Shown here one piece after another: positions 1 to 64,000 of a stretch of 64,000 nucleotides of DNA (position 1 is the stretch's first letter; the number at the start of each line of letters is the position of its first letter). Origin of the DNA: an uncultured Elusimicrobiales bacterium. Its GTDB lineage: Bacteria; Elusimicrobiota; Elusimicrobia; Elusimicrobiales; Elusimicrobiaceae. Both the position numbers and the translations under genes were made by a program. The stretch is from assembly GCA_934667625.1 (NCBI GenBank), contig CAKUMH010000001.1, positions 24,792 to 88,791 of the forward strand, given 5' to 3'. Below the pieces are notes generated by a model, which saw nothing but the letters and a program-made list of their open reading frames with translations, was not told where the DNA came from and made no database searches.

Positions 1-8
1 CCTATATG

Positions 9-1001
9 TTAAAATTTTTGCGGCGCCGTCGGGACCTCGGCTTTTGGGGCCGGCGGCAAGCTGTTTCCCGGCACTGCGGGGGCCGCTTCTGTTGGAATGG
101 TTTCTGTTGGGACAGACGCTGTTTGGGCCGAGTCTATAGGCAAAGCCTCCGTTTGCAAAGCTTGATCCGTTGGAACTGTTTGTTCGGTTTCGGGCCGGGC
201 CGCCGCGGCAGCCGGCACTGGTTCATTTAGCACTTGCATCTGCGCTGGGGCCGGTTCCGCCGCTGGCACGGGCCCCGCCGTTTTACTCACATCATCCAAG
301 GGTGTCTCTTCGGGTTCTTGAGCAACATTTTCCTCCGGGCTTTTTGGCAAAATAAAGGGCGGATCCTCCGGGTCAAACACGATGCCCTCAGCAGGCTCTT
401 TCGGTGCCGGGGCAGGAGCCGGGGGGAGCGCCCCCCCCTTCCACTGCACCGGCTGCTTGGGCGGATAGCGCCGGATAATATCCTGCGCCGAATCCTCATA
501 AAACAAACGCCCCACCTTCCACGAGTCATACAGCTGCTTCTCCGGCGATTCCGGACGGAACACGTCCTTCCCCGTCGTACGGTCAGCCAGCGCAAAGGCC
601 AGCAGGTGCAGCACGGCAATGTCTTTACTGGTAAAATTCTTACGCTTTTCGTATCCGCTCACCCGTGCCAATACCTTGAGCGTGTGTCCCTTTTTAATCC
701 CCGTCATCTGCGGCATAGAGCGCTTATTAAAGGTCACCAGCAGCAACTCATAGGAAAGGGAATCCCCCTTTCCCGTGGCGTAATAATAAAGCGGCGCGTC
801 AATTTTAAGCACCAAACGCAGGCGCAGCGCATCCTCGGTGATTCCCTTCACTTCCCCGCCGAAAGACACCACCTGCCCACGGTAAGCGGCAGGGTCTTTT
901 TCAATGCCCTGCAGGTAATCCAAGTTTTGGTCTTTATACGGAATCATGGCGCTGCAAGCCGCCAAAAGCAGGCCACCCAGCAGCCCTAAAAAACGTTTCA
1001 T
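9..1001 (-). CDS. Lipoprotein with a Pro/Ala/Glu-rich C-terminal region; function unknown.
   Basis: ORF 9..1040; internal Met gives signal peptide MKRFLGLLGGLLLAAC with a lipobox Cys; GGGAG RBS upstream of the ATG at 1001; low-complexity PAPAP tail. Confidence 0.55.
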   Translation of the reverse strand: MKRFLGLLGGLLLAACSAMIPYKDQNLDYLQGIEKDPAAYRGQVVSFGGEVKGITEDALRLRLVLKIDAPLYYYATGKGDSLSYELLLVTFNKRSMPQMTGIKKGHTLKVLARVSGYEKRKNFTSKDIAVLHLLAFALADRTTGKDVFRPESPEKQLYDSWKVGRLFYEDSAQDIIRRYPPKQPVQWKGGALPPAPAPAPKEPAEGIVFDPEDPPFILPKSPEENVAQEPEETPLDDVSKTAGPVPAAEPAPAQMQVLNEPVPAAAAARPETEQTVPTDQALQTEALPIDSAQTASVPTETIPTEAAPAVPGNSLPPAPKAEVPTAPQKF

Positions 1002-1138
1002 ACAAACTCCCGGATATATTATAACTTTTTCAGCCGGCATATGTTGAATGACTAACGCTACCTGTCATACAAAGAAAAAAGGAAGAGGGATCTCGGCCTC
1101 TTCCTTGTAAAACGCCTAACTGCGAAGACAAATAAAAA

Positions 1139-1210
1139 CGCCCTCTGGGAGAATCGAACTCCCCTTTTCGGATTGAAAATCCGACGTCCTAACCGATAGA
1201 CGAAGAGGGC
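1139..1210 (-). tRNA. tRNA-Glu (anticodon UUC)
   Basis: Reverse complement folds as a cloverleaf: 7-bp acceptor stem gccctct/agagggc and anticodon loop ttTTCaa. Confidence 0.8.
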
Positions 1211-1216
1211 ATTAAA

Positions 1217-1291
1217 TGGTGCGCCCGGTGAGACTTGAACTCACGGCCCCCCGCTTAAAAGGCGGATGCTCTACCACTGAGCTACGAGCGC
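1217..1291 (-). tRNA. tRNA-Lys (anticodon UUU), CCA encoded
   Basis: Reverse complement gcgctcgtagctcagtggtagagc...gggcgcacca; anticodon loop cttttaa; T-arm gagttcaagtctc. Confidence 0.85.
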
Positions 1292-1563
1292 TAAAAAATC
1301 AGTCAAAAGAATTTTCCGGGTTTAATCAAGTTCGGGTTAAACCCAACACATTTATTATACTAAAATTTTCGCGCGTGCACAAGATTTTTATTTTTCATCC
1401 TGTCCGGCGCTTTCCTGTGATGATTTATTATAACACTTTTTTTACAAACACGTCAAAAATTTCGTCGCACCGGTTGCCAAAATTGTTTGACAACCCCCGC
1501 CCCGCTTGCTACCATATAACAAAAGGGGTTTTGCCTCTTGTGTTATTTTGCGAGGTTTTATCT

Positions 1564-1941
1564 ATGAAAAAAATTATCAATTCCGCCAGCGCACCCAAGG
1601 CCATCGGGCCGTATTCCCAAGCGGTGGAGGACGGCGGTCTTGTTTTCACATCCGGTGTTTTGCCGGTGGATCCCGTCACGGGGGAAATTTACAGCGGGGA
1701 CGTGCAGGTGCAAACCGAACTGATTTTAAACAATTTGGAAAACATTTTAAAAGAAGCCGGCTGCACGCTTAAAAACGTGGTCAAAACCACCGTGTACATG
1801 ACGGACCTCACCAAATTTGCCGAGATGAACGCCACGTACGAGACCTTCTTTAAAGAGAACCCGCCTGCCCGCAGCACCCTTCAAGTGGTGGCGCTGCCCA
1901 AGGGCAGCGTGGTGGAAATTGAGGCCATCGCCAAAAAATAA
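1564..1941 (+). CDS. ridA: RidA/YjgF family reactive-intermediate deaminase
   Basis: 126 aa from the internal ATG; sequence MKKIINSASAPKAIGPYSQAV...EIEAIA is typical of the RidA family. The long N-terminal extension of ORF 1216..1941 overlaps tRNA-Lys and is rejected. Confidence 0.85.
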   Translation: MKKIINSASAPKAIGPYSQAVEDGGLVFTSGVLPVDPVTGEIYSGDVQVQTELILNNLENILKEAGCTLKNVVKTTVYMTDLTKFAEMNATYETFFKENPPARSTLQVVALPKGSVVEIEAIAKK

Positions 1942-1953
1942 CGGTTTTTTCAG

Positions 1954-3525
1954 ATGACAATTCAAGACCAGGTGCTAAGCAGCCGCTTAAACGGGATTCT
2001 CCTGCCGCTGGCCGCCATGAAGACGGCCCAGGACTGGGGCGTGGGGGATTTTGCCTCGCTGCGCGAATGGGTGGCTTTCTTTGCCAAGCAGGGCGCCAAA
2101 ATCGTGCAGATTTTGCCGCTGCAGGAAACTGCCCCCGGCGAAAATTGCCCCTATTCCGCCTTAAGCGCCTTCGCCACGGACCCAGTATACGCCGATATTT
2201 CCGACGTGTACGACGTGCAAAACAGTCCCGAGGCACAAGCCTATGTGTCCTCTCTCACCGACAAAATCCGCGAATGGAACGCCGCCCCGCGCGCGCCGTT
2301 TTTTGCGGTAAAACAGGCCAAGCTCAAAGCCCTGTGGCTGGGGTACAAACACTTTTTGCAGACGGAGGCCGCCGTCCGCTCCGCACGTTTTTTAGCATTT
2401 GAAGCCTATCAGGCCTCCCAAAGCGGCTGGCTCAAGGGCTATGTGCTTTTCCGCGCCCTCAAAGAATTTTACAAATGGCAAACCTGGACGGCCTGGCCCG
2501 AAGACCTCAAAAATTTTGTTCCCTCCGCCGTTCATGCCTTCCATACCCAATACCGCGAATATGTGGACTTTTTTGCCTATGTGCAATGGGTGCTGGATTT
2601 GCAGCTGCGCCGCACCAAGACCTTTGCACAGGAGCAGGGCGTACTGATTTTTGGCGATATCCCCTTCGGCACCAATTTAGACAGTGCAGAAGTCTGGTCC
2701 GAGCGGGAAAATTACCGCCTCGGATATGAAATCGGCGCCCCCGCCGACCAGTTTTCCAAAGGCGGTCAACGCTGGGGTCTCCCCGCGTACGACTGGCCCT
2801 ACCAACACACGCACAACTTGGATTTATGGCGCCGCAAAATCCGCCGCGTCACCGAACTGTACGACCTCTTCCGCCTGGACCATTTGGTGGGGTTCTTCCG
2901 CACGTACGTTTTCGCCCCGGGGGATGAGCACGGCGCCTTTGATATAGAAGGCGAGCAAAACCAAATTGACCGCGGCTACAATTTTCTGCGCATGGTGCTG
3001 AACGAAGCCCACGGCAAGCTGCCCGTGGGAGAGGATTTAGGGGTCATCCCCAACTATGTACGCCGCATGCTGGCGGATTTACGCATCCCCGGCTATAAGG
3101 TTCTGCGCTGGGAACGCGAGGACAACGGCTACTACCGCGAACCGCGCAACTACCCGCAAGTCTCCTTGGCCACCACCTCCACGCACGATACCGAAACGGT
3201 CCGCGGCTGGTGGGAAACCATGGACATTCGCGAACGCGCCAACATTTGGGAAATGATTTCCGCCAAAAAAACGGACGGAAATATTCCGTTTAATTTAGAT
3301 ACGCAACGCGCTATTTTGCGCCGCGTGCTTGATTCGTCCTCCGCGCTGACGCTTTTTTCCTGGCAAGACGTTATCGGCACGCTGGACCGTGTAAACACGC
3401 CCGGCACGGTGGGCGAGCAAAACTGGACCTACCGCAGTGCCTACACGCCCGATGAAGCGTCCCGCGTGTACGAAAAGGAATTGGCCATGTACCGCGCCCT
3501 GCTTGCGGAAACAGGCCGCCAATAA
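1954..3525 (+). CDS. malQ: 4-alpha-glucanotransferase (amylomaltase, GH77)
   Basis: 523 aa; GH77 signature regions (DWGVGDF..., PLQETAPGENCPYSALSAFATDP, EDLGVIPNYV); length matches Thermus-type amylomaltases. Confidence 0.85.
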   Translation: MTIQDQVLSSRLNGILLPLAAMKTAQDWGVGDFASLREWVAFFAKQGAKIVQILPLQETAPGENCPYSALSAFATDPVYADISDVYDVQNSPEAQAYVSSLTDKIREWNAAPRAPFFAVKQAKLKALWLGYKHFLQTEAAVRSARFLAFEAYQASQSGWLKGYVLFRALKEFYKWQTWTAWPEDLKNFVPSAVHAFHTQYREYVDFFAYVQWVLDLQLRRTKTFAQEQGVLIFGDIPFGTNLDSAEVWSERENYRLGYEIGAPADQFSKGGQRWGLPAYDWPYQHTHNLDLWRRKIRRVTELYDLFRLDHLVGFFRTYVFAPGDEHGAFDIEGEQNQIDRGYNFLRMVLNEAHGKLPVGEDLGVIPNYVRRMLADLRIPGYKVLRWEREDNGYYREPRNYPQVSLATTSTHDTETVRGWWETMDIRERANIWEMISAKKTDGNIPFNLDTQRAILRRVLDSSSALTLFSWQDVIGTLDRVNTPGTVGEQNWTYRSAYTPDEASRVYEKELAMYRALLAETGRQ

Positions 3526-3530
3526 AATTT

Positions 3531-4466
3531 ATGACAAACGAATTTACCGCCATTATCCCTGCCGCGGGCAAAGGCGTACGCTTGCTGCCCTATACGGCCA
3601 ATATGCCCAAAACCATGATCAGCGTGGCCGGCAAACCCATTTTGGGCCATATTTTGGACCAAGTAGAAGGGCTGGGTATTAAAAAGGTGGTTTTTATCGT
3701 CGGTTATAAAAAAGAAGCCATTGTGGAATTTGTCCGCTCGCAATACCCGCATTTACAGGTGTGTTTTGTGGAACAGGCCGAACCCAAGGGCTTGGGCCAC
3801 GCCATTTATTTAGCCAAACCATACGTCACGGGGCCATGCTTTATCTTACTGGGCGATACGATTGTAGACGGCGATTTGCGCCCCCTCGTTTTCGGCGGAC
3901 AAAATGCCGTGGGCATTAAGCCCGTGTCCGATCCGTCCCGTTTTGGCATCGTAGAACTGAAAGACGAAAGAATCCTTTCGTTTGAAGAAAAACCCGAACA
4001 CCCCAAGTCCAATTTGGCTATTATCGGGGCCTACTCGTTTTTAGACAGTGCCCGACTCTTCTCCGCCTTGGAGGAAGTTATCCGCTCGGGCAAAACGGTT
4101 AAGAACGAAATCCAACTGACCGATGCCCTGTCCGTCCTGCTGGCGCGCGGGGTGACCATTGCTCCCGTGCACCTAAACGATTGGTTTGACTGCGGCACCG
4201 TGGAGGTGCTGTTACAAACCAACCGCCTGCTTTTGGACCGTCATCAAAACGTCCCCCCCGCCCTGCAAAAACACAACAACATCGTGCCGCCCTGCTGGAT
4301 TGCAGACGGCGTCAAGGCCGAAAATTGTGTGTTGGGACCTTATGTTTCCGTAGCGTACGGCGCCCAGCTGGAAGGCTGCACGCTGCAGGACGTCATCGTC
4401 GGGCCGCAAACCAATCTACATAAAAAAACCGCAACGCATGCGGTTTTAGATAAATTTAATTCGTAA
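3531..4466 (+). CDS. Sugar-phosphate nucleotidyltransferase (NTP_transferase domain plus a C-terminal left-handed beta-helix)
   Basis: N-terminal AIIPAAGKGVRLLPYTANMPKTMISVAGKPIL nucleotide-binding motif; C-terminal hexapeptide-repeat region; immediately downstream of malQ. Confidence 0.75.
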   Translation: MTNEFTAIIPAAGKGVRLLPYTANMPKTMISVAGKPILGHILDQVEGLGIKKVVFIVGYKKEAIVEFVRSQYPHLQVCFVEQAEPKGLGHAIYLAKPYVTGPCFILLGDTIVDGDLRPLVFGGQNAVGIKPVSDPSRFGIVELKDERILSFEEKPEHPKSNLAIIGAYSFLDSARLFSALEEVIRSGKTVKNEIQLTDALSVLLARGVTIAPVHLNDWFDCGTVEVLLQTNRLLLDRHQNVPPALQKHNNIVPPCWIADGVKAENCVLGPYVSVAYGAQLEGCTLQDVIVGPQTNLHKKTATHAVLDKFNS

Positions 4467-4469
4467 AAC

Positions 4470-5003
4470 TTATTGTTGGGGCGCTTCTGCCGCTTTTTCC
4501 GCTGGCGCGGGCACTTCGTCTGCGGCAGGTGTTTCTGCGGGGGCTTGCTCCTCCGCGGCCGGACCAGTGGCGGGCGGCTGTGGGAACAGTTCCTCGGCCA
4601 GTTTTTCGGCGTATTCGCGCGCGGTGTTATAGTCCGCAACGGCCTGGGTGAATTGGGAAGTCGGGCGGTTGGTATCCGTGTTTTTGGCCATTTCCAGCTC
4701 CAGCTGGGCCTTTTTAATGTAAAAATCCTCCAACGCCAGCAATAAGCGGATTTGGTTCACCAGCCGGTCTTTTTCCTCATTCACCACCACCGGGCAGGAC
4801 TGCAAAGCCTGGTTTAAAATATCCAAATTTTTCCCCGCCGTCTCTAGCGTCAGTTCCGCCAGTGCCGGGTTCTGCGTGTTAAGCGGCGGCACGGAAACAG
4901 AGGCCGCCAAAGTGGCCCCGTGCTCGGGCAGATACATATTGCCCACCATCATTCCGCCCACAAAGAGGAGCGCCATCGTAAAAAGATAAAGAATGTAACG
5001 CAT
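4470..5003 (-). CDS. Hypothetical membrane-anchored protein with a Pro/Ala/Glu-rich tail
   Basis: 177 aa; N-terminal TM helix (ILYLFTMALLFVGGMMVG); no recognisable domain. Confidence 0.5.
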   Translation of the reverse strand: MRYILYLFTMALLFVGGMMVGNMYLPEHGATLAASVSVPPLNTQNPALAELTLETAGKNLDILNQALQSCPVVVNEEKDRLVNQIRLLLALEDFYIKKAQLELEMAKNTDTNRPTSQFTQAVADYNTAREYAEKLAEELFPQPPATGPAAEEQAPAETPAADEVPAPAEKAAEAPQQ

Positions 5004-5039
5004 AGATAAAATCCTTTTTTATATTTTATCAAAATGGCG

Positions 5040-5067
5040 TTCAAATGAAACGCGTATTTACTATAAT
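5040..5067 (+). promoter_or_regulatory. Putative sigma70-type promoter (-35 TTCAAA, 16-nt spacer, -10 TATAAT) for the 5099 gene
   Basis: Hexamers read directly from the sequence; an AAGGAG RBS follows 7 nt before the ATG at 5099. Confidence 0.3.
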
Positions 5068-5098
5068 AAACCTAACAGACTTTACAAGGAGTTTTTTT

Positions 5099-5623
5099 AT
5101 GGCAAAAATAAAATTCGGAAAACAAGGTCATTTAGAATTGGAAATTACCCCGCTGACCATTTGGTCCAATCCGGGCAGTGAAGGCGAGTTTATGGAGTAT
5201 CAGCTGGGGCTCTATTGCGAGGGCGTCAGCGTATTTAACGAACACTGGACGGACAAACTCGTGGCCTTAAAGGACGAAGAAACCATTTACATCTCGGACT
5301 TCATCGCCGAAACGCTCACCGAACATAAGGAAAATAATTGGACCATGTTAGAGCCGAAAGTATCGCTCTATATGCGCCCGTCCGAGGCCGCCCCGGGGTG
5401 CTGCCGCTCCTACAACCAGCCGGACAATTTTTTATTACAGCTCACCCTGGAGCAAAACATTTTTGCCGGAGAAAACAAAACCTTCGGCCCGTATTCCAAT
5501 ACCGGGCTTACCCTTCAGTTTGAGGCGCCAGGCAAGGCGTGGGCCCAATTCGCGCAGGACATCCGCACCGAAGAAGAAGATTTTGACGAAGAAGACCCCA
5601 CCGCGGACGAATACCGGGATTAA
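5099..5623 (+). CDS. Hypothetical protein with a strongly acidic C-terminal tail
   Basis: 174 aa from the ATG with the AAGGAG RBS (ORF 5045..5623); tail EEEDFDEEDPTADEYRD; no confident family. Confidence 0.5.
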   Translation: MAKIKFGKQGHLELEITPLTIWSNPGSEGEFMEYQLGLYCEGVSVFNEHWTDKLVALKDEETIYISDFIAETLTEHKENNWTMLEPKVSLYMRPSEAAPGCCRSYNQPDNFLLQLTLEQNIFAGENKTFGPYSNTGLTLQFEAPGKAWAQFAQDIRTEEEDFDEEDPTADEYRD

Positions 5624-5629
5624 AGCTTT

Positions 5630-6307
5630 TTGATCGGCGAAAATATGTTCTTTAAGTACGGAAAGGCCGAAACGGACTACCTCAAACAGCGTTGCCCCCG
5701 CTTGGCCCACGTGATTGAACATGTCGGCCCCATCAAGCGCCGGGCGGACCGGGATTTGTTTTCTGCCGTTGTACACCATATTGTGGGTCAACAGATTTCC
5801 ACCAAGGCCCAGGCCACTATTTGGGACCGCTTTGAAAAGGGCCTCCTACACGTCACTCCCCAAACCGTGGTGCAGGCCGGGCTGGCGCGTGTGCAGGGGT
5901 TTGGCATTTCGTTTAAAAAGGCGGAAAACATCTTGGATTTTGCCCAAAAAATTCAAAACAACGCCTTTGACCTGAACGCCCTGTGGCACCTGCCGGATGC
6001 GGAAGTGGCACAGCGGCTTTCTTCCTTAAAAGGCGTAGGCGTGTGGACGGCCGAAATGCTCCTGCTTTTTTGCATGGAGCGCCCCGATATCTTTAGCTAT
6101 GACGACTTGGCCCTCCAGCGCGGCCTGCGCATGCTTTACCACCACCGCAAAATTACGCGTCCCCTGTTTGAAAAATACCGCAAACGTTTCAGTCCGTACG
6201 GCTCGGTAGCCAGTTTGTATTTGTGGGCAGTGGCAGGCGGAGCAGTACCCGGGCTAAAGGATTACGCCCCGGCAAAAAAGGCCCCAAAACCCGCCAAAAG
6301 GAAATAA
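5630..6307 (+). CDS. alkA: DNA-3-methyladenine glycosylase II-like (HhH-GPD superfamily)
   Basis: HhH-GPD region (VGVWTAEMLLLF...DDLALQRGL); sits next to ogt, consistent with an alkylation-repair cluster. Confidence 0.75.
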   Translation: MIGENMFFKYGKAETDYLKQRCPRLAHVIEHVGPIKRRADRDLFSAVVHHIVGQQISTKAQATIWDRFEKGLLHVTPQTVVQAGLARVQGFGISFKKAENILDFAQKIQNNAFDLNALWHLPDAEVAQRLSSLKGVGVWTAEMLLLFCMERPDIFSYDDLALQRGLRMLYHHRKITRPLFEKYRKRFSPYGSVASLYLWAVAGGAVPGLKDYAPAKKAPKPAKRK

Positions 6308-6308
6308 T

Positions 6309-6812
6309 ATGCTTTACTCCACCCTTTACCACTCCCCCATTGGGGAACTCACCCTGGCCGCCAACGGCGAAGCCTTATCCGGCCTGTGGCTGGCTGGGCA
6401 AAAATGCTTTGGCGGCAGTTACCGGGAAACCTTTGTCCGGCAGGATGCACTGCCTATTTTTAAGCAGACGGCCCTCTGGCTGGACGATTATTTTGCCGGA
6501 AAGCGCCCGCCGATTTCGGCGCTTGCGCTATCGCCCGCAGGCAGTCCGTTCCGCCAACGGGTGTGGCATCTTTTGTGCCAAATCCCCTATGGGCAGGTAA
6601 CCACCTATGGCCAACTGGCCCGGCAGCTTGCCAAGCAAATGGGGCGCACCACCTTTTCGGCCCAGGCTGTGGGCGGCGCCGTGGGGCACAACCCCATTTC
6701 TATTATTATTCCTTGCCACCGCGTCGTCGGCACAAACGGCAGATTAACAGGCTATGCAGGCGGCTTAAACGCCAAGGCCTGGTTACTCGCACACGAAGGA
6801 GTCGTTCTGTGA
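6309..6812 (+). CDS. ogt: Methylated-DNA--protein-cysteine methyltransferase
   Basis: 167 aa with N- and C-terminal domains; active-site PCHRVV; HTH region TYGQLA. Confidence 0.9.
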   Translation: MLYSTLYHSPIGELTLAANGEALSGLWLAGQKCFGGSYRETFVRQDALPIFKQTALWLDDYFAGKRPPISALALSPAGSPFRQRVWHLLCQIPYGQVTTYGQLARQLAKQMGRTTFSAQAVGGAVGHNPISIIIPCHRVVGTNGRLTGYAGGLNAKAWLLAHEGVVL

Positions 6813-7147
6813 CTTCTTTTCCTCCCGACGGAAAACCTGCTAAACGCCACTTAACGGACGACCTCGCCTATCAGGTGCTAAGCGCGGTGGAAGAAATCCC
6901 CTGCGGCAAAGTAGCCTCTTACGGTCAGCTGGCGCGCCTCATCGGCCGTCCCCAAAATTCGCGCCTGGTGGGAAAAATTTTAAGCCGCGCCGAATTTTAC
7001 GGCTCCTACCCCTGCCACCGCGTGGTCAACCATGCCGGCCGCCTCGCTCCCGGCTTTGCCGAACAAAAGGCACTGCTGCTGGCAGAAGGGGTGCGGTTTA
7101 CGGACAGCACGCATGTAAACATGAAAAAACATCGGTGGGATTTTTAG
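6809..7147 (+). CDS. Single-domain MGMT-family protein (DNA-binding/alkyltransferase C-terminal domain only) that retains the Cys in PCHRVV
   Basis: GTG start overlaps the ogt stop by 4 nt (GTGA); SYGQLA plus PCHRVV; the upstream part of ORF 6563..7147 overlaps ogt in another frame and is rejected. Confidence 0.6.
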   Translation: MTSFPPDGKPAKRHLTDDLAYQVLSAVEEIPCGKVASYGQLARLIGRPQNSRLVGKILSRAEFYGSYPCHRVVNHAGRLAPGFAEQKALLLAEGVRFTDSTHVNMKKHRWDF

Positions 7148-7190
7148 CGGGATTTTGGGAAACAGAGACTTCCGTTTTTGCACAAAAACA

Positions 7191-8747
7191 CTACTTTTTT
7201 GCGTTTTTTTCCACTTTTTTATAGAGTTTCAGCGCGGGTTTTAGCTCATTTTTTGCCCAATTTAGGTACTTTTGGGCCATTTCCGGCCGGTTTTGCGCCG
7301 CATAAACGGCCCCCAAATGGTAGGCTATTTCGGCATTTTGCTCCACCACCGGTTCGGGGATATTTTCCAGTAAATTTAAGGCTTTTTCCACATTCCCCTG
7401 CTTGAAATAAATCCACGCCTGCGTGTCTATAAACGCGTACTGCTGCGGGGCCAGCGCCAGCGCCCGGGCAACATACTCCTGCGCCTCGTCTAAACGCTTA
7501 CCTCTCTCGGCGAGCGAGTACGCCTGCAAATTAAGCGCGGCGGCATTTTGTGGATTTTTCTTTAAAATTTGAGCAATTTGCGCTTCCATTGCGCGGTATT
7601 TTTTTAAGCTTTCCAATACGAAGGCATACTGCAGACGCGCCTCTTCGTAAGCGGGGTTAGTCTGCAAAATTTTTTCCAGCACGCGGGCGGCTTTTTTGTA
7701 AGATTTGGCCTCGTTTAACGCCAGCGCATAAAAATACGCAATTTCCACATTCCCGTCAAATTTTTGGTAGGCCTGCGCGAGCGTTTTTAAACTTTCCTGC
7801 GGTTGGTTCAACCTTTTTTGGTAAAAGCTCACCTGCAGCCATTTGGCGGCGGTTTGGTTGTAATCCTCCGCGTCTTTCACGTATTGCGCGGCGGCGGCGA
7901 AATCGCCCTCCTGTTCCGCCAAAAGCGCTAAAAAGTAGGAAGAAGGCACGTCTGCGTTGTCATCGGCTTTGGCTTTTAAAAAATACTGTTTTGCTTTTGG
8001 AAAATCCTTCACCAACAAAAAGACGGAAGCCATGCGTGAATACGTCGCCGCGTTGGCGTAGCCGGCCTGCTCCAGTTCTTCCAATTCGTGCAGCATTAAA
8101 AAGTATTGGGAAGTTTTTTCGTACACTTCGGCGCGGCCCAGTTTAGCGGCGGAAAATTCCGGGTCTGCCTGCAGGGCCTTATTGTAGTAAGTAAGGGCGC
8201 TTTCCCACTGTCCGCGGCGCTGGTACAACTGGGCGATTGCGGCATAGACATCGGCGGAAGCCGCCGGGGCTTTTTCGGCCAGCTCCAACAGTTTAGACAC
8301 CGCCGTTTGGGGCGGGAAGGTGCTTAAAAAGGCGACATACTGGTAAAGCACGGCGGCGTTATCCGGGGCCAGTTCCAGCGCACGGGCGAAGGCCTTTTCG
8401 GCCTCCTGCAAATTTCCCTTCTTCCACTGGTAGGACGCATAGACCGTAAAATCCTCGGCGTCTTGGGAATCCTCGGAAAAGAAATCCGCATACGGTTCCG
8501 CCTTGGACAAATCCCCCATGGCAAGGGCGTTTAACACCAACAAGCGCTTAAGGTAAACAGAATCCGGTGCGGCCCTGAGTACGGCCTGCAAATACACATA
8601 ACTATTGGGGTCCTCGTTACGCAGGGCATAGACGGATTTTAGAAATTGGTTGAAGAGCGCCGCTTCTTGGCGACCCTCCGGGCTAACGGAAAGCGCCCAG
8701 CAGGGGGTGCAAGCCAAACAGACAAGCAAGGCAAAAATTTTCTTCAT
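7191..8747 (-). CDS. TPR-repeat lipoprotein
   Basis: 518 aa; signal peptide MKKIFALLVCLACTPC; multiple tetratricopeptide-like repeats (AxxxYxxAL patterns). Confidence 0.7.
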   Translation of the reverse strand: MKKIFALLVCLACTPCWALSVSPEGRQEAALFNQFLKSVYALRNEDPNSYVYLQAVLRAAPDSVYLKRLLVLNALAMGDLSKAEPYADFFSEDSQDAEDFTVYASYQWKKGNLQEAEKAFARALELAPDNAAVLYQYVAFLSTFPPQTAVSKLLELAEKAPAASADVYAAIAQLYQRRGQWESALTYYNKALQADPEFSAAKLGRAEVYEKTSQYFLMLHELEELEQAGYANAATYSRMASVFLLVKDFPKAKQYFLKAKADDNADVPSSYFLALLAEQEGDFAAAAQYVKDAEDYNQTAAKWLQVSFYQKRLNQPQESLKTLAQAYQKFDGNVEIAYFYALALNEAKSYKKAARVLEKILQTNPAYEEARLQYAFVLESLKKYRAMEAQIAQILKKNPQNAAALNLQAYSLAERGKRLDEAQEYVARALALAPQQYAFIDTQAWIYFKQGNVEKALNLLENIPEPVVEQNAEIAYHLGAVYAAQNRPEMAQKYLNWAKNELKPALKLYKKVEKNAKK

Positions 8748-9178
8748 AACTCCGCTCCCATAATCAGTGCGTCCTCTTGGTTATGATAAAACTTTTTACG
8801 GCGGCCCATTTCCTTTAACCCCGCCTTGCGGTACAGCGCCAGGGCCGGCCCGTTATGGCAATTTACTTCCAGCGTGACCGTTTGACCACCCTGCGCGCGC
8901 ACCTGCGCCAACAGGTGGGACAAAAGCGCAAACGCAATTCCGCGGCGGCAAAAAGCGGGAAGGACCGCCACATTTAAAATTTCGCAAAACCCGGCCGCCA
9001 AGCGGCAGGCGGCAAAAGCTATGACGTTTCCCTCTTCTTCGGCCGCCCACACTTGCGCCGCAGCGGAAGTAAGCTCACCCTTCCACCCCTGTACGTCCCA
9101 ATGGGCGCTCATCGGTTGGGAAGCATCTATGGCGGCCAGCTGCTCGGCCTCCAAGGGAAGGGCGAGGCGTATTCTCAT
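8744..9178 (-). CDS. rimI: GNAT N-acetyltransferase, RimI-like (ribosomal-protein-alanine acetyltransferase)
   Basis: 144 aa GNAT fold motifs; lies in the conserved tsaE-tsaB-rimI arrangement. Confidence 0.75.
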   Translation of the reverse strand: MRIRLALPLEAEQLAAIDASQPMSAHWDVQGWKGELTSAAAQVWAAEEEGNVIAFAACRLAAGFCEILNVAVLPAFCRRGIAFALLSHLLAQVRAQGGQTVTLEVNCHNGPALALYRKAGLKEMGRRKKFYHNQEDALIMGAEL

Positions 9179-9870
9179 GCAGGTTTAATCAGCTCAAAGC
9201 GTGCGGGCTTTAAATAGAGCGGTTCCAGCGCGTTCTGTGCCCAACAGTCCTCACCAGACATTTTGATAAGTTCGGCAGGACGCACGCGGCAATCTTTTTC
9301 GTCCGCCAGCGCATAGTGGTTGCCCACCAGCTGCGAAAGCGGCGCGAAATCTTTATCCGTTCCCGCCAAAAAAAGAGGTGCCGGATAAGCGGCCAGGCGG
9401 CCGAGCAGTTCTTCGCGCGAGAGCCACTGCGGGCCTTTATTTTCCGCATCAAAAAGTTGCAAAAAGTATTCCTCGCGGAATGCGTGGAGCACCACGCCCA
9501 ACACGCCCTGCGGGTGTGCCTTCTGCCAGCGCAGGAACGAGCGGGAAGAAACTGTTTGGCTTTTTAGCACGTCAAACATAGTGGCGCCGCGCACGTCCGT
9601 TTGGTTTAAGTATTTAAGCATGGAGGCAAACGTGAGCGAAATGCGTATCCCCGTAAAACGGCCCGGCCCGCGGATGATAAAAATGCGTCCGATATCCTGC
9701 AACTCCGCGCCCGCCTTGGCCAACAGGGCCTGCAGGGCAGGGAAGAGGAGCTTTTCCTGCTTGACGCCCTTGCGGCGGACGGAAAAGATTTTGCCGTCCT
9801 TTTCGGCACATAACAACAGGGGCGAGGCGGACGTATCCATCGCCAAGGTTATTTTTTTGCCGCTTTGCAT
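9175..9870 (-). CDS. tsaB: tRNA threonylcarbamoyladenosine biosynthesis protein TsaB (YeaZ)
   Basis: ASKHA fold; N-terminus KITLAMDTSAS matches the YeaZ pattern; start at an internal ATG (ORF 9175..10002); 4-nt overlap with rimI. Confidence 0.75.
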   Translation of the reverse strand: MQSGKKITLAMDTSASPLLLCAEKDGKIFSVRRKGVKQEKLLFPALQALLAKAGAELQDIGRIFIIRGPGRFTGIRISLTFASMLKYLNQTDVRGATMFDVLKSQTVSSRSFLRWQKAHPQGVLGVVLHAFREEYFLQLFDAENKGPQWLSREELLGRLAAYPAPLFLAGTDKDFAPLSQLVGNHYALADEKDCRVRPAELIKMSGEDCWAQNALEPLYLKPARFELIKPA

Positions 9871-10325
9871 AACGCCTCCAACAACGCGTCCGACACGCGC
9901 CCGAAAGATTTCAGTTCCAGGGTGCGTTCGTCGCCTTCTTTCAAAATAAAATTCATTTCCAGCCGGTCCGCGGGGAGCATGTGGGCAATCGGGTCCGGCC
10001 ATTCGGCCAGGATGACGGCTTTTTCGTCTTCCAGCATTTCTTCAAAGCCCAAATTGAACACTTCGCCTTCTTCCAGGCGGAACAAATCTATGTGAAACAG
10101 CCGGTGCTGTTTATTTTTGTATTCCTTCATCAAACTAAAACTGGCGCTGGTAGGCGAACTTTTTAGCGCAAGCGCCTCGGCCACGCCTTTGACAAAAACC
10201 GTCTTTCCGGCGCCGATCGGCCCGCGCAAAAACACAATTTCGCCCCCCTGCAAGGCCCGGGCGAACTGCCGCGCCAACTGCAAGGTTTCCGCCCGAGAGG
10301 ACGAGGATATTTTTCCCGTTTTCAT
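9849..10325 (-). CDS. tsaE: tRNA threonylcarbamoyladenosine biosynthesis ATPase TsaE (YjeE)
   Basis: P-loop GPIGAGKT; the start at the ATG in a TAATG junction is coupled to the upstream gene stop. Confidence 0.8.
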   Translation of the reverse strand: MKTGKISSSSRAETLQLARQFARALQGGEIVFLRGPIGAGKTVFVKGVAEALALKSSPTSASFSLMKEYKNKQHRLFHIDLFRLEEGEVFNLGFEEMLEDEKAVILAEWPDPIAHMLPADRLEMNFILKEGDERTLELKSFGRVSDALLEALCKAAKK

Positions 10326-10783
10326 TATTTCACCGTTTTGATGCAAATTTTCCGTCCGTCAATTTGTTCTCTGTCCAGGTTGACGGGGTCCAGCACGTCT
10401 TTTCCGTCCACGGAAAAGACATATTTATATTCGCCGCCCGTCAATGCGACGGACGTTTCAAAATAACCCTTGCGGTAGGGTTTTAAGACGATAGGGTCCT
10501 TGCCCCAGCGGTTGAAATCAGCCAGCAGTTCCACCTTTTTTGCGCCGGGGGCCGTTAGGTAAAATTTGCGGTATTTTACTTCGGTATCGTACGCTTGGCG
10601 CTTGGGCGTGGCGCGCGCCAAAAGACTTTCTTTATTCAGCGGCGCCACCGAGGCGGCGCTTTCTATGGTGTCGGCGGCGTAATCGTAATAATCTTCCGAG
10701 GCGACAAAGAACCACGTAAGCGTTAAAATAATTAAGAGCAAAAACAGTACAAACAGGGCTCCCGGTTTTTTAATTTTGGGCAT
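10325..10783 (-). CDS. Membrane-anchored protein with a CBM48 / AMPK-beta-like glycogen-binding domain
   Basis: 152 aa; N-terminal TM helix; the core VKYRKFYLTAPGAKKVELLADFNRWGKDPIVLKP...YKYVFSVDGKDVLDP resembles E-set/CBM48 glycogen-binding modules. Confidence 0.5.
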   Translation of the reverse strand: MPKIKKPGALFVLFLLLIILTLTWFFVASEDYYDYAADTIESAASVAPLNKESLLARATPKRQAYDTEVKYRKFYLTAPGAKKVELLADFNRWGKDPIVLKPYRKGYFETSVALTGGEYKYVFSVDGKDVLDPVNLDREQIDGRKICIKTVK

Positions 10784-11420
10784 CTAAAAAGCTCCTTAGG
10801 TAAAAGATTGCGCCGTCGGCCTCGGCCACTTTTTTAACGGCCTTTGGGTCTGCGCCTGTTTTATCTACGCAGCTGGCCACCACGCGCTCAAAATGTTCCG
10901 CGGCACACAGGCGGATAAATTCGCGCACGGCCTCGTAACCGTCCTCATAGCCCTCCACGGGGCGGACGATTTGACGCCAGACGGTTTCGTTTTGCGCATT
11001 TAAACTGATGTTTACCTCATCCACCACGCGGCGCAAGGCGGGCACAATGTTTTTGTGATTAATTAAATTGCCCAAGCCATTGGTGTTGAGGCGGATTTTA
11101 AAGGGCGGATATTTGGCCTGCGCCTGCCAGCCCTTAAGCGTTTGCGCTACAAACAGGAGCACGTCCAGCCGCATGGTCGGCTCGCCATAGCCGCAAAAGA
11201 CCACCTCTTTAAACGGGGCTTTGGGGAGCTCTTGCTCCAGGGCGGCCACAACTTCGTTGGCCGTCGGTTCGTGGCCGGAAAGATTTAAATCGTTCCCGTG
11301 AAAATCCATGTGCCATTTTGTTTTAATGCAGAAGGCACATAAATTGGGGCAGCGGTTGGTGATGTTTAGGTAGACGCCGTCCCCAAAGCGGTATGCGATT
11401 TTGGGCGTTTGTTGTTGCAT
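10770..11420 (-). CDS. Radical SAM protein
   Basis: CPNLCAFC (Cx3Cx2C) cluster near the N-terminus; start at the internal ATG with an AAGAGG RBS (ORF 10770..11480). Confidence 0.7.
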   Translation of the reverse strand: MQQQTPKIAYRFGDGVYLNITNRCPNLCAFCIKTKWHMDFHGNDLNLSGHEPTANEVVAALEQELPKAPFKEVVFCGYGEPTMRLDVLLFVAQTLKGWQAQAKYPPFKIRLNTNGLGNLINHKNIVPALRRVVDEVNISLNAQNETVWRQIVRPVEGYEDGYEAVREFIRLCAAEHFERVVASCVDKTGADPKAVKKVAEADGAIFYLRSFLDAQN

Positions 11421-11518
11421 GGAATACCTCTTACTTGTATTATAGCAATTTGGGGAGCGCCGGGCCGGGTGCAAATGCACTAGGCAAGCAAGGCGGAAAA
11501 TTAATAGAATAAAGAAAA

Positions 11519-11603
11519 GGAGAGGTGGCCGAGTGGTTTAAGGCACTAGTCTTGAAAACTGGCGTGGAGCAATCCACCGAGGGTTCGAATCCCTCCCTCT
11601 CCG
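11519..11603 (+). tRNA. tRNA-Ser (anticodon UGA), class II with a long variable arm
   Basis: ggagaggtggccgagtggtttaaggc...; anticodon loop ctTGAaa; variable arm cgtggagcaatccaccg; T-arm gggttcgaatccc. Confidence 0.85.
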
Positions 11604-11783
11604 TATTTTTTCTTCCTAAAACCCGTTTATTCGTTGTTGTTCGGTCGGTCGGATACCTCCGCGCTGCCGCGCGTGTGCCTACAGTATTCCTCCCTCCGCT
11701 CACGCCTAGAATAAACGGGTTTTCGTTTGAAAAACGTTCCCCTTTAACAAATTCTTTCTGCCCTCACTCTCCGTAGAAATTGA

Positions 11784-11810
11784 AAACCCTGCGCAAGCGG
11801 GGTTTTTTGT
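11784..11810 (+). terminator. Rho-independent terminator
   Basis: aaaaccctgcgcaagcggggtttttt: a GC-rich stem followed by a T-run. Confidence 0.5.
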
Positions 11811-11895
11811 TTCTGCGTTTTCGCAAAGAAAAAATTTCGCCTTACTTTTCTTTAAAGAAAAGTAAACAAAAGAACGGCAAATATAAAATAAAGTC

Positions 11896-12300
11896 ACCCT
11901 GAACTTGATTCAGGGTCTAGCGATTGGGTCGTTTGCTGTTGGCGTTATTAACGGCAAACGACGAACGGCCGAACGACACAAACGGTAGATTCTGAAACGA
12001 GTTCAGAATGACGGTGCTTTGGTTAATAACGGCAGCGGCGAGATCCTGGACTACAACACTCCAGGATGACGACCCCTTGGGCGGACCCCAGAATGACGGC
12101 GCTTTGGTTAATAACGGCAACGGCGAGATCCTGGACTACAACTCTCCAGGGTGACGACCCCTTGGGCGGACCCCAGAATGACGGTGCTTTGGTTAATAAC
12201 GGTAACAACGAGACCCTGGACTACAGCACTCCAGGGTGACGACCCCTTGGGCGGGCCCCAGGATGACGGCGCTTTGGTTCATAACGACAGCGGGTAGGAA
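11896..12300. repeat. REP-like hairpin-module cluster, including an 85-bp tandem array of at least three full copies plus a partial fourth (12004-12300)
   Basis: Unit starts at 12004, 12089, 12174 and 12259 (period 85). Each unit has a cagaatgacgg...ctttggttaataacgg spacer plus a gatcctggactacaacNctccagg(g/a)tgac hairpin; a degenerate copy and a ccctgaacttgattcaggg hairpin lie upstream. Confidence 0.8.
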
Positions 12301-12378
12301 AAACGGCGGAAGGAATGGGGGCAAAAAACCGCCCCTTTCCAAAAGAAAGGGACGGTTTAAAACAATTTGTGCTAGAAA

Positions 12379-12966
12379 CTAGTCTTGCTTGGTTACCGAG
12401 TTGGCGGTGCGATCAGCTTCGGTTTCCGCATAGGTTTCTTTGCCAGCGAAGTCAGCGCAGAACGCTTCGTCATCATTGCTCGTGCCTTTCACGCAAACGG
12501 CGGGCTGAGTGGATTCATAGCGTTTCTGGATGGTGTACGTATACTGGTTCGTACCCACGCGGGTCGCGATGACGCCATTGGTGTTACCCGTAGCAGCGTT
12601 CGTACCGATCAAGGCGATAATAAAGCCGTTCTGGCCGGCGCCGCAAGCGTCGGTAGAGCTGGCGACAGCCTCGGTAGATTCCGCTACGGCAGTAGGCTGG
12701 GTGCCTTTGGTGCAGTACACGCTGGAACCCGCAGTAGCGTTAGCCGGGGCAACGTCCAAGGCGCTCCAGGTCTTAGCATAGTGACCCGTTTTCATTTTGT
12801 AGCGCTGTTGGGCATTGACAACAGTACCAATTAACGTATCAGCTTCGGAAGCGCGGGCGCGTTCCACCGCTTTGAAGTAAGCGGGCATGGCCATGGCGGC
12901 CAAGATACCGATGATCAACACGACCACCAGTAATTCAATCAGGGTGAAACCCTTCTTATTATTCAT
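12379..12966 (-). CDS. Type IV pilin-like (prepilin) protein
   Basis: MNNKKGFTLIELLVVVLIIGILAA: a class III signal with G|F cleavage and N-methylation motif, a hydrophobic alpha1 helix, a variable Cys-containing C-terminus, and a GGAGG RBS. Confidence 0.8.
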   Translation of the reverse strand: MNNKKGFTLIELLVVVLIIGILAAMAMPAYFKAVERARASEADTLIGTVVNAQQRYKMKTGHYAKTWSALDVAPANATAGSSVYCTKGTQPTAVAESTEAVASSTDACGAGQNGFIIALIGTNAATGNTNGVIATRVGTNQYTYTIQKRYESTQPAVCVKGTSNDDEAFCADFAGKETYAETEADRTANSVTKQD

Positions 12967-13077
12967 AAAACCTCCTACAGTTTTATATATAAGTTTGGTT
13001 TTGTAGTCCCGAGGACTACATCTTCATTCTAATAAGGAATGAGCGCATTGTCAAGCCCTAAATTTAAATTTAGGTCC

Positions 13078-13620
13078 TTATTGTTGAGCAGTTACTTTTA
13101 CGTCTAAATCGCCCAAGAGATTTTTTAAATGAAGCGTGTAAATTTTGCAGAAACGTTTGCCGAAAAAACCGTCCGCACGGCAGGAAAAAGCGCCGTCCGG
13201 CAAGGCGTTTTCCAGCGTGTAAGAAATAAAACCGCCGCGGCGCACGGCGCGCACCGCGCCTGCGGTTTGGGGTTCGTTAAGCCGGAGCTCCAGCGCAAAG
13301 CCGTCCTGGCCAATGGCGGCCTCTTTTGCGCTAAACGCAAAAAAGCGCGCATATCCCGCTTTGGGGGCGGAACCTAAAAAGCCTTGGCTCTTGGAGATAT
13401 TCGGTAAGTATTTATCCAGGGCGGCCCAATCGTACGTATAGGTTCTGTGCTTAATAAACTGTTGGTTTTCGGCGGCGGACAAATTGATGACGACGGAGGC
13501 CGCCGCGTCTGCTTTGCTCAGCTCCACCGTGTGTTGTATATAGGCGTATCCGCCCCCCAGCAGGATTAGCCCCGCCAACAGAAGCCAAATAAAACTTTTG
13601 ATTTCAAATTTTTTCTTCAT
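13078..13620 (-). CDS. Hypothetical membrane-anchored protein between two pilin genes (possible pilus-associated or minor pilin-like, without a canonical G|F site)
   Basis: 180 aa; N-terminal TM helix FIWLLLAGLILLGGGYAY; no recognisable domain. Confidence 0.45.
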   Translation of the reverse strand: MKKKFEIKSFIWLLLAGLILLGGGYAYIQHTVELSKADAAASVVINLSAAENQQFIKHRTYTYDWAALDKYLPNISKSQGFLGSAPKAGYARFFAFSAKEAAIGQDGFALELRLNEPQTAGAVRAVRRGGFISYTLENALPDGAFSCRADGFFGKRFCKIYTLHLKNLLGDLDVKVTAQQ

Positions 13621-13694
13621 TATTTTTCCCCCTTCTATTTTCCCCTTTATAAAAAAGCGGCCTGCCCGAAGGTAAGCCGCTTGGTTGCAAAAAG

Positions 13695-14258
13695 TTATTC
13701 GCCGTCGTCTTCCGTCTTGGGGACCATCGGGTCCTCGGCCAGTTCCTCGGCGGTGTCTACACCCATGTAGTCAATGCACATGGCGACGTCTTCCTCGTTT
13801 TCGGCCTGCGGGACGCAGACGGTGCGCGTGTCAAAAAAGGGCCGCACAAGGCGGTAGGAATACTCCGGCTTGCCCACGCGGCGCGCCACCACAAACCAGC
13901 GGTTGGCGCCGTCTTGCTCAAACGAAACGGCAAAGCCGTTTTTGGGCGCGCCCGAAAGCATCCCGCCGCGCGTGTAAAAAATGGTGTTTTCCGCGCCGTT
14001 GGCAAAATCGTTATGCGCTTTGGCCAGGCGAACCGGAATCGGAGCCGCGTCCAGCTGGTGCCAATACGGCGTGTAGTGCTGCATTTTGAGCATAGTGCGC
14101 TCTTGCGACGAAACCATAGTGCCCATAAGCGTGTCCGCCTCTGCCATGCGCATACGCTCCATAAACTTGACATAGGTAACAAAGGCCACATACGACAAAA
14201 TAGACACAATCAGCACCACCACCAGCATTTCTATCAGCGTAAAACCCTTCTTGTTCAT
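13695..14258 (-). CDS. Type IV pilin-like (prepilin) protein
   Basis: MNKKGFTLIEMLVVVLIVSIL from the ATG with a GGAGAA RBS (the ORF track begins 4 codons earlier at TTG). Confidence 0.8.
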   Translation of the reverse strand: MNKKGFTLIEMLVVVLIVSILSYVAFVTYVKFMERMRMAEADTLMGTMVSSQERTMLKMQHYTPYWHQLDAAPIPVRLAKAHNDFANGAENTIFYTRGGMLSGAPKNGFAVSFEQDGANRWFVVARRVGKPEYSYRLVRPFFDTRTVCVPQAENEEDVAMCIDYMGVDTAEELAEDPMVPKTEDDGE

Positions 14259-14299
14259 AGTTTTCTCCAAGGTTCCCGACCCGACGGCACCGGGAAAGA

Positions 14300-14890
14300 T
14301 TACAAACTCATAAAGACGGATATCCCGCCCATCACCATATCTACCGACATTAAAATAAGAATCATACCCGTCAAGCGTTCAATGGCAATTAAGCCGCGCT
14401 TGCCCAGCAGTTTGCTGATCGGAAAAGAGGACATCAAAATCAGCGAGTTAATCAGCGACGCCACCAGCACCGCCCCCAGCGTGATGAGCTTGTTGGACTG
14501 CTGGGCCGCCGTAATCATCACCATAGAAAGCGCCGCCGGGCCCGCCACCAACGGAATGGCCAACGGCACGACGAACGGCTCGTCTTCTTTCGGGTCGCTC
14601 TTGGGCTCCTCGTCCCCGCCGCCAAACACCAGTTTGACGGAAATGATGAACAAAATAATCCCGCCCGCAATGCTGAGCGAATACTCGTGAATGCCAAACG
14701 CCTGCAAGAACCATTTGCCCAAAAATAAAAACGCCACCATAATCACCAGCGCGATGCTTAATTCTCTAAGCAATACGATTTTGCGGCGTTCCGGCGCCAC
14801 TTTTTTTAAGGCAGCAATAAACAGCGGAATGTTGCCGAAACCGTCCATTACCAAGGCAAGCGTAATGACGGAAGAAATAAATGCGTCCAT
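14300..14890 (-). CDS. MarC-family (UPF0056) integral membrane protein
   Basis: MDAFISSVITLALVMDGFGNIPLFIA...: characteristic MarC N-terminus with multiple TM helices. Confidence 0.8.
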   Translation of the reverse strand: MDAFISSVITLALVMDGFGNIPLFIAALKKVAPERRKIVLLRELSIALVIMVAFLFLGKWFLQAFGIHEYSLSIAGGIILFIISVKLVFGGGDEEPKSDPKEDEPFVVPLAIPLVAGPAALSMVMITAAQQSNKLITLGAVLVASLINSLILMSSFPISKLLGKRGLIAIERLTGMILILMSVDMVMGGISVFMSL

Positions 14891-15062
14891 ATAAATCTCC
14901 TTCAAAATGTTTACATTCCGGCGGCTCAAGGGCGGCCGGACTTCTCTTATAGTATAGCAAAATTCTTTTTACCCGGCGAAGGCGTGCGAAGGCGGGGCCT
15001 TGTAACCCTTTTTGCTCACTGGGTTGCTATGCGAAAATGGGGCAATTTTGTATCATATAAGT

Positions 15063-16442
15063 ATGTTAGACGAACACAAAAACAGCGTAATCAACATTAT
15101 TAAATGGTTCTTTTTGGCCACGGCCGTCGGCGTGGTGGTGGGCGTGCTGGACGCCGTCTTTTTAAAACTGCTGGACGGCGCTATCGCCTACCGTAACGGC
15201 GTGCCGTATTTTTATTTCGGGCTTCCGCTGGTGCTTTATGTGGTGGCGGTGCTGGCGCATAAAACAGCCAAAAAAGACAAAGATTTTTCCACGGATGCCG
15301 TCATCAACAAAATCAATTCCTACAGGCCAATTTCGCTGCTGTCTATTGTAAAAGGGTTTTTCCTGCCGATTGTCACCATGGTGTCGGGCGGGTCTGCCGG
15401 TAAAGAGGCCCCCTGTGCGGACGTGGGGGCGGGTGTGTCTTCGCTATTGTCGCGCGTGCTGAAAATGAGCTTGGAGGACCAGCGCAAAATGATGATTTGC
15501 GGCGTAAGCGCCGGGTTTGCGGGCGTGTTTGGCGTGCCGATATCGGGGGCGCTTTTCGGGCTGGAAGTGCTGTGGGTGGGACATATTTTTTACGAGGTGA
15601 TGTTCCCCGCGCTGGTGGCCGGAATTACCGCCTTTCAGGTAACTTCTTATTTGGGCGTCAACTACATTTATCATCCAATTCACTTTGTGCCTGTATTTTC
15701 CGAACAGTTCTTTTTAAAAATGATCATCGCGGGCATGTTCTTTGGGTTGGTGTCCATCCTGTTTATTGAAATGAGCAAGTTTGCACGGGTGGTGTTCCGT
15801 TACCTGGCTTTGCGCACGCGGATGTTTTGGGCGTGTATGGTGGGCGGGTTGGTGCTGGTGGGCATCGGCTATTTTGCCTCCCCGCTTTATTTGGGGCTGG
15901 GAATGCCCGGCATTGATATGGCCCTTAACGGAGAGCCGCTCCTTTCCCCTTTTGGCTTTTTGTATAAGATTATCACCACGTCGGTTACGTTTGCCGCGGG
16001 CGGCATTGGCGGGGTGGTAACACCTATTTTCTTTGTGGGCGCGCAGGCGGGCGCAATGCTTTCCGGCTTTTTGGGCGTGGACAGCGCCACCTTGGCCGCC
16101 ATGGGGCTGGTAGCCGTGTTGGCCGGAACCGCCAACACCCCGCTGGCCGCCAGCATTATGGCTATTGAACTTTTCGGCCCGGCTATCGCCCCGTATGCCA
16201 CGGTGGCGTGCGTGATTAGCTTTTTGGTGACGGGGCAGCAGAGCATTTATCCCAGCCAGCAGATTTCGTGGGACAGCGGCAAGACCGACGACGAACATCC
16301 GGCTGTGCCCGTGAATTACGGGCGCCGCAAGAGTGACCAAAAGCAGCGCATGCATCCGCGCAAAACACTGCTCAAAAAGGCCATAAAGGAAATGGTGCAC
16401 CACCTTATCCCCAACCCAAAAGGCTTTGACGATAAAAAATAA
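15063..16442 (+). CDS. ClC-family voltage-gated chloride channel / H+-Cl- antiporter
   Basis: GSAGKEAPCADVG and GVPISGALFGLEV selectivity-filter motifs; the ORF-track start at 15012 is TTG, and ATG at 15063 is preferred. Confidence 0.85.
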   Translation: MLDEHKNSVINIIKWFFLATAVGVVVGVLDAVFLKLLDGAIAYRNGVPYFYFGLPLVLYVVAVLAHKTAKKDKDFSTDAVINKINSYRPISLLSIVKGFFLPIVTMVSGGSAGKEAPCADVGAGVSSLLSRVLKMSLEDQRKMMICGVSAGFAGVFGVPISGALFGLEVLWVGHIFYEVMFPALVAGITAFQVTSYLGVNYIYHPIHFVPVFSEQFFLKMIIAGMFFGLVSILFIEMSKFARVVFRYLALRTRMFWACMVGGLVLVGIGYFASPLYLGLGMPGIDMALNGEPLLSPFGFLYKIITTSVTFAAGGIGGVVTPIFFVGAQAGAMLSGFLGVDSATLAAMGLVAVLAGTANTPLAASIMAIELFGPAIAPYATVACVISFLVTGQQSIYPSQQISWDSGKTDDEHPAVPVNYGRRKSDQKQRMHPRKTLLKKAIKEMVHHLIPNPKGFDDKK

Positions 16443-16458
16443 AATTTTCATAACGCAA

Positions 16459-16498
16459 AACAAGCCGCTTGGCATTTGGCCAGGCGGCTTGTTTTTTA
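16459..16498. terminator. Bidirectional rho-independent terminator between the ClC gene and the deaminase gene
   Basis: acaagccgcttggc...gccaggcggcttgtttttt hairpin flanked by A/T runs on both strands. Confidence 0.5.
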
Positions 16499-16511
16499 GG
16501 CTCACAAAAGC

Positions 16512-17735
16512 TTAGTAGAGCGGAATGCCGTATTCTTTGGCGAGCAGGTTGTAACGGTCAATCACCTTGCGCACAAAGCGGCGTTTTTCTATGTAACTGC
16601 CCGGAAAGAAACCACTCTTAAACCCGGCAATCACTATGTTTTTAAGCTCCTTGGGCGCCAGCTTAATGTTGCGGACCAGGAGCTCCATTTCTTTGGTGAC
16701 GGTGGTGTTGGACACCAGGCGGTTATCCGTATTAATGCTGACGGGCAGACCGCGCTTGATCATCTCCTGAATGGGGTGCTCTTTAACCGATTTGATTTCC
16801 GGCAGCGTTTGCAGATTGCTCGTGAGGCAGACCTCTATGCCGATGCGTTCGCTGGCAATGTAGTTGGCCAACGAGTCCACATAATCCTGTTTATCCTTGA
16901 CCTTTTTGTCCTTAATCATAGCCGTGGCAAACAGGTGCGTGCCATGCCCCAGGCGGTTGGCGTAACAATCAGTAATGGCCTGAAAGATAGATTCCGGGCC
17001 ATAGGCCTCGCCGGAGTGGACGGTTTTGCGGATGAAATGTTTGTGGACGTAATGGTAAGCGGCCAAATGGTCGGCGGCCGGGTAGCCGGCTTCTTCGCCG
17101 GCGAGGTCAAAACCGACCACGGGGAGACGTTCCTCTTTGGCTAATTTGACTACCATTTTGGCCAGTTCCAGGGACGCAATACCAAAAATTTCGCTCTTGC
17201 TGGACTGCGAAAGCGCCTTAATCAGGTTGGCATAATAGGGCGACATAAATTGGTTGAAATTGCGCATGGCACAGGCAATCACGCCAAAATAAAACTCCAA
17301 ATCTTCGCCTTTCTTAACGGCGGGAAGCGTGTTGTGCTCCTGCTGGGCGCGCGTGAGCCCGCGCACCACGGCACGGACCGCCTCTTGCGCGGACAGCCTG
17401 TCGCTGGCGTGAAGCTGTGGGGCGAAGCGGACTTCTAAGTAGCGCACGCCTTCGGCCAGGGCGTCTTGCCCCAATTCGTACGCCACGCGTTCTATATTCT
17501 CGGCCTTTTGCATGACGGCACCCGTGTACGAAAAACCTTTTAGATATTCCACGAGAGAGGCGTATTTGTCTTTAAATACTTTTTCGCGCAGGCCCTTTTC
17601 GGTATACGCGGGAAGTTCCACCCTTTCTTTTTTGGCCAGTTCAATTAAGGTGGAAAGGCGAAGGGAGCCGTCCAAATGGACGTGCAAGTCTGCCTTGGGA
17701 ATGCGTTTTAAAAACGCGGAAGGGATTCTCTTCAT
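16512..17735 (-). CDS. Adenosine/AMP deaminase-family metallo-hydrolase
   Basis: 407 aa; HVHLDGS metal-binding motif near the N-terminus; TIM-barrel amidohydrolase signature (SINTDN...). Confidence 0.7.
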   Translation of the reverse strand: MKRIPSAFLKRIPKADLHVHLDGSLRLSTLIELAKKERVELPAYTEKGLREKVFKDKYASLVEYLKGFSYTGAVMQKAENIERVAYELGQDALAEGVRYLEVRFAPQLHASDRLSAQEAVRAVVRGLTRAQQEHNTLPAVKKGEDLEFYFGVIACAMRNFNQFMSPYYANLIKALSQSSKSEIFGIASLELAKMVVKLAKEERLPVVGFDLAGEEAGYPAADHLAAYHYVHKHFIRKTVHSGEAYGPESIFQAITDCYANRLGHGTHLFATAMIKDKKVKDKQDYVDSLANYIASERIGIEVCLTSNLQTLPEIKSVKEHPIQEMIKRGLPVSINTDNRLVSNTTVTKEMELLVRNIKLAPKELKNIVIAGFKSGFFPGSYIEKRRFVRKVIDRYNLLAKEYGIPLY

Positions 17736-17736
17736 A

Positions 17737-19134
17737 TTATTTTTTCTCCGTTTCCTGCCCTTTGGGCGTGTCTTTTACCACGTAGCCCAGCGCGGCGATC
17801 GCGTCGCGCAGTTCGTCTGACTTCTTCCAATCCCTGGCGGCGCGGGCAGCTTGGCGTTCGGCCAGCAACTTGGATACTTCTTCCGGCAAGGTTTGTGCGG
17901 CCGCTTCGGGCGCTTTGAACAGATCCAGCGCTAAAATGGTGTCGGCAAATTGCAAGAAGGCCAATTTTTCGCCGGCGGTTAAATCGCCACTGCGCACGGC
18001 CTCCCACGTGAGGGCCAAGGCTTTGGGGGCGTTTAAATCGTCTTCCATGGCGGCGGTGAATTTTTGTTTCCACGCCTGGGATTTTTCGGTCTCTTGCGGT
18101 TGGTTTCCGGCCGCCGTTTTGACCTGCTGGCACAGGGCGCGCAGGTTTTTGAGGCTCTTGGCGGCGCTGTCCATACTTTCGTACGAAAATTCCAGCTGCG
18201 TGCGGTAATGGGCACCCAAGCACAGATAGCGGTAGGCCAGCGGCTCGTACCCTTTTCCCTTCAGCACATCCAGCGTAACAAAGGTGCCGCCGGATTTGGA
18301 CATTTTGCCCGAGCGTAAAATTAAAAATTCGCCGTGCACCCAGTAGTTGACGTACTTTTGGCCGGTGGCGGCTTCGCTCTGGGCGATTTCGTTGGTGTGG
18401 TGGATGGTGACGTGGTCTATGCCGCCGCAGTGAATATCCAGCGTGTGGCCCAGGTATTTCATGGCCATGGCGGAGCATTCAATGTGCCAGCCCGGGAAAC
18501 CGACTCCCCAGGGACTGTCCCACTCCATTTGGCGTTTTTTGTCCTTGGGAGAAAATTTCCACAAGGCAAAATCGGTCGGGTTGCGTTTTTCGTCGCTCAT
18601 CTCCACGCGGGCACCGCCCTGCAGGCCGCGGATACGGGCATGGCCAACGAGAGCGTCGTAACGGTCAAATTTAGAGGTGTCGTAATAGATTCCGTCGCTG
18701 GTGCGGTAGGTGTAGCCTTTTTCTTCCAGCACCTTGACCAGTGCAATCATTTCCGGAATATGCTGGGTGGCACGGCTGATAATCGTCGGCCTGGTGCAGT
18801 GCAGGGCATCGTAATCCTGCCAGAATTTCGCCTCGTAAAATTTGGCAATATCCCAGGCGCTTTTGCCCTCGCGCGCGGCACCGACTTCCATTTTGTCCTC
18901 GCCGGAGTCCGCGTCCGAAACCAGGTGGCCCACATCCGTTACGTTCATCACGTGTTTGAGCGGATAGTGCAGACGGATGGTGCGGGAAAGCAAATCTTCA
19001 AAAATATAAGTGCGCAGGTTGCCAATGTGCGCGAAGTTGTAGACGGTCGGACCGCAGCAGTACATGGTGACCTGGTGTTCGTTTTGCGGTTTAAACTCGT
19101 CTTTATGGCGGGTGGCAGTGTTGTACAAATACAT
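17737..19134 (-). CDS. cysS: Cysteine--tRNA ligase
   Basis: HIGH-type motif (HIGNLRT), KMSKS, and the CysRS-specific CGPTVYN N-terminus. Confidence 0.9.
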   Translation of the reverse strand: MYLYNTATRHKDEFKPQNEHQVTMYCCGPTVYNFAHIGNLRTYIFEDLLSRTIRLHYPLKHVMNVTDVGHLVSDADSGEDKMEVGAAREGKSAWDIAKFYEAKFWQDYDALHCTRPTIISRATQHIPEMIALVKVLEEKGYTYRTSDGIYYDTSKFDRYDALVGHARIRGLQGGARVEMSDEKRNPTDFALWKFSPKDKKRQMEWDSPWGVGFPGWHIECSAMAMKYLGHTLDIHCGGIDHVTIHHTNEIAQSEAATGQKYVNYWVHGEFLILRSGKMSKSGGTFVTLDVLKGKGYEPLAYRYLCLGAHYRTQLEFSYESMDSAAKSLKNLRALCQQVKTAAGNQPQETEKSQAWKQKFTAAMEDDLNAPKALALTWEAVRSGDLTAGEKLAFLQFADTILALDLFKAPEAAAQTLPEEVSKLLAERQAARAARDWKKSDELRDAIAALGYVVKDTPKGQETEKK

Positions 19135-19135
19135 A

Positions 19136-19720
19136 TTAGTTAGCCTCGTTTATCAGTTGTAAATAAGTAGCTTTGATCGTATTAAAAAATAACGTGCAGG
19201 TAGATTGGCCAACGTCGTTGGCGGAGCGTTCGCTCAGTTTGCAATTTACCTCAATGTCCGAAAGCGGGTTGACGGCGCCAACACTGCTCATGGCATAGGT
19301 AAAGCCGACCGGGCGGTATTTGCGCAGAGCGGCGGAGTAGCCCTTGTCCAGCGCTTGTTGGAAGGCAGTCATTTCCTTGCGGGAAGCCTTGCTCCCCAAT
19401 TTAAATTTGCGCGTGGCCACGCTGACGACAACATCGCCGTACGTGCCGTAAGTACCGGCTAAATTTTCGGACGTAAAGTCCTCGTCCGCGCCGAGGGTTT
19501 CTTCTGTTTGCGGGGCACCGTCCTGCGCGGAGACGGATGGCGTGAGCGGTTGGGAAGCGTCCGTGGGAAGGGTGGAGGTAAATTCGTAATAGGCCTCGTT
19601 GCCCGGGTAGCGGGAATAGTCAATCCCCTGGGTGACCTGTTTGCGCGAGCGGTAATCCGTGCTGCTACAGGCGGCCAAGAGGGCACAGCCTAAACAAAAA
19701 ACAAGTATGCGAATTTTCAT
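19136..19720 (-). CDS. Lipoprotein, function unknown
   Basis: MKIRILVFCLGCALLAACSS signal peptide with lipobox; AGGAGA RBS; ATGA overlap with the ispDF stop. Confidence 0.55.
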   Translation of the reverse strand: MKIRILVFCLGCALLAACSSTDYRSRKQVTQGIDYSRYPGNEAYYEFTSTLPTDASQPLTPSVSAQDGAPQTEETLGADEDFTSENLAGTYGTYGDVVVSVATRKFKLGSKASRKEMTAFQQALDKGYSAALRKYRPVGFTYAMSSVGAVNPLSDIEVNCKLSERSANDVGQSTCTLFFNTIKATYLQLINEAN

Positions 19721-20871
19721 AAACTTCTCCTGATTTTTAGCGTTGCCACGGCGTGGCACATGGCGGCTTCGCCGCGGCCAATTTCGCCCACGTGCTCGTG
19801 GCTTTTGGATTTAAAGCTAACGTTTTCAAGCGGCATTTCAAACACCTGCGCCAACGACTTACGCACGGTATCGTAATGCGGTTTGATTTTTGGTTCCTGC
19901 GTAATAATGGTGGCGTCTATATGTTCAATTTCGGCATGGTGCTGGCGGACAATCTCCAGCACTTTTTTAGCAATTTTTACGCTGGAAATGCCCTTAATGG
20001 AATTGTCCGTGGGCGGGAATAAAATGCCGATTTCCCCGGCGCAGAGGGCTCCTAAAATAGCGTCGCACAAGGCGTGGAGGACGAGATCCCCGTCGCTATG
20101 GCCTAAAAAACCCTTGGTGTGCGGGATTTCCGTCCCGCCGATAAACAACTTGTGGCCCGGTTCCAAGCGGTGCAAATCAAAACCGAAGCCCGTTCTAAAA
20201 ATTACATTTTCGTGCAAGAGTGCCTCCGCAAAAACCAAATCTTCCGGCGTGGTGATTTTATTGTTTTTATAATCGGACAATACCACGCGCACTTTAACAC
20301 CCAATTTTTCCACCAGCTGGGATTCGTCCGTGGCGTCTTTTTCGTGGCCGAATTTTTCCAGCGCGGCGGCTAAAATTTCCCGTCTGTAGCCCTGCGGGGT
20401 TTGGGCGGCCCACAAAGTGGAACGGTCCAGCGTTTGGGCCACAAACCCGCCGGAGCAGACCTTTACCGTATCCTTGACCGGAACGGCCAGCACGGCGGCG
20501 CCGTCTTTTTGGGCGGCCTGCAGGCAAGCCGTGATGGCGGCGGGACTGACGAGCGGGCGTGCCCCGTCGTGCACCAACACGCAAACGGCCTGCGGGGAGG
20601 TTTTGGCAAACCCGTGGCAGACGGATTCCAACCGGGTGGAACCGGGGTCTGCGTAAATTAATCCGGCGAAATGTTTGTTCAGCTCGGCCCGGTTTTCCGC
20701 GGGCGTGACGACCACGATTTCGCCAATTTCGGGAACCTGCTTAAAGGCTTCCACCGTACGAACCAAAACGGGTTTTCCGCCAAGCGGCAACATTTGCTTG
20801 GGGCGGCCCATGCGTGTGCCGCTTCCTCCCGCTACAATTACCACCGACGAAAAACCCGTCAGACTATTCAT
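19717..20871 (-). CDS. ispDF: Bifunctional IspD/IspF (MEP cytidylyltransferase / MEcPP synthase)
   Basis: N-terminal VIVAGGSGTRMGRPKQ (IspD) and C-terminal GFGFDLHRL...GHSDGDVLLHA (IspF) domains; start at ATG 20871 (the ORF-track start is TTG). Confidence 0.9.
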   Translation of the reverse strand: MNSLTGFSSVVIVAGGSGTRMGRPKQMLPLGGKPVLVRTVEAFKQVPEIGEIVVVTPAENRAELNKHFAGLIYADPGSTRLESVCHGFAKTSPQAVCVLVHDGARPLVSPAAITACLQAAQKDGAAVLAVPVKDTVKVCSGGFVAQTLDRSTLWAAQTPQGYRREILAAALEKFGHEKDATDESQLVEKLGVKVRVVLSDYKNNKITTPEDLVFAEALLHENVIFRTGFGFDLHRLEPGHKLFIGGTEIPHTKGFLGHSDGDLVLHALCDAILGALCAGEIGILFPPTDNSIKGISSVKIAKKVLEIVRQHHAEIEHIDATIITQEPKIKPHYDTVRKSLAQVFEMPLENVSFKSKSHEHVGEIGRGEAAMCHAVATLKIRRSL

Positions 20872-20878
20872 AAAAACC

Positions 20879-21826
20879 TTATTTAATTTTGGCAAAAATC
20901 ATCCGACCGGAAGACGTTTGCAAAATGGAGTACACCGCCACCTCGGCCCGTTTGCCAATGTGTTTGCGGCCGTCCTCCACCACCACCATGGTGCCGTCGT
21001 CCAGATATCCGATGCCCTGCTCTTTTTCTTTGCCGTCCTTCATGATAAACAGCGACATGCTTTCCCCAGGCAGCACCACCGGCTTTAAGGCGGTGGCCAG
21101 GTCCGCAATGTTAAGGGCAATTACATCATGCAAGGCGGCAATTTTATTGACATTAAAATCCAAGGTGACCACTTCGGCGTCCAGGCTTGCGGCCAATTTT
21201 ACCACGCGTTCCTCCATGGAGGAAGCTTTGGGGTTTTTGGACGTGATGCGCACGGACACTTCAGTCAATTCCTGCAAGCGGGTGGCAACATCCAGCCCGC
21301 GGCGGCCTTTGGCGCGTTCCAACGGGTCACGCGAGGCGACCATTTTGTTGAGTTCATCCAGCACAAACACCGGCAGTACGATAATGCCGGAAAGGAAATT
21401 AATTTCGCACAAATCCACAATGCGTCCGTCCATCAGCGCCGTTACGTCGGCTACCTTTAAATGGTGTCCTTTGTAGGAAAGGCCTTCCAAATCGCTTGAT
21501 TTAAACAAACTGGCCAACACACCGAAAACGAGCAGGGCAATTTCTATGCGGCCTTCGTGCACGTTCCAAAAGGCCAGCACGTCGCTACTGGCAAAGTGCA
21601 TAAGCGTGTAATCAAACAACACATACAGCAAATACCCCAGTAAGAAGCCGGAGCAGGCAATCATAATTTTGATCAGGCGCAGGCGTTTAAACAACACCTC
21701 CGTGCCGACCAGAAGCGCGCCGCACAGCAGCCCGCCCAAAACACTCATCCAATCCTGACTGATAAAATTGTAGGTGAGAAACGCAAACGCCACCAACGTG
21801 GAAATGCGAAAAATCCAAATAGGCAT
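20879..21826 (-). CDS. PIN/TRAM-domain membrane protein (YacL-like)
   Basis: N-terminal TM helices, a central PIN-like region and a C-terminal TRAM-like beta-barrel; radA-yacL-ispD synteny as in Bacillus. Confidence 0.65.
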   Translation of the reverse strand: MPIWIFRISTLVAFAFLTYNFISQDWMSVLGGLLCGALLVGTEVLFKRLRLIKIMIACSGFLLGYLLYVLFDYTLMHFASSDVLAFWNVHEGRIEIALLVFGVLASLFKSSDLEGLSYKGHHLKVADVTALMDGRIVDLCEINFLSGIIVLPVFVLDELNKMVASRDPLERAKGRRGLDVATRLQELTEVSVRITSKNPKASSMEERVVKLAASLDAEVVTLDFNVNKIAALHDVIALNIADLATALKPVVLPGESMSLFIMKDGKEKEQGIGYLDDGTMVVVEDGRKHIGKRAEVAVYSILQTSSGRMIFAKIK

Positions 21827-21938
21827 AAGCCCTCCAAAAAATACGGGGTAAAATTCCCCAAATAGACTAGCTATATTTTAGCACTTTGTGGGCGTATTTT
21901 GCAGAAATTGTTGGACGGAGCAGCGGGCGGACGGCCTG

Positions 21939-23306
21939 TTACCTGAGTTTGAGGGACAGATCGTTCAAATCCGCCAGTTCCAACAGGGTCATTTCCTTTA
22001 GTTTCTGCTTTTCGCCCTTGGTCACCGCGGCGGCATAGGCTTTTTTGAACCCGAGCCGCTGGGCTTCTTCCAACCGACGGTCAATAAGCGGCACCTTGGC
22101 TACTTGGCCCAAAATGCCTACCTCCGCCATAAACACACTGTCGGGCGCGATGGGGATTTCTTTGCATGAGCTGATGACCGCCGCACAGACGGCTAAATCC
22201 AGCGCGGGATCCTTGAGCTTTACGCCCCCCGCCAAACTGACAAAAATGTCCTTGTTATCCAACGACAGACCAATGTGCTTTTCCAGCGCGGCAAACAACA
22301 TCAGGCACCGATTTAAATCCACCCCCGTAGCCACACGGCGCGGAAAAGGATAGCGCGTGGGGGACACCAGCGCCTGTACTTCGGTTAAAATCGGGCGGGA
22401 ACCCTCCAGCGCCAGGGAATACGCGCGGCCCTTTAGCGCGCGGTCGCGCGAAGTTTGGGCAAAATACTCGCTGGCGTTTTCCACCGACTCCAATCCGTGG
22501 GCCGTCATTTTAAAGAGGCCGATTTCGCCGGTGGAACCAAAGCGGTTCTTGTGCGGGCGCAAGAGACGCAGGACATTGTCTTTTTCCGTATCAAAATACA
22601 ACACGCAGTCCACCATGTGCTCCAAAATTTTGGGGCCGGCCAGTTCGCCGTCTTTGGTGACGTGCCCCAGCACAAAAGTGATAATGCCCTTGGGCTTGCA
22701 CAGGCGCACCAGTTCGCTGGTGCATTCGCGCACCTGCGCCACGGTGCCGGCCGAGGAGGTAAATTCCGGGTGATAGACGGTTTGGATAGAGTCCAAAATC
22801 AGCACATCGGGGTTGACCTGTTCCACGGACTCAACGATTTTTTGGATATCCGTTTCGCAATGCAAAAAGATATTTTCCCCTTTGACGTTAAGGCGTTGGG
22901 CGCGGCCCGAAATTTGGCCGATGCTTTCCTCGCCCGAAATGTAGAGCACCTTAAGCGTTTTGGAAAGTTCCGCCGCCACCTGCAACATTAAGGTAGACTT
23001 ACCGATCCCCGGTGCGCCGGCCAGCAGCGTCAGCTGCCCCTTGACCAGCCCCCCGCCGAGCAGGCGGTCAAACTCGGGAATGTGTGTTTCAATGCGGGGT
23101 TCCTTGACGGCTTTGCTTTCGGAAAGTTTGACGATTTCTGACGAAAAATCCGTAAAACTGCGGGTGCGCTGGGAAGGCCTTTTGCTTTCTTGCTGTTTGA
23201 CCTCTTCCACCAACGTATTCCACTCCCCACATTCCGGGCATTTGCCGGCCCATTTAGGGGATTCGTATCCGCATTTTTGGCACACGAAAACCGTTTTAAA
23301 TTTCAT
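21939..23306 (-). CDS. radA: DNA repair protein RadA/Sms
   Basis: CxxC...CxxC zinc finger at the N-terminus; RecA-like Walker A GAPGIGKSTL; KNRFG motif; Lon-like C-terminal domain. Confidence 0.9.
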   Translation of the reverse strand: MKFKTVFVCQKCGYESPKWAGKCPECGEWNTLVEEVKQQESKRPSQRTRSFTDFSSEIVKLSESKAVKEPRIETHIPEFDRLLGGGLVKGQLTLLAGAPGIGKSTLMLQVAAELSKTLKVLYISGEESIGQISGRAQRLNVKGENIFLHCETDIQKIVESVEQVNPDVLILDSIQTVYHPEFTSSAGTVAQVRECTSELVRLCKPKGIITFVLGHVTKDGELAGPKILEHMVDCVLYFDTEKDNVLRLLRPHKNRFGSTGEIGLFKMTAHGLESVENASEYFAQTSRDRALKGRAYSLALEGSRPILTEVQALVSPTRYPFPRRVATGVDLNRCLMLFAALEKHIGLSLDNKDIFVSLAGGVKLKDPALDLAVCAAVISSCKEIPIAPDSVFMAEVGILGQVAKVPLIDRRLEEAQRLGFKKAYAAAVTKGEKQKLKEMTLLELADLNDLSLKLR

Positions 23307-23308
23307 AC

Positions 23309-24604
23309 TTAGCGCGCTCCAGCCGCGGCCGCCATGCCAAAGAAGGACGAAATATCCTGGTCGTTAAACGACAGGTTGGCCTTGAGGGCGACATCGTTGG
23401 TTTCCAGCGCGTCGCGCATCCAGGCGCCCACGGAGAAATAGCGGTTGAGGCGGAAATCCATGCCGTATGTGAGGTTGGGCTTGTTAAACCGGCGGCCGTT
23501 AATGGTGCGGTCTCGCCCCCAATCGTACAATTCTCCGCCAACGGTAAAGCGGCTTAAGAATTCGTCGTCATAGAACGGTTTTAATTCCAACGCCACCCCG
23601 CCGCCGCCGCGAATCAAGCCGGCAGACACCGTGGCCCACTTGTTGTAGAGCCCGAAGCGGACATCAAACTTGTTCTTTTCCAGGTAGTCGTTTTCTTTGA
23701 GTTTATCGTCCTCGTTGCCAATGTTAGCCATACCGACGCGGTAGAAGGTGTAGCCGCTGGAGGGGAAGATTTCCAACGCCAGGTCGCTCGTGGCCAGCTT
23801 GGCGTTGGGCATATAGAAGAAGTCGTAATCCCAATACACGCGGAAACGGCTCATCTTGCCCACAAAGGTTTTGACTTCGCCCATGGTTTCTTTTAAATCC
23901 TTGACGCTGGTCTTGACGTCTTGCTTCATCTCCGGGTCTTTGATTAAACTGCCGATGACGCCTTCGCCATTTTCCAGGCTGGTCATTAAAGAATCCGCCT
24001 TAGCCAGCAGCTCTTTTAACTGTTCGGAGGCGACATCCAAATTCTGCACGGAATTAGACAGGTAGGGCTTCATCTGCGCCACTAATTGGTTTAAATTGGC
24101 CGAGAGTTGGCGGACGTCGTTCATGGTTTGGTTGAGCTTGGCACCAAATTCGCCCTGATTGTTAACGCTATCTACAAATTCTTTAATGCTGGACATGGTT
24201 TGCGTAATCATAACGTCCATGGGCTGTTCGTCCATGCCCGGCACGTAATCGCCCGCCGCAATTAGCGGAGCGGACACGGGACCCTGGACGGCTTTTAAAT
24301 ACTTGGAACCGATGATACCCGTCATGGCGACGGAAAATTGCGTTCCGCGGTGCAGGGAGACATTCTCGTTAACGGCGGCAACGACAACGACGCGGTCCCC
24401 CTCTATTTTAATTTTGCTCACGCGCCCCACTTCCACCCCGGCAAGTTTGACGGGCGCCTGCACGGCCAGGCCGGACACGTCCGCAAACGTAATGTTTACA
24501 TCATACGTACGTGTGACGGAAAAGCCGCCCAAAAAATAGAGTGAAAACCCGAACACAATAAGTCCGAGTACGGTAAAAATCCCCAATTTGGTTTCTGGTT
24601 TCAT
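23309..24604 (-). CDS. mlaD: MCE/MlaD-family protein with a long C-terminal extension
   Basis: N-terminal TM helix plus an MCE domain (VNITFADVSGLAVQAPVKLAGVEVGRV); adjacent to mlaF and mlaE. Confidence 0.75.
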   Translation of the reverse strand: MKPETKLGIFTVLGLIVFGFSLYFLGGFSVTRTYDVNITFADVSGLAVQAPVKLAGVEVGRVSKIKIEGDRVVVVAAVNENVSLHRGTQFSVAMTGIIGSKYLKAVQGPVSAPLIAAGDYVPGMDEQPMDVMITQTMSSIKEFVDSVNNQGEFGAKLNQTMNDVRQLSANLNQLVAQMKPYLSNSVQNLDVASEQLKELLAKADSLMTSLENGEGVIGSLIKDPEMKQDVKTSVKDLKETMGEVKTFVGKMSRFRVYWDYDFFYMPNAKLATSDLALEIFPSSGYTFYRVGMANIGNEDDKLKENDYLEKNKFDVRFGLYNKWATVSAGLIRGGGGVALELKPFYDDEFLSRFTVGGELYDWGRDRTINGRRFNKPNLTYGMDFRLNRYFSVGAWMRDALETNDVALKANLSFNDQDISSFFGMAAAAGAR

Positions 24605-24637
24605 TTCTTCATCCTTTTACAAGTAGTTAAGTTGTCC

Positions 24638-25405
24638 TTAGTCGGCCGCGCGCAACTTCATTTGGATCGGTCCGTGGCTGCTGCCTTGCACAAACTGCCG
24701 CACATACGGATTGTCCGTTTTTTGAAATTCCTGCGGTGTGCCGTACATCAAAATCTTTCCTTCATACAAAAAGGCAATGTAGTCCGCAATTTTAAAGGCG
24801 GAGTGCATATCGTGCGTGATGACCACAGAGGTGACGCCGAGCTTGGCCTTTAAATCCATAATCAAATCGCTGATAATGTCCGACATAATGGGGTCCAGCC
24901 CGGTGGTGGGTTCATCATACAAGATGACCTTGGGCTCCACCGCCAGCACCCGCGCCAGGGAAACACGCTTCTTCATCCCGCCGGAAAGTTCGCTGGGGTT
25001 TAGTTTAGCGACGTCCTCCTTGAGCCCGACGAGGGCAAGCTTTTCCCGAATGACTTTGGGATAGTCCTGCTCCGGCACCTCGGTCAGGTATTTTAAACCA
25101 AAGGCCACGTTTTCCCCCACGCTCATGGAATCAAAAAGTGCGCCCTCTTGAAACAAATAGCCAAAACGGCGGCGAATAGCGGCGAGTTTGATTTCGCTGT
25201 GGATTTTGGTAATGTCCTTCCCGTCCACCAAAATTTTTCCGCCCGTGACCTGTTCCAGCCCGATCAAGCACTTGATAAGGGTGCTTTTGCCGGAACCGGA
25301 ACCGCCCAAGATACAGGTGGTTTTGCCTTCCTCAATCCTGAGGTTGACGTCTTTTAACACCTGCTTGGCACCAAAACTTTTTTGAAGGTCTACGATTTCT
25401 ATCAT
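24638..25405 (-). CDS. mlaF: ABC transporter ATP-binding protein MlaF
   Basis: Walker A GGSGSGKST; signature LSGGMKKRVSLAR; Walker B ILYDEPT. Confidence 0.85.
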   Translation of the reverse strand: MIEIVDLQKSFGAKQVLKDVNLRIEEGKTTCILGGSGSGKSTLIKCLIGLEQVTGGKILVDGKDITKIHSEIKLAAIRRRFGYLFQEGALFDSMSVGENVAFGLKYLTEVPEQDYPKVIREKLALVGLKEDVAKLNPSELSGGMKKRVSLARVLAVEPKVILYDEPTTGLDPIMSDIISDLIMDLKAKLGVTSVVITHDMHSAFKIADYIAFLYEGKILMYGTPQEFQKTDNPYVRQFVQGSSHGPIQMKLRAAD

Positions 25406-25408
25406 ATC

Positions 25409-26185
25409 TCAAATCCCAAAAGCCGTTAAAATGGCGGTTAAAAAGTAGTCCAGCACCAAAATGAGCACAATGGTGGTGACTACGGCACCGGTGGTGGATT
25501 TGCCCACCCCTTCCGCACCGCCGCGGGTGCTAATGCCTTTGTAGCAGCAGACCGTGGCCACCATAAAGGCAAAGACAAAGGATTTAATAAACCCGTGCAT
25601 AAAATCGGCCACGTCCATAAAGGACGTAATGTCCGTAATATACACTTCGCCCGCTACATGCAGGGCGTATACGGCCACCAAGTAGCCGCCCAACACCCCA
25701 AACAGGTTGGAAAAAAGCGTTAAAATCGGCATGGTGAGCACAAAACCGAACATGCGCGGAATGACCAAATAGCGGATGGGATTGGTGCCCAGGGTGTACA
25801 GCGCGTCAATTTGCTCGGTGACGGCCATGGTGCCAATCTGCGCCGTGACCGCCGCGCCCGCACGCCCGGAAACGACCACGGCCGTGAGCACGGGACCTAG
25901 CTCGCGGATGAGCGAAAAAGTGACAATGGTGCCGACAAAAATCGGTTCGCCAAAAATGTTGCCAATGGTATTGCCTGCCTGCAGGGCCAGCACCATACCG
26001 GTAAATAGGCTGGTGAGCGCTGTGACGCCAAAGGATTCCACCCCAATCGTGACGCTTTGCTCCACTGCTTGGGCAAATTCAAAGCGGGCGTGGGTCAGCC
26101 AAAACAGGCTGGAGCGCACCATTTTGGCGGCGCCGCCCACTTGGTTAAACAAATGCGTCATGTATTTGCCAATGTTGGTAAACAT
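25409..26185 (-). CDS. mlaE: ABC transporter permease MlaE
   Basis: 258 aa polytopic permease of the MlaE/YrbE family; operonic with mlaF and mlaD; TAATG overlap with alr. Confidence 0.8.
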   Translation of the reverse strand: MFTNIGKYMTHLFNQVGGAAKMVRSSLFWLTHARFEFAQAVEQSVTIGVESFGVTALTSLFTGMVLALQAGNTIGNIFGEPIFVGTIVTFSLIRELGPVLTAVVVSGRAGAAVTAQIGTMAVTEQIDALYTLGTNPIRYLVIPRMFGFVLTMPILTLFSNLFGVLGGYLVAVYALHVAGEVYITDITSFMDVADFMHGFIKSFVFAFMVATVCCYKGISTRGGAEGVGKSTTGAVVTTIVLILVLDYFLTAILTAFGI

Positions 26186-27294
26186 TATTCTTTATAAATC
26201 CTCGGTACGCGCGGCATGAGCAGCGTGCACAGCTCGTAATCAATCGTGCCGGCCTGTTGCGCCAGTTCGGCGAAGGTGATTTCCTCGTCGCCTTGGCGGC
26301 CGACGGCTACGGCTTCGTCCCCTACGCACACGGGGCCGGCGTTTGTGATATCCACCATGAGCATATCCATGGTAATGTTGCCCAAGATCGGGCAGCGTTT
26401 GCCACGGATAAGCACAGAGGCCTTGTTGGAAAGAGCGCGAAGGTAGCCGTCCCCATACCCCAAGGGCAAGGTGGCGACCTTCATATTTTGGGACGCAATA
26501 AAACTGCGGTTGTAGCTGACGCTAAACCCGGCGGGGAGATCTTTGACGTATACCACGCGGGTTTTGAGCGATAAGATCGGCTCAAAGCCCTTTTCCAGCC
26601 CAAAAGCGCTGTGACCCGTGCGAACCATATCGTAATGGACATCCGGGCGGGCCGTAATGGCCGCGGAAGCCGCCACATGACAATGGTTTACGTGAATGCC
26701 GTGGAGCTGAATGTTGGTAAGCGTGTCGCGGTAGTAGCCGATTTGCTCTTCGGTAAAGTCCGGGTCCGTCTCCACGCTGGACAGGTGGGTAAAAAACCCG
26801 TCTAAAATAACAAAGGGATTTTTAGCCAAAAACTCAATTACGCTAAAAACGTTTCCGCGCCGCGTGCCGATGCGGCCCATGCCCGTGTCCTGCTTGACGT
26901 GGCAAAGAGCCTTTTTGCCCAACTTTTCGGCAATTTGACAGACGGCCTTGGCGGCATCCATACTGGCAATGGTGATGGCAATATCGTTTTTAACAGCGTA
27001 CTCAAAGGCCTCAAACGGATAAATGCTGCCCAGCACCAAAATCGGCAGGGTTACGCCCGCCTGCCGCAGCTGGAGCGCCTCTTCCACCGATGCGGCGCCA
27101 AAGCAATCGCTTAGTTTGTTTTTTTCCAAAAACAAACCCAAGGGCACCGCGCCGTGACCATAGGCGTTGGCCTTGAGCACGGTGAGCACCTGCACACCGG
27201 GGCCGGCCTGCTCGTGCACTTTGTGCATATTGCGGGCCAATTTTTTTAAATCTACTTCGGCAACCGTTGGGCGCAAAATAGGCATCATACTCAC
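26185..27294 (-). CDS. alr: Alanine racemase
   Basis: PLP-binding VLKANAYGHG; 369 aa; the GTG start overlaps the dnaB stop (alternative ATG 6 nt downstream). Confidence 0.85.
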   Translation of the reverse strand: MSMMPILRPTVAEVDLKKLARNMHKVHEQAGPGVQVLTVLKANAYGHGAVPLGLFLEKNKLSDCFGAASVEEALQLRQAGVTLPILVLGSIYPFEAFEYAVKNDIAITIASMDAAKAVCQIAEKLGKKALCHVKQDTGMGRIGTRRGNVFSVIEFLAKNPFVILDGFFTHLSSVETDPDFTEEQIGYYRDTLTNIQLHGIHVNHCHVAASAAITARPDVHYDMVRTGHSAFGLEKGFEPILSLKTRVVYVKDLPAGFSVSYNRSFIASQNMKVATLPLGYGDGYLRALSNKASVLIRGKRCPILGNITMDMLMVDITNAGPVCVGDEAVAVGRQGDEEITFAELAQQAGTIDYELCTLLMPRVPRIYKE

Positions 27295-28709
27295 TCCGGA
27301 AGGGCCATGGTGGTGTTGCCACCGGCCTCTTGGGCCGCCTCCATGTGCTCCGGCGCCGGGTTGGTGAAGAGAGCGTATTCGCCAAAGAAGGCCAAATCAA
27401 TATCGCCCACGGGGCCGTTGCGCTGTTTGGCAATAATCAGCGTGGCCTTGTTTTTGAGCGATTCGTCGTCGCGCTTGTAGTAGGCCTCGCGGTGGATGAG
27501 GGCAACCACGTCGGCATCCTGCTCAATAGAGCCGGATTCGCGCAAGTCGGAAAGCTGCGGTTTGTTGTCTTGGCGGCTTTTGTCCTCGTTTTTGCGGCTA
27601 AGCTGTGAAAGTGCCAGCACCGGCACGTTGAGCGTGCGGGCCAAATCCTTTAACATACGGGAAATTTCGGACACTTCCTGCTGGCGGCTTTCCGTGCGGC
27701 GCTCCCCGCCGCGGATGAGCTGCAGATAGTCAATGACGATCAGCCCCAGTTCCTTGCCTTGCTTTTTTAAATCGCTGGCCAGGCGGCGGGCGCGCATGCG
27801 CAGTTCCGTAATGGAAATGCCGGAGGTATCGTCAATATACATGGGTGCGGCAGCCAAGCGGCCGAGCTCGCGCGTTAAATCGGACCATTTGCTCTGCTCA
27901 TAATACCCTGTGCGCAATTTATAAATTTCCACCATGGCGGCGGCACCGAGCATACGTTCAAAAATAATGTGTTTGCCCATTTCCAGCGAAAAGAACGCCA
28001 CCGGGAACCCGCATTCCACGCACGCGTGGTGCGCAATGTTAAGCGCCAGGGCCGTTTTACCTTGGCTGGGGCGGGCGCCCAAGATGATTAAATCGGACTT
28101 TCTAAGACCGCCTGTTTTGCGGTCAAACTCATCCAAGCCCGTCGGAACGCCTTGAATGGCACTTTTGTTGCGCACGGCGTTTTCCAGCATGGCGATGACT
28201 TCCGGCGCTAAGTCTTTGGAGGATACGAAGCCCGTCAGCTTTTGTTTTTGGCTGAGCTTGTAAATTTGGTCGGCGGCTTCGTCAATTAAAATTTGCGGGT
28301 CGTCGTCCTCTTCTTTGTAACAGCGCTGGACCAGCCCCGTGGCGGTGCGGATTAAATCGCGCACGACGTATTTTTTGTACACGATTTCCGCATAGTGCTT
28401 GACGTGCGCCGCGGTGGACACCTTGTCCACCAGCTGCGTTAAGTACAGTTCCCCCCCCAGCTGGGTGAGCAGGTTGTTACGTTTGAGCTCCTCGGTGAGG
28501 GTGATAATATCAATGGCTTGGCTGCGGTCGGCCAGGGCTTTCATGGCGGCGAAAATCTTTTGGTGCGCTTCTTTATAAAAATGCTCCGGCTTTAAAATTT
28601 CCAACGCCTGGTCCACAGCGTCGGCCTCCAACAGCATAGAGCCCAACACGGCCATTTCCGCGTCAATTGCTTGCGGAGGGATACGTTCTTCCAATAAATT
28701 GCTCGCCAT
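27291..28709 (-). CDS. dnaB: Replicative DNA helicase DnaB
   Basis: 472 aa; Walker A GARPSQGKT; DnaB-family N- and C-terminal domain motifs (IHHACVECG..., SQLSRKNE...). Confidence 0.9.
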   Translation of the reverse strand: MASNLLEERIPPQAIDAEMAVLGSMLLEADAVDQALEILKPEHFYKEAHQKIFAAMKALADRSQAIDIITLTEELKRNNLLTQLGGELYLTQLVDKVSTAAHVKHYAEIVYKKYVVRDLIRTATGLVQRCYKEEDDDPQILIDEAADQIYKLSQKQKLTGFVSSKDLAPEVIAMLENAVRNKSAIQGVPTGLDEFDRKTGGLRKSDLIILGARPSQGKTALALNIAHHACVECGFPVAFFSLEMGKHIIFERMLGAAAMVEIYKLRTGYYEQSKWSDLTRELGRLAAAPMYIDDTSGISITELRMRARRLASDLKKQGKELGLIVIDYLQLIRGGERRTESRQQEVSEISRMLKDLARTLNVPVLALSQLSRKNEDKSRQDNKPQLSDLRESGSIEQDADVVALIHREAYYKRDDESLKNKATLIIAKQRNGPVGDIDLAFFGEYALFTNPAPEHMEAAQEAGGNTTMALPE

Positions 28710-28865
28710 AAGTCCTCAAAAGAAAATAAATTTGTTTACCCTACGGTAAAAAGTCTTTCTTTATTGTACCAATTTAGAGCCCGTTTATGCCAACCGAAAG
28801 AAAGCGTTTTTGGGTTAGGAGGGGGGGCGGGCTGATACCGGAGAGCATTCCCTTTGCCGGTTGCG

Positions 28866-28915
28866 GAGAAGGTTGCCCTTTTGCGCGGTTTTTAAAAGGC
28901 GGGCTAAACGGAAAA
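28866..28915. repeat. Copy 1 of a conserved ~45-bp intergenic element (gccctttgcg..gtttttaaaaggcgg..taaacggaa)
   Basis: Near-identical to 39078-39122. Confidence 0.5.
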
Positions 28916-29007
28916 GGCCGATGCGCTTTTTGCCCGTTGCCTGGATATGTTTTCCAAAGCACAGCGGAATTTGCTAGAGTATAGTATCTTTTATGAGGAG
29001 GCCCCGA

Positions 29008-30456
29008 ATGGAGCAAAGTGTTGTAAAAACCAAACAGCCCACCGGCTTGTGGCTCTTGTTTATGACCGAGCTGTGGGAACGTTTTAGCTATTATGCCATG
29101 CGCAGTATTTTGGTGCTGTACATGGTTTACTTATTGCAAATGGACAAAAGCGGTGCGGCCAATGTGTACGGTACGTTTACCAGCTTGGTTTACTTGTCCA
29201 CCCTGCTGGGCGGCTTTCTGGCCGACCGCTACCTGGGCCAAAAATGGGCCACCTTCTGGGGCGGCGCGTTGATTGCCGCCGGTATGTTTGTGATGAGCGT
29301 GCCCACTATATCCTTTTTATATATAGCCATGGGGCTGATTATTTTGGGCAACGGGTTCTTTAAACCCAATGTGGTGGCTATCGTCGGCCAGTTGTACGGC
29401 AAGAACGACGCCCGGCGCGACGGCGGTTTTACCATTTTTTATATGAGTGTGAACATCGGGGCCTTTTTCGGGCCGCTTTTGGTGGGGCATTTTGCCGCTA
29501 CCGGCAATTATAAAGCGGCGTTTTGGGTGTCCGGCATTGGTATGCTGATTGGGCTCGCAATTTTTATGCTGGGTTACAAAAAATTCCTGCCCGGATTAGG
29601 CGCCGCACCCGCCAAAAAACCCGTGTTTTACAAAGACGCCGCCCTGTGGGTGATTGCGCTGGCTATCCCCGTAATTGTGCTTTATATGAAGGGTATGCAC
29701 GCGCTTTCTTACGGGTGTTTTGCCGCCTTGGCCGCCGGATATTACCTGTACCACAAAAACACCAAACGGACGGAAACCGAAAAAGCCGCCCCGCTGACCA
29801 AACAGGAAAAACAGCAGATTGCCGTCATTGGGATTTTGGCGTTTTTTAGCATTTTCTTTTGGGCGGCCTTTGAACAGGCCGGCGCCGCGCTGAACTTGTT
29901 TGCCTACGAATATACAGACCGCGTCATTCACTTCTTTGGCCATTCCTGGGAAATTCCGGCCAACTGGTTCCAAAGTTTGAACCCGCTGTACGTGGTGATT
30001 TTTGCGCCGCTGTTTTCCAAATTGTGGATTGAGCTGGCCAAAAAGAGCAAAGAGCCGTCCACCCCGGCCAAGTTTGTCATTTCGTTGTGGCTGCTGTCGC
30101 TGGGATTTGCCGTCATGCTGCTGGGCGCGTTTGCGCTGGTGGGAAATGCCAAAATCAGCTTGTTTTACCTGGCGCTGACTTATCTGTTCCACACGTTCGC
30201 CGAACTGTGTATTTCGCCCGTGGGGAAATCTATGGTAACAAAGCTGGCGCCGGCACGGTTTGTGTCGCTGCTTATCGGGGTGTGGTACCTCTCCAACGCG
30301 GCGGCCAACAAATTGGCGGGCGTATATTCGGGCTATTTCCAAAAAATCAGCAATGAGCAATTCTTTTTGTGGCTCGTTATCGTGCCGCTCTTGGTGTCGG
30401 GCATACTGATGTTCTTTTTAAAGGGCATCAAAAAATGGATGCACGGCGTGCACTAA
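29008..30456 (+). CDS. POT/PTR2-family proton-dependent oligopeptide transporter
   Basis: FMTELWERFSYYAMRSILVLYM signature; about 14 TM helices; GAGGAGG RBS 7 nt before ATG 29008 (the ORF-track ATG 28993 lies inside the RBS). Confidence 0.85.
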   Translation: MEQSVVKTKQPTGLWLLFMTELWERFSYYAMRSILVLYMVYLLQMDKSGAANVYGTFTSLVYLSTLLGGFLADRYLGQKWATFWGGALIAAGMFVMSVPTISFLYIAMGLIILGNGFFKPNVVAIVGQLYGKNDARRDGGFTIFYMSVNIGAFFGPLLVGHFAATGNYKAAFWVSGIGMLIGLAIFMLGYKKFLPGLGAAPAKKPVFYKDAALWVIALAIPVIVLYMKGMHALSYGCFAALAAGYYLYHKNTKRTETEKAAPLTKQEKQQIAVIGILAFFSIFFWAAFEQAGAALNLFAYEYTDRVIHFFGHSWEIPANWFQSLNPLYVVIFAPLFSKLWIELAKKSKEPSTPAKFVISLWLLSLGFAVMLLGAFALVGNAKISLFYLALTYLFHTFAELCISPVGKSMVTKLAPARFVSLLIGVWYLSNAAANKLAGVYSGYFQKISNEQFFLWLVIVPLLVSGILMFFLKGIKKWMHGVH

Positions 30457-30480
30457 TCCGCACGATCCGGCCGACTTTTA

Positions 30481-30508
30481 CCCCGGGCTGTGCCCGGGGT
30501 TTTTTATG
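30481..30508 (+). terminator. Rho-independent terminator after the POT transporter gene
   Basis: ccccgggctgtgcccggggtttttta. Confidence 0.55.
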
Positions 30509-30544
30509 GGCAAAGGGAAACCTGAAAAAGCAAACGCCTGACAC

Positions 30545-30580
30545 AGAAAACCCCCTCCGCTTCAGAACGGAGGGGGTTAT
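30545..30580 (-). terminator. Rho-independent terminator after rplI
   Basis: ccccctccgcttcagaacggaggggg hairpin followed by a T-run on the minus strand. Confidence 0.5.
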
Positions 30581-30603
30581 ACAAAACGCAAGCTATTTAG
30601 GAT

Positions 30604-31116
30604 TTATTTGGCTTCGGCAACCGCTTCGGCTTTTTCTTCCGGCTTGGCATCGGCGACTTTTTCTTCCACCGTGGTCAAGGGGTTGATTTGAACCTTAATG
30701 ACGGCGGTCACGGTCGGTTTCAAATAAATGCCTACCTCGGTTTCACCCAAGGCCTTAATCGGCATATTCAGTTCAATGGCGTCTTTGGCAATGTTGTGGC
30801 CCAAAGCAACCAACGCTTTAAAAATATCGGCTTTGTTGACGGAACCGAACACCACGCCGTCGCTGTTGACGGTTTTGGTGAACGGCAACACCACGCCGGC
30901 CAATTTTTCGGCGATGGCACGCGCTTCGGCGAGTTCCGCCTCAATGCGTTTGGCACGTCTTTCGGCGCCCAATTGCCAGTTCTTAATGGCACCTTCGGTG
31001 GCGATTTCCGCCAAGCGGTGCGGCACCAAGAAGTTGCGGGCATAACCGGGCTTTACGTCTACGACGGTGCCCACCATACCCAAGTTCTTTACATTCTGTT
31101 TCAAAATAACTTTCAT
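30604..31116 (-). CDS. rplI: 50S ribosomal protein L9
   Basis: MKVILKQNVKNLG...VKPGYARNFL N-terminal signature. Confidence 0.9.
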   Translation of the reverse strand: MKVILKQNVKNLGMVGTVVDVKPGYARNFLVPHRLAEIATEGAIKNWQLGAERRAKRIEAELAEARAIAEKLAGVVLPFTKTVNSDGVVFGSVNKADIFKALVALGHNIAKDAIELNMPIKALGETEVGIYLKPTVTAVIKVQINPLTTVEEKVADAKPEEKAEAVAEAK

Positions 31117-31132
31117 TTGTGCGTCCTCCGGC

Positions 31133-31462
31133 TTATTTCTTGGGCAACGAATACGGCAAGATAGCCAAGTTGCGGTCGCGCTTGATGGCTTTGGTAATCT
31201 GGCGTTGGTGTTTCGCGCAGGTGCCGGTGATTCTTCTGGAAAGGATTTTGCCGCTTTCCATGGTAAAGGACTTTACGAACTGAAAGTTCTTATAGTCTAC
31301 ATTTTCAATTTTTTCAGCGCAGACTTTGCAGACTTTTCTTCTGCTTTCAAAGCGCTTTTTGCCCATAAACGGACGCGCCGGTCTTTCGGAGCGGGCGGCC
31401 GGAGCAGCAGCGGCGGGAGCCGCGGCGGCAGGGGCTTGCGTGTTTTTAATTTCTTCAGACAT
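31133..31462 (-). CDS. rpsR: 30S ribosomal protein S18
   Basis: The core DYKNFQFVKSFTMESGKILSRRITGTCAKHQRQITKAIKRDRNLAILPY matches S18. Confidence 0.9.
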   Translation of the reverse strand: MSEEIKNTQAPAAAAPAAAAPAARSERPARPFMGKKRFESRRKVCKVCAEKIENVDYKNFQFVKSFTMESGKILSRRITGTCAKHQRQITKAIKRDRNLAILPYSLPKK

Positions 31463-31485
31463 GTGTTATCTCTCTTTGGTTCCTG

Positions 31486-31932
31486 TTAAAAAGGCACGTC
31501 GTCTTCCATTACGTCGGTAGTGGGGACGTCGTCCTTGGCGGCCGGGGCGGGGGCATCGGTGTGATATCCGCCGGCGGCGTTGGATTCCAGTATTTGTACT
31601 CTGCGGGCCGTTACCTGCAAAGATTTGCGGGTTTGCCCGGTTGTTTTGTCGGTGTATTCGCTGCTGGTGAGGCGGCCTTCCACTTGAATGGGGGTCCCTT
31701 TTTTCACCCGGTCTTTACACCGTTCGGCGGCAGCACCCCAAACCACTACGGGAACAAACACAGTGTCATCCTTCCACTCGTTTGTGGTAGCATCTAAATA
31801 TCTGCGGTTGACCGCAATATCACAACGGCACACTGCCTGGCCCTTTTGCGTAAACGCCACATTCGGGTCACGTGTTAACCGTCCGACTAGAAGTACAAGA
31901 TTTTGTTCCGGTAATTTGATTTGTGCTGGCAT
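31486..31932 (-). CDS. ssb: Single-stranded DNA-binding protein
   Basis: OB-fold NLVLLVGRLTRDP; acidic C-terminal tip DDVPF; start at an internal ATG that avoids overlap with rpsF. Confidence 0.85.
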   Translation of the reverse strand: MPAQIKLPEQNLVLLVGRLTRDPNVAFTQKGQAVCRCDIAVNRRYLDATTNEWKDDTVFVPVVVWGAAAERCKDRVKKGTPIQVEGRLTSSEYTDKTTGQTRKSLQVTARRVQILESNAAGGYHTDAPAPAAKDDVPTTDVMEDDVPF

Positions 31933-31939
31933 AGCGACC

Positions 31940-32260
31940 TTATTTTGCAACGGCAGGAGCCGGTTTTACCTTCACTTCCACGGCGTTCATCGTCATGGAG
32001 CGCAGGACTTTTTCGTTCAACTTCAAAGCGCCTTCAAACACTTTTACAAAGGTCGGTTCGGCTTTGAATTTGAGGTAGAGGTAGAAACCGTCGCGAACGT
32101 GATTGACTTCGTGGGTGAATTTTCTTCTGCCCAGTCTTTCTTCGCTGACGACTTCGCCACCGTTTTTCGCGATCAGGTCTTTGGCCTTGGTCACGAATTC
32201 GCCCACTTCTCCGTCGGAGAGTTGGGGTTTAACAATAATTACGCTTTCGTAAGTTTTCAT
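31940..32260 (-). CDS. rpsF: 30S ribosomal protein S6
   Basis: MKTYESVIIVKPQLSDGEV signature; first gene of the rpsF-ssb-rpsR-rplI operon. Confidence 0.9.
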   Translation of the reverse strand: MKTYESVIIVKPQLSDGEVGEFVTKAKDLIAKNGGEVVSEERLGRRKFTHEVNHVRDGFYLYLKFKAEPTFVKVFEGALKLNEKVLRSMTMNAVEVKVKPAPAVAK

Positions 32261-32381
32261 ATACCAATTATTCTTTTTTTGCGTTTTGCAGAGTCAAAAA
32301 GCCCCGAGGGCTTTCGCCCCGGAGAATTTGCTCTATGGATATTATAGCAAAAATAGGGACAAAACAACCACTTTTTGCCTG

Positions 32382-32906
32382 TTATTTAAAGCAATAGGTT
32401 TCGTAGGAGCTGTTGGCGCGACAGGGGGCGGTGGTGTTTGTTTCCAGGCGGCACACCCGTTGGGGTACGCTTCCCCGCGAATGATAGGCAAAGCACAGCC
32501 GTGCATTGGAGGCGAATTTAATCTCTAATTCAGGCACATCGGTGGAGGAATAATCCATACATTGCACCGTTCCTATCACATAGTCACGCAACATGCAAAC
32601 GCCATTTTTGCCAAAAGTAATTTGATTAAAGGTACCATAACCTTCGGCATTGACGGGAGTGGCCGGGCCAAAATTTAAATCTAACGCGCTGAAATCCGTA
32701 GTGTATTGACCGTTGGCCATAAAGTATACTTGTTCCGCTTTGGCAATAGCAGTGCCCATTTCCACCAACTGCTGGTAGCGCGCACGGGCGACTGCGGTTT
32801 GGTACTGGGGCAGGGCCACTGCGGCAAGAATGCCGATGATAAGGACGACGACAAGAAGTTCAATAAGGGTGAAACCGCCTAAACGGCGCGTAGTAACGTT
32901 TTTCAT
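32382..32906 (-). CDS. Type IV pilin-like (prepilin) protein
   Basis: MKNVTTRRLGG|FTLIELLVVVLIIGILAA; AGGAAGG RBS; the 16-codon upstream extension in the ORF track (TTG start) is the palindromic 5' UTR, not coding. Confidence 0.8.
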   Translation of the reverse strand: MKNVTTRRLGGFTLIELLVVVLIIGILAAVALPQYQTAVARARYQQLVEMGTAIAKAEQVYFMANGQYTTDFSALDLNFGPATPVNAEGYGTFNQITFGKNGVCMLRDYVIGTVQCMDYSSTDVPELEIKFASNARLCFAYHSRGSVPQRVCRLETNTTAPCRANSSYETYCFK

Positions 32907-33005
32907 CACAACCTTCCTTTTTGATAAATTTTTCGCATACTCAAAATTTATCAAAAAAAAAAACGATTACAACCCTTTTATATTTTGCCGGCCCAAAAAC
33001 AGCTG
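32880..33005 (-). promoter_or_regulatory. Conserved pilin 5' module (promoter region, palindromic UTR and leader-peptide codons), copy 1 of 3
   Basis: ~130 bp near-identical to 38690-38815 and 60530-60665; contains the inverted repeat ttgataaatttt...aaaatttatcaa. Confidence 0.5.
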
Positions 33006-33014
33006 TTCAACAAG

Positions 33015-33200
33015 GAAGAGATGCTGGACTAAAACACTCCAGCATGACCTTTGTTTGATGACGGACACGACACAAAGGGTAGATCCTGAATCAAGTTCAG
33101 GATGACCACCTTTGTTAGATAACAACGAGATCCTGGACTACAACCTTCCAGGATGACGGCTCTTTTACGGGCCGCCAGTTCAGCATAACGACCTTTGTTT
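33015..33200. repeat. REP-like hairpin-module cluster
   Basis: gatgctggactaaaacactccagcatgac, ggtagatcctgaatcaagttcaggatgac, gagatcctggactacaaccttccaggatgacgg and ccgccagttcagcataacgac. Confidence 0.6.
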
Positions 33201-33221
33201 TATAACGACAACGACTATTAT

Positions 33222-33449
33222 CTATTGGCGTTTGAGGAAAATTTTGGCAGGGCTGGTGGCGCCCTTGATGAGCGAAAGTTTGTTTTCGGGTATGGACAAC
33301 TGCTCGGCCAGCACGGTGCGGACGGCCTCGTTGGCGCGGCCCTGTTCCGCGGGCGCTTTTACCCACACTTCAAAAGTATCGGGAGATTTTTGGACGAGTT
33401 TGTTCTTCTTTTCCCCCGCGTGCACTTTTACCTTAATGTAACTTTCCAT
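33222..33449 (-). CDS. DUF167/YggU-family small protein
   Basis: 75 aa; pattern VKVHAGEKKNKL...FEVWVKAPAEQGRANEAV...LIKGATSPAKIF matches the UPF0235 family. Confidence 0.6.
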   Translation of the reverse strand: MESYIKVKVHAGEKKNKLVQKSPDTFEVWVKAPAEQGRANEAVRTVLAEQLSIPENKLSLIKGATSPAKIFLKRQ

Positions 33450-33497
33450 AAGTTTATTTTACTTTTTTTGAACCCGCCTGGCTGCTTGGCGGACATA

Positions 33498-33559
33498 AAA
33501 AATCACTTTTGCGGGAAGAACTGTTTGGTAAACCAAACAACCGCAAAAGTGATTTTTAC
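33498..33559 (-). terminator. Long nested hairpin, likely the gpmI terminator
   Basis: 17-bp perfect inverted repeat aaaaatcacttttgcgg/ccgcaaaagtgattttt enclosing a second palindrome gtttggtaaaccaaac; a T-run follows on the minus strand. Confidence 0.5.
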
Positions 33560-33575
33560 AATCGGGTATTTCCTG

Positions 33576-35132
33576 CTATTTGCTGACGATTAAGCTCTTG
33601 GCCGTCATATCGGCAGGCTTTTTTAGACCCATCACGTCCAGCACCGTTACCGCGATGTCGCCCAGGTTGCCCGCGGCGGCCATTTTGGCGTTTTTATGGT
33701 CTTTGCTGACATACACAAAATCCACCAAGTTGGTGGTGTGCGCGGTTTTGGGCATATTGATTTTATCGTCCCACATTTCTTCGGCGTTGCCGTGGTCAGC
33801 CGTGATGAACACCGTGTAGCCCTGCTTTAAGGCCGCCTCGGTGACGAGGCCGGTGCATTCGTCCACGACTTCCACCGCTTTTACAACAGATTTAAAATTG
33901 CCGGTGTGACCGACCATATCGCAGTTGGCGAAGTTGATGACGATGAAATCGTACTTATCAGAGGCGATTTGCTTGAGGGCTTCGTCCTTGACGATATAAG
34001 CCTCCATTTCCGGGTGGTCGGCAAAGGTGGCAGGGTCAAAGCGGCCTTTGATTTCAATGCGGTCTTCGCCTTCGTACGGCTTAATTTGTTTGCCGTTAAA
34101 GAAGGACGTAACGTGTTTGAATTTTTGCGTTTCGGCCAGGCGCAGCTGCTTTAAACCGGCTTTGGAAATCACCTCGCCCAGCAGGTTATTCATGCCGCCG
34201 CCTGCAGTCATGGACGGCAAGGCGTTGTAGGGGAAGGAATCGTAATATTTCGTCAAACCGCAATAAACGCAGGGCACGCGTTCGCCGCGGGATTTGCCCG
34301 GGTAGTTGTCGTCAATAAACGCGCGGGTGAGCTGGATGGCGCGGTCCTGGCGGAAGTTAAAGAAAATCACGCTGGAACCGGCTTGCATGCCTTTGTAGTC
34401 GCCCAGCACGGTCGGCGGGATGTATTCGTCCACCATGGGGCCGCCGTCGGGCGTTTTCATGGTTTTGTAATCGGTTTGCACGACTTCTTCGGCCGTATTG
34501 CCGTGCAGCCCTTGGGCACGGACAATCAGGTTGTAGGCCTTGTCGGTCAAGCTCCAGTCTTCGCCGCGGTCCATGGCGTAGTAGCGGCCCTGAATCGTGG
34601 CGATTTGGCCCACGCCGTATTCTTTAATTTTTTCTTCCAGCGTGCGGATAAAACCAATAGAGCTTTGCGGCGGGGTATCGCGACCGTCGGCAAAAAAGTG
34701 AATGTAGACTTGTTTGACGCCTTTTTCGGCGGCGTATTTCATAATGGCGTGCAAATGGTCTTGGTGCGCGTGGACGCCTTCGTCCTGCACCAGGCCCATA
34801 ATGTGCAACGGCTTGTTGTTTTTGAGGCAGTTGTCAATGCAGGCGGCAAAGGGCGCGGCTTTGAAGAGAGAACCGTCTTCAATCGTGTCTTTTAAGCGTT
34901 TGAGTTCCTGGATGACAATGCGGCCCGCGCCCATGTTGAGGTGGCCGACTTCGGAAGAGCCCATATAGCCCGCCGGAAGGCCCACTTGTTCGCCGGAGGC
35001 TTCAATCTGCGTGTGCGGATATTCGGCCAGGTATTTGGTCATGTTGGGCGTTTTGGCGTTGGTCACCGCGTTGTGCGGGCCCGCCTTGGCGTCGCCCCAG
35101 CCGTCTCTAATAATTAAAACCACTTTGTTCAT
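33576..35132 (-). CDS. gpmI: 2,3-bisphosphoglycerate-independent phosphoglycerate mutase
   Basis: 518 aa; iPGM signatures (GSSEVGHLNMGAGR, ADHGNAEEM). Confidence 0.9.
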   Translation of the reverse strand: MNKVVLIIRDGWGDAKAGPHNAVTNAKTPNMTKYLAEYPHTQIEASGEQVGLPAGYMGSSEVGHLNMGAGRIVIQELKRLKDTIEDGSLFKAAPFAACIDNCLKNNKPLHIMGLVQDEGVHAHQDHLHAIMKYAAEKGVKQVYIHFFADGRDTPPQSSIGFIRTLEEKIKEYGVGQIATIQGRYYAMDRGEDWSLTDKAYNLIVRAQGLHGNTAEEVVQTDYKTMKTPDGGPMVDEYIPPTVLGDYKGMQAGSSVIFFNFRQDRAIQLTRAFIDDNYPGKSRGERVPCVYCGLTKYYDSFPYNALPSMTAGGGMNNLLGEVISKAGLKQLRLAETQKFKHVTSFFNGKQIKPYEGEDRIEIKGRFDPATFADHPEMEAYIVKDEALKQIASDKYDFIVINFANCDMVGHTGNFKSVVKAVEVVDECTGLVTEAALKQGYTVFITADHGNAEEMWDDKINMPKTAHTTNLVDFVYVSKDHKNAKMAAAGNLGDIAVTVLDVMGLKKPADMTAKSLIVSK

Positions 35133-35737
35133 TTTACTATCTCCTTATTGGTACGAATTAAATCCTTCCAGCGTTTGCATTGGAACTGGTTTAACTGCTC
35201 CAGCGTGCAGACGCCTTCCTTACTTAATATTGTAAGAAAATAATAGAAAATCTGCTCGGCCATTTTTGTATCGGCCATGGCGCGGTGCCACCCCTGCGGA
35301 TTAATGCCCAAATCGGCCGCAATACAACCCAAATTGTTTTTGACAAACTTGCCGCTCTTGCGCGCCAGTTTGAGCGTGTCTATAATGGGATTAGGCGGAA
35401 AGTGCAGACCGCATTCTTCAAATTCCGCGCGTAAGAAGCTGACGTCAAAATCGGCATTGTGCGCCACAATGACACAGCCGTCCAAAAGGGCCAAGAGCTT
35501 GGGCAGCACTTCGGCAAAGGTGGGAGCTGTGGCGACCATTTCGTTCGTAATGCCGTGAATGGCAATCACGTCCGGGTGCATAGGCATGCCGGGATTGATG
35601 AGGGTGGAAAATTCCTCCACCGGGCGGCCGCCCTGCGAAACGGAAACGGCGATTTCGCAAATTTTACCGCCGTCCGCCGGGGACAGACCGGTGGTTTCCG
35701 TATCCAAACAAGCAAATTTAAGTTCGTTTAATTGCAT
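35129..35737 (-). CDS. DnaQ-like 3'-5' exonuclease (DEDD family)
   Basis: Exo I motif FACLDTETTGL; Exo II VAHNADFDVSFL; Exo III HRAMADTKM. Confidence 0.8.
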   Translation of the reverse strand: MQLNELKFACLDTETTGLSPADGGKICEIAVSVSQGGRPVEEFSTLINPGMPMHPDVIAIHGITNEMVATAPTFAEVLPKLLALLDGCVIVAHNADFDVSFLRAEFEECGLHFPPNPIIDTLKLARKSGKFVKNNLGCIAADLGINPQGWHRAMADTKMAEQIFYYFLTILSKEGVCTLEQLNQFQCKRWKDLIRTNKEIVK

Positions 35738-35740
35738 AAA

Positions 35741-36454
35741 TTACCACGTTAAATAAAAGCGCAGGCGTACCAAAAAACCCACCAGCGCCGACCCGATTAC
35801 CCCAATATAAAAGGCCGCGTGGGAAACGTCCATCAGGCGGATTTTGCGGGCGTACACGCACGCGGCATACCAAACCACCAACAGCACCGCCCAACGCCAC
35901 CCGGGCAGCAGCATAATTAAAAAGAAAATGGCGCGCACCATCATTAAGAGCCAGCGTTCGTCAAAGGTGGGGTAATTGGCGCCGTAGCGGTCCTGCTCAA
36001 TGGAAAAAATGAACCAGCCGATGACGCGCGTGGCCGTTACAAGCCCCACACAAAAAATCACCCAGGATTCGGCAAAAGGGTTGCCCGTTTCGTACAAGGC
36101 CTTAAACGGCACGCACAAGAACAAAAATAAAAGGTTGACGAAGGTTTTAACAAAAAAAGTGAGCACATAGCCGTGCCGTATTTTGCCGCCGAACTGGAAG
36201 TATTTATCCGAAAATACGTGAAAGGCGCAGCACATCAAAATACACAGCCAGCCGGGGACGTGGAACAAATCCAAAAACGGCCAGGACATCGTCCAATACC
36301 CGTAGCACAGCAAGAAAGCCCAAAACAAAAAGACGCCCGCATGCAGCACTAGCGCCCGGGGGCGGTTTTCCTGCTCCATTTGGTTAATCGTTTTGTGAAA
36401 AAACACGAAATCCGTCAAGAAAAAAGCCAAAAACAACCGCCAAAATACAATCAT
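35741..36454 (-). CDS. Polytopic membrane protein, function unknown
   Basis: 237 aa; about 7 hydrophobic helices, Trp/Phe-rich; 4-nt overlap with the upstream histidine kinase gene. Confidence 0.5.
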   Translation of the reverse strand: MIVFWRLFLAFFLTDFVFFHKTINQMEQENRPRALVLHAGVFLFWAFLLCYGYWTMSWPFLDLFHVPGWLCILMCCAFHVFSDKYFQFGGKIRHGYVLTFFVKTFVNLLFLFLCVPFKALYETGNPFAESWVIFCVGLVTATRVIGWFIFSIEQDRYGANYPTFDERWLLMMVRAIFFLIMLLPGWRWAVLLVVWYAACVYARKIRLMDVSHAAFYIGVIGSALVGFLVRLRFYLTW

Positions 36455-38160
36455 TTAGTCTCCTTGGGCAATGTAACGCAAAAGGTACTCCCCTGCCCGG
36501 GGGCGGACGTAACTTCCAATGTGCCGCCGTGCGCTTCTACAATTTGGCGGCTGATAAACAACCCCAGCCCGTAGCCGGATTTTTCCGGGTGGACCTGATG
36601 AAATTTTTTAAAAAGCCCCTTGATTTCCGTTTCGGTGAGGCCGATACCGCTGTCCGCCACCGACAGGTAGCAGTGCTGGGCGTCCTGCCAGGCGTGCACG
36701 CGCACAAAGCCTTTTTCGGTAAATTTAATGGCGTTGGAAACCAAATTCATCACCACACGCTGGAAAAGTTTCGGGTCGGCAGACAGCGAAGAAACTTCCA
36801 CCTGGGCGGAGAGTTCCAGGCCTTTTTCCCGCGCGGAAGGGGCCAGCGTGTCCGTCACGTTTTTGACAAGCGCCTTCAGGTCCACACTTTCTTTGTGGGG
36901 CAGCATCATGCCGGCTTGCACGCGGGACACGTCCAGCACGTCTTCCAATAGCGCGGATAAATTTTTGGCGGCTTGGCTCATCAATTCCAAGTATTGCTTT
37001 TTTTCTTCCTCGCCGGCTTTGCCGCTTTGCAAAATGTAGAGATATCCCTGCAAACCCATCAGCGGGGCGCGCAAATCGTGCGCGACGGCGCGGAAAACCT
37101 GCTCCTTCATTTCGCTCACCTGCGCCTGGAGCTGGAGCACTTGGTAATCTTTTAAATCCGCCGTCATTTTATTAAAGGAGGCGATGAGCTGTTTGAATTC
37201 CCCCCAACCGATTTCTTCGTCAATTTTTTCGTCCAAGTTGCCGCGGCTGACCTCTTTGGCCGCCTGTGAAAGGGCACCGATTGGTTCTCCCAAGCGCTCG
37301 GCAAAAGTCAGCGCGCCAAAATACGCCAGAGTGGCAATGGACAAGAGGAACAGGGCGATGATCACGTTGGTATAGTAAATACTGCGGTAGGCCTCGCTTT
37401 TGAGCTGCAAGACCGCCACATACGCCCCCAAAATGGGCGTGGGAGCAAAGGCGCCCACATACGTGTCCTGCGGGGTGTGCAGATTTTTAATCAGACGGCT
37501 TTTTGAGGCAAAGGCCGCTTGGAGAGCGGCGGCATCAAAAGCGGGTTTATACTGGTAATCGCTGGTGTAGATTTTGCCGTCTTGGTCCACAATGTAGATG
37601 TGACCCGTTACGCCGATACGCTGTTCCTGCACGCGGGATAAAAAGCTGAAAAAACTCATAATTCCGTACAGAAAGTCGCCGTTGGAAAGCGGGTAAATAA
37701 ATTCGCTAATCGGTCTGCCGGACACCACGTCAAAGCTGCTGACGGAGAGGCGAGGCTCTTGGCGAAGCTCCGCCAAAGAAGGGTCGCCTTGCAAGTCCAG
37801 CGCCGGGATTTGGTTTAACACCTGCTTGTCTCCCGTGCGGTAAAGCTCCTTTCCTTCCTTAGATAAAACCGCCAGCATCAAAAAATCCGGGTTTGCGTTA
37901 AGCGTTTCCTTTAGGAGCGCAGTGGGATTTTTGCGCGCATTTAAAATTTCGGCCAGTTTGGGGGCAAACGCCAGGCGCCAAGACAAATCTTCTATGTGCT
38001 GGTTCATGGAAGACGACACGATTTGCGCCAAATTGGCGTGCGTCTCCAAGATGTTGTCTTTCAAATGCACCTGATAGTAGGCCAAGAGCAACGCCATGGG
38101 AATAAGCGGCATTAACACTACGGCCAAAAACAATTTAAAAAGTTTTGAAAATAAAGACAT
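36451..38160 (-). CDS. Sensor histidine kinase (orphan; no adjacent response regulator)
   Basis: Two TM helices flanking a periplasmic region, a HAMP domain, HisKA H-box VAHDLRAPL, and HATPase_c G-boxes (DSGIGL, GYGLGL). Confidence 0.85.
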   Translation of the reverse strand: MSLFSKLFKLFLAVVLMPLIPMALLLAYYQVHLKDNILETHANLAQIVSSSMNQHIEDLSWRLAFAPKLAEILNARKNPTALLKETLNANPDFLMLAVLSKEGKELYRTGDKQVLNQIPALDLQGDPSLAELRQEPRLSVSSFDVVSGRPISEFIYPLSNGDFLYGIMSFFSFLSRVQEQRIGVTGHIYIVDQDGKIYTSDYQYKPAFDAAALQAAFASKSRLIKNLHTPQDTYVGAFAPTPILGAYVAVLQLKSEAYRSIYYTNVIIALFLLSIATLAYFGALTFAERLGEPIGALSQAAKEVSRGNLDEKIDEEIGWGEFKQLIASFNKMTADLKDYQVLQLQAQVSEMKEQVFRAVAHDLRAPLMGLQGYLYILQSGKAGEEEKKQYLELMSQAAKNLSALLEDVLDVSRVQAGMMLPHKESVDLKALVKNVTDTLAPSAREKGLELSAQVEVSSLSADPKLFQRVVMNLVSNAIKFTEKGFVRVHAWQDAQHCYLSVADSGIGLTETEIKGLFKKFHQVHPEKSGYGLGLFISRQIVEAHGGTLEVTSAPGQGSTFCVTLPKETK

Positions 38161-38224
38161 AATCCACCTTATTATAGATTATATCAATTCAGCACGCGGG
38201 GGAACGAAAAAAATCTTTTTGGGG

Positions 38225-38716
38225 CTAGCGCAGGCGGTACACATTGTCGCCCCAAGCAGAAAGCTGGCCTGTCTTTTCCCCCAAGGAAGCACAAACCTTT
38301 TCCCCGGTTTTGCCGGCTTCGGCTTGGGAAGGATAACACAATTGATAGGTGGGGTAAAAATCAATAGAAAAGCCCGGGCCTTGCCAAAATACAGCGGGGC
38401 CTGAATTGGGGTTGTGCAGGTCCCCCACCGGGGTGTTGTAAATAATGGTTTGGTCTTGTTCGGTACGGGACGTGTAGGGGAAATCAATATCCAGCGTGTC
38501 CAAATCGGCGGTATACTGGCCGTTGGCCATATAATAGACCTGCTTGGCATTTACAATGCTTTTAAGCACGGGCAACACGCGCGCCACGCGGGACTTGCGC
38601 ACGGCTACTTCGTATTGGGGCAGCGCAATGGCGGCCAAAATGCCGATGATGAGCACAACAACTAACAACTCAATAAGCGTAAAACCGCCTAAACGGCGCG
38701 TAGTAACGTTTTTCAT
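38225..38716 (-). CDS. Type IV pilin-like (prepilin) protein
   Basis: MKNVTTRRLGG|FTLIELLVVVLIIGILAA; first ~35 residues identical to the 32382 paralog, C-terminus divergent. Confidence 0.8.
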   Translation of the reverse strand: MKNVTTRRLGGFTLIELLVVVLIIGILAAIALPQYEVAVRKSRVARVLPVLKSIVNAKQVYYMANGQYTADLDTLDIDFPYTSRTEQDQTIIYNTPVGDLHNPNSGPAVFWQGPGFSIDFYPTYQLCYPSQAEAGKTGEKVCASLGEKTGQLSAWGDNVYRLR

Positions 38717-38815
38717 GACGACCTTCCTTTTTGATAAATTTTGAGCATACTCAAAATTTATCAAAAAAAAAACGATTACAACCCTTTTATATTTCCCCGG
38801 CCCAAAAACGGCTTT
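38690..38815 (-). promoter_or_regulatory. Conserved pilin 5' module, copy 2 of 3, with a near-perfect 34-bp palindrome
   Basis: ttgataaattttgagcatactcaaaatttatcaa (15-bp perfect arms) lies directly upstream of RBS AAAGGAAGG and the ATG. Confidence 0.5.
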
Positions 38816-38819
38816 TCAA

Positions 38820-39050
38820 CAAGGAAGAGAGGCTGGAACCCTGCGGGCCGCTAGACACTCCTGCATGGCCCTTATTTAATAAGGGACATAACGACCCAAA
38901 AGGTAGATTCTGAAACAAGTTCAGAATGACCTCATAATGAAACGGCAAGATCCTGGACTACAACACTCCAGGATGACAGCAAAACAACAACAGCAAACAA
39001 CAAAACAACACATGCGGTAGATGCTGAATCAAGTTCAGCATGACCTTTTT
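38820..39050. repeat. REP-like hairpin-module cluster
   Basis: ggtagattctgaaacaagttcagaatgac, aagatcctggactacaacactccaggatgac and gcggtagatgctgaatcaagttcagcatgac, plus a degenerate ggaaccctgcgggccgc module. Confidence 0.6.
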
Positions 39051-39077
39051 ATTTTTTCATTATGGTTGGTTGTTTTT

Positions 39078-39122
39078 GTCGCCCTTTGCGTTGTTTTTAA
39101 AAGGCGGTTTAAACGGAATAGT
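39078..39122. repeat. Copy 2 of the conserved ~45-bp intergenic element
   Basis: tcgccctttgcgttgtttttaaaaggcggtttaaacggaata, compared with ttgcccttttgcgcggtttttaaaaggcgggctaaacggaaaa at 28866. Confidence 0.5.
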
Positions 39123-39363
39123 ATTTTTATTTGTTTGAGCCCTTAGGGCGAGTTGTAAAGACTCCCGCCGTTACTGCCTTTTATGGGCAGGAACCCGCTG
39201 GTCTTTTTGGTTCTTTTTCTCCCACGAGAAAAAGAAAGCCCCATAGGCCAAGGGGCCTAAATGTGCCTGGGCCTATCAGGCCGAAAAGGATAGGTCTTTT
39301 TTAGAGGTTCACACGGGCCCTTTGGCCCTGGTGAACAGCGTGCGAAAACCCTATAGTATAAGT

Positions 39364-39621
39364 ATGACAAAGAAACTTTTAACCCTAGCCGCGTTTGTGC
39401 GAGATGAATGGATGCGCCAAGTGTCTTTGGACCTGCAGGCGGCACCGTCGCTGCGGGTGCAAGAAAAAACCGTACTTTTGAACCGCACCGAAGCCGCCTT
39501 TGTGGACGCCGAAACCCGGCATTTGTTAGAAGGTCAGCGACAGGAAACCCTGCGCAGGCGCCGTCTGGGCATTCCGCCTCCGCCCGCGCCGGGCAGCATT
39601 GCTTACGCCGTGTATTATTAA
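39364..39621 (+). CDS. Hypothetical small protein (85 aa), possibly leaderless
   Basis: ATG immediately follows tatagtataagt (a -10-like box); a strong bidirectional terminator lies downstream; no homology recognised. Confidence 0.35.
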   Translation: MTKKLLTLAAFVRDEWMRQVSLDLQAAPSLRVQEKTVLLNRTEAAFVDAETRHLLEGQRQETLRRRRLGIPPPPAPGSIAYAVYY

Positions 39622-39636
39622 AATTTTAGCTACATA

Positions 39637-39671
39637 AAACGCCCCCGGCTTGTACCTGCCGGGGGCGTTTT
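39637..39671. terminator. Bidirectional rho-independent terminator
   Basis: aaaacgcccccggcttgtacctgccgggggcgtttt. Confidence 0.6.
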
Positions 39672-39688
39672 GATATCTAAAAAACCGT

Positions 39689-40879
39689 TTATTTGGTTTT
39701 TTTGAGTTCTTCTACAATGCGCGGCAGAATTTGGTGCGCATCGCCGACGAACCCGTATTTGCAGACGTTGAAGATCGGCGCATTGGCATCTTTGTTGATA
39801 CCAATAATTACGTCGCTATGTTCCATGCCGACAATATGCTGTACCGCGCCGGAAATACCGCACGCCACATACAGCTTGGCGGAAACCGTCACGCCGCTTT
39901 GACCGATCTGCTGGTCTTTGGGTTTGAGGCCCAAGTCAATCGCCGCGCGGGAAGCACCTACCGTTCCGCCCAGTTCGCCTGCTAAGTTTTCCAAGAGGTC
40001 AAAACCCGCTTGGTTCTTCATACCGCGGCCGCCGGCTATGACCACTTCGGCCTCGTCCAGCTTCATGCCTGCGGCGGGCGGATCCATGTGCGTATTGATA
40101 ATGCGCACTTTGGCCGCTTCGGCGGGCAGGGCGATGGCTTCGTGAATCACCTGCGCCATTTTGCCGGGGGTGGTAACCACTTTTTTGAACACGTTGGGGC
40201 GTACGGTGGACATTTGCGGGCGGTAGTCCGGGCATTTAATGTCCGCCATGATGTTGCCGCCAAACGCAGGGCGGGTTTGAATCAGGTTGCCGTCTTTAAT
40301 GGACAGGCCCGTGCAATCCGCCGTCAAACCGACAAACAGTTCCGACGAAATGCGCGGAGACAAATCGCGCCCGATATAAGTGGACGGATAAAGCACCACG
40401 CTGGGGTTGTATTTTTTAATCAGCGTCACCATGGCGTTGGCATAAGCCGCGGTGTTGTAGTTGTGGTAAGCCGGGCTGCTGACAGCGTAAATTTTATCCG
40501 TGCCGTACTGGGAAAGCTCGGCAAAGTATTGCTCTACATTTTCGCCAATGACAACGGCGCAAAGCTCTTCGCCCAGCTGGTTGGCCAGCTCGCGGCCCTT
40601 GGACAAAAGTTCAAAACCTACGGGGCGGACCTTTTGGGTGCGGCCGTCGTCGGCGATTTCAATAAAGGCCCAAACGCCCTTGTAGGCGGAAAGGTCCTTT
40701 TTGGCGGCGCCGGTGGCGGGCAGAGAAAGCGCTTTAACGGGGCAGGCGCTCACACACGCACCGCACATGGTGCAGGCGTTGGAAGCCACCGCTTTGCGGT
40801 TGACCAAAGAGAGCGCACCAAACGGACAAGTGGCAACACACTTGCCACAGCCTACGCATTTTTCAGAAATTTGAATCAT
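39689..40879 (-). CDS. etfA: Electron transfer flavoprotein alpha subunit with an N-terminal 2x[4Fe-4S] ferredoxin domain
   Basis: CVGCGKCVATCP and CTMCGACVSACP clusters, then an EtfA FAD-binding domain. Confidence 0.85.
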   Translation of the reverse strand: MIQISEKCVGCGKCVATCPFGALSLVNRKAVASNACTMCGACVSACPVKALSLPATGAAKKDLSAYKGVWAFIEIADDGRTQKVRPVGFELLSKGRELANQLGEELCAVVIGENVEQYFAELSQYGTDKIYAVSSPAYHNYNTAAYANAMVTLIKKYNPSVVLYPSTYIGRDLSPRISSELFVGLTADCTGLSIKDGNLIQTRPAFGGNIMADIKCPDYRPQMSTVRPNVFKKVVTTPGKMAQVIHEAIALPAEAAKVRIINTHMDPPAAGMKLDEAEVVIAGGRGMKNQAGFDLLENLAGELGGTVGASRAAIDLGLKPKDQQIGQSGVTVSAKLYVACGISGAVQHIVGMEHSDVIIGINKDANAPIFNVCKYGFVGDAHQILPRIVEELKKTK

Positions 40880-41664
40880 TTGATTACACTCTCCTTTTTC
40901 AAAATCTCAATAAATTTATCGGCCAGTTCCACGGCAGAACCAGAGAACATTTCGCCTTTTTGGCGGGCAGGCGGCGGGAAGATGCGGTCCACACGGGTGG
41001 GAGAGCCTTCCAAGCCTAGTTTGTGCGGGTCGGCGTTGACGTCTTTTTCCGTCCACACGTGGATGACTTTATCCTGCGCCTTGTGCGCGGCCATAAAAGA
41101 AGGATACTTGGCCACGTAATCGTGCGGCATGGTCATCGTCACCAATGCGGGCAGGTCGGCCTGCAGAATTTGGTGGCCGCCTTCAATGAGTTTTTTGACG
41201 ACAATTTGGTTGCCGTTGGCGTCAATACTTTCGCAGAACGTAATTTGCGGAATGCCCAAGTGGAAGGCAATGCCAGGACCCGTTTGGGCGGTATCGCCGT
41301 CAATAGCCATTTGGCCGCAGAGGATCAAATCGTACTGGCCAATGTGGCGCACGGCCATGGCCAAGGCGTACGAAGTGGCCCAGGTGTCGGAACCGGCAAA
41401 CGCACGGCTGGAAAGCAGCACGCCTTCGTCCGCACCCAGGGCAAGCGCCAGGCGCAAAACAGCCGTGGCCTGTTGCGGGCCCATGGATAGCACCGTCACC
41501 TTTGCACCGGTTTTGGCCTTGATGTCTAAGGCTCTTTCCAGGGCAAAGTGGTCGTACGGATTTAAAATGCTGGGAACGCCCGCACGAATGAGCGTACCGG
41601 TTTTCGGGTCTACCTTTACTTGGGTAGAATCGGGAACTTGTTTAATGCAAACAATAATGTTCAT
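40876..41664 (-). CDS. etfB: Electron transfer flavoprotein beta subunit
   Basis: MNIIVCIKQVPD N-terminus typical of EtfB; 4-nt overlap with etfA. Confidence 0.85.
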   Translation of the reverse strand: MNIIVCIKQVPDSTQVKVDPKTGTLIRAGVPSILNPYDHFALERALDIKAKTGAKVTVLSMGPQQATAVLRLALALGADEGVLLSSRAFAGSDTWATSYALAMAVRHIGQYDLILCGQMAIDGDTAQTGPGIAFHLGIPQITFCESIDANGNQIVVKKLIEGGHQILQADLPALVTMTMPHDYVAKYPSFMAAHKAQDKVIHVWTEKDVNADPHKLGLEGSPTRVDRIFPPPARQKGEMFSGSAVELADKFIEILKKESVIK

Positions 41665-41673
41665 GAGCGTATC

Positions 41674-43317
41674 CTATTTTTTGAAAACTTCTCTGAGTTT
41701 GGCGGAAACCACGTCCATATCGTCAATGAGGCCGAGCATTTTGCCTTCAATGCCCACCAAATTGACCGCTTGACCGAGTTCGGCCGCGTTAAACGCCGGG
41801 CAGGTGCCCAAAATCAGGCGCATGCCGTCCGTGGCGGTTTTGAAGGCGCTCTGGCGCGCGTTGACACGGGCCATGGTGCTTAAGGTATTTAAGTCAAAGC
41901 GGCTGCCTTCGGTGATGACCTTGTTGGCGCATTGGCGCGTAAACACGGCGGCCACTTCCATTTCGCTGATGAGGTCGCCCAACATGAAGGTTACATACTG
42001 GTGGCGCGTCAGTTTCTGCGCGCGGCAATCCTCCAGCACGCGGGCCAAGGCTCTAAAGCCCAGTGCCACGCTGTCCGCACCGACGTTCGGGTTCTGCGCG
42101 TGAATCGCGTCAAACTCGGCCGCCTGGTTGAGGTAGTATTGGCCGCGGCTTTTTAAATGTTCCTGCCAGCGACCGCGGAAGATTGTCATTTCCAACACTT
42201 CGCTGGTGCCTTCGTAAATGCAGGTAATTTTAACGTCGCGTTTGATTTTTTCTACGGCAAATTCTTTGGTGTAACCAAAGCCGCCCATGGCTTGGATGGA
42301 ATCTTCGGCCGCTTTGTTGCCCGATTCCGTGGCGTACAACTTGGCGATAGCGCCTTCCGTGGCGAGGCCGTGATTATTGACTTCCAGCTGTTTGGCCGTC
42401 CAGTCAATATAGGCGCGGGCCGCTTCAAAGCGGACATAGTGCGGGGTGATGAGCTTTAACATGAATCCCTGCTTTTCGGCCAACGGGCCTCCCGCTTGAA
42501 TGCGCTGCTGGGCATACTGCAAGGCCGTTTCTACGGCTTCTTCGCCGCCACCCAAACCAAACGCCGCCACCATAAGGCGCGTATAGCCGAACACGGCCTG
42601 CGCCTGCAGGAAGCCTTGGCCTTCTTTCAGACCAATTAAATTTTCGGCCGGGACATAGACATCGTCAAACGCCAAGCCCGCCGTGTTGGAAAGGCGGATA
42701 CCGTGTTTGTCTTCGTGCACATCCTGCGTGAAACCCGGGGTGCCCTTTTCTACAATAAACCAGCTCGGACCGCCCGGAGCCAGAGCGAGGACCGTGTAAA
42801 TATCGGCCACGCCGCCATTGGAAATCCACATTTTGCTGCCGGTGATTTTGTAGCCGACAAGCTTGCCGTCTTTGACGACGTGCTCGGCGCGGGTGCGCAG
42901 GGAAACAAGGTCGGAGCCGGCATCGGCTTCCGTGGCACCGTACGCCACGAGTTTATTTTCTTGCGCAATTTTTTTGAACCATTTGGCCTTCTGTTCGGGC
43001 GTACCGCCGACGTTGATCGGGTCGCTGCCCAGGAAGGTGGCAAATACGCCGGTGGCAATGCCCAGGTCTATGCGGGCCAACTGCTCGCACACGCGGTAGA
43101 TTTCGGTGGTTTGGCCGCCGAGTCCGCCGTATTCCTCGGGAATAAGCAACAGATGCACACCCAGCACATCGTGGTCGTACATCTCTTTTAAAATGTCTAA
43201 GGGAATTTCGTTTTTGGCATCATGCTCGCGGATTAGGTTAAAAGAAATCCGGTTTTTAGCATATTGCTTTAAACTGTCCAACATCAGGTTTCTGGTGGTC
43301 AGGTCGTTTTTAGCCAT
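41674..43317 (-). CDS. Acyl-CoA dehydrogenase with a ~170-aa C-terminal extension
   Basis: ACAD N-terminal, middle and C-terminal domains (GATEADAGSDL, YTRLMVAA...); start at the ATG MAKNDL (the ORF track extends upstream). Confidence 0.8.
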   Translation of the reverse strand: MAKNDLTTRNLMLDSLKQYAKNRISFNLIREHDAKNEIPLDILKEMYDHDVLGVHLLLIPEEYGGLGGQTTEIYRVCEQLARIDLGIATGVFATFLGSDPINVGGTPEQKAKWFKKIAQENKLVAYGATEADAGSDLVSLRTRAEHVVKDGKLVGYKITGSKMWISNGGVADIYTVLALAPGGPSWFIVEKGTPGFTQDVHEDKHGIRLSNTAGLAFDDVYVPAENLIGLKEGQGFLQAQAVFGYTRLMVAAFGLGGGEEAVETALQYAQQRIQAGGPLAEKQGFMLKLITPHYVRFEAARAYIDWTAKQLEVNNHGLATEGAIAKLYATESGNKAAEDSIQAMGGFGYTKEFAVEKIKRDVKITCIYEGTSEVLEMTIFRGRWQEHLKSRGQYYLNQAAEFDAIHAQNPNVGADSVALGFRALARVLEDCRAQKLTRHQYVTFMLGDLISEMEVAAVFTRQCANKVITEGSRFDLNTLSTMARVNARQSAFKTATDGMRLILGTCPAFNAAELGQAVNLVGIEGKMLGLIDDMDVVSAKLREVFKK

Positions 43318-43414
43318 ATTTGGGTTTCTCCAAAATACAATATAGGTATATGATACCAATTTTTGAGTTTGTGCGCATAGAGCAACAAAAAGACAACGAC
43401 CACAACACAAGCGG

Positions 43415-43505
43415 CAGCTGGTGAAACAAGTTCAGCATGACGGGCTATTTTAACAACGGCGAGCTCCTGGAACCCCGCGGGCCGCCAGGCACTCCAGGAT
43501 GACGG
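43415..43505. repeat. Solitary REP-like module pair in a non-pilin context
   Basis: ggtgaaacaagttcagcatgacggg plus gagctcctggaaccccgcgggccgccaggcactccaggatgacggcc. Confidence 0.55.
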
Positions 43506-43601
43506 CCTTCATTTAACAGCAGGAAAAGCAACATAAATGCCCCAGCTAATAGCGACAGCACGAAAAAACCTAAAAAGCTTTTTATAAGGTATAATAGCTT
43601 T

Positions 43602-43937
43602 ATGAATTGTATTTTTTGCGGCATTGCCGACGGCTCTGTAAAAAGCCAGCTTGTGTATGAAGATGATGAGGTGGTAGCCTTTAAGGATTTAAACCCGCAG
43701 GCGCCCACGCATCTGTTGATTATCCCGCGCAAACACATTGCGCGCCTGAGCGAAGCGGACGAAAAGGACGCGCTCCTACTAGGCAAAATTTTGCTGGTGG
43801 CCCAAAAATTGGCCAAGCAGTTAAACCTAAAGGATTTCCGCCTGATTACCAACAACGGCAAAGGTGCCGGACAGAGTGTGGACCATTTGCATTTCCACCT
43901 GATGGCAGGCAGACGTTTTTTGTGGCCGGCGGGGTGA
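43602..43937 (+). CDS. HIT-family hydrolase (HinT-like)
   Basis: Histidine triad VDHLHFHLM; N-terminal CIFCGIA zinc-binding motif. Confidence 0.85.
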   Translation: MNCIFCGIADGSVKSQLVYEDDEVVAFKDLNPQAPTHLLIIPRKHIARLSEADEKDALLLGKILLVAQKLAKQLNLKDFRLITNNGKGAGQSVDHLHFHLMAGRRFLWPAG

Positions 43938-44032
43938 GGCTACCCAAAACCGCCCAAAATAAGCTATAATATCTACAAGGTAAAATTTCCTTTTATTTTT
44001 GTCTATTGACCATAGAAGGTGGTGAGAAGAGA

Positions 44033-44227
44033 ATGGTTTTCGTAAAAGTCAGAGATGCCGAACATCTGGAAGAAGCGCTCAAACGCTTTAAAAGAGAATG
44101 CGAAAAGAACGGCATTTTGAAAGAAATCAAAAGACGCGAAACGTATATGCCTCCGAGCGTGAAGAGAAAAATCAAATCGCAGGAAGCCCAGCGCCGCGCC
44201 CGCCGCACCAAACGCAGACGCTTCTAA
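44033..44227 (+). CDS. rpsU: 30S ribosomal protein S21
   Basis: MVFVKVRDAEHLEEALKRFKR...RRARRTKRRRF; start at the internal ATG with an RBS (the ORF track begins 9 codons earlier). Confidence 0.85.
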   Translation: MVFVKVRDAEHLEEALKRFKRECEKNGILKEIKRRETYMPPSVKRKIKSQEAQRRARRTKRRRF

Positions 44228-44266
44228 TAAAAGCAGTTTTACAGGCAATAGTCCTTTACGCAAGTA

Positions 44267-46072
44267 TTGGGCTATTGCCTTCTTTGCCTTACTCTATACC
44301 CAGGCGGTTCCGGCGTGAATACTAGCGTTACCGAACAAATTAAGGACAAGTTGGACATTGTAGAATTTATCCGGCAGTATGTACCGAATTTAAAGCGCGC
44401 GGGTAAAACTTACAAGGCCTGTTGTCCTTTTCATAAAGAGAAAACCCCTTCCTTCACTTGCAGCAGCGAAAAGGGGTTGTTCTATTGTTTCGGCTGCCAG
44501 GCAGGCGGAGATATTTTTGATTTTCTGATGCGGATAGAAAATCTCTCCTTCAACGAAGCATTGGCCAAGTTGGCCGATCTCGCAGGAGTGCCCTACCGAC
44601 CAACACGCCAGCTGACCGGGGAAGAAATCCGGCGCGCCAATGTGCGGCGTCTGCTAGAGTTTGCAAAAAGTTTTTACCATAAAAATTTAATGGCGGCCGG
44701 GGGCGAATTCGCGCGCGCGTACGTGAAAAAGCGCAATTTGACCAAAGAAACCTGCCAGCACTTTGAGCTGGGCTTTGCCAAAGCAGAACCCACCGCTCTG
44801 GCACAGGCGGCCTTGGCCGCTGGATACAGCGAACAGGATTTGAAGGACGCCGGGTTGTGCATCATCACCGGGTTTGGCCCGCGCGATTACTACCGCAACC
44901 GCCTGATGTTCCCCATTATCAACCACCGCGGGGACACCATTGGCTTCGGCGGACGTATTTTGGGCGAAGGTGAACCCAAGTATTTAAATTCGCCGGAGAC
45001 GATTGTTTTTACCAAAAGCCATGTGCTTTACGGCTTAAATTTTGCCGGGCCGGAAATCCGCAAGACGGGCCGGGCCGTGCTGCTGGAAGGGTACATGGAC
45101 GTCATCGCCTGCCACCAAGCAGGGGCCGCCTATACCGTGGCGCCGCTGGGCACCAGTTTGACCGACGAACACGCGCGCCTGCTCAAGCGTTATACGCAAA
45201 ATGTCGTGGTGCTGTTTGACCCCGATGAAGCCGGTATTAAGGCCGCGCTGCGCGGCGGGCTGATTTTGATTGAGCGGGGGCTCTTTGTGAAGGTGGCCGC
45301 GCTGCCGGACGGGTTAGACCCCGACGAATATATTGCCAAGTACGGCAAGGACAAATTTGAAGAGATTTTGGACCACGCGCAGGATTTGATTGCCTTCCAC
45401 ACGAAACGGCTTTTGAGTGAGGCGCCGCAGCCGCTCTGCGCGCAGGACAAGACGAATATCGTCACGGAGCTGGCAGAGACAATTGCCCAACAGCCCGACG
45501 AAATCGTCCGCGGGGAATGGGCCAAGTACGTGGCGGAGCACTTGGGCGTGGGAGAAGGCGTCGTGCGCGAGCGTGTGTGGGAACAGCTAACCCCGCAGGG
45601 GCCCTTCAAAAAACGCACGCAGCCCGGAGAAACGGTGGAAATGGATGAATCCGTGAACCCAGCGGAAGAGGATTTGCTGTCTTGGATGTTAAAGAGCCCG
45701 CAGCATGTGGTGTTGTGCTCGGAGCTGGTGCGGGAGGATTTTTCCACCCCCGCTGCTTGGAACCTGTTTGAGGCAATTGTAAAGGCGCATGCGGAAAATC
45801 CCCAGGCAACCGACCTGGCCGAAGCCGCGGCGGCCCTGGCCCCCGAACAGAAGAACACCCTGGTTCGGCTTGCAATGCTGCAAGCCCCAGCCGATTTTGA
45901 CCCGGCACGCGACATTGCCGCCTGCGCCGCACGGCTGGAACAAGCCGGCGTGCAAAAGCGGCTGGAGGCCGTCAAGCGCCAAATGAAACAATTGGGCGCG
46001 GGTAACGTGCCGCCGGAAGTAATTCAAAATTATATGCAGTTGCAGAACAAATTAAAAAAATATCGCAGTTGA
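44267..46072 (+). CDS. dnaG: DNA primase
   Basis: Zinc-ribbon [12 protein letters not shown]...CFGCQAGGD; TOPRIM (EGYMDV); the true start may be the in-frame GTG at 44315. Confidence 0.85.
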
Positions 46073-46079
46073 GGAACAT

Positions 46080-47789
46080 ATGGCATCTGGAAACAAAGCG
46101 CTGAAGGATTTAGTAGAAGAAGGAAAAGAGAGCGGTTTTTTGTCGCTGGAGGAATTGAACCGTTCTATTGCCGCGTCGGACATGAGCGCGGAGGATATTG
46201 ACGGCGTCATGGGGACCTTAGACGACCTGGGCATCCAAGTGGTGGACCAAAAGAAATACAAAGCCGCCGCTGCCGAAAACAAGGAAGCCCTGAGCGAGGA
46301 TTGGTCCGCCAGCCCGGATGTGTCCAACTCCATTCGGATGTATTTGTCCGAAATGGGCAAGGTGCCGCTTTTGTCCCGCGATGAAGAAATCACCCTGGCG
46401 CGCAACATCCGCGAACGTGAAAAAGAACTGCGCAAACTGGTGCTGGAATCGCCCATCACCATGCGCGAAATCTGCAACTGGGAAGAACTGGTGGACCAAG
46501 AGGAAATGACCACCAAGGAACTGATGCCACGCGGCAAACGCACAACGCGCGAGCTAAACAACATGCGCAAAAAACTCAAGGATGCGGCGCAGTTTATCGG
46601 TAAACGGGAGCAGGAAATCACGAAGCTGATGAAGGAACTGCGCGAAGGCAATTTGACCGATAAAAAGCGCAACAACGCCATTGAAAAACTGGAAGCCAAA
46701 CAAAAGGAAGTGGTGGCCAGCATTACCAAATTGAATTTGAACCAAAACAAAATTAAACGTTTGACCAACAAAATCAAAAACTTGGCAGACCGCCTGACCG
46801 AAGCCCGCAACGACATACAGCGCTTTGACGATTACTTCGGCCCTTATGCCACGGTCAAAAAGTTGGTGACCAAATTTAAAGCGGGCAAGATGACCGAGAA
46901 GGAATTTAAAAAGGCGACCAAGTTCACGCTGCCCGAATTGGAACGCGCTTTAGCCAACATTGAGGATGTGCAGCGCCGCCACGCACAAATGGTGGACATG
47001 CTGCCCATGACCGAAAAAGAATTTATTTCGTTCAACGACCGCATTGTGTTTTTTGAAAACATGATTTTGCAGGACAAGCTGAAGCTCATCAAGGCCAACT
47101 TGCGCTTAGTGGTGTCTATTGCCAAGAAACACGTCAATTCCAATTTGGAGCTTTCCGACCTGATTCAGGAAGGCGGCTTGGGGCTGATGAAAGCGGTGGA
47201 AAAATTTGAATACAAACGCGGGTTTAAATTCTCTACCTATGCCACGTGGTGGATCCGCCAGAGCATTAACCGCGCCATTGCCGACCAGGCCAACACGATC
47301 CGCATCCCCGTGCATATGAAGGAATTGGTTTCCAAGCTGACCAAGGTGACCAATAAATTCCGCCAAGAGCACGGCCGCGAACCCACCTTGGAAGATTATT
47401 CCAAGACGCTGCGCCTGTCCGTGGAGAAGGTGAAGAGCGTGCTGAAGATTATGCAGGACCCGATTTCCCTTTCCACGCCGATTGGCGAAGATGAGGATTC
47501 CAACCTGGAAGATTTTATTGAAGATAAGAACGGGCCAAACCCCACCACGGCCGCCGTGGACTTTTTGCGCAAGCAGGAAGTGGCGGACGTGCTGGCAACG
47601 CTTTCGGAGCGGGAGGCCAAAATTATCAGTTTGCGCTTTGGGATTGATTCCGGCTACCCCCGCACCTTGGAAGAGGTGGGCAAAATGTTTAACGTAACGC
47701 GCGAGCGCGTGCGTCAAATTGAGGCCAAGGCTATCCGCAAATTGCGCCACCCCAGCCGCACCAAAATGTTAAAAGATTACCAGGAATAA
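46080..47789 (+). CDS. rpoD: RNA polymerase sigma factor RpoD (sigma-70)
   Basis: Region 2 [35 protein letters not shown], and regions 3 and 4.2; classic rpsU-dnaG-rpoD order. Confidence 0.9.
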
Positions 47790-47805
47790 TCTGCCGCACA
47801 AAAGC

Positions 47806-47842
47806 AAAGCCCCGCGTCAATCCAAACGCGGGGCTTTTTTGT
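47806..47842 (+). terminator. Rho-independent terminator after rpoD
   Basis: aagccccgcgtcaatccaaacgcggggcttttttg. Confidence 0.6.
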
Positions 47843-47862
47843 ACCATACGGTATCTGCGAAA

Positions 47863-49263
47863 TCAGTTCTCTTGTACAAAACGTTTAAAAAACCGCTCCG
47901 CCTGGCGAAATTCTCTGCTTTGTTTAGCGGCCTCTATCGCCCGCGCGCTGATCTTGTTGGAAAACGAATCCGTCATCGCGCCTTCCAGCGATACGGCTCC
48001 GGCAACGCCAAACGGTCTCCCCATATCGGACGGCTCTTCCGGCCGGAGTTTCTCCTTGTCCACCACAAAGCGCACGTCCGTGGAACCCTGTTGGTTACGC
48101 AGCGTAGTTTCCTTTCCATATTGCTGGTACACCAAAAGACGAATTTTCCCGTCAGGTTCCTGCATCCCCAGGACGATTCGTTCCTTTTTACGGCCTTGCC
48201 GCAAGGCGGTCAAATCGGCCACCAGCTCCCCGTTTTGCAAAAAGATACACTGCTTTTTTTCGTACGTATACGAACAGAACATTTCTTCTCCGTTGGCTCT
48301 TTTTTCGTAAATCACCCGGCCGTCCGGATTTTTTTCTTGGACGGTAACGGGCGCATCTTCCAAGATATCCATGGAATACTTGTCACTCCTTTCGGGGAAA
48401 AAACGCTCTTGCACCAAGTCGCCCCGGGCATCAAATTCCAACAGGACAACGCCTTCTTCTCCCTGTTCTTCCACCACATATTTATCATTGGAGGAAGGGC
48501 GGCCATTTACATATTTGTAGGCGCGTTTTTTGCATAAACTGCGCCAGCCGTCTGCTCCGCCGCGGGTGTGTTTAAATACAGCAACATCCAATAAATTAAT
48601 CATGCCGTCCGCATCATCGCAAGAAAAGCGCATCCCCGGCCGGCCTTTGTACATAAGTCCCGTTCCGCTGTCCGGCGTGTGGTACCGCGCGGAGGCATTA
48701 TTGCGCCCATACTTGTACTGGTCGGCAAGGCCCAATGTATGCCCCAACTCATGCATTAAAACATTCCAGTTCCCGCCGGTGAGCAGATTGCCCAACCCGC
48801 CGCGGTGCATAAAAAATAACCGCATGGGTTTTGCGTCCATTCGCACACATGCCAGCGCGCGGAGACAGTTTTCCCACATGGTTTGCTTAGACACCACATA
48901 CAGCTCCAAATCGGGCGTTGAGCACCTTTCCCCCTCCACCGCTACGGACACGGGGGCGTTTAAGACCTCGCGCAAATCTTCAAATTCCTCCGTGCGCTTG
49001 GCGGAAACAATCTGCTTCCACGTTTCACTAAACCAACGCTGATACCCCTGTTGCACTTTTTCCAAATAAAACGCATTGTCCTTTTTGTCTGTTTGGTTCT
49101 CCAGCCGGATGCAAACCGGTTCCCCACGGGAAATCTTTCGCATTAAAGCAAAGGGAGAGCCCTCCCCCGAGCGGGGAACGACTCCGTCCAACAGGGCAAA
49201 AGGCGCCGCCAGCAACGCCGGGGCGCACGCAAACATGCTTACCAGTATAAAAATGTTCCTCAT
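47863..49263 (-). CDS. Secreted zinc metalloprotease-like protein with a snapalysin-type (M7-like) HExxHxLGLxDxY site
   Basis: Signal peptide MRNIFILVSMFACAPALLAAP; the motif NVLMHELGHTLGLADQY has Asp as the third ligand; 466 aa. Confidence 0.6.
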   Translation of the reverse strand: MRNIFILVSMFACAPALLAAPFALLDGVVPRSGEGSPFALMRKISRGEPVCIRLENQTDKKDNAFYLEKVQQGYQRWFSETWKQIVSAKRTEEFEDLREVLNAPVSVAVEGERCSTPDLELYVVSKQTMWENCLRALACVRMDAKPMRLFFMHRGGLGNLLTGGNWNVLMHELGHTLGLADQYKYGRNNASARYHTPDSGTGLMYKGRPGMRFSCDDADGMINLLDVAVFKHTRGGADGWRSLCKKRAYKYVNGRPSSNDKYVVEEQGEEGVVLLEFDARGDLVQERFFPERSDKYSMDILEDAPVTVQEKNPDGRVIYEKRANGEEMFCSYTYEKKQCIFLQNGELVADLTALRQGRKKERIVLGMQEPDGKIRLLVYQQYGKETTLRNQQGSTDVRFVVDKEKLRPEEPSDMGRPFGVAGAVSLEGAMTDSFSNKISARAIEAAKQSREFRQAERFFKRFVQEN

Positions 49264-49320
49264 GCGGATATTTTAGAGGTTTTTACCTAAAAGTCAAGAC
49301 GGGCGCGGCAAAAAAGAATT

Positions 49321-50004
49321 TTATTTCTTTTCTTTTTTAAATAAATCGCGCAGGAATTCGGCCACGAGCTCTTTAGAGCCAAGGCCGACGCCAATCCCAA
49401 ATGCGAGGCCCAAGGACGCCAACACGATGGTGACCACATTGTTCACCAGTTGGTTGACAAAACCCAGGTTTTCCACCGCCAGCATGGCACAAAAGAACAC
49501 GATAAAAATATCCACCGCTTTAGCAATAAAGAAACCGCCCTTTAGGTTGTTGGCTTTGGCGGAGTTTTCAATAATGTTGCCCATCAGCTTGCCAAAGAGA
49601 AGGCCCGCAAACAAAATAAGCACGGACACAAAGAGCGTGGGGATAAATGCCAAAAAGCGCGTGAAGAGGTCGCGGATGATTTCCAGGTGCAGAACGTCGG
49701 CCGCTAGCACAATGGCGTAAAAAATAACGGCCCAAGCCAACACAAACGCGATGATGTACGTCGGCGATTTGCCCAGCCCAAAACGGACGCACAACTCGTT
49801 GATGCCCAGTTTGGATGTTTTTTCGTCAAACGAAATTTTATTTAAAATCTTTTTGGCGTAAGAACCCACCAGGCGCGAAATATAAAGCCCCAGCACCAAA
49901 ATGAGCACAGCCGCAAAAAGCAGCACAAGCACGCGCAAACTGCTTTGACCCACCGTCAAAAGATGAGTGCTTACCTGCGAAGAAATCGTTTCCAAATCCA
50001 TCAT
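49321..50004 (-). CDS. Polytopic membrane protein (MscS-related / conserved-TM-helix repeat type), function unknown
   Basis: ATGATG start with an AAGGAGG RBS; 5-6 TM helices; lysine-rich C-terminus. Confidence 0.5.
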   Translation of the reverse strand: MMDLETISSQVSTHLLTVGQSSLRVLVLLFAAVLILVLGLYISRLVGSYAKKILNKISFDEKTSKLGINELCVRFGLGKSPTYIIAFVLAWAVIFYAIVLAADVLHLEIIRDLFTRFLAFIPTLFVSVLILFAGLLFGKLMGNIIENSAKANNLKGGFFIAKAVDIFIVFFCAMLAVENLGFVNQLVNNVVTIVLASLGLAFGIGVGLGSKELVAEFLRDLFKKEKK

Positions 50005-50062
50005 AATATGCCTCCTTTTTTTTAATTGTAGCAAATATTATTTGTAAAATAAGTATATAGCT

Positions 50063-52159
50063 ATGCCGGATACTACACAAATCCAATACCTAAAGGGCAT
50101 CGGCCCCGCCAAAGCCAAACTGTTTGAAAAGCTGGAAATTCAAACGGTGGAGGACCTGCTACATTATTATCCCCGCACTTACCAGGACCGCCGGCTGGGC
50201 GTACCGCCCAATGAGTACAATTCCGAGGCTCTTGTGGTATTTAAAGGCCGGGTGCTGCGCACGCAGGAAATACCGGCCCGCAGTGTACTGATTTTTAAAG
50301 CGTTTTTAGAGGATGAAAAAGGGAACCAGGTGGAATGTACGTGGTTTAAAAAACGCATGTACCGCGGGTTCCGGTTTGACCCGTTCGGCGCGCTTAAAAA
50401 AGATTTTAAAATAAACCACGAAGTGTGGGTGATTGGCAAGCGGGAAAATAAAAATAATTTTTTTGGCAATAAAATTACCGTGGACGAACAATACCCCGAA
50501 GAGGACGCGCTTTGCAAACTGCACGCCGGACGGCTCACCCCCATTTACGCCCTGACGGAAGGACTGACCAATAAGCAGTTTAGGCAATTTGTCTACGAGG
50601 CATTGCAAACACCTTCTTTGGCGCGGGAACCGGAAATTTTGCCACCGGCACTGCTTTGCAAACGCAAACTTTTAAGCGCCCCGCAGGCGCTGAAGGCCAT
50701 TCATTTCCCCAATTCGCTGGCCGAATTGGAGAGCGCTCGCACCCGCCTGGCATACGAGGAATTTTTGCTCCTGGCCACGGCCTGGGGCATTAAACGCACG
50801 CAAACTAAAATTTTATCTAAAGATTATTCCTACGAAATCAAAAAAACGCTTTTAACGCCCTTCCGCGAGCAGCTCGGTTTTGCCTTTACCAACAGCCAAA
50901 AAAAAGTGATTAACGAAATCTTCCGCGATTTGTGCTCGCCACGCCCGATGAACCGCCTGCTGCAGGGGGATGTGGGTTCCGGCAAGACGGTGGTGGCGCT
51001 GTGCGCCATGCTGCTGGCGGTGGAAAACGGCTATCAGGCGGCCCTGATGGCTCCGACCGAAATTTTGGCAGAACAGCACTTTTTGACGTTTAAACGCATT
51101 TTGCAAGGGCTAAAGGTAAACTTGGCGGTGCTGACCTCCAGCACCAAGTCGGCCGCCAAAAAGAGGATTTTAAAGGAACTGGCTGAGGGGAAAATTGATA
51201 TTTTGGTCGGCACGCATTCCGTGATTCAGGATGACGTAAAATTTCACAATTTGCGTCTAGCAGTGATTGACGAACAGCACCGCTTTGGCGTGAAACAACG
51301 CAGCAAACTCAAGGAAAAAACCGCTAAGCTGGACTTGCTGACCATGACGGCCACCCCCATTCCGCGGACGCTCGCGCTGGCGTTTTACGGCGATTTGGAA
51401 GTGTCCACCTTAAGTGAACTTCCGCCCGGCAGGCAGCCGATACAGACGGAGAGCGCCACCTCCAAACTGGCTTACGACCGCGTGCGGGAAGAAGTGCAAA
51501 AAGGACGGCAGGCGTACATTGTTTTCCCGCTCATTGAAGAGAGCGAAAAGGTGTCTGCCAAGGCGGTTACGGCAGAATTTGAAAAACTGCAAAAAGTGTT
51601 TCCGCAGTTTCGGCTGGCGGTACTGCACGGGCAAATGACGCAGACGGAAAAAGAAAATGTGATGGCGGATTTTGCCGCGCATAAAACCGATATTTTGGTG
51701 GCTACCCCTGTAATTGAAGTGGGCATTGACGTCAAAAACGCAACGGTTATGGTCATTGAAAACGCCGAACGGTTCGGGCTGGCCAGTTTGCACCAGTTGC
51801 GCGGACGCGTGGGCCGCGGTGAACACGAAAGTTACTGTATTTTGGTGCCCCAGCACGCGGGTAGCGTGGCCAAGGAACGGGTGGATATTATTTGCGCCAC
51901 GCGCGACGGGTTTAAAATCGGCGAGCGGGATATGCAGCTGCGCGGCCCCGGTGAAATTTTGGGCACGCGCCAAAGCGGGGAACTGGAATTTAAGGCCGGG
52001 GATATTTTTCAGGACCGAGACATTTTATATCAGGCCATTGAGGACCGGAACGAACTTTTAACGCAGGACCCCGCACTGACCAAGCCGGAACATTTGCTCT
52101 TCCGCCAAAAGTTGGCACAGCTGTACCAAAAGAATTGGCACCTGATTGATTTGAGCTGA
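50063..52159 (+). CDS. recG: ATP-dependent DNA helicase RecG
   Basis: Wedge/OB domain, helicase motif I GDVGSGKT and motif II DEQHRFG; 698 aa. Confidence 0.9.
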   Translation: MPDTTQIQYLKGIGPAKAKLFEKLEIQTVEDLLHYYPRTYQDRRLGVPPNEYNSEALVVFKGRVLRTQEIPARSVLIFKAFLEDEKGNQVECTWFKKRMYRGFRFDPFGALKKDFKINHEVWVIGKRENKNNFFGNKITVDEQYPEEDALCKLHAGRLTPIYALTEGLTNKQFRQFVYEALQTPSLAREPEILPPALLCKRKLLSAPQALKAIHFPNSLAELESARTRLAYEEFLLLATAWGIKRTQTKILSKDYSYEIKKTLLTPFREQLGFAFTNSQKKVINEIFRDLCSPRPMNRLLQGDVGSGKTVVALCAMLLAVENGYQAALMAPTEILAEQHFLTFKRILQGLKVNLAVLTSSTKSAAKKRILKELAEGKIDILVGTHSVIQDDVKFHNLRLAVIDEQHRFGVKQRSKLKEKTAKLDLLTMTATPIPRTLALAFYGDLEVSTLSELPPGRQPIQTESATSKLAYDRVREEVQKGRQAYIVFPLIEESEKVSAKAVTAEFEKLQKVFPQFRLAVLHGQMTQTEKENVMADFAAHKTDILVATPVIEVGIDVKNATVMVIENAERFGLASLHQLRGRVGRGEHESYCILVPQHAGSVAKERVDIICATRDGFKIGERDMQLRGPGEILGTRQSGELEFKAGDIFQDRDILYQAIEDRNELLTQDPALTKPEHLLFRQKLAQLYQKNWHLIDLS

Positions 52160-52233
52160 CAGCACCTTTACACAAGCAAGGGGAACAAAGAAATTCTTTG
52201 TCCCCCGATGCGTTTTACAAGAGCGGCTGCGTG

Positions 52234-53736
52234 CTATTTATCCAAACGCGGAAAAAGCGGCGCGTACTTTTCAATCTTGCCGGGCAGCAGGCGTTTTTGC
52301 ATTTCCTTGGCAACCGTCGGCATAAAAGGCTCCAGCCACACAGCTACCTTGCGCAGGCAGGCCACCAGCTCCAAAAGCACCGCTTGGGCGGCGGGCACAT
52401 CGTGCTTGGCGAGCTCCCACGGTTTCTTTTCGTCCACCAGCTTGTTTAGCTCGCTGGCAAAGCCGTAAATGTGCTCCAGCACTTTATCAAAGGCTAGGTC
52501 GTTATAGGCTTTATCAATAGCGGCGTCCACTTCGGCAGATTTGGCCAGGAGCGGATAGTTGCCTTCAATGGTTTGGGGCAATTCGCCGATATTTTTGGCG
52601 GCCATATTGAGCGTGCGGGAAAGCAGGTTGCCAATGTTGTTGGCCAGGTCGGAATTGTAGCGGTTTTTAAAGCTCGTCATGGAGAAGTCGCCGTCCTGCC
52701 CGAAGGGAACCTCGCGGAATAAAAACGCGCGCAGCGGGTCCACCCCATATTGGGCGGCTACTGCGGCAGGGTCTACAATGTTGCCCATGGATTTGGACAT
52801 TTTTTCCCCCTCCACCGTCCACCACCCGTGGGCAAACACCTTTTTGGGCAGCGGCAGGCCCAGCGCCATTAACACCGCCGGCCAAATAACCGTGTGAAAG
52901 CGGAAGATTTCCTTGCCTACCATATGCAGATCGGCCGGCCATAAATCTTCAAACTTTTCCGCCTTGATTTGCTTGAGCTGGGCCTCGTGTTCGGCTTTAT
53001 CATCGCAGATCAGCGTGCCATATCCGGCGGCGGAAATATAGTTAATCAGTGCGTCAAACCACACGTAAATGGTGTGTTTGGGGTTGCTCGGCACCGGAAT
53101 GCCCCACGCCACTTTGGTACGCGTGACGGACAAATCCTGCAAGCCGCCTTTGACAAAATTGATGATTTCGTTGGCGCGCGTTTTGGGGCTTAAAAATTCC
53201 GGGTGCTCCTCGTAATACTTGAGGAGCGGTTTTTCGTAACGGGAGAGTTTAAAGAAGTAGGTTTCCTCGTGCACCTCGGTCAGCGGTTTTTTGTGCACGG
53301 GGCAGAGGTTGCCTTCCAAAATTTCGCTCTCGTTATAGTACTGCTCGCAGGATAGGCAGTATTTGCCGGAGTAGGAACCCAGGTAAATATCGCCACTTTT
53401 GAGGAGCTTTTCAAAAATAGCCTGCACGACATGCTCGTGTTTAGCATCGGTGGTGCGGATAAAATCGTCGTAAGAAATGTTAAGCAGTTTCCACAGTTCT
53501 TTGTATTTGGCGGAAACTTGGTCCGTCCATTCTTTGGGCGTAACACCTGCCGCGACGGCGGATTTTTCAATGTTGGCGCCGTGTTCGTCCGTGCCTGTTA
53601 AAAAGCGGACGTCAAAGCCCTTTTGGCGTTTGTAGCGGGCCAGCACGTCGTCGGCAATCGTTGTATACGCATGGCCGATATGCGGCACCGAGTTCACATA
53701 ATAAATAGGGGTGGTAATATAGAATTTCTTGGTCAT
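52234..53736 (-). CDS. metG: Methionine--tRNA ligase (short form lacking the C-terminal tRNA-binding domain)
   Basis: HIGHAYT, KMSKS, and CPVH...C zinc knuckle. Confidence 0.9.
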   Translation of the reverse strand: MTKKFYITTPIYYVNSVPHIGHAYTTIADDVLARYKRQKGFDVRFLTGTDEHGANIEKSAVAAGVTPKEWTDQVSAKYKELWKLLNISYDDFIRTTDAKHEHVVQAIFEKLLKSGDIYLGSYSGKYCLSCEQYYNESEILEGNLCPVHKKPLTEVHEETYFFKLSRYEKPLLKYYEEHPEFLSPKTRANEIINFVKGGLQDLSVTRTKVAWGIPVPSNPKHTIYVWFDALINYISAAGYGTLICDDKAEHEAQLKQIKAEKFEDLWPADLHMVGKEIFRFHTVIWPAVLMALGLPLPKKVFAHGWWTVEGEKMSKSMGNIVDPAAVAAQYGVDPLRAFLFREVPFGQDGDFSMTSFKNRYNSDLANNIGNLLSRTLNMAAKNIGELPQTIEGNYPLLAKSAEVDAAIDKAYNDLAFDKVLEHIYGFASELNKLVDEKKPWELAKHDVPAAQAVLLELVACLRKVAVWLEPFMPTVAKEMQKRLLPGKIEKYAPLFPRLDK

Positions 53737-53748
53737 AAGTTCTCCGTA

Positions 53749-54753
53749 TTAAAAAAGCTGCAAATTGAGTCCGTCCAGGCTCATGAGTGCCGTCTCCACC
53801 ACCAGCGCCGGGGAAACGTTGCGGCTGATACTGCGTTTGTAATTTTCAAAACGTGTAAGTGCCTGCTGATAGGCACGCTGTTTGGCTTCGTCCGGCTCGT
53901 GCGTCCACGCACGGTGCAGGGCCATAATGAGTACGTCCAGCACGGCTTGCGCCTCTTGCCGGGCTGCCACTAACGTGCGGGAAAGGCCCATGGCCACACC
54001 GCACGGCCCCTGTGGCTTGCCAAATCCGCCGCTTTGCAAGAGTTCCAACGCTTCGGAGGCCTTTAATGCCCCGGAAACAGAGCCGGCGGCGTAGCGGGCG
54101 CACAAATCCACATCTGACACGTTGGCTCCGGTTTGCGGCAAAATCTGCTTAAGGGTTTCTTCGTCCAGCGGGGCAAAGGCCAAGGGTTGGCAGCGCGACA
54201 AAATGGTGCGCAGCATAGTGGCGCGTTTGTTGGTAATCAAAATCCAAAGGGTCCGTTGGGGCGGTTCTTCAATAAATTTAAGCAGGGCGTTGGCCGCCGC
54301 GCCTTGCATGGTTTGGGCTTGGTCAATCACCAGCACCTTCCACCCGTTTCCCACCCGCTTTTGCTGGGATTTAGCCGTTACCTCGCGAATGGTATCTACG
54401 TTAATATGCTGCTGTTTGGCCAGTTCTTTTTCCAGGTCTTCTTCGTAACCCTTGCTGGAAAAGTCTTTTTTTACTTCCATGCGCGCCTGGTATAAAAAAT
54501 CTACAAAAGTTACATCCGGGTGGGTGCCTTTTTCAATGGCTTGGCAGCTGGCACAAACGCCGCAAGCGCGGCCCGTTTGCAACGCGCTGGGATCCTGGCA
54601 GTTTAAAGCTTGGGCAAATTTACGCGCCGCTAAGGCTTTGCCCACGCCGTCCGGCCCGTAGAACAAGAGCGCGCCCGGCACTTTTTGGCTTTGGACGAGC
54701 TTTTGCAAATACGAGGAGGCTTTTTCCTGCCCCAGGAGTTCGGCTAACGGCAT
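53749..54753 (-). CDS. holB: DNA polymerase III delta-prime subunit
   Basis: AAA+ GPDGVGK; C-x2-C zinc module; tmk-holB arrangement. Confidence 0.8.
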   Translation of the reverse strand: MPLAELLGQEKASSYLQKLVQSQKVPGALLFYGPDGVGKALAARKFAQALNCQDPSALQTGRACGVCASCQAIEKGTHPDVTFVDFLYQARMEVKKDFSSKGYEEDLEKELAKQQHINVDTIREVTAKSQQKRVGNGWKVLVIDQAQTMQGAAANALLKFIEEPPQRTLWILITNKRATMLRTILSRCQPLAFAPLDEETLKQILPQTGANVSDVDLCARYAAGSVSGALKASEALELLQSGGFGKPQGPCGVAMGLSRTLVAARQEAQAVLDVLIMALHRAWTHEPDEAKQRAYQQALTRFENYKRSISRNVSPALVVETALMSLDGLNLQLF

Positions 54754-54755
54754 GG

Positions 54756-55373
54756 TTACGCTGTAATGTGATGTTCCTGTAAAAGTTGTAAAACGCGCGC
54801 CTGGATTTCTTCTATATTTTTATCCGCATCCAGCAAGTAGGCATGCGGCGTGCGCTCAATCATTTCCAAATAGCCCTGGCGCATTTTTTGTCGGAAGAAT
54901 ATATCCTCCTGCTCCAAACGGTCGGAAAACAGGTACTCGCCGCGCTGGGTGAAGTATTTGTCCGACATTAAAAATACGAGCGTTAAATCCGGCACGGTGC
55001 CCAGGGTGGCAATTTTGTTTAAGGTATCAATAATTTTTAAATCTATGCCCCGGCCATAGCCCTGATAGGCACAAGTGGACATGGTGTAGCGCTCGCAGAT
55101 GACAATTTTTCCCGCCTCTAGGGCTGGCAAAATTTTTTCCTGCGTGTGCTGGGCGCGGGAAGCTTCGTACAAAAGTAACTCCGCCATGGGGCGTACGTCC
55201 AGCCCGGGTTCCAATACGATTTGGCGGATTTTTTCCGCGGTCGGCGTGCCCCCCGGTTCGCGCGTTAAAATGACTTCTTTTCCGCGCGCCACCAGCTGGT
55301 TGTAAAGCATTTTGGCCTGGGTGGATTTGCCACAGCGGTCCGGCCCTTCCAGCACGATAAATTTTCCTCTCAT
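54756..55373 (-). CDS. tmk: Thymidylate kinase
   Basis: FIVLEGPDRCGKSTQ P-loop; DRY-like and lid motifs. Confidence 0.9.
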   Translation of the reverse strand: MRGKFIVLEGPDRCGKSTQAKMLYNQLVARGKEVILTREPGGTPTAEKIRQIVLEPGLDVRPMAELLLYEASRAQHTQEKILPALEAGKIVICERYTMSTCAYQGYGRGIDLKIIDTLNKIATLGTVPDLTLVFLMSDKYFTQRGEYLFSDRLEQEDIFFRQKMRQGYLEMIERTPHAYLLDADKNIEEIQARVLQLLQEHHITA

Positions 55374-55376
55374 AGC

Positions 55377-55976
55377 TTAGGCCAGTCCTTCCTGCGAGGT
55401 GATCACTTCCATTTCCGGGCGTTTGCCGGAGGTCCAGGCGGAATTTTCCACCTGCTGCAAAATGGGCTCCAGCTTGCCTTGCGCCTGCAGGATAAAATCT
55501 ACAATTTCGCGGTAGGCGCCGTCCCCACCGACGCGCTTGGTAATGTAGTGCGCGTGCTTTTTGACGCACTCCAACGCATTGGGCACCGTGGCGGCAAAGC
55601 CCACCTCTTTTAACAAGGGGATATCGGTGATATCGTCGCCGATATACGCCACCTGCTCGGCCGTAAGGCCTTCGCGCTCCAGCACGTCGTTAAGCGGCCC
55701 GATTTTGGTCAAAAAACCTTGGTACATGTATTTGAAACCCAGGGTTTTGGCGCGCGTAACCGTGGTGGGATGGCGGCGGCCCGTAATAATGCCGCACAAA
55801 ATGCCCGCGCTGTGGCAGAGCAAAACGGCGATGCCGTCCTGCGTGTGAAAGGATTTAAATTCGTCTATTTTGCCGTCGTCGCGGACAAAAAAATTGACTT
55901 TTCCGTCCGTCAGGATGCCGTCAACATCGGTCAAAATGGCCCGTACTTTGCGGGCGCGTTCTATTGCCTGTTCCAT
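55377..55976 (-). CDS. kdsC: KdsC-like HAD phosphatase (KDO 8-phosphate phosphatase family)
   Basis: ILTDVDGILTDGKV motif I; YIGDDITDIP motif; C-terminal ~40-aa extension. Confidence 0.7.
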   Translation of the reverse strand: MEQAIERARKVRAILTDVDGILTDGKVNFFVRDDGKIDEFKSFHTQDGIAVLLCHSAGILCGIITGRRHPTTVTRAKTLGFKYMYQGFLTKIGPLNDVLEREGLTAEQVAYIGDDITDIPLLKEVGFAATVPNALECVKKHAHYITKRVGGDGAYREIVDFILQAQGKLEPILQQVENSAWTSGKRPEMEVITSQEGLA

Positions 55977-56084
55977 ATATAAGGTATTATACCAAATATC
56001 CCCAGGCCCGGCCCGCGGGCCTTCCGCGCGCGGGGCGCGTTATTTTATATAATGGAGGTAATCGTTTGAAAGGGGTTTGATACG

Positions 56085-58601
56085 ATGGCAAAAAGATTTA
56101 CCGAAAATGCACAAAAAGTAATTCTCGTCGCACAGGAAGAAGCCAAACGCTTGAACCACGATTATGTGGGCACTGAGCATATTCTCTTGGGGTTAAGTGC
56201 TTTGGAAGGCACCGTTTCCAACAAAATTTTATCCGGGCTCGGCGTTACGTTTCGCAAAGTCCGCCAGGAAATTGAAAAAATGGTGGGCATCGGCGATGCT
56301 ATTATGCTGTTGGGAGAAATCCCGTTCACGCCGCGCGCCAAAAAAGTGCTGGAATTTTCTGTAGAAGAATCCCAACTGTTGGACACCGACCATATCGGCA
56401 CGGAACACATTTTGCTGGGGCTCATCCGCGAGGAAGAAGGCATGGCAGGCAAAATTTTGGAAAACCTCGGCCTGCGCCTGGATACCGTGCGCGACACTGT
56501 GCTCAACTACATTGGCGATGCGGACGAAGCCATCAACGAGGACGCCCCGCTGCCCAAGGATTTGGAACTTAATTTGGCCCAGCGCCGCCAGGAAACCAAC
56601 GAAAAAAAGAGCAAAACCCCCACGCTGGACGAATACACGCGCGATTTAACCAAACTGGCCGCGCAACACCGGCTGGACCCGGTCATCGGGCGCGAGGAAG
56701 AAATTGAACGGCTCGTGCAAATTTTGGCGCGCCGCACCAAAAACAACCCGGTGCTCATTGGCGAACCCGGCGTAGGCAAAACGGCCATTGTAGAGGGGCT
56801 GGCGCAAAAAATCGCTTCCGGCGAAATTTCGGACGTACTTTCCAATAAGCGGCTTTTGGCGCTGGATTTGGCCTCTGTAGTAGCCGGCACCAAATACCGC
56901 GGCGAATTTGAACAGCGCCTAAAAAACATCATTGACGAATTGGCCGCCAGCCAGGACGCTATTGTTTTTATTGACGAGCTCCACACCATTATCGGGGCAG
57001 GCGCGGCGGAAGGGTCTATAGACGCTTCCAATATGTTAAAGCCCGCCCTGGCCCGCGGCGAAGTGCAGTGCATCGGCGCCACTACTTTTGACGAATACCG
57101 CAAATACATTGAGGCGGACACCGCCCTGGAACGCCGCTTTCAGCCCGTCGTGGCAGACCCGCCGGATGTGGACGAAACCATTGCCATTTTGAAGGGTGTG
57201 CGGGCCAAGTACGAGGCACACCACAAGGTGCACTATACGGACGGGGCTATCCGCGCCGCCGCCACGCTGGCCGACCGCTATATTACCGACCGCGCCATGC
57301 CGGACAAAGCACTGGACCTTTTTGACGAAGCCGGTGCCCGCACCCGCTTGAAAAATGCCACACTACCGCCCGAAATTAAACAAAAGCAGCAGGAGTACAA
57401 TCAGGCAGTGCAGGAAAAGGATGAGGCCCTTTCCAACAAAGAATTTGAAAAGGCCGCCGCCGCCAAAGACACCGAGGCGCGCCTGAAGGATTACATTGAA
57501 ATTTTAAAACAAGAATGGCATAAAAAGCACGACCGGGAAGTGCCGCAGGTAACGGAAGAGGACATTGCCTTGGTCGCTTCCAAGTGGACGGGCATCCCCG
57601 TTACGCGCCTTACCCAAAGCGAAACCGACAAGATTTTGCACATGGAGCAACACCTCCACGAGCGCATTATCGGGCAGGACGATGCGGTGAGAGCCGTCTC
57701 GCAAGCCATTCGCCGCAACCGCACCGGGCTGGGCAACCCGCACCGGCCGATTGGCGGATTTCTCTTTTTGGGTCCCACGGGCGTGGGTAAAACGGAACTG
57801 GCCAAAAGTTTGGCCACTTTCCTGTTTGGGGACGAGGACGCCATGATCCGGCTGGATATGTCCGAATACATGGAAAAGTTTGCCGTTTCCCGCCTCATCG
57901 GCGCGCCGCCCGGCTATGTGGGCTATGAAGAAGGCGGCCAGCTGACCGAAGCCGTCCGCCGCCGCCCTTACAGCGTGGTGGTATTGGACGAGTTGGAAAA
58001 AGCCCACCCGGACATTTACAACATTTTGCTCCAAGTGTTAGACGAAGGCGCCCTGAGCGATAATTTGGGCCACAAGGTAAGTTTTAAAAACTGTGTGATT
58101 ATTATGACGTCCAACGTCGGCGCACGCGAAATTACCAACAAAGGCAACACGCTGGGCTTTGCGGCGCAACATTCGCCCGAAGAGGAATACCGCGATATGC
58201 GCAAGAATGTGATGGAAGAGGTAAAGAAAACCTTTAACCCGGAATTTATCAACCGCATTGACGAAATTGTGGTGTTCCATTCTTTATCCAAAGAAAATAT
58301 CGGCGCGATTTTGGACTTGGCCTTAAAAGAAGTGGACGACAAACTGGCCGAGCGCGAACTGGCGCTGGAACTTACCCCCGCCGCCAAGGACTTTTTGGTA
58401 GAAAAAGGGTTTGACGTAAAATTCGGCGCGCGGCCGCTGTTACGCACGCTGCAACGCGAGCTGGAGGACCCGTTGGCGGAGAATATCCTCGTCAACCGCT
58501 ACCCCGCACACACCAAAATTATTGTAGACTTTAATAAAGATGCCGGGAACCTTTCGTTCCGCGGCGCGGCAGTGGAACAAAAAACACCCGTAACCATTTA
58601 A
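56085..58601 (+). CDS. clpC: ATP-dependent Clp protease ATP-binding subunit ClpC
   Basis: Two N-terminal Clp R repeats, two AAA+ modules ([16 protein letters not shown]), and a UVR-like linker. Confidence 0.9.
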
Positions 58602-58623
58602 CCCAACAGGGAGGATTATTAGC

Positions 58624-59694
58624 ATGGACGCAAACAAACAAAAAGCGCTGGATTTGGCCCTCGGTCAAATTGAAAAAGCGTTTGGCAAAGAAGCCATTTG
58701 CAAGTTAGGCGGAGGCGGCGTAAAAAACGTGGAAGCCATTCCCACGGGGGCGCTGTCCTTGGATTTGGCCTTAGGCGTGGGCGGGCTTCCCCGCGGGCGC
58801 GTGATTGAAATTTACGGCCCGGAAGCCGGCGGCAAGACCACCTTGTCTTTACACGTGGCGGCCCAAACCCAAAAAATGGGCGGCACGGTGGCGTTTATTG
58901 ACGCCGAACACGCGTTGGACCCTGTGTATGCCGCCAATTTGGGCGTAAACGTGGACGAGCTTTTGGTATCGCAGCCCGATTCGGGCGAACAGGCCTTGGA
59001 AATTGCCGAAAAGCTGGTGCGCTCGGGCGCGATTGATTTGATTGTGGTGGACTCCGTGGCGGCGCTGGTGCCGAAAGCGGAAATTGAAGGCGAAATGGGC
59101 GACGCGCACGTGGGCTTGCAGGCCAGACTGATGAGCCAGGCCTTGCGCAAGCTGACCAGTCTTCTCAACAAAACCAAAACGAGCATTATTTTTATTAACC
59201 AGCTTCGCCAAAAAATCGGCGTGATGTTTGGCAACCCGGAAACCACTCCCGGCGGGCTGGCCCTTAAATTTTACGCGTCCGTGCGTATTGATGTGCGCCG
59301 CATAGAAAACCTCAAAAAAGGCGACGAGGTTATCGGCACGCGCGTGCGCGCCAAAGTAACCAAAAACAAGGTGGCGCCGCCGTACCGCCAGGCCGAATTT
59401 ACCATGATTTTGGGTCACGGTATTTCGCGTGAGGCCTGCATTATTGACAAAGCGGTGGAAGCGGGTTTTGTGGAAAAGAGCGGCAGCTGGTACCTGTACG
59501 GGGAAGAAAAGCTGGGCCAAGGGGCAGACAACGCCCGCCAGTACCTCAAAGACAACCCCGAACTGGCCGCTGAAATTGAGGATAAACTTTATGTAAAGTA
59601 TCTCGGCCACCACTACAACGGCAAAAAGGCCGACGCGGCGGAACAGGCAAAAGCCGAACCCGCCAAAGAACCTAAAAAGGTTACAAAGAAATAG
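58624..59694 (+). CDS. recA: Recombinase RecA
   Basis: GPEAGGKTT Walker A; L1/L2 loops; canonical RecA throughout. Confidence 0.95.
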
Positions 59695-59701
59695 ACTCTA
59701 C

Positions 59702-59739
59702 AAAAAATGCCCTAGACTAAAATTCTAGGGCATTTTTTT
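59702..59739. terminator. Bidirectional rho-independent terminator between recA and the pilin gene
   Basis: aaaaaatgccctagactaaaattctagggcattttttt. Confidence 0.6.
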
Positions 59740-59750
59740 AAATTCACCAA

Positions 59751-60215
59751 CTAACAACAGGCACAATAGTCATCATCAGTACTGTTTTTTACATTAAGTA
59801 ATTTGGCATAATCCATTGAATGTTTTACTCCACTGTCTATACAACTTTCATCATAGTTAACTACAAATTCATCCGAATCTAAATAGCATAGACAGACTCC
59901 TTCTTTCTTATACTGAGCAGAGGGAATACTGTTTGACTGGGAACTCGCATAATAATAGAAATCTTTTGTTTCTACAAATCCCTCCTCCTTACTACCAGCA
60001 ATAGAAATGTCCAATTCGTCCATAAAACAAATTTCGTCGCCACCTTTTGCCAAGCGACATACTCTATCTGCTTGAGCAATAGTTTTTAAATTACTCATCG
60101 CTTCTGTAAAACGGGACTTCGTAACCGCCTTGGTATATTGCGGCAACGCCACCGCAGACAATATACCAATAATGAGTACAACAACTAACAATTCTATTAA
60201 TGTAAATCCTTTCAT
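59751..60215 (-). CDS. Type IV pilin-like (prepilin) protein, AT-rich and apparently foreign
   Basis: MKGFTLIELLVVVLIIGILSAVALPQ; AGGAGA RBS; coding sequence visibly lower in GC than its neighbours; C-terminal Cys pairs. Confidence 0.8.
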   Translation of the reverse strand: MKGFTLIELLVVVLIIGILSAVALPQYTKAVTKSRFTEAMSNLKTIAQADRVCRLAKGGDEICFMDELDISIAGSKEEGFVETKDFYYYASSQSNSIPSAQYKKEGVCLCYLDSDEFVVNYDESCIDSGVKHSMDYAKLLNVKNSTDDDYCACC

Positions 60216-60339
60216 TTTTTTCTCCTTATTAATGCCTTTATATTTGAGCAAAACGGCCTTTTATGCGCGTTTTTATACGACAGATACATCCGGGTATGAC
60301 CACCGCGATTTATCAAAATCTTAACAAAAAACGATATTT

Positions 60340-60480
60340 TTTGCCGTCTCCCTGAACTTGGTTCAGGGTCCATCGGAACTTTGACTCTCTTGCGCTGGAT
60401 GCTGAAACAAGTTCAGCATGACGGCGTGTTTTGATAACAGCGAGATCCTGGACTACAACCTTCCAGGATGACGGCTCTTT
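60340..60480. repeat. REP-like hairpin-module cluster between the truncated pilin 5' module and the AT-rich pilin gene
   Basis: ccctgaacttggttcaggg, ggatgctgaaacaagttcagcatgacgg and gagatcctggactacaaccttccaggatgacgg. Confidence 0.6.
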
Positions 60481-60533
60481 TGTGGACCGCCAAACTTGCC
60501 AAGATGACGACTTAAAAAGAGCATGCGTAAAGC

Positions 60534-60565
60534 TGCCTAAACGGCGCGTAGTAACGTTTTTCATA
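60534..60565 (-). pseudogene. Truncated pilin gene: conserved leader codons MKNVTTRRLG only, then REP-like repeats
   Basis: Codons 1-10 are identical to the pilins at 32382 and 38225; the reading frame then runs directly into repeat modules; the conserved upstream module is intact (60563-60665). Confidence 0.5.
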
Positions 60566-60665
60566 ACGACCTTCCTTTTTGATAAATTTTTCGCATACTC
60601 AAAATTTATCAAAAAAAAAACGATTACAACCCTTTTATATTTTGCCGGCCCAAAAAATGGTACAA
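60563..60665 (-). promoter_or_regulatory. Conserved pilin 5' module, copy 3 of 3
   Basis: ccttcctttttgataaatttttcgcatactcaaaatttatcaaaaaaaaaacgattacaacccttttatattttgccggcccaaaaa is near-identical to copies 1 and 2. Confidence 0.5.
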
Positions 60666-60699
60666 AAAGGAAAGGCAACGGCCACAACAAATAAGGAAA

Positions 60700-60870
60700 A
60701 GATCCTGGACTAAAACTCTCCAGAATGACCTTATTTAATAACAACAACGACAAAACGACACAAAGGGTAGATGCTGAAACAAGTTCAGCATGACGGTCTA
60801 TTTTAACCACGGCAAGCCCCTGGGACCCTGCGGGCCGCCAGTTCAGCATGACGACACCTTGTTTAGTTGC
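60700..60870. repeat. REP-like hairpin-module cluster
   Basis: aagatcctggactaaaactctccagaatgac and ggtagatgctgaaacaagttcagcatgacgg, plus a degenerate ggaccctgcgggccgccagttcagcatgacg. Confidence 0.6.
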
Positions 60871-60922
60871 GACAATAACAAGCGGGGCCAAACGGGAACG
60901 CGTAAAAATACTACAATAAGGT

Positions 60923-61810
60923 ATGAACGATTTTTTGCTAGAGGATTTTAAAAATCACCTCACGTTTGAGCGGCAACTATCCAAAAACACCGTGCTTGCG
61001 TACGGAGCGGACACGGAAAGTTTTTTGGAGTATTGCGCCGCCAACGAGCTCCCGCCCGAAAAAGCCACCCCGGAGTTTTTGGACCAATACAACTACCAAC
61101 TCCGCGTCGTGGAAGGGCTCCAACCCGCGAGCGTTTTCCGCAAATTGGAAGCCGTCAAAAGCTTTTACAAGTTTCTGCTGGTGGAGGAGAAAATTCAGGA
61201 TGACCCCACCCGTTTTTTAAAATCGCCCAAACTTTCGCAAAAAATTCCCACCCAACTCACCCGCGAGGAAATGGACCGGCTGCTTTCCTATCCGGCGGAA
61301 AAATTTGACGAAATCCGCACCGTGGCCATTATAGAACTCTTATACGCGGCGGGTCTGCGCGTCAGCGAGCTGATCAACCTGCGGTTGGAAAACGTCAACA
61401 CCGAGGAGGGCTGGGTGTTGGCCTTCGGCAAAGGCGGCAAGCAGCGTTTTGTGCCCATTCATCCGCAAGCTTGCGCGCGCATCAAGGCCTATTTGGACGT
61501 GCGCGAGGCGCATTTTGCCGCCAAAAATGTGGGCTCTGAAGTGTTTTTAAACAAAAACGGCAAAAAAATCAGCCGCGTTTGCGTATGGAAAGACCTGGCC
61601 GCCCTCGGGCGCAAGGCCAACATTTCGCAACCGCTTCATCCGCACCTGTTCCGCCACACCTTTGCCTCGCACTTATTGCAGGGCGGGGCGGACCTGCGCA
61701 GCTTGCAGGAAATGCTGGGACACGCCAATTTGACCACCACCCAAATTTACACGCATTTGGATGTGGGCGACCTAAAAAACAAACACAAAAAATTCCACCC
61801 GCGGGGCTAA
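60923..61810 (+). CDS. Tyrosine site-specific recombinase XerC/XerD family
   Basis: C-terminal catalytic domain HPHLFRHTFASHLLQGGADLRSLQEMLGHANLTTTQIYTHL (R..HxxR..Y); 295 aa. Confidence 0.85.
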   Translation: MNDFLLEDFKNHLTFERQLSKNTVLAYGADTESFLEYCAANELPPEKATPEFLDQYNYQLRVVEGLQPASVFRKLEAVKSFYKFLLVEEKIQDDPTRFLKSPKLSQKIPTQLTREEMDRLLSYPAEKFDEIRTVAIIELLYAAGLRVSELINLRLENVNTEEGWVLAFGKGGKQRFVPIHPQACARIKAYLDVREAHFAAKNVGSEVFLNKNGKKISRVCVWKDLAALGRKANISQPLHPHLFRHTFASHLLQGGADLRSLQEMLGHANLTTTQIYTHLDVGDLKNKHKKFHPRG

Positions 61811-61812
61811 AG

Positions 61813-62526
61813 ATGAAGATTTTAATTCTCCTGCGCCACGGGCAAAGCACTTACAATCTGACACACCGCTTTACGGGTTGGGCCGATGCCGCGCTCACCC
61901 CGCTGGGGCAGCAACAAGCCGCGCAGGCGGGACTACCCTTGCGGCAAAGCGGTTTAAAACCACAGCGCGCCTACAGCTCTTGCTTGCTGCGGGCCAAACA
62001 AACCCTGCAAGCCGCACTCGCCGCCGCTTCCCGGACGGACATTCCCGTGCAAACCGATTGGCGCTTAAACGAACGCCACTACGGTGCACTGCAAGGGCTC
62101 ACCCGCGAGCAAGCCGCCCAACAATTTGGATTGTCAAACGTACTGGCGTGGCGGCGCACCTTCCGCCCGGCCCCGCCGCCCGCGCCGGATAATTCTGCCG
62201 CCCGCCTGCTGGTGCCCGCTACGGTAACGCCGCCCAACGGGGAATCGCTGCAAGCCGCCCAAACGCGGGCGTTGTCTTTTTTGAACGGGGTTGTCTTTCC
62301 CGCTTTTTCGCAAGCGGACGTACAGCTGCTGGCCGCGCACGAAGATTTGCTCCGCGCTCTGGCCGCGCATTTCAAACGCTTGGGCGAAAGCGAACTGGAA
62401 AACCTGGTGGTTCCCCCCGCCGCGCCGTGGGTGCTGGAACTGGATGACGCGTTTTACGCACGGCGGGACCGCTTTTTGGGAGACCCGGCCCAAATCCGCC
62501 GCTTTTTGACCAAAAAGCCCGAGTAG
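61813..62526 (+). CDS. Histidine phosphatase family protein (SixA/GpmB/CobC-like)
   Basis: MKILILLRHGQSTYNL RHG motif; starts 3 nt after the xerC/D stop; the ORF-track upstream extension overlaps xerC/D and is rejected. Confidence 0.7.
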   Translation: MKILILLRHGQSTYNLTHRFTGWADAALTPLGQQQAAQAGLPLRQSGLKPQRAYSSCLLRAKQTLQAALAAASRTDIPVQTDWRLNERHYGALQGLTREQAAQQFGLSNVLAWRRTFRPAPPPAPDNSAARLLVPATVTPPNGESLQAAQTRALSFLNGVVFPAFSQADVQLLAAHEDLLRALAAHFKRLGESELENLVVPPAAPWVLELDDAFYARRDRFLGDPAQIRRFLTKKPE

Positions 62527-62583
62527 TCCTTCCTCTGACAAGGGGCTTATTTTTCCCTTGAAAAATTGTTAAAATAGAGTATT

Positions 62584-64000
62584 ATGAGTATTGATAATTT
62601 TCCGCAAATTGACAAAAAGCAACAAGAACGCTGGGAAAAGGCCAACCTCTTCGCCAGCCCGAAAATGCCGCAGGGCAAAAAGTTTTACTGCTTGGACATG
62701 TTCCCCTACCCCTCGGGGGCGGGGCTGCACGTCGGACACCCGGAGGGCTACACCGCTTCGGACATTCTTGTGCGCTACAAACGGATGAACGGCTACGACG
62801 TACTGCACCCCATGGGGTGGGACGCCTTCGGCCTTCCGGCGGAAAACTACGCCATTTCCACGGGCATTCACCCGCGCATCACCACTCATAAAAACATCCA
62901 AAATTTTAAACGCCAGATTAAATCTATCGGCCTCGCGTACGATTGGAACCGCGAAATTGACACCACGGACCCCAACTACTACAAATGGACGCAGTGGATC
63001 TTTCTGCAGCTTTTTAAAAAGGGCCTCGCCTACGAGTCCACCGTGCCGATAAACTGGTGCCCCTCGTGCAAAACGGGGCTCGCCAACGAGGAAGTCTTTA
63101 ACGGCAAATGCGAACGCTGCGGCCACGAAATTGAACGCAAGGCCCTCAGACAATGGATTTTGCGCATCACCGATTATGCCGAAAAACTGCTGGAAGGGTT
63201 GGACGAACTGGACTGGCCGGAAAGCACGCTGGCCATGCAACGCAACTGGATTGGCAAATCCAACGGAGCGGAAGTGACCTTTCAAGTAGCCGGTACGGAC
63301 GAAAAGCTAACCGTCTTTACCACCCGCCCAGATACACTTTTCGGAGCGACGTATATGGTCGTTTCGCCCGAGCATCCCCTTTTAAAGAAGATCGTCACCC
63401 CCGAGCAACAAGCGGCCGTGGCCGCCTATCAGGTGCAGGCCGCCAAAAAGAGCGATTTGGAACGCGGCGACCTAAACAAAGATAAAACCGGCGTTTTTAC
63501 CGGGGCGTATGCCGTCAATCCGGTAAACGGTAAAAAAATTCCGGTCTGGACGTCCGACTATGTGCTGATGGGATACGGCACAGGCGCGATTATGGCCGTC
63601 CCCGCCCACGACGAGCGCGACTATGCCTTTGCTAAAAAATTCGGGTTGGAAATTATTGAAGTCATCAAGAGCGAACAGGGCGTGGCAAAAGAAGCGTTCA
63701 CGGGAGACGGAGAGCTCGTCAATTCGGATTTTCTGGACGGCCTGCGTGTAAAAGAATCTAAAGCCGCCATGATTAAATGGCTCACCGAACGCGGCCTGGG
63801 CAAAGCCAAAACCACTTACAAATTGCGCGATTGGGTGTTTGCCCGCCAACGCTACTGGGGCGAGCCAATTCCGATTGTGCACTGCCCTAAATGCGGGGTC
63901 GTTCCCTTGCCGGAAGACCAACTGCCGCTGCGCCTGCCGGAAGTGGAAAAATTTGAACCTTCGGGCACGGGCGAATCGCCGTTGGCCGCAGTGGAAGAGT
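62584..64000 (+). CDS. leuS: Leucine--tRNA ligase (5' partial; continues beyond the window)
   Basis: [23 protein letters not shown]...[22 protein letters not shown] (HIGH-class), plus a CP1 editing domain; absent from the ORF track because no stop codon falls in the window. Confidence 0.9.

Follow-up and report, generated by a model that had tools for sequence, protein, structure and literature searches.

What is known of promoters that serve families of surface-protein genes? In the Bordetella fim promoters the length of a homopolymer tract differs between strains and alters transcription (PMC1891110). In Mycoplasma hyorhinis vlp, as in maa2 and vmm, a homopolymer in the spacer between the −35 and −10 elements switches transcription on and off, and a T tract beside the −10 element of the M. 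agalactiae vpma genes has been shown experimentally not to cause switching (PMC2268961). Our literature search on Elusimicrobium pilins found nothing on their promoters. Here we describe a 64-kb window, that is, the whole stretch of DNA analysed, from an uncultured bacterium of the Elusimicrobiaceae, in which pilin-like genes carry a repeated 5′ cassette that recalls each of several described systems. Like fim2, fim3, fimX and fimN of Bordetella pertussis and B. bronchiseptica, the genes are pilus-subunit paralogues with a common promoter element and a homopolymer 5′ of the −10; the Bordetella tract, however, is poly-C, in BvgA-activated promoters of chaperone-usher fimbriae that have no palindrome, whereas the cassette here is poly-T, precedes type IV pilin-like genes and is only putatively switching. 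Similarly, the vlp genes form a family with a homopolymer in the −35/−10 spacer, and their conserved 5′ block includes the signal peptide and is followed by a divergent mature part; unlike the genes here, they encode lipoproteins and not pilins, and no dyad lies over the −10. A dyad that covers the core promoter (−10, +1) and is repeated across a gene set is shared with the LexA, Fur and lac O1 operators, but the arrangement found here (12-10-12, with half-site centres ~22 bp apart and one arm doubling as the apparent −10) differs from the Fur 7-1-7, FNR TTGAT-N4-ATCAA and LexA boxes. Finally, non-reciprocal exchange between pilin paralogues, which the data below suggest, is known from Neisseria pilE/pilS. 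The sequences that Neisseria copies into its one expressed locus are variable 3′ cassettes; here, in contrast, it is the 5′ regulatory and leader part that appears homogenised, and each gene has its own promoter and mature domain. As a kind, the system is known: a promoter cassette shared by a surface-fibre gene family and bearing a simple-sequence tract together with a dyad of operator type; what is new is its arrangement and its occurrence in this phylum.

The palindrome-bearing cassette is present in three copies in the window, all on the minus strand, and each spans 130–150 bp of predicted promoter, ribosome site and signal-peptide codons (Table 1). A preliminary description of this DNA had reported a triplicated pilin 5′ module; the repeat is real and triplicated, but its extent, its strand and the gene status of the third copy are amended here. 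Alignment with per-segment scoring showed that the copies have in common ~100 nt of upstream DNA and 11 leader-peptide codons, MKNVTTRRLGG. The upstream block GGGTTGTAATCG with its T-run has three exact occurrences in the window, as do the first 30 coding nucleotides. Identity 5′ of the T10–11 tract extends for ~60 nt between copies 1 and 2 and for ~40 nt in comparison with copy 3, and the 46-nt segment from the tract to the ATG is identical at 42–44 positions among the copies. Leader codons 1–11 of copies 1 and 2 match at 33 of 33 nucleotides, whereas codons 12–30, although they encode the same protein (GFTLIELLVVVLIIGILAA), match at only 41 of 57, and DNA-level identity between these copies ends at the prepilin cleavage site. 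The near-identical DNA had been said to reach over ~35 codons, a figure at odds with that claim's own coordinates; it shrinks to codons 1–11. Nor do the paralogues diverge completely after ~55 codons, as had been thought, since the proteins of copies 1 and 2 are 67% identical across 79 residues and divergent only beyond.

Table 1. Positions of the cassette copies and their elements in the 64-kb window.
Feature	Position	Strand	Remark
Cassette copy 1	32874..33023	−	Like copy 2 but T11; from alignment and segment identities
Pilin-like gene	32382..32906	−	Fused to cassette copy 1
Cassette copy 2	38684..38832	−	~60 nt upstream block, T10, palindrome, SD, 11 leader codons
Pilin-like gene	38225..38716	−	Fused directly to cassette copy 2
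Cassette copy 3 (orphan)	60532..60660	−	~40 nt upstream block, T10, palindrome, SD, leader remnant
Promoter-like element (T6 + TGtTAAGAT) of pilin 59751..60215	60318..60331	−	Homologous to palindrome-less L023b/L027b promoters
Predicted −35 hexamer TTGTAA	copy 1 32967-32972; copy 2 38776..38781; copy 3 60624-60629	−	TTG kept in relatives
T homopolymer, predicted promoter spacer	copy 1 T11 32953-32963; copy 2 T10 38763..38772; copy 3 T10 60611-60620	−	
Predicted extended −10 TGaTAAATT (left palindrome arm)	copy 1 32945-32953; copy 2 38755..38763; copy 3 60603-60611	−	
34-nt palindrome TTGATAAATTTT-N10-AAAATTTATCAA	copy 1 32921-32954; copy 2 38731..38764; copy 3 60579-60612	−	
Predicted transcription start, A in palindrome centre, 7 nt past −10	copy 1 32938; copy 2 38748; copy 3 60596	−	Predicted by homology
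Shine-Dalgarno GGAAGG, outside palindrome	copy 1 32912-32917; copy 2 38722..38727; copy 3 60570-60575	−	Read from sequence
Leader codons MKNVTTRRLGG, up to prepilin cleavage site G|F	copy 1 32874-32906; copy 2 38684..38716; copy 3 60532-60564	−	

Copies 1 and 2 are fused to pilin genes, as had been described; copy 3 is not a pilin gene. Its leader remnant matches at 31 of 33 nucleotides and runs through ~11–14 degenerate codons into REP-like hairpins, within an 84-residue open reading frame (60313..60564), and the orphan arrangement recurs in other assemblies. The pilin that lies 320 nt downstream of it has a promoter-like element of its own, a Shine-Dalgarno (SD) sequence and a short leader, MKG. 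The copy-2 locus was also found in four other assemblies, and long scaffolds in ENA metagenome assemblies carry the copy-2 pilin gene; a terminator-like hairpin (32324-32302) lies between the copy-1 gene and rpsF. The three pilins score 27.3, 28.4 and 31.4 bits against TIGR02532 (cut-off 16.3), PF07963 is annotated on them, and the motif RLGG|FTLIELL is visible; by these marks they are type IV pilin-like proteins with a prepilin N-terminal cleavage/methylation domain. The RecA encoded in the window shares 91% identity with its counterpart in Candidatus Avelusimicrobium faecicola and 84% with the one in Elusimicrobium minutum, which places the organism in the Elusimicrobiaceae.

Gene conversion had been suggested as the source of the identity, and two observations support the view that it keeps the paralogous cassettes alike. 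The leader codons are identical at synonymous sites whereas the neighbouring, protein-identical codons differ: copies 1 and 2 show no synonymous differences in the 11 leader codons and 16 differences in the next 19. Likewise, the copy-3 locus of another strain (L036; related loci are given L numbers) matches over ~900 nt save for two lone SNPs and six substitutions that fall together within 17 nt, in leader codons 4–9, and yield MKNITTGRLG; this cluster is best described as a short conversion patch. The limits of identity are REP-like hairpin arrays upstream and the leader/mature junction downstream.

How widespread is the cassette? Among Elusimicrobia-like pilins, leaders of the pattern MKN(V/A)(T/N)xxR(L/F)GG proved common in a search with the N-terminal 68 residues, which also revealed a second leader family, M(S/D/N)KIYQK...KNAG. 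DNA was then fetched for seven pilins chosen by protein match, a choice unbiased as to the palindrome, and one metagenome scan and one viral-contig scan were run with the palindrome arms fixed. The retrieval and both scans together gave 18 distinct cassettes from several species and non-homologous loci, in samples from pig gut, Hadza and goat cecum; the arms of 8 of the 18 were fixed by the search pattern (seven from the metagenome scan, one from the viral contigs), so that arm conservation is partly ascertainment outside the unbiased set of 10 sequences. Five of these 10 have one or two uncompensated mismatches in the 12-nt arms (L014, L019, L029, L044 and L045). The viral-contig scan added a single pilin-linked cassette and nothing phage-specific. 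When the GTDB genomes were scanned with the upstream block there was one relevant match, an Elusimicrobiales pilin (L006) with the same block and T11 but without the palindrome, which suggests that the block and the palindrome can occur apart; the other eight matches were set aside as chance, L005, the one examined, lying within a coding region and five others being Bacteroidota records. Within the window the cassette is missing from two more pilin-like genes (N-termini near 12951 and 14246), and pilins in other gut Elusimicrobia have it. Because it stands at non-homologous pilin loci of several other gut Elusimicrobia, the cassette is more than the recent duplication considered earlier and is, to judge from this distribution, an old and widespread 5′ module of a gut Elusimicrobiaceae pilin-like subfamily.

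What does the upstream DNA specify? Across loci the same order recurs: an A-rich stretch, GGG, TTGnnn, a T tract of 8–13 and TGnTA(A/T)A(T/A)T. We infer from this layout a sigma-70-type promoter with an extended −10. The hexamers found in relatives at the −35 position are TTGACT, TTGTAT, TTGTTT, TTGTTA and TTGCCT. All three copies have TGaTAAATT, and 20 of 21 related promoters conform to TGnTA(A/T)A(T/A)T, with only L014 (TAACTT) departing; an extended −10 also follows the T tract in promoters that have no palindrome (L006, L023b). The −35/−10 spacers measure 15–16 bp in the window and 12–17 bp in relatives, varying with tract length, and no T-tract cassette exceeds the 17-bp optimum; L044 has, by manual count, an 18-bp spacer (TTGACT-N18-TGaTAAATT). 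The window promoters match the core hexamers at only 8 of 12 positions, and a consensus scan did not pick them up. A canonical promoter of sigma-70 type, TTGACA-17-TAGAAT, precedes a different pilin of the window, which indicates that the organism uses this promoter type. Other candidates were rejected. TATAAA and TGTAAT, upstream of the T tract, are unconserved in relatives as −10 elements; no sigma-54 motif (GG-N10-GC, common at pilA genes) was seen by eye at the proper spacing; and a sigma-28-type −10 (GCCGATAA) matches only in its GATAA core, with no TAAA at N15.

The position of the transcription start can be predicted from three independent relatives (L024, L041 and L044) in which the pilin ATG lies in the palindrome centre, 6 nt past TAAATT and without an SD, and in which the right arm, AAAATTTATCAAAAA, is read as KIYQK, a leader motif found in at least 14 database pilins. 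L024 no longer has the former SD, and its former ATG reads ATA; in L041 the left arm borders directly on a GC-rich terminator-like hairpin. An ATG at +1, 7 nt past the −10 and without an SD, implies that these mRNAs are leaderless and start inside the palindrome, and a start at that point means that the left arm is probably not transcribed. Of the 17 listed cassettes that have the palindrome, 11 place the ATG 38 nt from the −10, and the window cassettes should have a ~32-nt A-rich 5′ leader that holds the right arm only. The palindrome had been placed between the promoter and the ribosome binding site; its left arm appears instead to be the −10, with the predicted start in its centre. Unlike these leaderless relatives, the window copies keep an SD-led pilin reading frame, and only a non-conserved upstream reading frame of 10–11 codons would begin at the 5′ end. 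That frame, which opens with the loop ATG in the window, was rejected as a conserved element, as it is lacking in relatives (loop GTATAC, and others).

The palindrome was reported at three loci, and three are found in the window against none expected in 100 shuffles. The arm lengths given earlier hold as well (15 nt in copy 2, 12 nt in copies 1 and 3), and with the flanking T5/A5 the arms reach 18 and 15 nt; including its T/A flanks the copy-2 palindrome is 40 nt long (38728-38767). Across the cassettes 90% of cells pair, compared with 35–59% when the partner is slid by one to three columns, and the covariation score was reached by none of 500 shuffles. The arms are nearly invariant apart from the position corresponding to the 'n' of TGn, where the pair is A-T in 13 cassettes, T-A in L030 and C-G in L045, the last two from the protein-based retrieval. 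This pair is the most informative position, since the 'n' of TGn is not read by RNA polymerase. The first centre position also covaries (G-C in eight, A-T in three). The centre is otherwise variable in sequence, and it is 10 nt long in 15 of 17 cassettes (9 nt in L019 and L046); the half-site centres are ~22 bp, or roughly two helical turns, apart. In 12 of 15 cassettes from different species the right arm does not vary, next to a centre and an SD-ATG spacer that vary freely, and it is retained where it has become coding. These comparisons argue clearly that the dyad symmetry is maintained.

In 318 kb of fetched DNA the palindrome occurs only at pilin 5′ ends, and a half-site search gave no further exact sites. 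Gene tables across the loci show no conserved neighbouring regulator (a histidine kinase gene, 36451-38160, adjoins copy 2 only), and none of the palindromes found lies upstream of a regulator gene. Our preferred reading is that the palindrome is a DNA-level operator over the −10 and +1 for a dimeric regulator; in this the earlier proposal of a dimeric-regulator operator is retained, with a different geometry in which the left arm is the apparent extended −10. Compensated changes are what a hairpin predicts, and they fit an operator only with a co-evolved regulator. The boxes of Fur, FNR/CRP, LexA, Rex and ArgR do not fit in spacing or sequence. An intrinsic terminator was likewise rejected: the stem is A/T-rich, and on the pilin strand the order T run, hairpin, A run has the wrong polarity. 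Two terminator scans left the palindrome unreported.

The preliminary description overlooked the T10–11 tract as well as the coincidence of a palindrome arm with the −10. The three tracts are the sole homopolymers of at least 9 nt in the window, and they differ in length between strains. The copy-2 locus has T10 in the window and in L001, L002 and L004, and T12 in L003; four otherwise near-identical orphan cassettes (L026, L025, L027 and L023) have T9, T10, T11 and T12, respectively; and the palindrome-less pilin promoter L023b/L027b has T12/13. These lengths were read from assemblies, where homopolymer length is error-prone, and not from reads. As the sole long homopolymers, and with a length that differs between strains, the tracts are candidate phase-variable promoter spacers.

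We propose, tentatively and at a little less than an even chance for the explanation as a whole, that the cassette is a promoter-plus-leader unit of one type IV pilin-like subfamily of gut Elusimicrobiaceae, maintained by conversion, with a palindrome that acts at the DNA level and a T tract as spacer. Its order would be the A-rich stretch with GGG, a −35 of TTGTAA, a T10–11 spacer, the extended −10 TGaTAAATT as left arm, a start in the palindrome centre, a ~32-nt A-rich 5′ UTR beginning with the right arm, and the SD GGAAGG; the 11 leader codons would be removed by prepilin peptidase. Short-patch gene conversion, from the REP-like repeats to the leader/mature junction, would homogenise the paralogues. 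The palindrome most likely works on DNA and not on RNA, as a two-half-site operator for a predicted dimeric regulator, and this putative regulator would cover the −10 and +1 and place every cassette-bearing pilin under common control. The T tract would set the distance between −35 and −10 (13–17 bp across alleles) and may tune or switch the copies separately.

How else might these observations be explained? In a 5′-UTR RNA hairpin, transcription would start upstream of the T tract, and the resulting U-run, hairpin and A-run would stabilise the mRNA or position the ribosome. The compensated arm changes in L030 and L045 and the G-C/A-T covariation at the first centre position fit such a hairpin, and the 121-nt regions fold better than shuffles (z = −4.2, −2.7 and −1.8), but we consider it very unlikely. 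The candidate −10 for that start, TGTAAT, has no A at −11 and is replaced by TGACTC or TGTTTT in relatives, which conserve at this site the TTG of a −35; the terminator-like hairpin of L041 abuts the left arm; and the loop is fixed at 10 nt even where the centre is unpaired. The earlier suggestion that an mRNA hairpin sequesters or positions the ribosome binding site is likewise unsupported, given an SD that lies outside the stem, a loop ATG that stands without an SD in L024, L041 and L044, and the lack of a Rfam family match, the gathering-threshold search returning only tRNAs and the E-value scan only sub-threshold miRNA-like noise. A protein-independent action of the DNA, as a structure or as a mirror promoter, we judge distinctly unlikely. 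The AT-rich palindrome might extrude as a cruciform under negative supercoiling and hide the −10, and its hairpin might also increase slippage of the T tract; alternatively, the right arm might be an extended −10 on the opposite strand (TTCATA-17-TGaTAAATT) and be a rival of the pilin promoter. In favour are DNA hairpins with energies from −8 to −16 kcal/mol (z = −3 to −9.5), the compensated changes and, in some relatives, perfect 40-bp palindromes with very different centres (GAGTATACTC, ATTTATAAAT); the arm mismatches tolerated at L014, L029, L044 and L045 speak against. The mirror promoter draws on a reverse-strand TTCATN that lies 17–19 nt from the mirrored TGnTAAATT at most loci; this antisense '−35', however, is the complement of the ATG-AA start context and hence forced, and nothing consistent lies antisense, copy 3 alone facing a gene, xerD.

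We give almost no credence to a third possibility, that the palindrome is the core site of a tyrosine recombinase (13-8-13, as in loxP/FRT or vsa/vpma) that shuffles pilin promoters. The 34-bp inverted arms do flank an asymmetric centre, the cassette does stand at the 5′ ends of a variable surface-protein family, and an XerC/D-type gene (60923-61810) by copy 3 scores 295.8 bits against a generic tyrosine recombinase model with a cut-off of 279. This recombinase, however, resembles housekeeping XerC/D, and the three copies lie in direct orientation flanking the essential rpsF-ssb-rpsR-rplI, recA and clpC, which recombination would delete; all the other assemblies retrieved show the same gene order, and each copy already has its own promoter. 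On orientation and conserved synteny we rejected a shufflon as well. It is unlikely, too, that the right arm and the T tract are without regulatory function, the promoter having been spread by conversion, the palindrome having been perfected by templated (quasi-palindrome) mutation and the tract drifting neutrally. Gene conversion is indeed active, extended −10 promoters are generally known to put up with a poor −35 and poor spacing, and the vpma T tract of M. agalactiae, upstream of a −10, is not a switch (PMC2268961). Yet the near-invariance of the right arm across species, even when coding, and the restriction of long homopolymers in 64 kb to these tracts speak against it. Finally, we regard as possible, though doubtful, a contingency-locus system for the many pilin-like surface proteins of gut Elusimicrobia, in which each paralogue carries the conversion-maintained cassette, T-tract slippage sets the on/off state or expression level of each copy and the dyad built on the −10 is a common override, through a regulator or a supercoiling-dependent cruciform. 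In such a system the hairpin beside the tract could raise the slippage rate. If true, this would be the first phase-variation system described in the phylum Elusimicrobia, and the promoter would be of an unusual design, its −10 element doubling as an arm of the operator that controls it.

Going from SD-led genes by way of fused forms to leaderless pilins with KIYQK leaders, these loci offer a natural example of a 5′ UTR turning into coding sequence. Metagenome assemblies break at pilin loci on account of the cassette and the REP-like repeats around it. Elusimicrobia are common and poorly understood gut bacteria with many type IV pilin-like proteins, and the cassette, with its hypervariable T tract and its dyad over the −10 and the start, would offer testable handles on the variation and co-regulation of surface filaments in the host.

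Arrays of REP-like hairpins lie upstream of all three cassettes in the window, and cassettes in other species are likewise flanked by similar hairpins. Two or three families of these elements are found in the window, with sequences such as GAGATCCTGGACTACAAC..TCCAGGATGAC, GTAGATGCTGAAACAAGTTCAGCATGAC and CCTGGGACCCTGCGGGCCGCCAG. Just past the array upstream of copy 2 is one unit of a 40-nt direct repeat, CC(T/C)TTTGCG..GTTTTTAAAAGGCGG..TAAACGGAA, which occurs in two intergenic regions of the window with 85% identity. Located ~25 nt upstream from the inferred −35 is a conserved GTTTTTGG(G)C(C/T)GG motif, with an A-rich stretch after it. This motif also occurs in three loci fetched from other assemblies (L028, L006 and L045) and is a possible UP-element-like or activator site.

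Positions of the cassette-associated and neighboring features (window coordinates unless a fetched locus is named)
Feature	Position	Strand	Remark
Centre-ATG ORF	38714-38748	minus	copy 2
Centre-ATG ORF	32907-32938	minus	copy 1
Centre-ATG ORF	60562-60596	minus	copy 3
GTTTTTGG(G)C(C/T)GG motif	33002-33014, 38812-38824, 60648-60660	minus
REP-like hairpin elements	11973-12293, 33006-33200, 38820-39055, 43402-43488, 60383-60492, 60690-60850
Tandem REP-like units	12004-12293		85 bp, n=3
40-nt direct repeat	28877-28916 and 39082-39121		repeat family D11
TTGACA-17-TAGAAT promoter	13026-13054	minus	pilin-like gene with N-terminus near 12951
dCache-HAMP histidine kinase gene	36451-38160	minus
KIYQK-type pilin start	224-264	reverse	L024
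KIYQK-type pilin start	2986-3020		L041
KIYQK-type pilin start	2986-3020		L044

What follows the two cassette-led pilins of the window differs. After the copy-2 pilin, 64 nt lead to the start of the dCache-HAMP histidine kinase gene, which has the same orientation, and no terminator was detected in this gap; the copy-1 pilin, unlike copy 2, has a terminator-like hairpin (32324-32302) ahead of the rpsF operon. The pilin-like gene whose N-terminus lies near 12951 lacks the cassette, has a textbook promoter and a strong SD, and may therefore encode the major pilin. The 85-bp REP tandem array comes after this gene. Elsewhere, an IMG/VR contig classed as viral (L046, 9233-11430) encodes a cassette-bearing pilin with the leader MKNANMGRLGG and a palindrome centre of 9 nt. 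A tyrosine integrase gene lies ~470 nt from this pilin, and the contig may represent a prophage-adjacent region or be misclassified.

The junction between leader and mature pilin seems to be a hot spot for insertion and recombination. For example, L027 (7083-7910), another fetched locus, carries in-frame REP-like units after the leader MKNVRMSRLG and before G|FTLIELL, so that the pilin ORF is 276 aa long and its leader 108 residues, and REP-derived peptides (e.g., CHPELVSGSS and MLKQVQHD) occur within the leaders of several database pilins. In the orphan copy 3, REPs occupy the same junction and the ORF (60313-60564) ends after 84 aa. The copy-3 locus of another strain (L036, about 75-95) differs from window 60539-60555 by six clustered substitutions, all within leader codons 4-9, while only two other SNPs are found over ~900 nt; the six substitutions are a short gene-conversion patch.

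In the window cassettes, an ATG within the palindrome centre coincides with the predicted +1 and begins a 10-11 codon ORF, M(R/L)KIYQKGR(SL/SS/L)*. The stop codon of this ORF touches or overlaps the pilin start codon (ATGA or TGATG), and the ORF could couple translation. It is absent, however, in relatives with the palindrome centre GTATAC, and its presence is therefore probably incidental. In the pilin leader family M(S/D/N)KIYQK...KNAG (L024, L041 and L044), the ATG lies at the centre of the palindrome and lacks an SD, and the right palindrome arm is itself translated. L024 represents an intermediate form: its uORF is fused across the former SD, and ATA stands in place of the old ATG. Together with the SD-led genes, L024, L041 and L044 make up a natural series that runs from SD-led pilin genes to leaderless ones.

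Follow-up and report, generated by a model that had tools for sequence, protein, structure and literature searches.

Repeats carrying a CGTC tag constitute a described class of REP elements. In the part of the survey by Di Nocera, De Gregorio and Rocco (2013, BMC Genomics 14:522; PMC3733652) on which we draw, CGTC-tagged REPs combine a tag (CGTC, TGTC or CCTC), an 8-9 bp stem opening with A-T and T-A pairs, a loop of 4-5 nt, with some exceptions in loop length mentioned, and a short tail. They are reported there from five phyla, without an associated transposase; Neisseria dRS3 constitutes the CGTC-1 family and Rickettsia RPE-4 and RPE-6 are members. The Neisseria elements dRS3, NTS and NIME have been described separately (Parkhill 2000; Bentley 2007, PMC1797815; Chenal 2025, PMC11893778), and arrays of the NIME type were reported in published NIME work as not seen outside Neisseria.

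SsnA, a small GIY-YIG nuclease with a single domain, binds an oriented 28-nt form of dRS3 (NTS, CGTCATTCCCGCGMAVGCGGGAATCYRG) that is folded as a ssDNA hairpin (PMC11893778). SsnA cuts upstream of the tag on one strand only, is inactive on dsDNA and RNA, and does not bind RNA. The C just 3' of the palindrome is critical for binding and the three nt before the palindrome are critical for cutting, while knockout of ssnA makes NTS-bearing donor DNA transform about 5-fold better (PMC11893778). Small GIY-YIG Ssn nucleases recognise CGTC-type repeats. Related motifs (SRM) are found near 71% of ssn homologs, in an SRM-ssn-SRM layout that resembles an insertion sequence (PMC11893778).

Here we examine 64,000 nucleotides of a gut Elusimicrobiota genome, the whole of this stretch being called the window. 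About 24 hairpin modules, organised in six arrays, were found in these 64 kb (chance expectation 0); this total comprises the clean modules of a structure-based scan and degenerate C and D types read from the sequence. Repeated hairpins had been proposed at six loci in the initial annotation, and modules are indeed present at each of them (Table 1). In pattern searches allowing up to 3 mismatches, module A was retrieved in 7 copies and module B in 6, all on the + strand, with 0 copies of either expected from 100 dinucleotide shuffles of the window. Both modules end in ATGAC, as had been noticed, and share the frame AG-AT-stem-loop-stem-AT-GAC. They collapse to one pattern, AGAT-N-CTGRA-loop(5 or 9)-TYCAG-N'-ATGAC, which gave 11 exact matches, again all on the + strand. 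On the opposite strand the frame becomes (C/T)GTC-AT-stem-loop-stem-AT-C, and each module of the window reads (C/G)GTC-AT-[6-nt arm]-loop-[6-nt arm]-AT-C-T on the - strand; module A at 38902..38931, for instance, is GGTC-AT-TCTGAA-cttgt-TTCAGA-AT-CTACC. The two inverted copies, both at array heads, came from the structure scan (array 1) and from reading of the sequence (array 5).

Table 1. Hairpin arrays of the window and the genes around them (positions in the window)
Feature	Position	Strand	Description
Array 1	11893..12268	-	inverted module 11893-11916 (CGTC form on +), then co-oriented modules
Array 1, module A	11984-12013		
Array 1, three B + C pairs	12004-12293		85-bp tandem repeat, repeated 3.4 times
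Array 1, context			between tRNA-Ser (11519-11603, +) and 3' end of pilin gene 12379-12966 (-)
Array 2	33019..33192	-	B' 33019-33048 (loop CTAAAACAC), A 33078-33107, B 33127-33159
Array 2, degenerate C-type	about 33160-33192		ending CATAACGAC
Array 2, context			between 3' end of PF02594-family gene (33222-33449, -) and promoter of pilin 32382-32906 (-)
Array 3, degenerate D-type	38826..38870	-	B-type stem, long CCCTGCGGGCCGC loop, AGAG for AGAT, ATGGC for ATGAC
Array 3, extra hairpin	38865..38892	-	ATGGCCCTTAT-tta-ATAAGGGACAT then AAC-GAC; unrelated stem, same ...AT-(A/G)AC frame
Array 3, module A	38902..38931	-	GGTAG-ATTCTGAA-acaag-TTCAGAAT-GACC
Array 3, module B	38947..38979	-	AAG-ATCCTGGA-ctacaacac-TCCAGGAT-GACAG; 8-bp stem, 9-nt loop
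Array 3, module A	39016..39045	-	GGTAG-ATGCTGAA-tcaag-TTCAGCAT-GACC
Array 4	43413..43505	-	degenerate A 43413-43442; B-type stem with 21-nt loop 43464-43503
Array 4, context			divergent region between acyl-CoA dehydrogenase (start 43317, -) and HIT gene (43602-43937, +); no pilin adjacent
Array 5	60345..60511	-	inverted degenerate copy 60345-60372 (CGTC form on +), A 60394-60423, B 60442-60474
Array 5, C-type	to 60511		ending CAAGATGACGAC
Array 5, context			upstream of pilin 59751-60215 (-)
Array 6	60699..60855	-	B' 60699-60731, A 60766-60795, D-type about 60806-60855
Array 6, context			70 bp upstream of XerC/D-like tyrosine recombinase gene (60923-61810, +)
Truncated pilin 5' fragment	60525..60564	-	about 13 codons, MKNVTTRRLGSFT...; promoter/5'-UTR copy reaches about 60650
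Type IV pilin-like gene	38225..38716	-	N_methyl motif; adjoins array 3
Other pilin-like genes	12379-12966, 13695-14258, 32382-32906, 59751-60215	-	

Alignment of the arrays revealed a recurring composite unit at the six loci, in which a leader (AACGACACAAAGG) is followed by hairpin A, then by hairpin B after ~22 nt of spacer, and often also by another hairpin of degenerate type. Spacers between modules measure ~20-60 bp in the window. The loop has 5 nt in module A, 9 nt in module B and 21 nt in the D type, the CCCTGCGGGCCGCC variants being B-type stems with a structured loop of this last length. The degenerate D-type copy of array 3 is the first module of this array and lies directly upstream of the pilin promoter copy.

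The structure-based scan returned 15 clean modules on the + strand, 13 of which possess an 8-bp stem with AT at its start and AT at its end. Stems and loops vary among them while two flanking elements stay invariant: G at position -1 and GAC 3' of the stem (15/15 each), with A at -2 in 14/15. The base following GAC is G in nine modules (CGTC on the other strand), C in five (GGTC) and A in one (TGTC). Folded as ssDNA, the hairpins reach -7.4 to -8.4 kcal/mol (z about -4.5 to -4.9). When modules were defined solely by flanks and loop, 98.8-99.5% of stem cells paired, against 0.85 for shuffled arms, and double compensatory changes were observed at three stem positions.

Two coding readings were rejected. 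Module A as coding sequence on the reverse strand (V-I/M-L-N-L-F-Q...) was discarded on reasoning, since the N/N' change is non-synonymous yet compensatory and some loops make stop codons. The - strand ORFs 43445-43861, 60313-60891 and 33115-33366, which run over arrays, are spurious: strain annotations put the real genes elsewhere, with HIT read from the + strand and the PF02594-family gene from a different frame.

Judged by sequence, the modules of the window belong to the CGTC-tagged REP superfamily (dRS3/NTS-like, with an Ssn-related motif), and module A is probably the CGTC-2 family, as far as the family number can be matched to the part of the survey cited here. They share with CGTC-tagged REPs the unpaired (C/T)GTC tag, the 8-bp stem with A-T and T-A first pairs, the 5-nt loop (module A) and the short tail, as well as extragenic location, high copy number, distribution over several phyla and absence of an adjacent transposase. 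They differ by the 9-nt and 21-nt loops of B and D, by five window copies with GGTC instead of CGTC/TGTC and by a CTA/CTC tail instead of CCA. Moreover, Elusimicrobiota is not among the hosts listed in the cited part of the survey, and the arrays of the window are head-to-tail whereas head-to-tail dimers are called negligible there (Di Nocera 2013, PMC3733652).

The frame CGTCAT-palindrome-ATC is that of Neisseria dRS3/NTS. The stem, NCTGAA or CCTGGA here, differs from the TCCCGCG of dRS3, as do the loops and the phylum. Like NIMEs, the modules form hairpin arrays with short semi-conserved spacers, lie by surface-protein or pilin loci and vary in array length between strains, but the spacers are shorter (~20-60 bp against 50-150 bp). 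The NIME dRS3 consensus, ATTCCC-N8-GGGAAT bounding RS units of 50-150 bp, was not recovered: architecture and behaviour are alike, the sequence is not. Density is similar to that of dRS3 by our own estimate, ~0.37 modules per kb in the window; in Neisseria, several hundred dRS3 are reportedly present in about 2.2 Mb.

The published degenerate SRM pattern, HGTCWYN(0-2)YYVSBRHN(0-5)WNVSBRGN(0-2)RNCYNB, had 0 matches on both strands of the window, because the A/T-containing arms (CTGAA, CTGGA) violate its S, B and V positions. An oriented hairpin whose palindrome is preceded by GTC and followed by C is nevertheless seen in all 15 clean modules (GAC and G(-1) on the + strand). Since the pattern requires G+C-rich arms, the modules fall outside the experimentally tested motif space, and current surveys therefore probably undercount such systems. 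The kind of repeat is already known, and it is newly documented here in gut Elusimicrobiota, with variant loops and with NIME-like arrays at pilin loci. Strain-variable arrays of this sort by pilin genes, once thought peculiar to Neisseria, also exist in gut Elusimicrobiota (Candidatus Avelusimicrobium-like). A full-text literature search with the exact hairpin sequence returned no paper.

The initial annotation had described a dispersed REP-like family; the modules are indeed dispersed, are extragenic, and occur outside the window as well. With the unified pattern and one genome per species, module A was found in at least 120 genome stretches from many phyla, a lower bound of its taxonomic spread; by our own arithmetic, roughly 90 chance matches would be expected in 596 Gb. 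The matches listed include Bacteroidota (Pedobacter, Lutibacter), Treponema, Gastranaerophilales, Patescibacteria, Elusimicrobiota, Rickettsia, Ignavibacteria and others. In 153 of the 160 foreign module-A copies among them the free pair N/N' is complementary, so most pattern matches are real. Their tags are mainly TGTC (76) and CGTC (66), again among the matches listed, and their loops are limited to a few types. Other stems occupy the same frame at these loci, including ATTCCCGC...GCGGGAAT-GAC, which is the Neisseria dRS3-type stem. Only 13% of the elements in the foreign stretches listed lie within long ORFs, compared with an ORF coverage of 82%. For module B, 65 metagenome stretches (544 kb) were retrieved, eight of which, for example, lie on one 153-kb contig; this DNA carries 257 modules in 99 clusters. 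Neighbouring modules are mostly inverted there (108 against 50), as they are at foreign module-A loci (57/70), unlike the strict head-to-tail co-orientation of the window.

We then considered which enzyme might act on these repeats. Small GIY-YIG ORFs are present in five of the 120 hairpin loci, 29-63 bp from the hairpin in two of them (L070, L072). In three module-B metagenome stretches a 94-aa GIY-YIG protein is encoded ~180 bp from inverted B-type dimers. A protein 79% identical to it, P0004 (MCI5820177.1, annotated 'GIY-YIG nuclease family protein [Elusimicrobia bacterium]'), has 94 aa and a single domain (Pfam GIY-YIG, E=1.7e-15). Its residues Y5, Y16 and E63 match the catalytic Y6, Y17 and E64 of SsnA at a constant offset, hence with the same spacing. 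The P0004 unit was observed in at least 3 genomic contexts. An inverted B-type dimer stands upstream of the gene in every contig reaching that far; a second one stands downstream in four contigs (L200, L201, L202, L208), degenerate modules only are found downstream in three (L203, L205, L207), and the other contigs end too soon. The gene is flanked by the motif on both sides, within arrays, as are ssn genes in the SRM-ssn-SRM layout; L155, L185 and L187 are comparable.

The arrays around P0004 are built from the window's own variants, with the same leader: gaagagATGCTGGActaaaacctTCCAGCATGAC compares with the copy at window position 33019, and cggtagATTCTGAAacaagTTCAGAATGAC, 2.2 kb from P0004 in L203 and L204, is identical to module A at 38902. 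P0004 occurs in the same gut cohorts as the strains of the window (Hadza, MERR22-1), for the most part on contigs that are short and broken. ETF-alpha of the window corresponds exactly to MCI5820250.1, and MCI5820259.1 belongs to the 90%-identity cluster of its RecG; these numbers are nine steps apart, which is the gene order of the window. As P0004 belongs to the same accession series, it is very probably encoded in the same MAG as this exact ETF-alpha, an assignment based on the accession numbers, on the identity of the hairpins and on a MAG contig of 5.8 kb. Proteins of the ETF-alpha cluster bear names of Candidatus Avelusimicrobium, which assigns the organism to Elusimicrobiota. Searches with two profiles detected no Ssn-like ORF in the window or in strain contigs, and no ssn gene lies in roughly 25 kb of extra scaffold.

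P0004 is 52% identical to the hairpin-adjacent ORF of Lutibacter; module A and a nuclease of ~94 aa are thus co-conserved across distant phyla, at this identity between Elusimicrobiota and Bacteroidota. Of three distant homologs, those in Patescibacteria (P0110) and Alphaproteobacteria are flanked by hairpins of the same frame, and the one in Sulfurihydrogenibium has no hairpin within 1.5 kb. A PDB sequence search with P0004 returned no relative. The overall resemblance to the Ssn/SRM system (GIY-YIG_unchar_3, cd10448) lies in a small single-domain GIY-YIG gene bracketed by oriented, genome-dispersed hairpins and in the catalytic-residue spacing, whereas the published SRM pattern is not matched and the nuclease/site pair here is putative. 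Modules A, B and D with P0004 represent new candidate nuclease/site pairs for ssDNA tools. In L210 an ssn-like gene was seen between two pilin genes.

Considered as a whole, these observations are probably best explained by CGTC-tagged, Ssn-related repeats that would be cut as ssDNA by the putative Ssn of this lineage, which would alter recombination at the loci they flank. By analogy with SsnA of N. meningitidis, the CGTC strand would fold into an 8-bp hairpin when single-stranded, as in incoming transforming DNA, on the lagging-strand template or in conjugative or phage ssDNA. A P0004-like Ssn of 94 aa would bind the hairpin and the following C, and would then cut the ssDNA at a site a few nt 5' of the tag, but would not act on dsDNA, RNA or the opposite strand. 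The arrays may in this way fragment homologous ssDNA and modify recombination at the loci beside them, which in the window are chiefly type IV pilin-like genes. The invariant G(-1) and GAC of the window count in favour of such a nuclease, since they are the complement of the C that SsnA needs for binding and of the GTC that it needs for cutting (PMC11893778). A role of the Ssn/SRM system in the control of transformation has been demonstrated only for N. meningitidis. Recombination or slippage between co-oriented modules is the probable source of new copies, and IS-like movement of the SRM-ssn-SRM unit may be another.

The association with pilin genes is an enrichment, not a restriction. Arrays adjoin all 4 pilin loci of the window (simulation p about 3e-4), in agreement with the initial annotation, which had placed most of them beside pilin-like genes; only the array at 43.4 kb does not adjoin one. 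Duplication accounts for part of this association: at three loci the 5' end of a pilin gene has been copied along with the promoter and the first module (families D2 and D8). In the 544 kb of related metagenome DNA, where a restriction to pilin loci could be checked, it did not hold: a pilin-like neighbour was found for 11 of 49 module-bearing intergenic regions, compared with 26 of 265 for all intergenic regions (Fisher test on [[11,15],[38,201]], OR 3.9, p=0.003).

A more far-reaching proposal is that SRM-ssn-SRM constitutes a (semi-)autonomous, GIY-YIG-driven IS-like element whose orphan hairpins were recruited, independently of Neisseria, to control ssDNA-dependent recombination at pilin loci. 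The P0004 gene, found identical and with its dimers in at least 3 contexts, the L210 gene, the presence of arrays at 4 pilin loci and the odds ratio above all point in this direction, and we regard the proposal as speculative and rather unlikely in its full form. If true, it would define a new class of IS-like element and would imply natural competence and pilin variation in gut Elusimicrobiota.

Insertion polymorphism between strains had been suggested as a check, and comparison of strains did reveal gain and loss of arrays. The window is 100% identical, over the stretches compared, to a 340-kb gut metagenome scaffold. Among the many strains compared, flanking genes are ~98-100% identical and arrays hold 0-5 modules; short-read assemblies often break at the arrays. 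Locus 3 carries 1, 3 or 5 modules per strain, and the module A at 39016..39045 is the only one of array 3 present in all 10 strains. Two flanking haplotypes at this locus switch exactly after the ...ATGAC of this last hairpin, and strain L131 looks like a crossover at GAC. At locus 2, with 0, 2 or 3 modules, the empty and filled alleles differ by the segment between two direct TCCAGGATGA copies; loci 5 and 6 together hold 2-4 modules. Gain and loss thus have their junctions either at ...ATGAC| or between two direct copies of the 3' arm (TCCAGGATGA). Finally, two strains (L128, L134) possess a solitary module B at another site (window ~39236), where 9 nt are replaced by 47 nt.

Such sharp junctions raise the question of whether the modules serve as integration sites bound by a recombinase, which would not be exclusive of cutting by an Ssn. 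Neisseria dRS3 takes filamentous phages through a phage transposase; in the window, the ATGAC edge is the exact point at which haplotypes switch and cross over, array 6 has a tyrosine recombinase gene close by, and the truncation point of the pilin fragment at 60525..60564 abuts the ...GATGACGAC end of array 5. The xer-like gene, however, keeps its place in a conserved flanking order like a housekeeping gene while the arrays vary, the annotated genes of the window include none of IS110 type, prophage junctions were not seen at any of the modules, and recombination between 10-bp direct repeats explains the junctions equally. We therefore judge integration sites to be an improbable function of the modules.

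A function at the RNA level, as transcript terminators, 3'-end stabilisers, processing sites or pilin 5'-UTR regulators, appears quite improbable. The hairpins are stable, those of the window are co-oriented with adjacent - strand genes, so that read-through would transcribe them in one sense, and the cited part of the survey suggests that many REPs act as RNA (PMC3733652). Three of the five window sites, however, fall within promoter regions of divergent genes, one is situated past a hairpin that resembles an intrinsic terminator, and no U-tract follows the hairpins. Rfam searches of the whole window at gathering threshold, and of 38780-39100 at E up to 10, gave only tRNAs and chance-level matches. 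In the 544 kb of related DNA, orientation relative to transcription showed no bias (46 against 41), and intergenic types showed no preference for 3' ends and no enrichment of convergent or tandem 3' ends. This lack of bias favours a DNA-level over an RNA-level role, as does the inability of SsnA to bind RNA (PMC11893778).

The initial annotation had related the modules to classical GTAG REP/BIME elements. According to such a scheme, GTAG hairpins would be non-autonomous transposons copied on ssDNA by a single-copy RAYT (IS200/IS605-like Y1 HUH). GTAG does stand directly 5' of the module A stem in 5 of the 7 window copies, so this part of the claim is correct locally. It precedes no copy of module B, and GT before AGAT was found in only 2 of the 160 foreign module-A copies among the matches listed, the 158 others being without GTAG. 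GTAG is the complement of the tail in this lineage, not a feature of the family. The modules do resemble E. coli BIMEs and Pseudomonas REPINs as short, clustered extragenic hairpins of ssDNA type with an oriented tetranucleotide tag, polymorphic in presence or absence and tied to a single-copy gene for an ssDNA-acting enzyme, itself flanked by repeats; the solitary module B at a new site in two strains could also be taken for a transposition. They differ in tag and strand logic, the signature with invariant oriented flanks being (C/T)GTC-AT...AT-C on the other strand, in the enzyme, GIY-YIG and not HUH Y1, and in the layout of the window, which is not that of REPIN doublets. No Y1 (Y1_Tnp) or IS110 transposase or RAYT is found among the annotated genes of the window, and all-against-all clustering of 1534 ORFs from the 120 hairpin loci, in search of a recurrent neighbouring transposase, gave housekeeping families only. 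The part of the survey cited above likewise reports CGTC REPs without transposase association (PMC3733652), and the solitary-B event is a replacement, not a clean insertion. Kinship with RAYT-driven REPs is thus very improbable, and the class has to be corrected to CGTC/SRM, which has as its partner a nuclease that cuts ssDNA at specific sites.

That the modules are passive local duplications carried along with pilin 5' regions, with no function of their own and absent elsewhere, is hardly credible: the shared duplications of families D2 and D8 at three loci would fit, but module A is conserved in sequence across many phyla with compensatory changes, module B is spread over 65 metagenome stretches, mostly away from pilin genes, and array 4 has no pilin neighbour.

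The pilin genes next to the arrays vary as well. No gene of its region diverges more than the pilin at 32.4 kb, which has a mean identity of 96.3% against 99-100% for its neighbours, and in some strains the pilin at 59.8 kb is absent or has been replaced. Such divergence beside arrays resembles that of NIME-adjacent genes in Neisseria, with an effect that is modest here.

Identical copies of the 94-aa ssn-like gene (P0004; Ssn is a small GIY-YIG ssDNA nuclease), together with its hairpin dimers, occur in three or more distinct genomic surroundings, on contigs mostly shorter than 2 kb (L200-L209), which is typical behaviour of a multi-copy or mobile unit. A second ssn-like gene, P0007, lies on a related Elusimicrobiota contig with one pilin-like gene on either side and is surrounded by same-frame hairpins of the ATTCCCGA type. 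As a separate observation, one P0004 copy adjoins, on the right flank of L207, an apparent 5S rRNA gene (putative, as judged by eye). Module-A hairpins were also present in 112 stretches of viral contigs (L234-L345; for example L266/L255, L296/L288 and L263/L282), several contigs carrying 6-9 copies each, all on one strand. Only one of these 112 viral stretches (L343) encodes an Ssn-like GIY-YIG protein.

Within the window, arrays 5 and 6 enclose an isolated pilin 5′ fragment that has its own promoter copy. The truncation point of this fragment adjoins the ...GATGACGAC end of a module, and this junction suggests a module-associated deletion. In three strains (L125, L130 and L133), the first module A of locus 3 is a hybrid hairpin with arms 5′ ATGCTGAA and 3′ TTCAGAAT, whose G.A pair is uncompensated. 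Such a hairpin arose either by point mutation or by an in-loop crossover between two hairpin variants. Next to array 3, the haplotype-variable segment also includes one of two window copies, 85% identical, of a separate 40-nt repeat (family D16; CCYTTTGCG...TTTTTAAAAGGCGG...TAAACGGAA).

The arrays and pilin genes of the window are surrounded by DNA-metabolism genes, a proximity that may be coincidence. Two of the pilin-like proteins (12379-12966 and 38225-38716) gave weak matches to ComP_DUS, the family of the receptor pilin for the DNA uptake sequence in Neisseria, with E=3e-4 and 3.5e-3 respectively, both sub-threshold and failing the curated cut-off of the family. Finally, the duplicated pilin 5′ regions carry a near-perfect palindrome (TTGATAAATTTT...AAAATTTATCAA) placed between the ribosome-binding site and the promoter region, which could serve as an operator or as a 5′-UTR hairpin controlling pilin expression.

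Positions of genes, repeats and the pilin fragment (window coordinates, except P0007)
Feature	Position	Remark
radA	21939-23306	
dnaB	27291-28709	
40-nt repeat, family D16	28877-28916, 39082-39121	second copy in variable segment
ssb	31486-31932	two genes from pilin 32382-32906
34-bp palindrome	32921-32954, 38731-38764, 60579-60612	
recG	50063-52159	
recA	58624-59694	immediate neighbour of pilin 59751-60215
Truncated pilin 5′ fragment	60525-60564	~13 codons; promoter copy reaching ~60650
XerC/D-like recombinase gene	60923-61810	70 bp from array 6
ssn-like gene P0007	L210, 3001-3384	contig of 406 kb

What the first reader, a model, noticed from the sequence alone, without database searches (positions are those of the whole stretch)
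59751..60900. Pilin cassette-replacement locus beside a XerC/D-family gene
The ~130-bp conserved pilin 5' module (promoter region, palindromic UTR, RBS and leader codons MKNVTTRRLG) is intact at 60534-60665. It is cut off after codon 10, directly at the boundary of a REP-like hairpin-module cluster (60340-60480). Immediately downstream lies a complete pilin gene with its own RBS and markedly lower GC (59751-60215). The same 5' module drives two intact paralogs elsewhere (32382, 38225). A XerC/D-family tyrosine recombinase gene lies on the far side of a second repeat cluster (60700-60870), at 60923. This arrangement resembles cassette replacement or pilin variation at a fixed expression module, and I do not recognise it as a described system.
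Basis: partly seen in the sequence, partly recalled or inferred. Interest (0 to 1): 0.72.

Follow-up and report, generated by a model that had tools for sequence, protein, structure and literature searches.

The report
Strain-variable pilin slot with translated hairpin repeats
In an uncultured human-gut Elusimicrobiaceae bacterium, a shared pilin promoter-and-leader unit sits in a recA–xerD gap where related strains carry different pilin bodies, swapped at small hairpin repeats that are often translated as an extra-long pilin leader; the neighbouring XerD recombinase looks like a bystander.

Summary
A ~130-bp promoter/UTR/leader module occurs three times in the window. The copy at 60.5 kb runs into REP-like hairpins instead of a pilin body, and a low-GC pilin (36% GC) with its own RBS follows.

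Conspecific strains (flanks about 98-100% identical) carry at least six arrangements of this slot behind the same module.
- In some, the leader plus hairpins is fused in frame to a different pilin body (protein P0007).
- In others, it is fused in frame to the low-GC body.
- The window's allele has an orphan 83-codon leader-hairpin ORF upstream of a self-starting low-GC pilin.

Against the alternative-body allele, divergence begins at the end of hairpin element t1 (~60398). It ends inside the last 34 nt of recA. This fits homologous recombination at dispersed repeats, not site-specific exchange.

xerD keeps its place next to recA in about 50 Elusimicrobiaceae species, including species with no pilin in the gap. 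It scores as a housekeeping Xer protein.

There is no evidence of rapid switching: the window's arrangement is base-for-base identical in three independent assemblies.

The unexpected result is that in-frame, translated hairpin repeats inside prepilin leaders are widespread in this family.

The parts
58624..59694 (+). recA, conserved flank of the slot. Its last ~34 nt (59661-59694) belong to the segment that differs between alleles.
   Evidence: RecA Pfam domains on the called gene. Of 25 mismatches to allele E (L118), 16 fall in 59661-59694.
59701..59740 (.). Hairpin GCCCTAGA...TCTAGGGC (59709-59731) flanked by A and T runs. Probable two-way terminator shared by recA and the low-GC pilin.
   Evidence: Read directly from the sequence. 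Conserved with the low-GC pilin in L043. The consensus terminator scan did not call it.
59751..60215 (-). Complete low-GC type IV pilin gene, 154 aa, MKGFTLIELL..., with its own RBS and start codon.
   Evidence: PF07963 and TIGR02532 hits. GC 36.3%. Exact protein found on 11 contigs. An orthologue sits next to recA in another species (L043, 87% nt).
60216..60335 (-). The low-GC pilin's own 5' UTR and a truncated promoter region. The upstream GGGTTGT box and most of the T tract are missing.
   Evidence: Window 60203-60331 aligns at 91% with L043 4121-4248. L043 continues upstream into ATAAAGGGGTTGTTTCG-T11, which the window lacks.
60313..60564 (-). Orphan leader-hairpin ORF of 83 codons plus stop: MKNVTTRRLGSFTHALFKSSSWQVWRSTKEPSSWKVVVQDLAVIKTRRHAELVSAS...
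   Evidence: ORF listing and sequence. Residues 1-58 are 97% identical to the long leader of the intact pilin P0007.
60350..60368 (-). REP-like hairpin CCCTGAACCAAGTTCAGGG between the orphan ORF's hairpins and the low-GC pilin's promoter remnant.
   Evidence: Sequence. A related hairpin holds the same place before the second module in allele F (L133).
60398..60422 (-). REP unit t1 (GTCATGCTGAACTTGTTTCAGCATC). Left edge of the segment that differs between alleles A and E.
   Evidence: Hairpin scan. Window and L118 are near-identical up to this unit and diverge just after it. In allele B strains L110 and L113, which keep the ordinary tail TACCGCA that L118 also has, divergence from L118 starts right after that tail.
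60444..60472 (-). REP unit t2 (GTCATCCTGGAAGGTTGTAGTCCAGGATC). Translated as SSWKVVVQDL in the long leaders.
   Evidence: Stem covariation in 16 copies, all cells paired.
60475..60510 (-). t3-like degenerate unit (GTCGTCATCTTGGCAAGTTTGGCGGTCCACAAAAGAGCC), first element after leader codon ~14.
   Evidence: Homologous to the unit upstream of the 32k pilin and to the in-leader insert of L105/L106.
60565..60665 (-). Shared expression module: GGGTTGTAATCG box, T10 tract (60611-60620), palindrome (60579-60612) and RBS AAGGAAGG.
   Evidence: Three copies in the window. The palindrome recurs upstream of many pilins in many species. T-tract length is 10-12 in different strains.
60701..60855 (-). Upstream REP cluster: t2-like 60701-60729, t1 60770-60794, t3-like ~60816-60855.
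   Evidence: Near-identical in all strains of the species.
60923..61810 (+). Xer-type tyrosine recombinase gene (xerD-like). Conserved neighbour, judged a bystander.
   Evidence: PF00589 and PF02899. NCBIfam PRK00283 295.8 bits (cut-off 279), XerD 311.8 (cut-off 329.6), integron integrase 121.8 (cut-off 265). Synteny.
32382..33000 (-). Paralogous pilin (174 aa) with the same module. Other strains have in-frame hairpin inserts in its leader, or have lost the module.
38225..38810 (-). Paralogous pilin (163 aa) with the same module. Other strains have a 117-bp in-frame hairpin insert in its leader.

Best explanation
**What the interval is.** It is one allele of a strain-variable type IV pilin slot between recA and a housekeeping xerD, in a human-gut Elusimicrobiaceae species (Candidatus Avelusimicrobium-like).

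**What is shown.**
- A promoter/5'-UTR/leader module is shared by several pilin genes of the genome.
- Small REP-like hairpin elements, all in one orientation, lie upstream of these modules. In many alleles they also lie inside the leader-coding region, between the leader and the G|FTLIELL cleavage site. There they are read in frame as an extended prepilin leader.
- In conspecific strains, this slot joins the same module plus hairpin composite in frame to either of two pilin bodies.

**What is inferred.**
- The window's allele arose by homologous recombination. The left crossover was in hairpin unit t1 and the right crossover in the last ~11 codons of recA. An equivalent route is deletion of a first pilin body between directly repeated hairpins in a tandem pair.
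- The result is an orphan module plus an 83-codon leader-hairpin ORF, upstream of the low-GC pilin. That pilin keeps its own RBS and start codon but has lost the upstream part of its promoter.
- The low-GC pilin is therefore probably transcribed by read-through from the shared module, with the orphan ORF acting as an upstream ORF.
- The three kinds of dispersed repeat (module, hairpins, conserved N-terminal pilin codons) act as portable homology. Together they let pilin bodies and 5' ends be exchanged, deleted and converted between loci and strains.
- XerD takes no part.
For: **Alleles of the slot, with flanks about 98-100% identical**
- A: the window.
- B: GGFIDE junction with only unit t1.
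- C: long leader fused in frame to the low-GC body. The crossover lies inside the GFTLIELL codons.
- E: long leader fused in frame to the different body of P0007.
- F: the stub followed by a second complete module and pilin.

**Breakpoints.** Divergence from allele E starts at the end of t1. Of 25 recA mismatches, 16 fall in its last 34 nt.

**Repeat-to-repeat deletion seen directly.** In L101 the module and leader of the 32k pilin are gone. The upstream hairpin cluster is joined to the in-leader cluster within unit t1.

**Gene conversion of the leader.** L014 has 5 SNPs in the 30-nt leader, against 2 in the other ~305 aligned bases of that region.

**Short and long leaders segregate at all three module loci.**
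- 32k pilin: 162-bp and 198-bp inserts.
- 38k pilin: 117-bp insert.
- All are in frame, and only one of the three frames is open wherever the frames were checked.

**The long leader is portable.** The same hairpin-encoded leader is joined to at least six different bodies among database proteins.

**The hairpins are structural and dispersed.**
- Stems covary: all cells paired, and 6 of 8 pairs change on both sides.
- All copies in the window are on one strand.

**xerD is a bystander.** Conserved clpB-recA-[0-2 pilins]-xerD synteny, including species with no pilin in the gap. Xer subfamily score above cut-off.
Against: - The direction of events (replacement versus in-situ deletion) is inferred from end states only.
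- No promoter was called by the sigma-70 consensus scan. The transcription start and the read-through into the low-GC pilin are therefore untested.
- All data are metagenome assemblies, which collapse minority variants. Rapid within-clone switching cannot be excluded.
- Some contigs break at these repeats. One apparent allele, L007 (an intact third pilin next to xerD but with a different far neighbour), may be a chimeric join across the ~110-bp module.
- The hairpin copies used for the covariation count were partly picked by a scan that required pairing.
- Insertions recur right after the Gly-Phe codons, with an imperfect duplication of GGNTTYAC. This hints at a transposition-like step that recombination alone does not explain.
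Confidence: 0.65

Rival explanations
1. **Site-specific cassette exchange by the adjacent XerC/D-family recombinase** (integron-like or shufflon-like). The hairpin units would serve as recombination sites, and the module as a fixed promoter for whichever pilin cassette is inserted.
For: - A tyrosine recombinase gene lies divergent from the module.
- The hairpins are imperfect palindromes at the allele breakpoints. This loosely recalls folded attC sites.
Against: - xerD keeps this position in species with no pilin in the gap.
- It fails the integron-integrase model (121.8 bits against a cut-off of 265) and fits the Xer models.
- The hairpins occur at five other places in the window, far from xerD.
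- Their stems vary by compensatory changes, not by keeping a fixed arm sequence.
- All copies are in direct orientation, so inversion is not available.
- The right breakpoint lies inside recA, not at a hairpin.
Confidence: 0.04
2. **Programmed, frequent pilin variation** by RecA-dependent gene conversion among module-bearing paralogues, as in Neisseria pilE/pilS. The module plus hairpins would be the expression site, and the hairpins would promote recombination.
For: - Clustered SNPs in the leader between strains indicate conversion from paralogues.
- The same long leader is joined to at least six bodies.
- Short and long leaders segregate at all three loci.
- The central part of the low-GC body is mosaic in L110, L111 and L113.
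Against: - The window's allele is base-identical in three independent assemblies.
- No sample gave two alleles.
- Alleles differ along with their flanks.
- There are no promoterless, 5'-truncated silent cassettes in 64 kb.
- Assemblies cannot reveal low-frequency variants, so this is not excluded.
Confidence: 0.15
3. **Plain pseudogene.** A mobile hairpin element transposed into the 5' end of a pilin gene and the body then decayed or was deleted. Under this view the stub has no role, and the low-GC pilin is an unrelated neighbour with its own promoter.
For: - Hairpin inserts flanked by imperfect duplications of the Gly-Phe-Thr codons look like insertions.
- The stub ORF ends without a pilin body.
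- The low-GC pilin has its own RBS and is an old resident next to recA in another species.
Against: - The stub is not decayed. It is near-identical to functional long leaders in sister strains.
- The low-GC pilin has lost the upstream half of the promoter region that its orthologue keeps.
- The same stub-before-a-complete-pilin layout recurs in allele F.
- The in-frame bias of the inserts argues that they are tolerated or selected, not merely destructive.
Confidence: 0.15

Closest known systems
Rickettsia palindromic elements (RPEs)
   Same: Small palindromic repeats inserted in frame into protein-coding genes and translated as part of the product (PMC10969869, read). Here the hairpin units are read in frame in at least eight alleles, and only one frame is open where checked.
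   Different: - Every in-frame insert seen here lies in one place: the cleaved leader of type IV prepilins, just before the G|F site. RPEs are scattered over unrelated genes.
- The units are 25-40 nt and are stacked in variable numbers.
- The same units also fill intergenic clusters.
REP / BIME / REPIN elements mobilised by RAYT transposases
   Same: Short GC-rich hairpins with a conserved 5' motif (GTCAT), clustered, dispersed and strand-biased, with stems kept by compensatory changes.
   Different: - No RAYT gene was looked for or seen.
- Classical REPs are extragenic by definition, whereas these are often translated.
- The imperfect duplication of 8-11 bp at the insertion sites is not expected for RAYT/IS200-type insertion (own knowledge).
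Neisseria pilE/pilS antigenic variation
   Same: Pilin diversity through RecA-type recombination between paralogous copies that share conserved segments, with small repeats around the pilin loci (own knowledge).
   Different: - No silent 5'-truncated cassettes were found.
- Here the conserved, portable part is the promoter-leader end.
- Variation is shown only between strains.
Pseudomonas aeruginosa pilA allele groups between conserved flanking genes
   Same: A pilin slot between conserved housekeeping neighbours that holds unrelated pilin alleles in different strains, exchanged by recombination in the flanks (own knowledge).
   Different: Here one crossover lies inside the gene's own leader and hairpin region. 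The promoter and leader stay fixed while the body changes. Stubs and promoterless bodies also arise.
R64 shufflon (Rci tyrosine recombinase acting on PilV) and integrons
   Same: A tyrosine recombinase next to variable type IV pilin segments, or a divergent promoter feeding cassettes bounded by hairpin sites.
   Different: - The recombinase is a syntenic Xer orthologue.
- The repeats are all direct, dispersed and structurally rather than sequence-conserved.
- One breakpoint lies in recA.

Membership tests
Type IV pilin / pseudopilin (prepilin-peptidase substrates) | N-terminal methylation/cleavage motif: G|F-T-L-I-E followed by a hydrophobic helix | tested here: met
   PF07963 and TIGR02532 above cut-off for the pilins at 59751, 32382 and 38225. 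The motif is kept after the hairpin-encoded extension in the long-leader alleles.
Type IV pilin / pseudopilin (prepilin-peptidase substrates) | Leader actually removed by a prepilin peptidase, including the 50-90-aa leaders | not testable with these tools
   Needs protein chemistry. Only the intact G|F...E5 site is seen.
XerC/XerD chromosome-dimer resolvases | Sequence membership in the Xer subfamily | tested here: met
   NF001399 (PRK00283) 295.8 bits against cut-off 279. The XerD equivalog scores 311.8, just under its cut-off of 329.6.
XerC/XerD chromosome-dimer resolvases | Conserved, vertically inherited gene with stable neighbours | tested here: met
   clpB-recA-[0-2 pilins]-xerD seen in about 50 of the Elusimicrobiaceae species representatives. 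The downstream genes (histidine phosphatase, leucyl-tRNA synthetase) are the same in all conspecific contigs.
XerC/XerD chromosome-dimer resolvases | Acts at a dif site | not tested
   No dif search was made. A 64-kb window does not allow it.
Integron | IntI-type integrase | tested here: not met
   TIGR02249 scores 121.8 against cut-off 265. NF011946 scores 68 against 435.
Integron | Array of promoterless cassettes, each ending in an attC, next to the integrase | tested here: not met
   There is one pilin with its own RBS. The hairpins are dispersed genome repeats, and the right breakpoint lies in recA.
Shufflon / invertible pilin segments (Rci, Piv) | Inverted recombination sites flanking alternative pilin ends in both orientations | tested here: not met
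   All hairpin units and all pilin genes here are on the same strand. No alternative C-terminal segments are present.
Neisseria-type pilE/pilS system | Silent cassettes lacking the promoter and N-terminal codons | tested here: not met
   tblastn with seven pilin bodies finds only the five full genes and the stub in the window. L101 carries a promoterless body, but it takes the place of the expressed gene.
REP/REPIN-RAYT elements | Dispersed short hairpins with a conserved flank and covarying stems | tested here: met
REP/REPIN-RAYT elements | A cognate RAYT (Y1 transposase) gene in the genome | not tested
   Only 64 kb plus flanks were available. No transposase search was made.
In-frame palindromic elements (RPE-like) | Element inserted within an ORF, with the reading frame kept open | tested here: met
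   L043, L049, L068, L105, L106, L116, L117, L118 and L124 are all in frame. Where all three frames were translated, only one is open. Sources. The broken cases are alleles A, B and F.
Homopolymer-tract phase-variable promoters | Tract length varies between otherwise identical promoters | tested here: met
   T10, T11 and T12 seen at the same loci in different strains.
Homopolymer-tract phase-variable promoters | Tract length changes promoter output | not testable with these tools
   The promoter hexamers are only guessed, and the consensus scan found none.

The most novel reading that the evidence does not exclude
The hairpin composites inside prepilin leaders may not be mere passengers. They may be domesticated adaptors. 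Together with the shared promoter-leader module and its variable T tract, they would form a modular system with which gut Elusimicrobiaceae frequently swap, silence (promoterless bodies, orphan stubs) and re-express pilin bodies. That would be a new kind of surface-variation mechanism built on translated REP-like repeats.
Probability: 0.2. Interest if true: 0.8.

Novelty: new variant of a known kind. Interest (0 to 1): 0.58.

Why it matters
**The organisms.** Elusimicrobiaceae are uncultured gut bacteria. Many of the samples that hold this species come from Hadza and other human-gut cohorts. Their genomes carry many type IV pilin genes, which are likely contact points with host, phage and other microbes.

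**What the locus shows.**
- Pilin bodies can be exchanged behind a fixed promoter-leader unit using small dispersed hairpin repeats as homology. This gives a concrete, testable route to surface diversity in a lineage with no genetics.
- Prepilin leaders of 50-90 residues made of translated palindromic repeats are common here. That would widen the known substrate range of prepilin peptidases. It also offers a clean example of a safe harbour for selfish repeats: a peptide that is cut off anyway.

**A practical caution.** A recombinase gene next to a variable locus can be pure synteny.

Tried and rejected
- **Exact-pattern scan of the species-representative genomes** for the palindrome: 0 hits. 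The representatives differ slightly, so I used xerD-based locus retrieval instead.
- **Exact-pattern scan of the JGI metagenomes** for the leader: 0 hits. A frame-blind survey of what follows the leader could therefore be made only on the ~130 loci already fetched.
- **Protein search with the 49-aa hairpin-encoded peptide alone:** only one candidate was collected. It cannot say whether the repeats are translated outside pilins. The single hit, P0121, led to allele F.
- **Rfam:** nothing but three tRNAs at gathering threshold, and only chance-level hits in the locus.
- **Sigma-70 and terminator consensus scans:** none called. Promoter and terminator assignments rest on conservation and on reading the sequence.
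- **Herlemann et al. 2009 on Elusimicrobium pilins:** not held. Literature searches found no description of hairpin repeats in pilin leaders.
- **L007** (intact third pilin next to xerD, with Peptidase_S13 beyond it):
  - its unique part is absent from the window and from all other loci;
  - its divergence starts inside the repeated module;
- **Integron, shufflon and pilS-type readings** were considered and rejected on the tested features listed in the membership table.
- **Assembly artefact** was rejected because three independent assemblies give the identical arrangement.
Full report
**1. What is in the window**

Reading 59400-62200 on the minus strand and listing ORFs gives the following order, from high to low coordinates:
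- xerD-like gene, 60923-61810, plus strand;
- a cluster of hairpin repeats, about 60701-60855;
- a conserved AT-rich module, 60565-60665;
- an ATG at 60564 followed by MKNVTTRRLG;
- more hairpin repeats, 60350-60510;
- a remnant 5' region, 60216-60335;
- a complete pilin gene, 59751-60215;
- a hairpin with flanking A/T runs, 59701-59740;
- the 3' end of recA, 58624-59694, plus strand.

The 30-nt leader occurs three times in the window and none is expected by chance. Alignment of the three loci shows about 130 bp of near-identity upstream of the ATG. The copies at 32906 and 38716 continue into N_methyl pilins of 174 and 163 aa.

The copy at 60564 keeps homology to about codon 14. It then stays open for 83 codons in all, reading through three hairpin units, and stops at 60313. 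The downstream pilin has 36.3% GC against 52.6% for the window. Homology runs a few codons further than stated. The leader is not cut off but continues as an ORF through the repeats.

**2. The hairpin repeats**

The repeat finder and a simple scan show units of the form GTCAT, 6-nt stem, loop, 6-nt stem, ATC. There are three sub-types:
- t1: 25 nt, with a loop of the CTTGT type;
- t2: 29 nt, loop RKGTTKTAG;
- t3: a longer unit holding GGCGGCCCGCAGGG.

They form six clusters (about 11.97-12.29, 33.0-33.2, 38.9-39.05, 43.4-43.5, 60.35-60.51 and 60.70-60.86 kb). All are on the minus strand.

In 16 t2-type copies from this and related species, every cell of the 8-bp stem is a standard pair. Six of the eight pairs show changes on both sides. 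No shuffle or slid register approaches this. One caveat: some copies were chosen by a scan that required pairing. Rfam has no family for them. They behave like REP/BIME-type elements, in which structure rather than arm sequence is conserved.

**3. Who owns the sequence, and what xerD is**

Exact-protein look-ups place the window in human-gut metagenomes, including Hadza samples. A scan of species-representative genomes with the XerD protein returns about 60 Elusimicrobiaceae loci, including Candidatus Avelusimicrobium MAGs, at 62-89% identity.

In about 50 of them the order clpB-recA-[gap]-xerD is kept. The gap holds 0, 1 or 2 pilin genes with very different leaders and bodies. In L045, L069 and L071, recA and xerD are directly adjacent.

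The protein passes the NCBIfam tyrosine-recombinase (Xer) subfamily cut-off. It is just below the XerD equivalog cut-off and far below the integron-integrase models.

xerD is thus an old housekeeping neighbour of recA. Pilins have come and gone between them.

**4. Strain comparison of the slot**

Contigs that encode the identical XerD or RecA, or the pilin P0007, have clpB, recA and xerD between 97.7% and 100% identical to the window. The lowest value is explained by the recA tail (see below).

| Allele | Loci | Arrangement |
|---|---|---|
| A | window, L001, L003, L006 identical over the 1,228-bp gap; L002, L005 identical where they hold sequence; L014 with leader SNPs | Orphan leader-hairpin ORF, then low-GC pilin with its own start |
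| B | L004, L009, L109-L111, L113 | Leader continues GGFIDE and joins t1 directly. Lacks t3 and t2. Three of these also have a mosaic central part of the low-GC body |
| C | L112, L116 | Leader, t3, t2, t1 and its tail fused in frame to the low-GC body, one ORF of 216 aa. Sequence matches allele E up to ...CTCATAGAA and the low-GC gene after it, so the crossover lies in the conserved GFTLIELL codons |
| E | L118-L122, protein P0007 (226 aa, a cluster of 43 sequences) | The same leader and hairpins fused in frame to a different body (TKAVAKSRLAGMITLG...YYKLK) |
| F | L133 | The stub, then another hairpin, then a second complete module with its own hairpin-bearing leader and pilin |
| D | L007 | Short leader, a third body and a different far neighbour. 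Possibly an assembly chimera across the module |

Against allele E, the window is near-identical from xerD to the end of t1 (about 60398). It then differs completely until 59661, inside recA. Of the 25 recA mismatches, 16 fall in its last 34 nt.

**5. The same game at the other module loci**

At the 32k pilin:
- some strains have the short leader, as the window does;
- L105 and L106 have 162-bp and 198-bp hairpin composites between ...RRLGGF and GFTLIELL, in frame and homologous to the composite at 60.4-60.5 kb;
- L101 has lost the module and leader altogether, with the upstream hairpin cluster joined to the in-leader cluster within t1, leaving a promoterless body.

At the 38k pilin, several strains have a 117-bp in-frame insert with one t1 unit.

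In other species:
- the orthologue of the low-GC pilin has hairpins in frame after MKGF (L043, L117);
- unrelated pilins show the same thing (L049, L068);
- only one of the three frames is open in each case examined.

A database search with the allele C protein shows the hairpin-encoded leader joined to at least six different bodies. That leader reads ...LFKSSSWRVWRSTKEPSSWKVVVQDLAVIKTRRHxELVSGST...GR.GFTLIELL. The search also shows many MKGF-type pilins with one to five in-frame units. One of them is annotated as a type IV pilin of Candidatus Avelusimicrobium alvi. RHPELVSGST is the translation of t1, and SSWKVVVQDL that of t2.

**6. Mechanism**

*Shown:*
- alternative bodies and junctions behind one module;
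- breakpoints at the end of a hairpin unit, inside the conserved N-terminal codons, and inside recA;
- a deletion that joins two hairpin clusters (L101);
- clustered leader SNPs (L014: 5 in 30 nt, against 2 in the other ~305 aligned bases);
- all repeats in direct orientation.

*Inferred:*
- General homologous recombination, within genomes and between strains, uses the module, the hairpins and the N-terminal codons as portable homology.
- Recombination between direct hairpins flanking a body deletes it and leaves a stub, as in alleles A, B and F.
- Recombination between hairpins flanking a module deletes the module, as in L101.
- Crossovers in the flanks replace bodies, as in alleles C and E.

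In the window's allele, the low-GC pilin keeps its UTR and RBS. It lacks the GGGTTGT box and most of the T tract that its orthologue in L043 has. It is therefore probably expressed by read-through from the module 320 bp upstream, with the 83-codon ORF acting as an upstream ORF.

The region folds more stably than shuffles (z = -3.7) and the hairpins lack T runs. They therefore need not terminate transcription. This step is untested.

**7. Why the inserts sit in the leader**

The inserts lie just after the first Gly-Phe codons. They are followed by a second, imperfect copy of GGNTTYAC that restores G|FTLIE. There are two readings, which are not exclusive:
- the leader is a safe harbour, because it is cleaved off, so only in-frame insertions there survive;
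- the elements have a target preference.

The imperfect duplications are odd for a fresh target-site duplication. Much of the spread is clearly by recombination of whole long-leader modules between loci, because the same composite occurs at two loci.

**8. Comparison with known systems**

- The translated repeats work like Rickettsia palindromic elements (PMC10969869).
- The intergenic copies look like REP/BIME elements.
- The slot behaves like the pilA allele slot of Pseudomonas aeruginosa. More loosely, it resembles Neisseria pilin conversion (own knowledge).

Integron, shufflon and pilS-type membership each fail on tested features; see the membership table.

I found no paper describing hairpin repeats in pilin leaders or this locus. 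The library is limited, and the key Elusimicrobium genome paper is not held.

**9. Verdict**

- The cassette-replacement reading is supported at the level of strains.
- The recombinase link is not supported.
- Rapid programmed switching is not shown: the window's allele is identical in three independent assemblies, and no sample yielded two alleles.
- The most interesting outcome is a by-product: prepilin leaders built from in-frame hairpin repeats, segregating with short leaders at every module locus examined.
- I rate this a new variant of known kinds, with moderate to high interest.

Noticed in passing
window 60611-60620, 32954-32964, 38763-38772; L004, L007, L098-L106, L118, L124, L133: The T tract between the GGGTTGTAATCG box and the palindrome is T10, T11 or T12 in different strains at the same locus, and differs between paralogous copies. 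If it lies in a promoter spacer, this would be a slipped-strand expression switch for each pilin.
   Followed up: partly
window 60579-60612; L118 ~4950-4990; L133 1250-1290: The module palindrome TTGATAAATTTT...AAAATTTATCAA becomes TTGCTAAATTTTGC...GCAAAATTTAGCAA in some alleles. Both arms change symmetrically. In other strains the centre is a perfect palindrome (GAGTATACTC). It is either an operator or a UTR hairpin under symmetric constraint.
   Followed up: no
L101 ~2300-2400 (32k-pilin locus in another strain): The module and leader are deleted by a join between two hairpin clusters. This leaves a pilin body that starts at GGTTTCACTC with no promoter or start codon. It is a naturally silenced pilin.
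   Followed up: partly
L112 1-962: In this conspecific strain, a 177-aa pilin with about 400 bp of different sequence replaces the hydrolase gene upstream of clpB (window 55377-55976). This is a second variable pilin site close by.
   Followed up: no
L110, L111, L113 (low-GC pilin, central third): The central ~70 nt of the low-GC pilin body is replaced by an unrelated stretch while both ends stay identical. The mosaic structure is typical of a hypervariable pilin region.
   Followed up: no
window 12004-12293: Three tandem 85-bp units, each a doublet of hairpin elements, lie downstream of the pilin at 12379-12966. This is the largest repeat array in the window.
   Followed up: no
L043 4539-6002: In another Avelusimicrobium species, a 487-aa multi-pass membrane protein gene lies between the pilin and xerD. 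This shows that the gap accepts non-pilin genes too.
   Followed up: no
L007 1-2200: The contig joins the xerD-side module to a third pilin and a Peptidase_S13 gene that are absent from all other loci. It is either a real rearrangement at the module or an assembly chimera.
   Followed up: partly
window 59751-59765 and homologues P0001-P0019: The low-GC pilin family ends in a cysteine cluster (CACC, CCCC, CSCC, CDCC). This is an unusual C-terminus for a type IV pilin.
   Followed up: no
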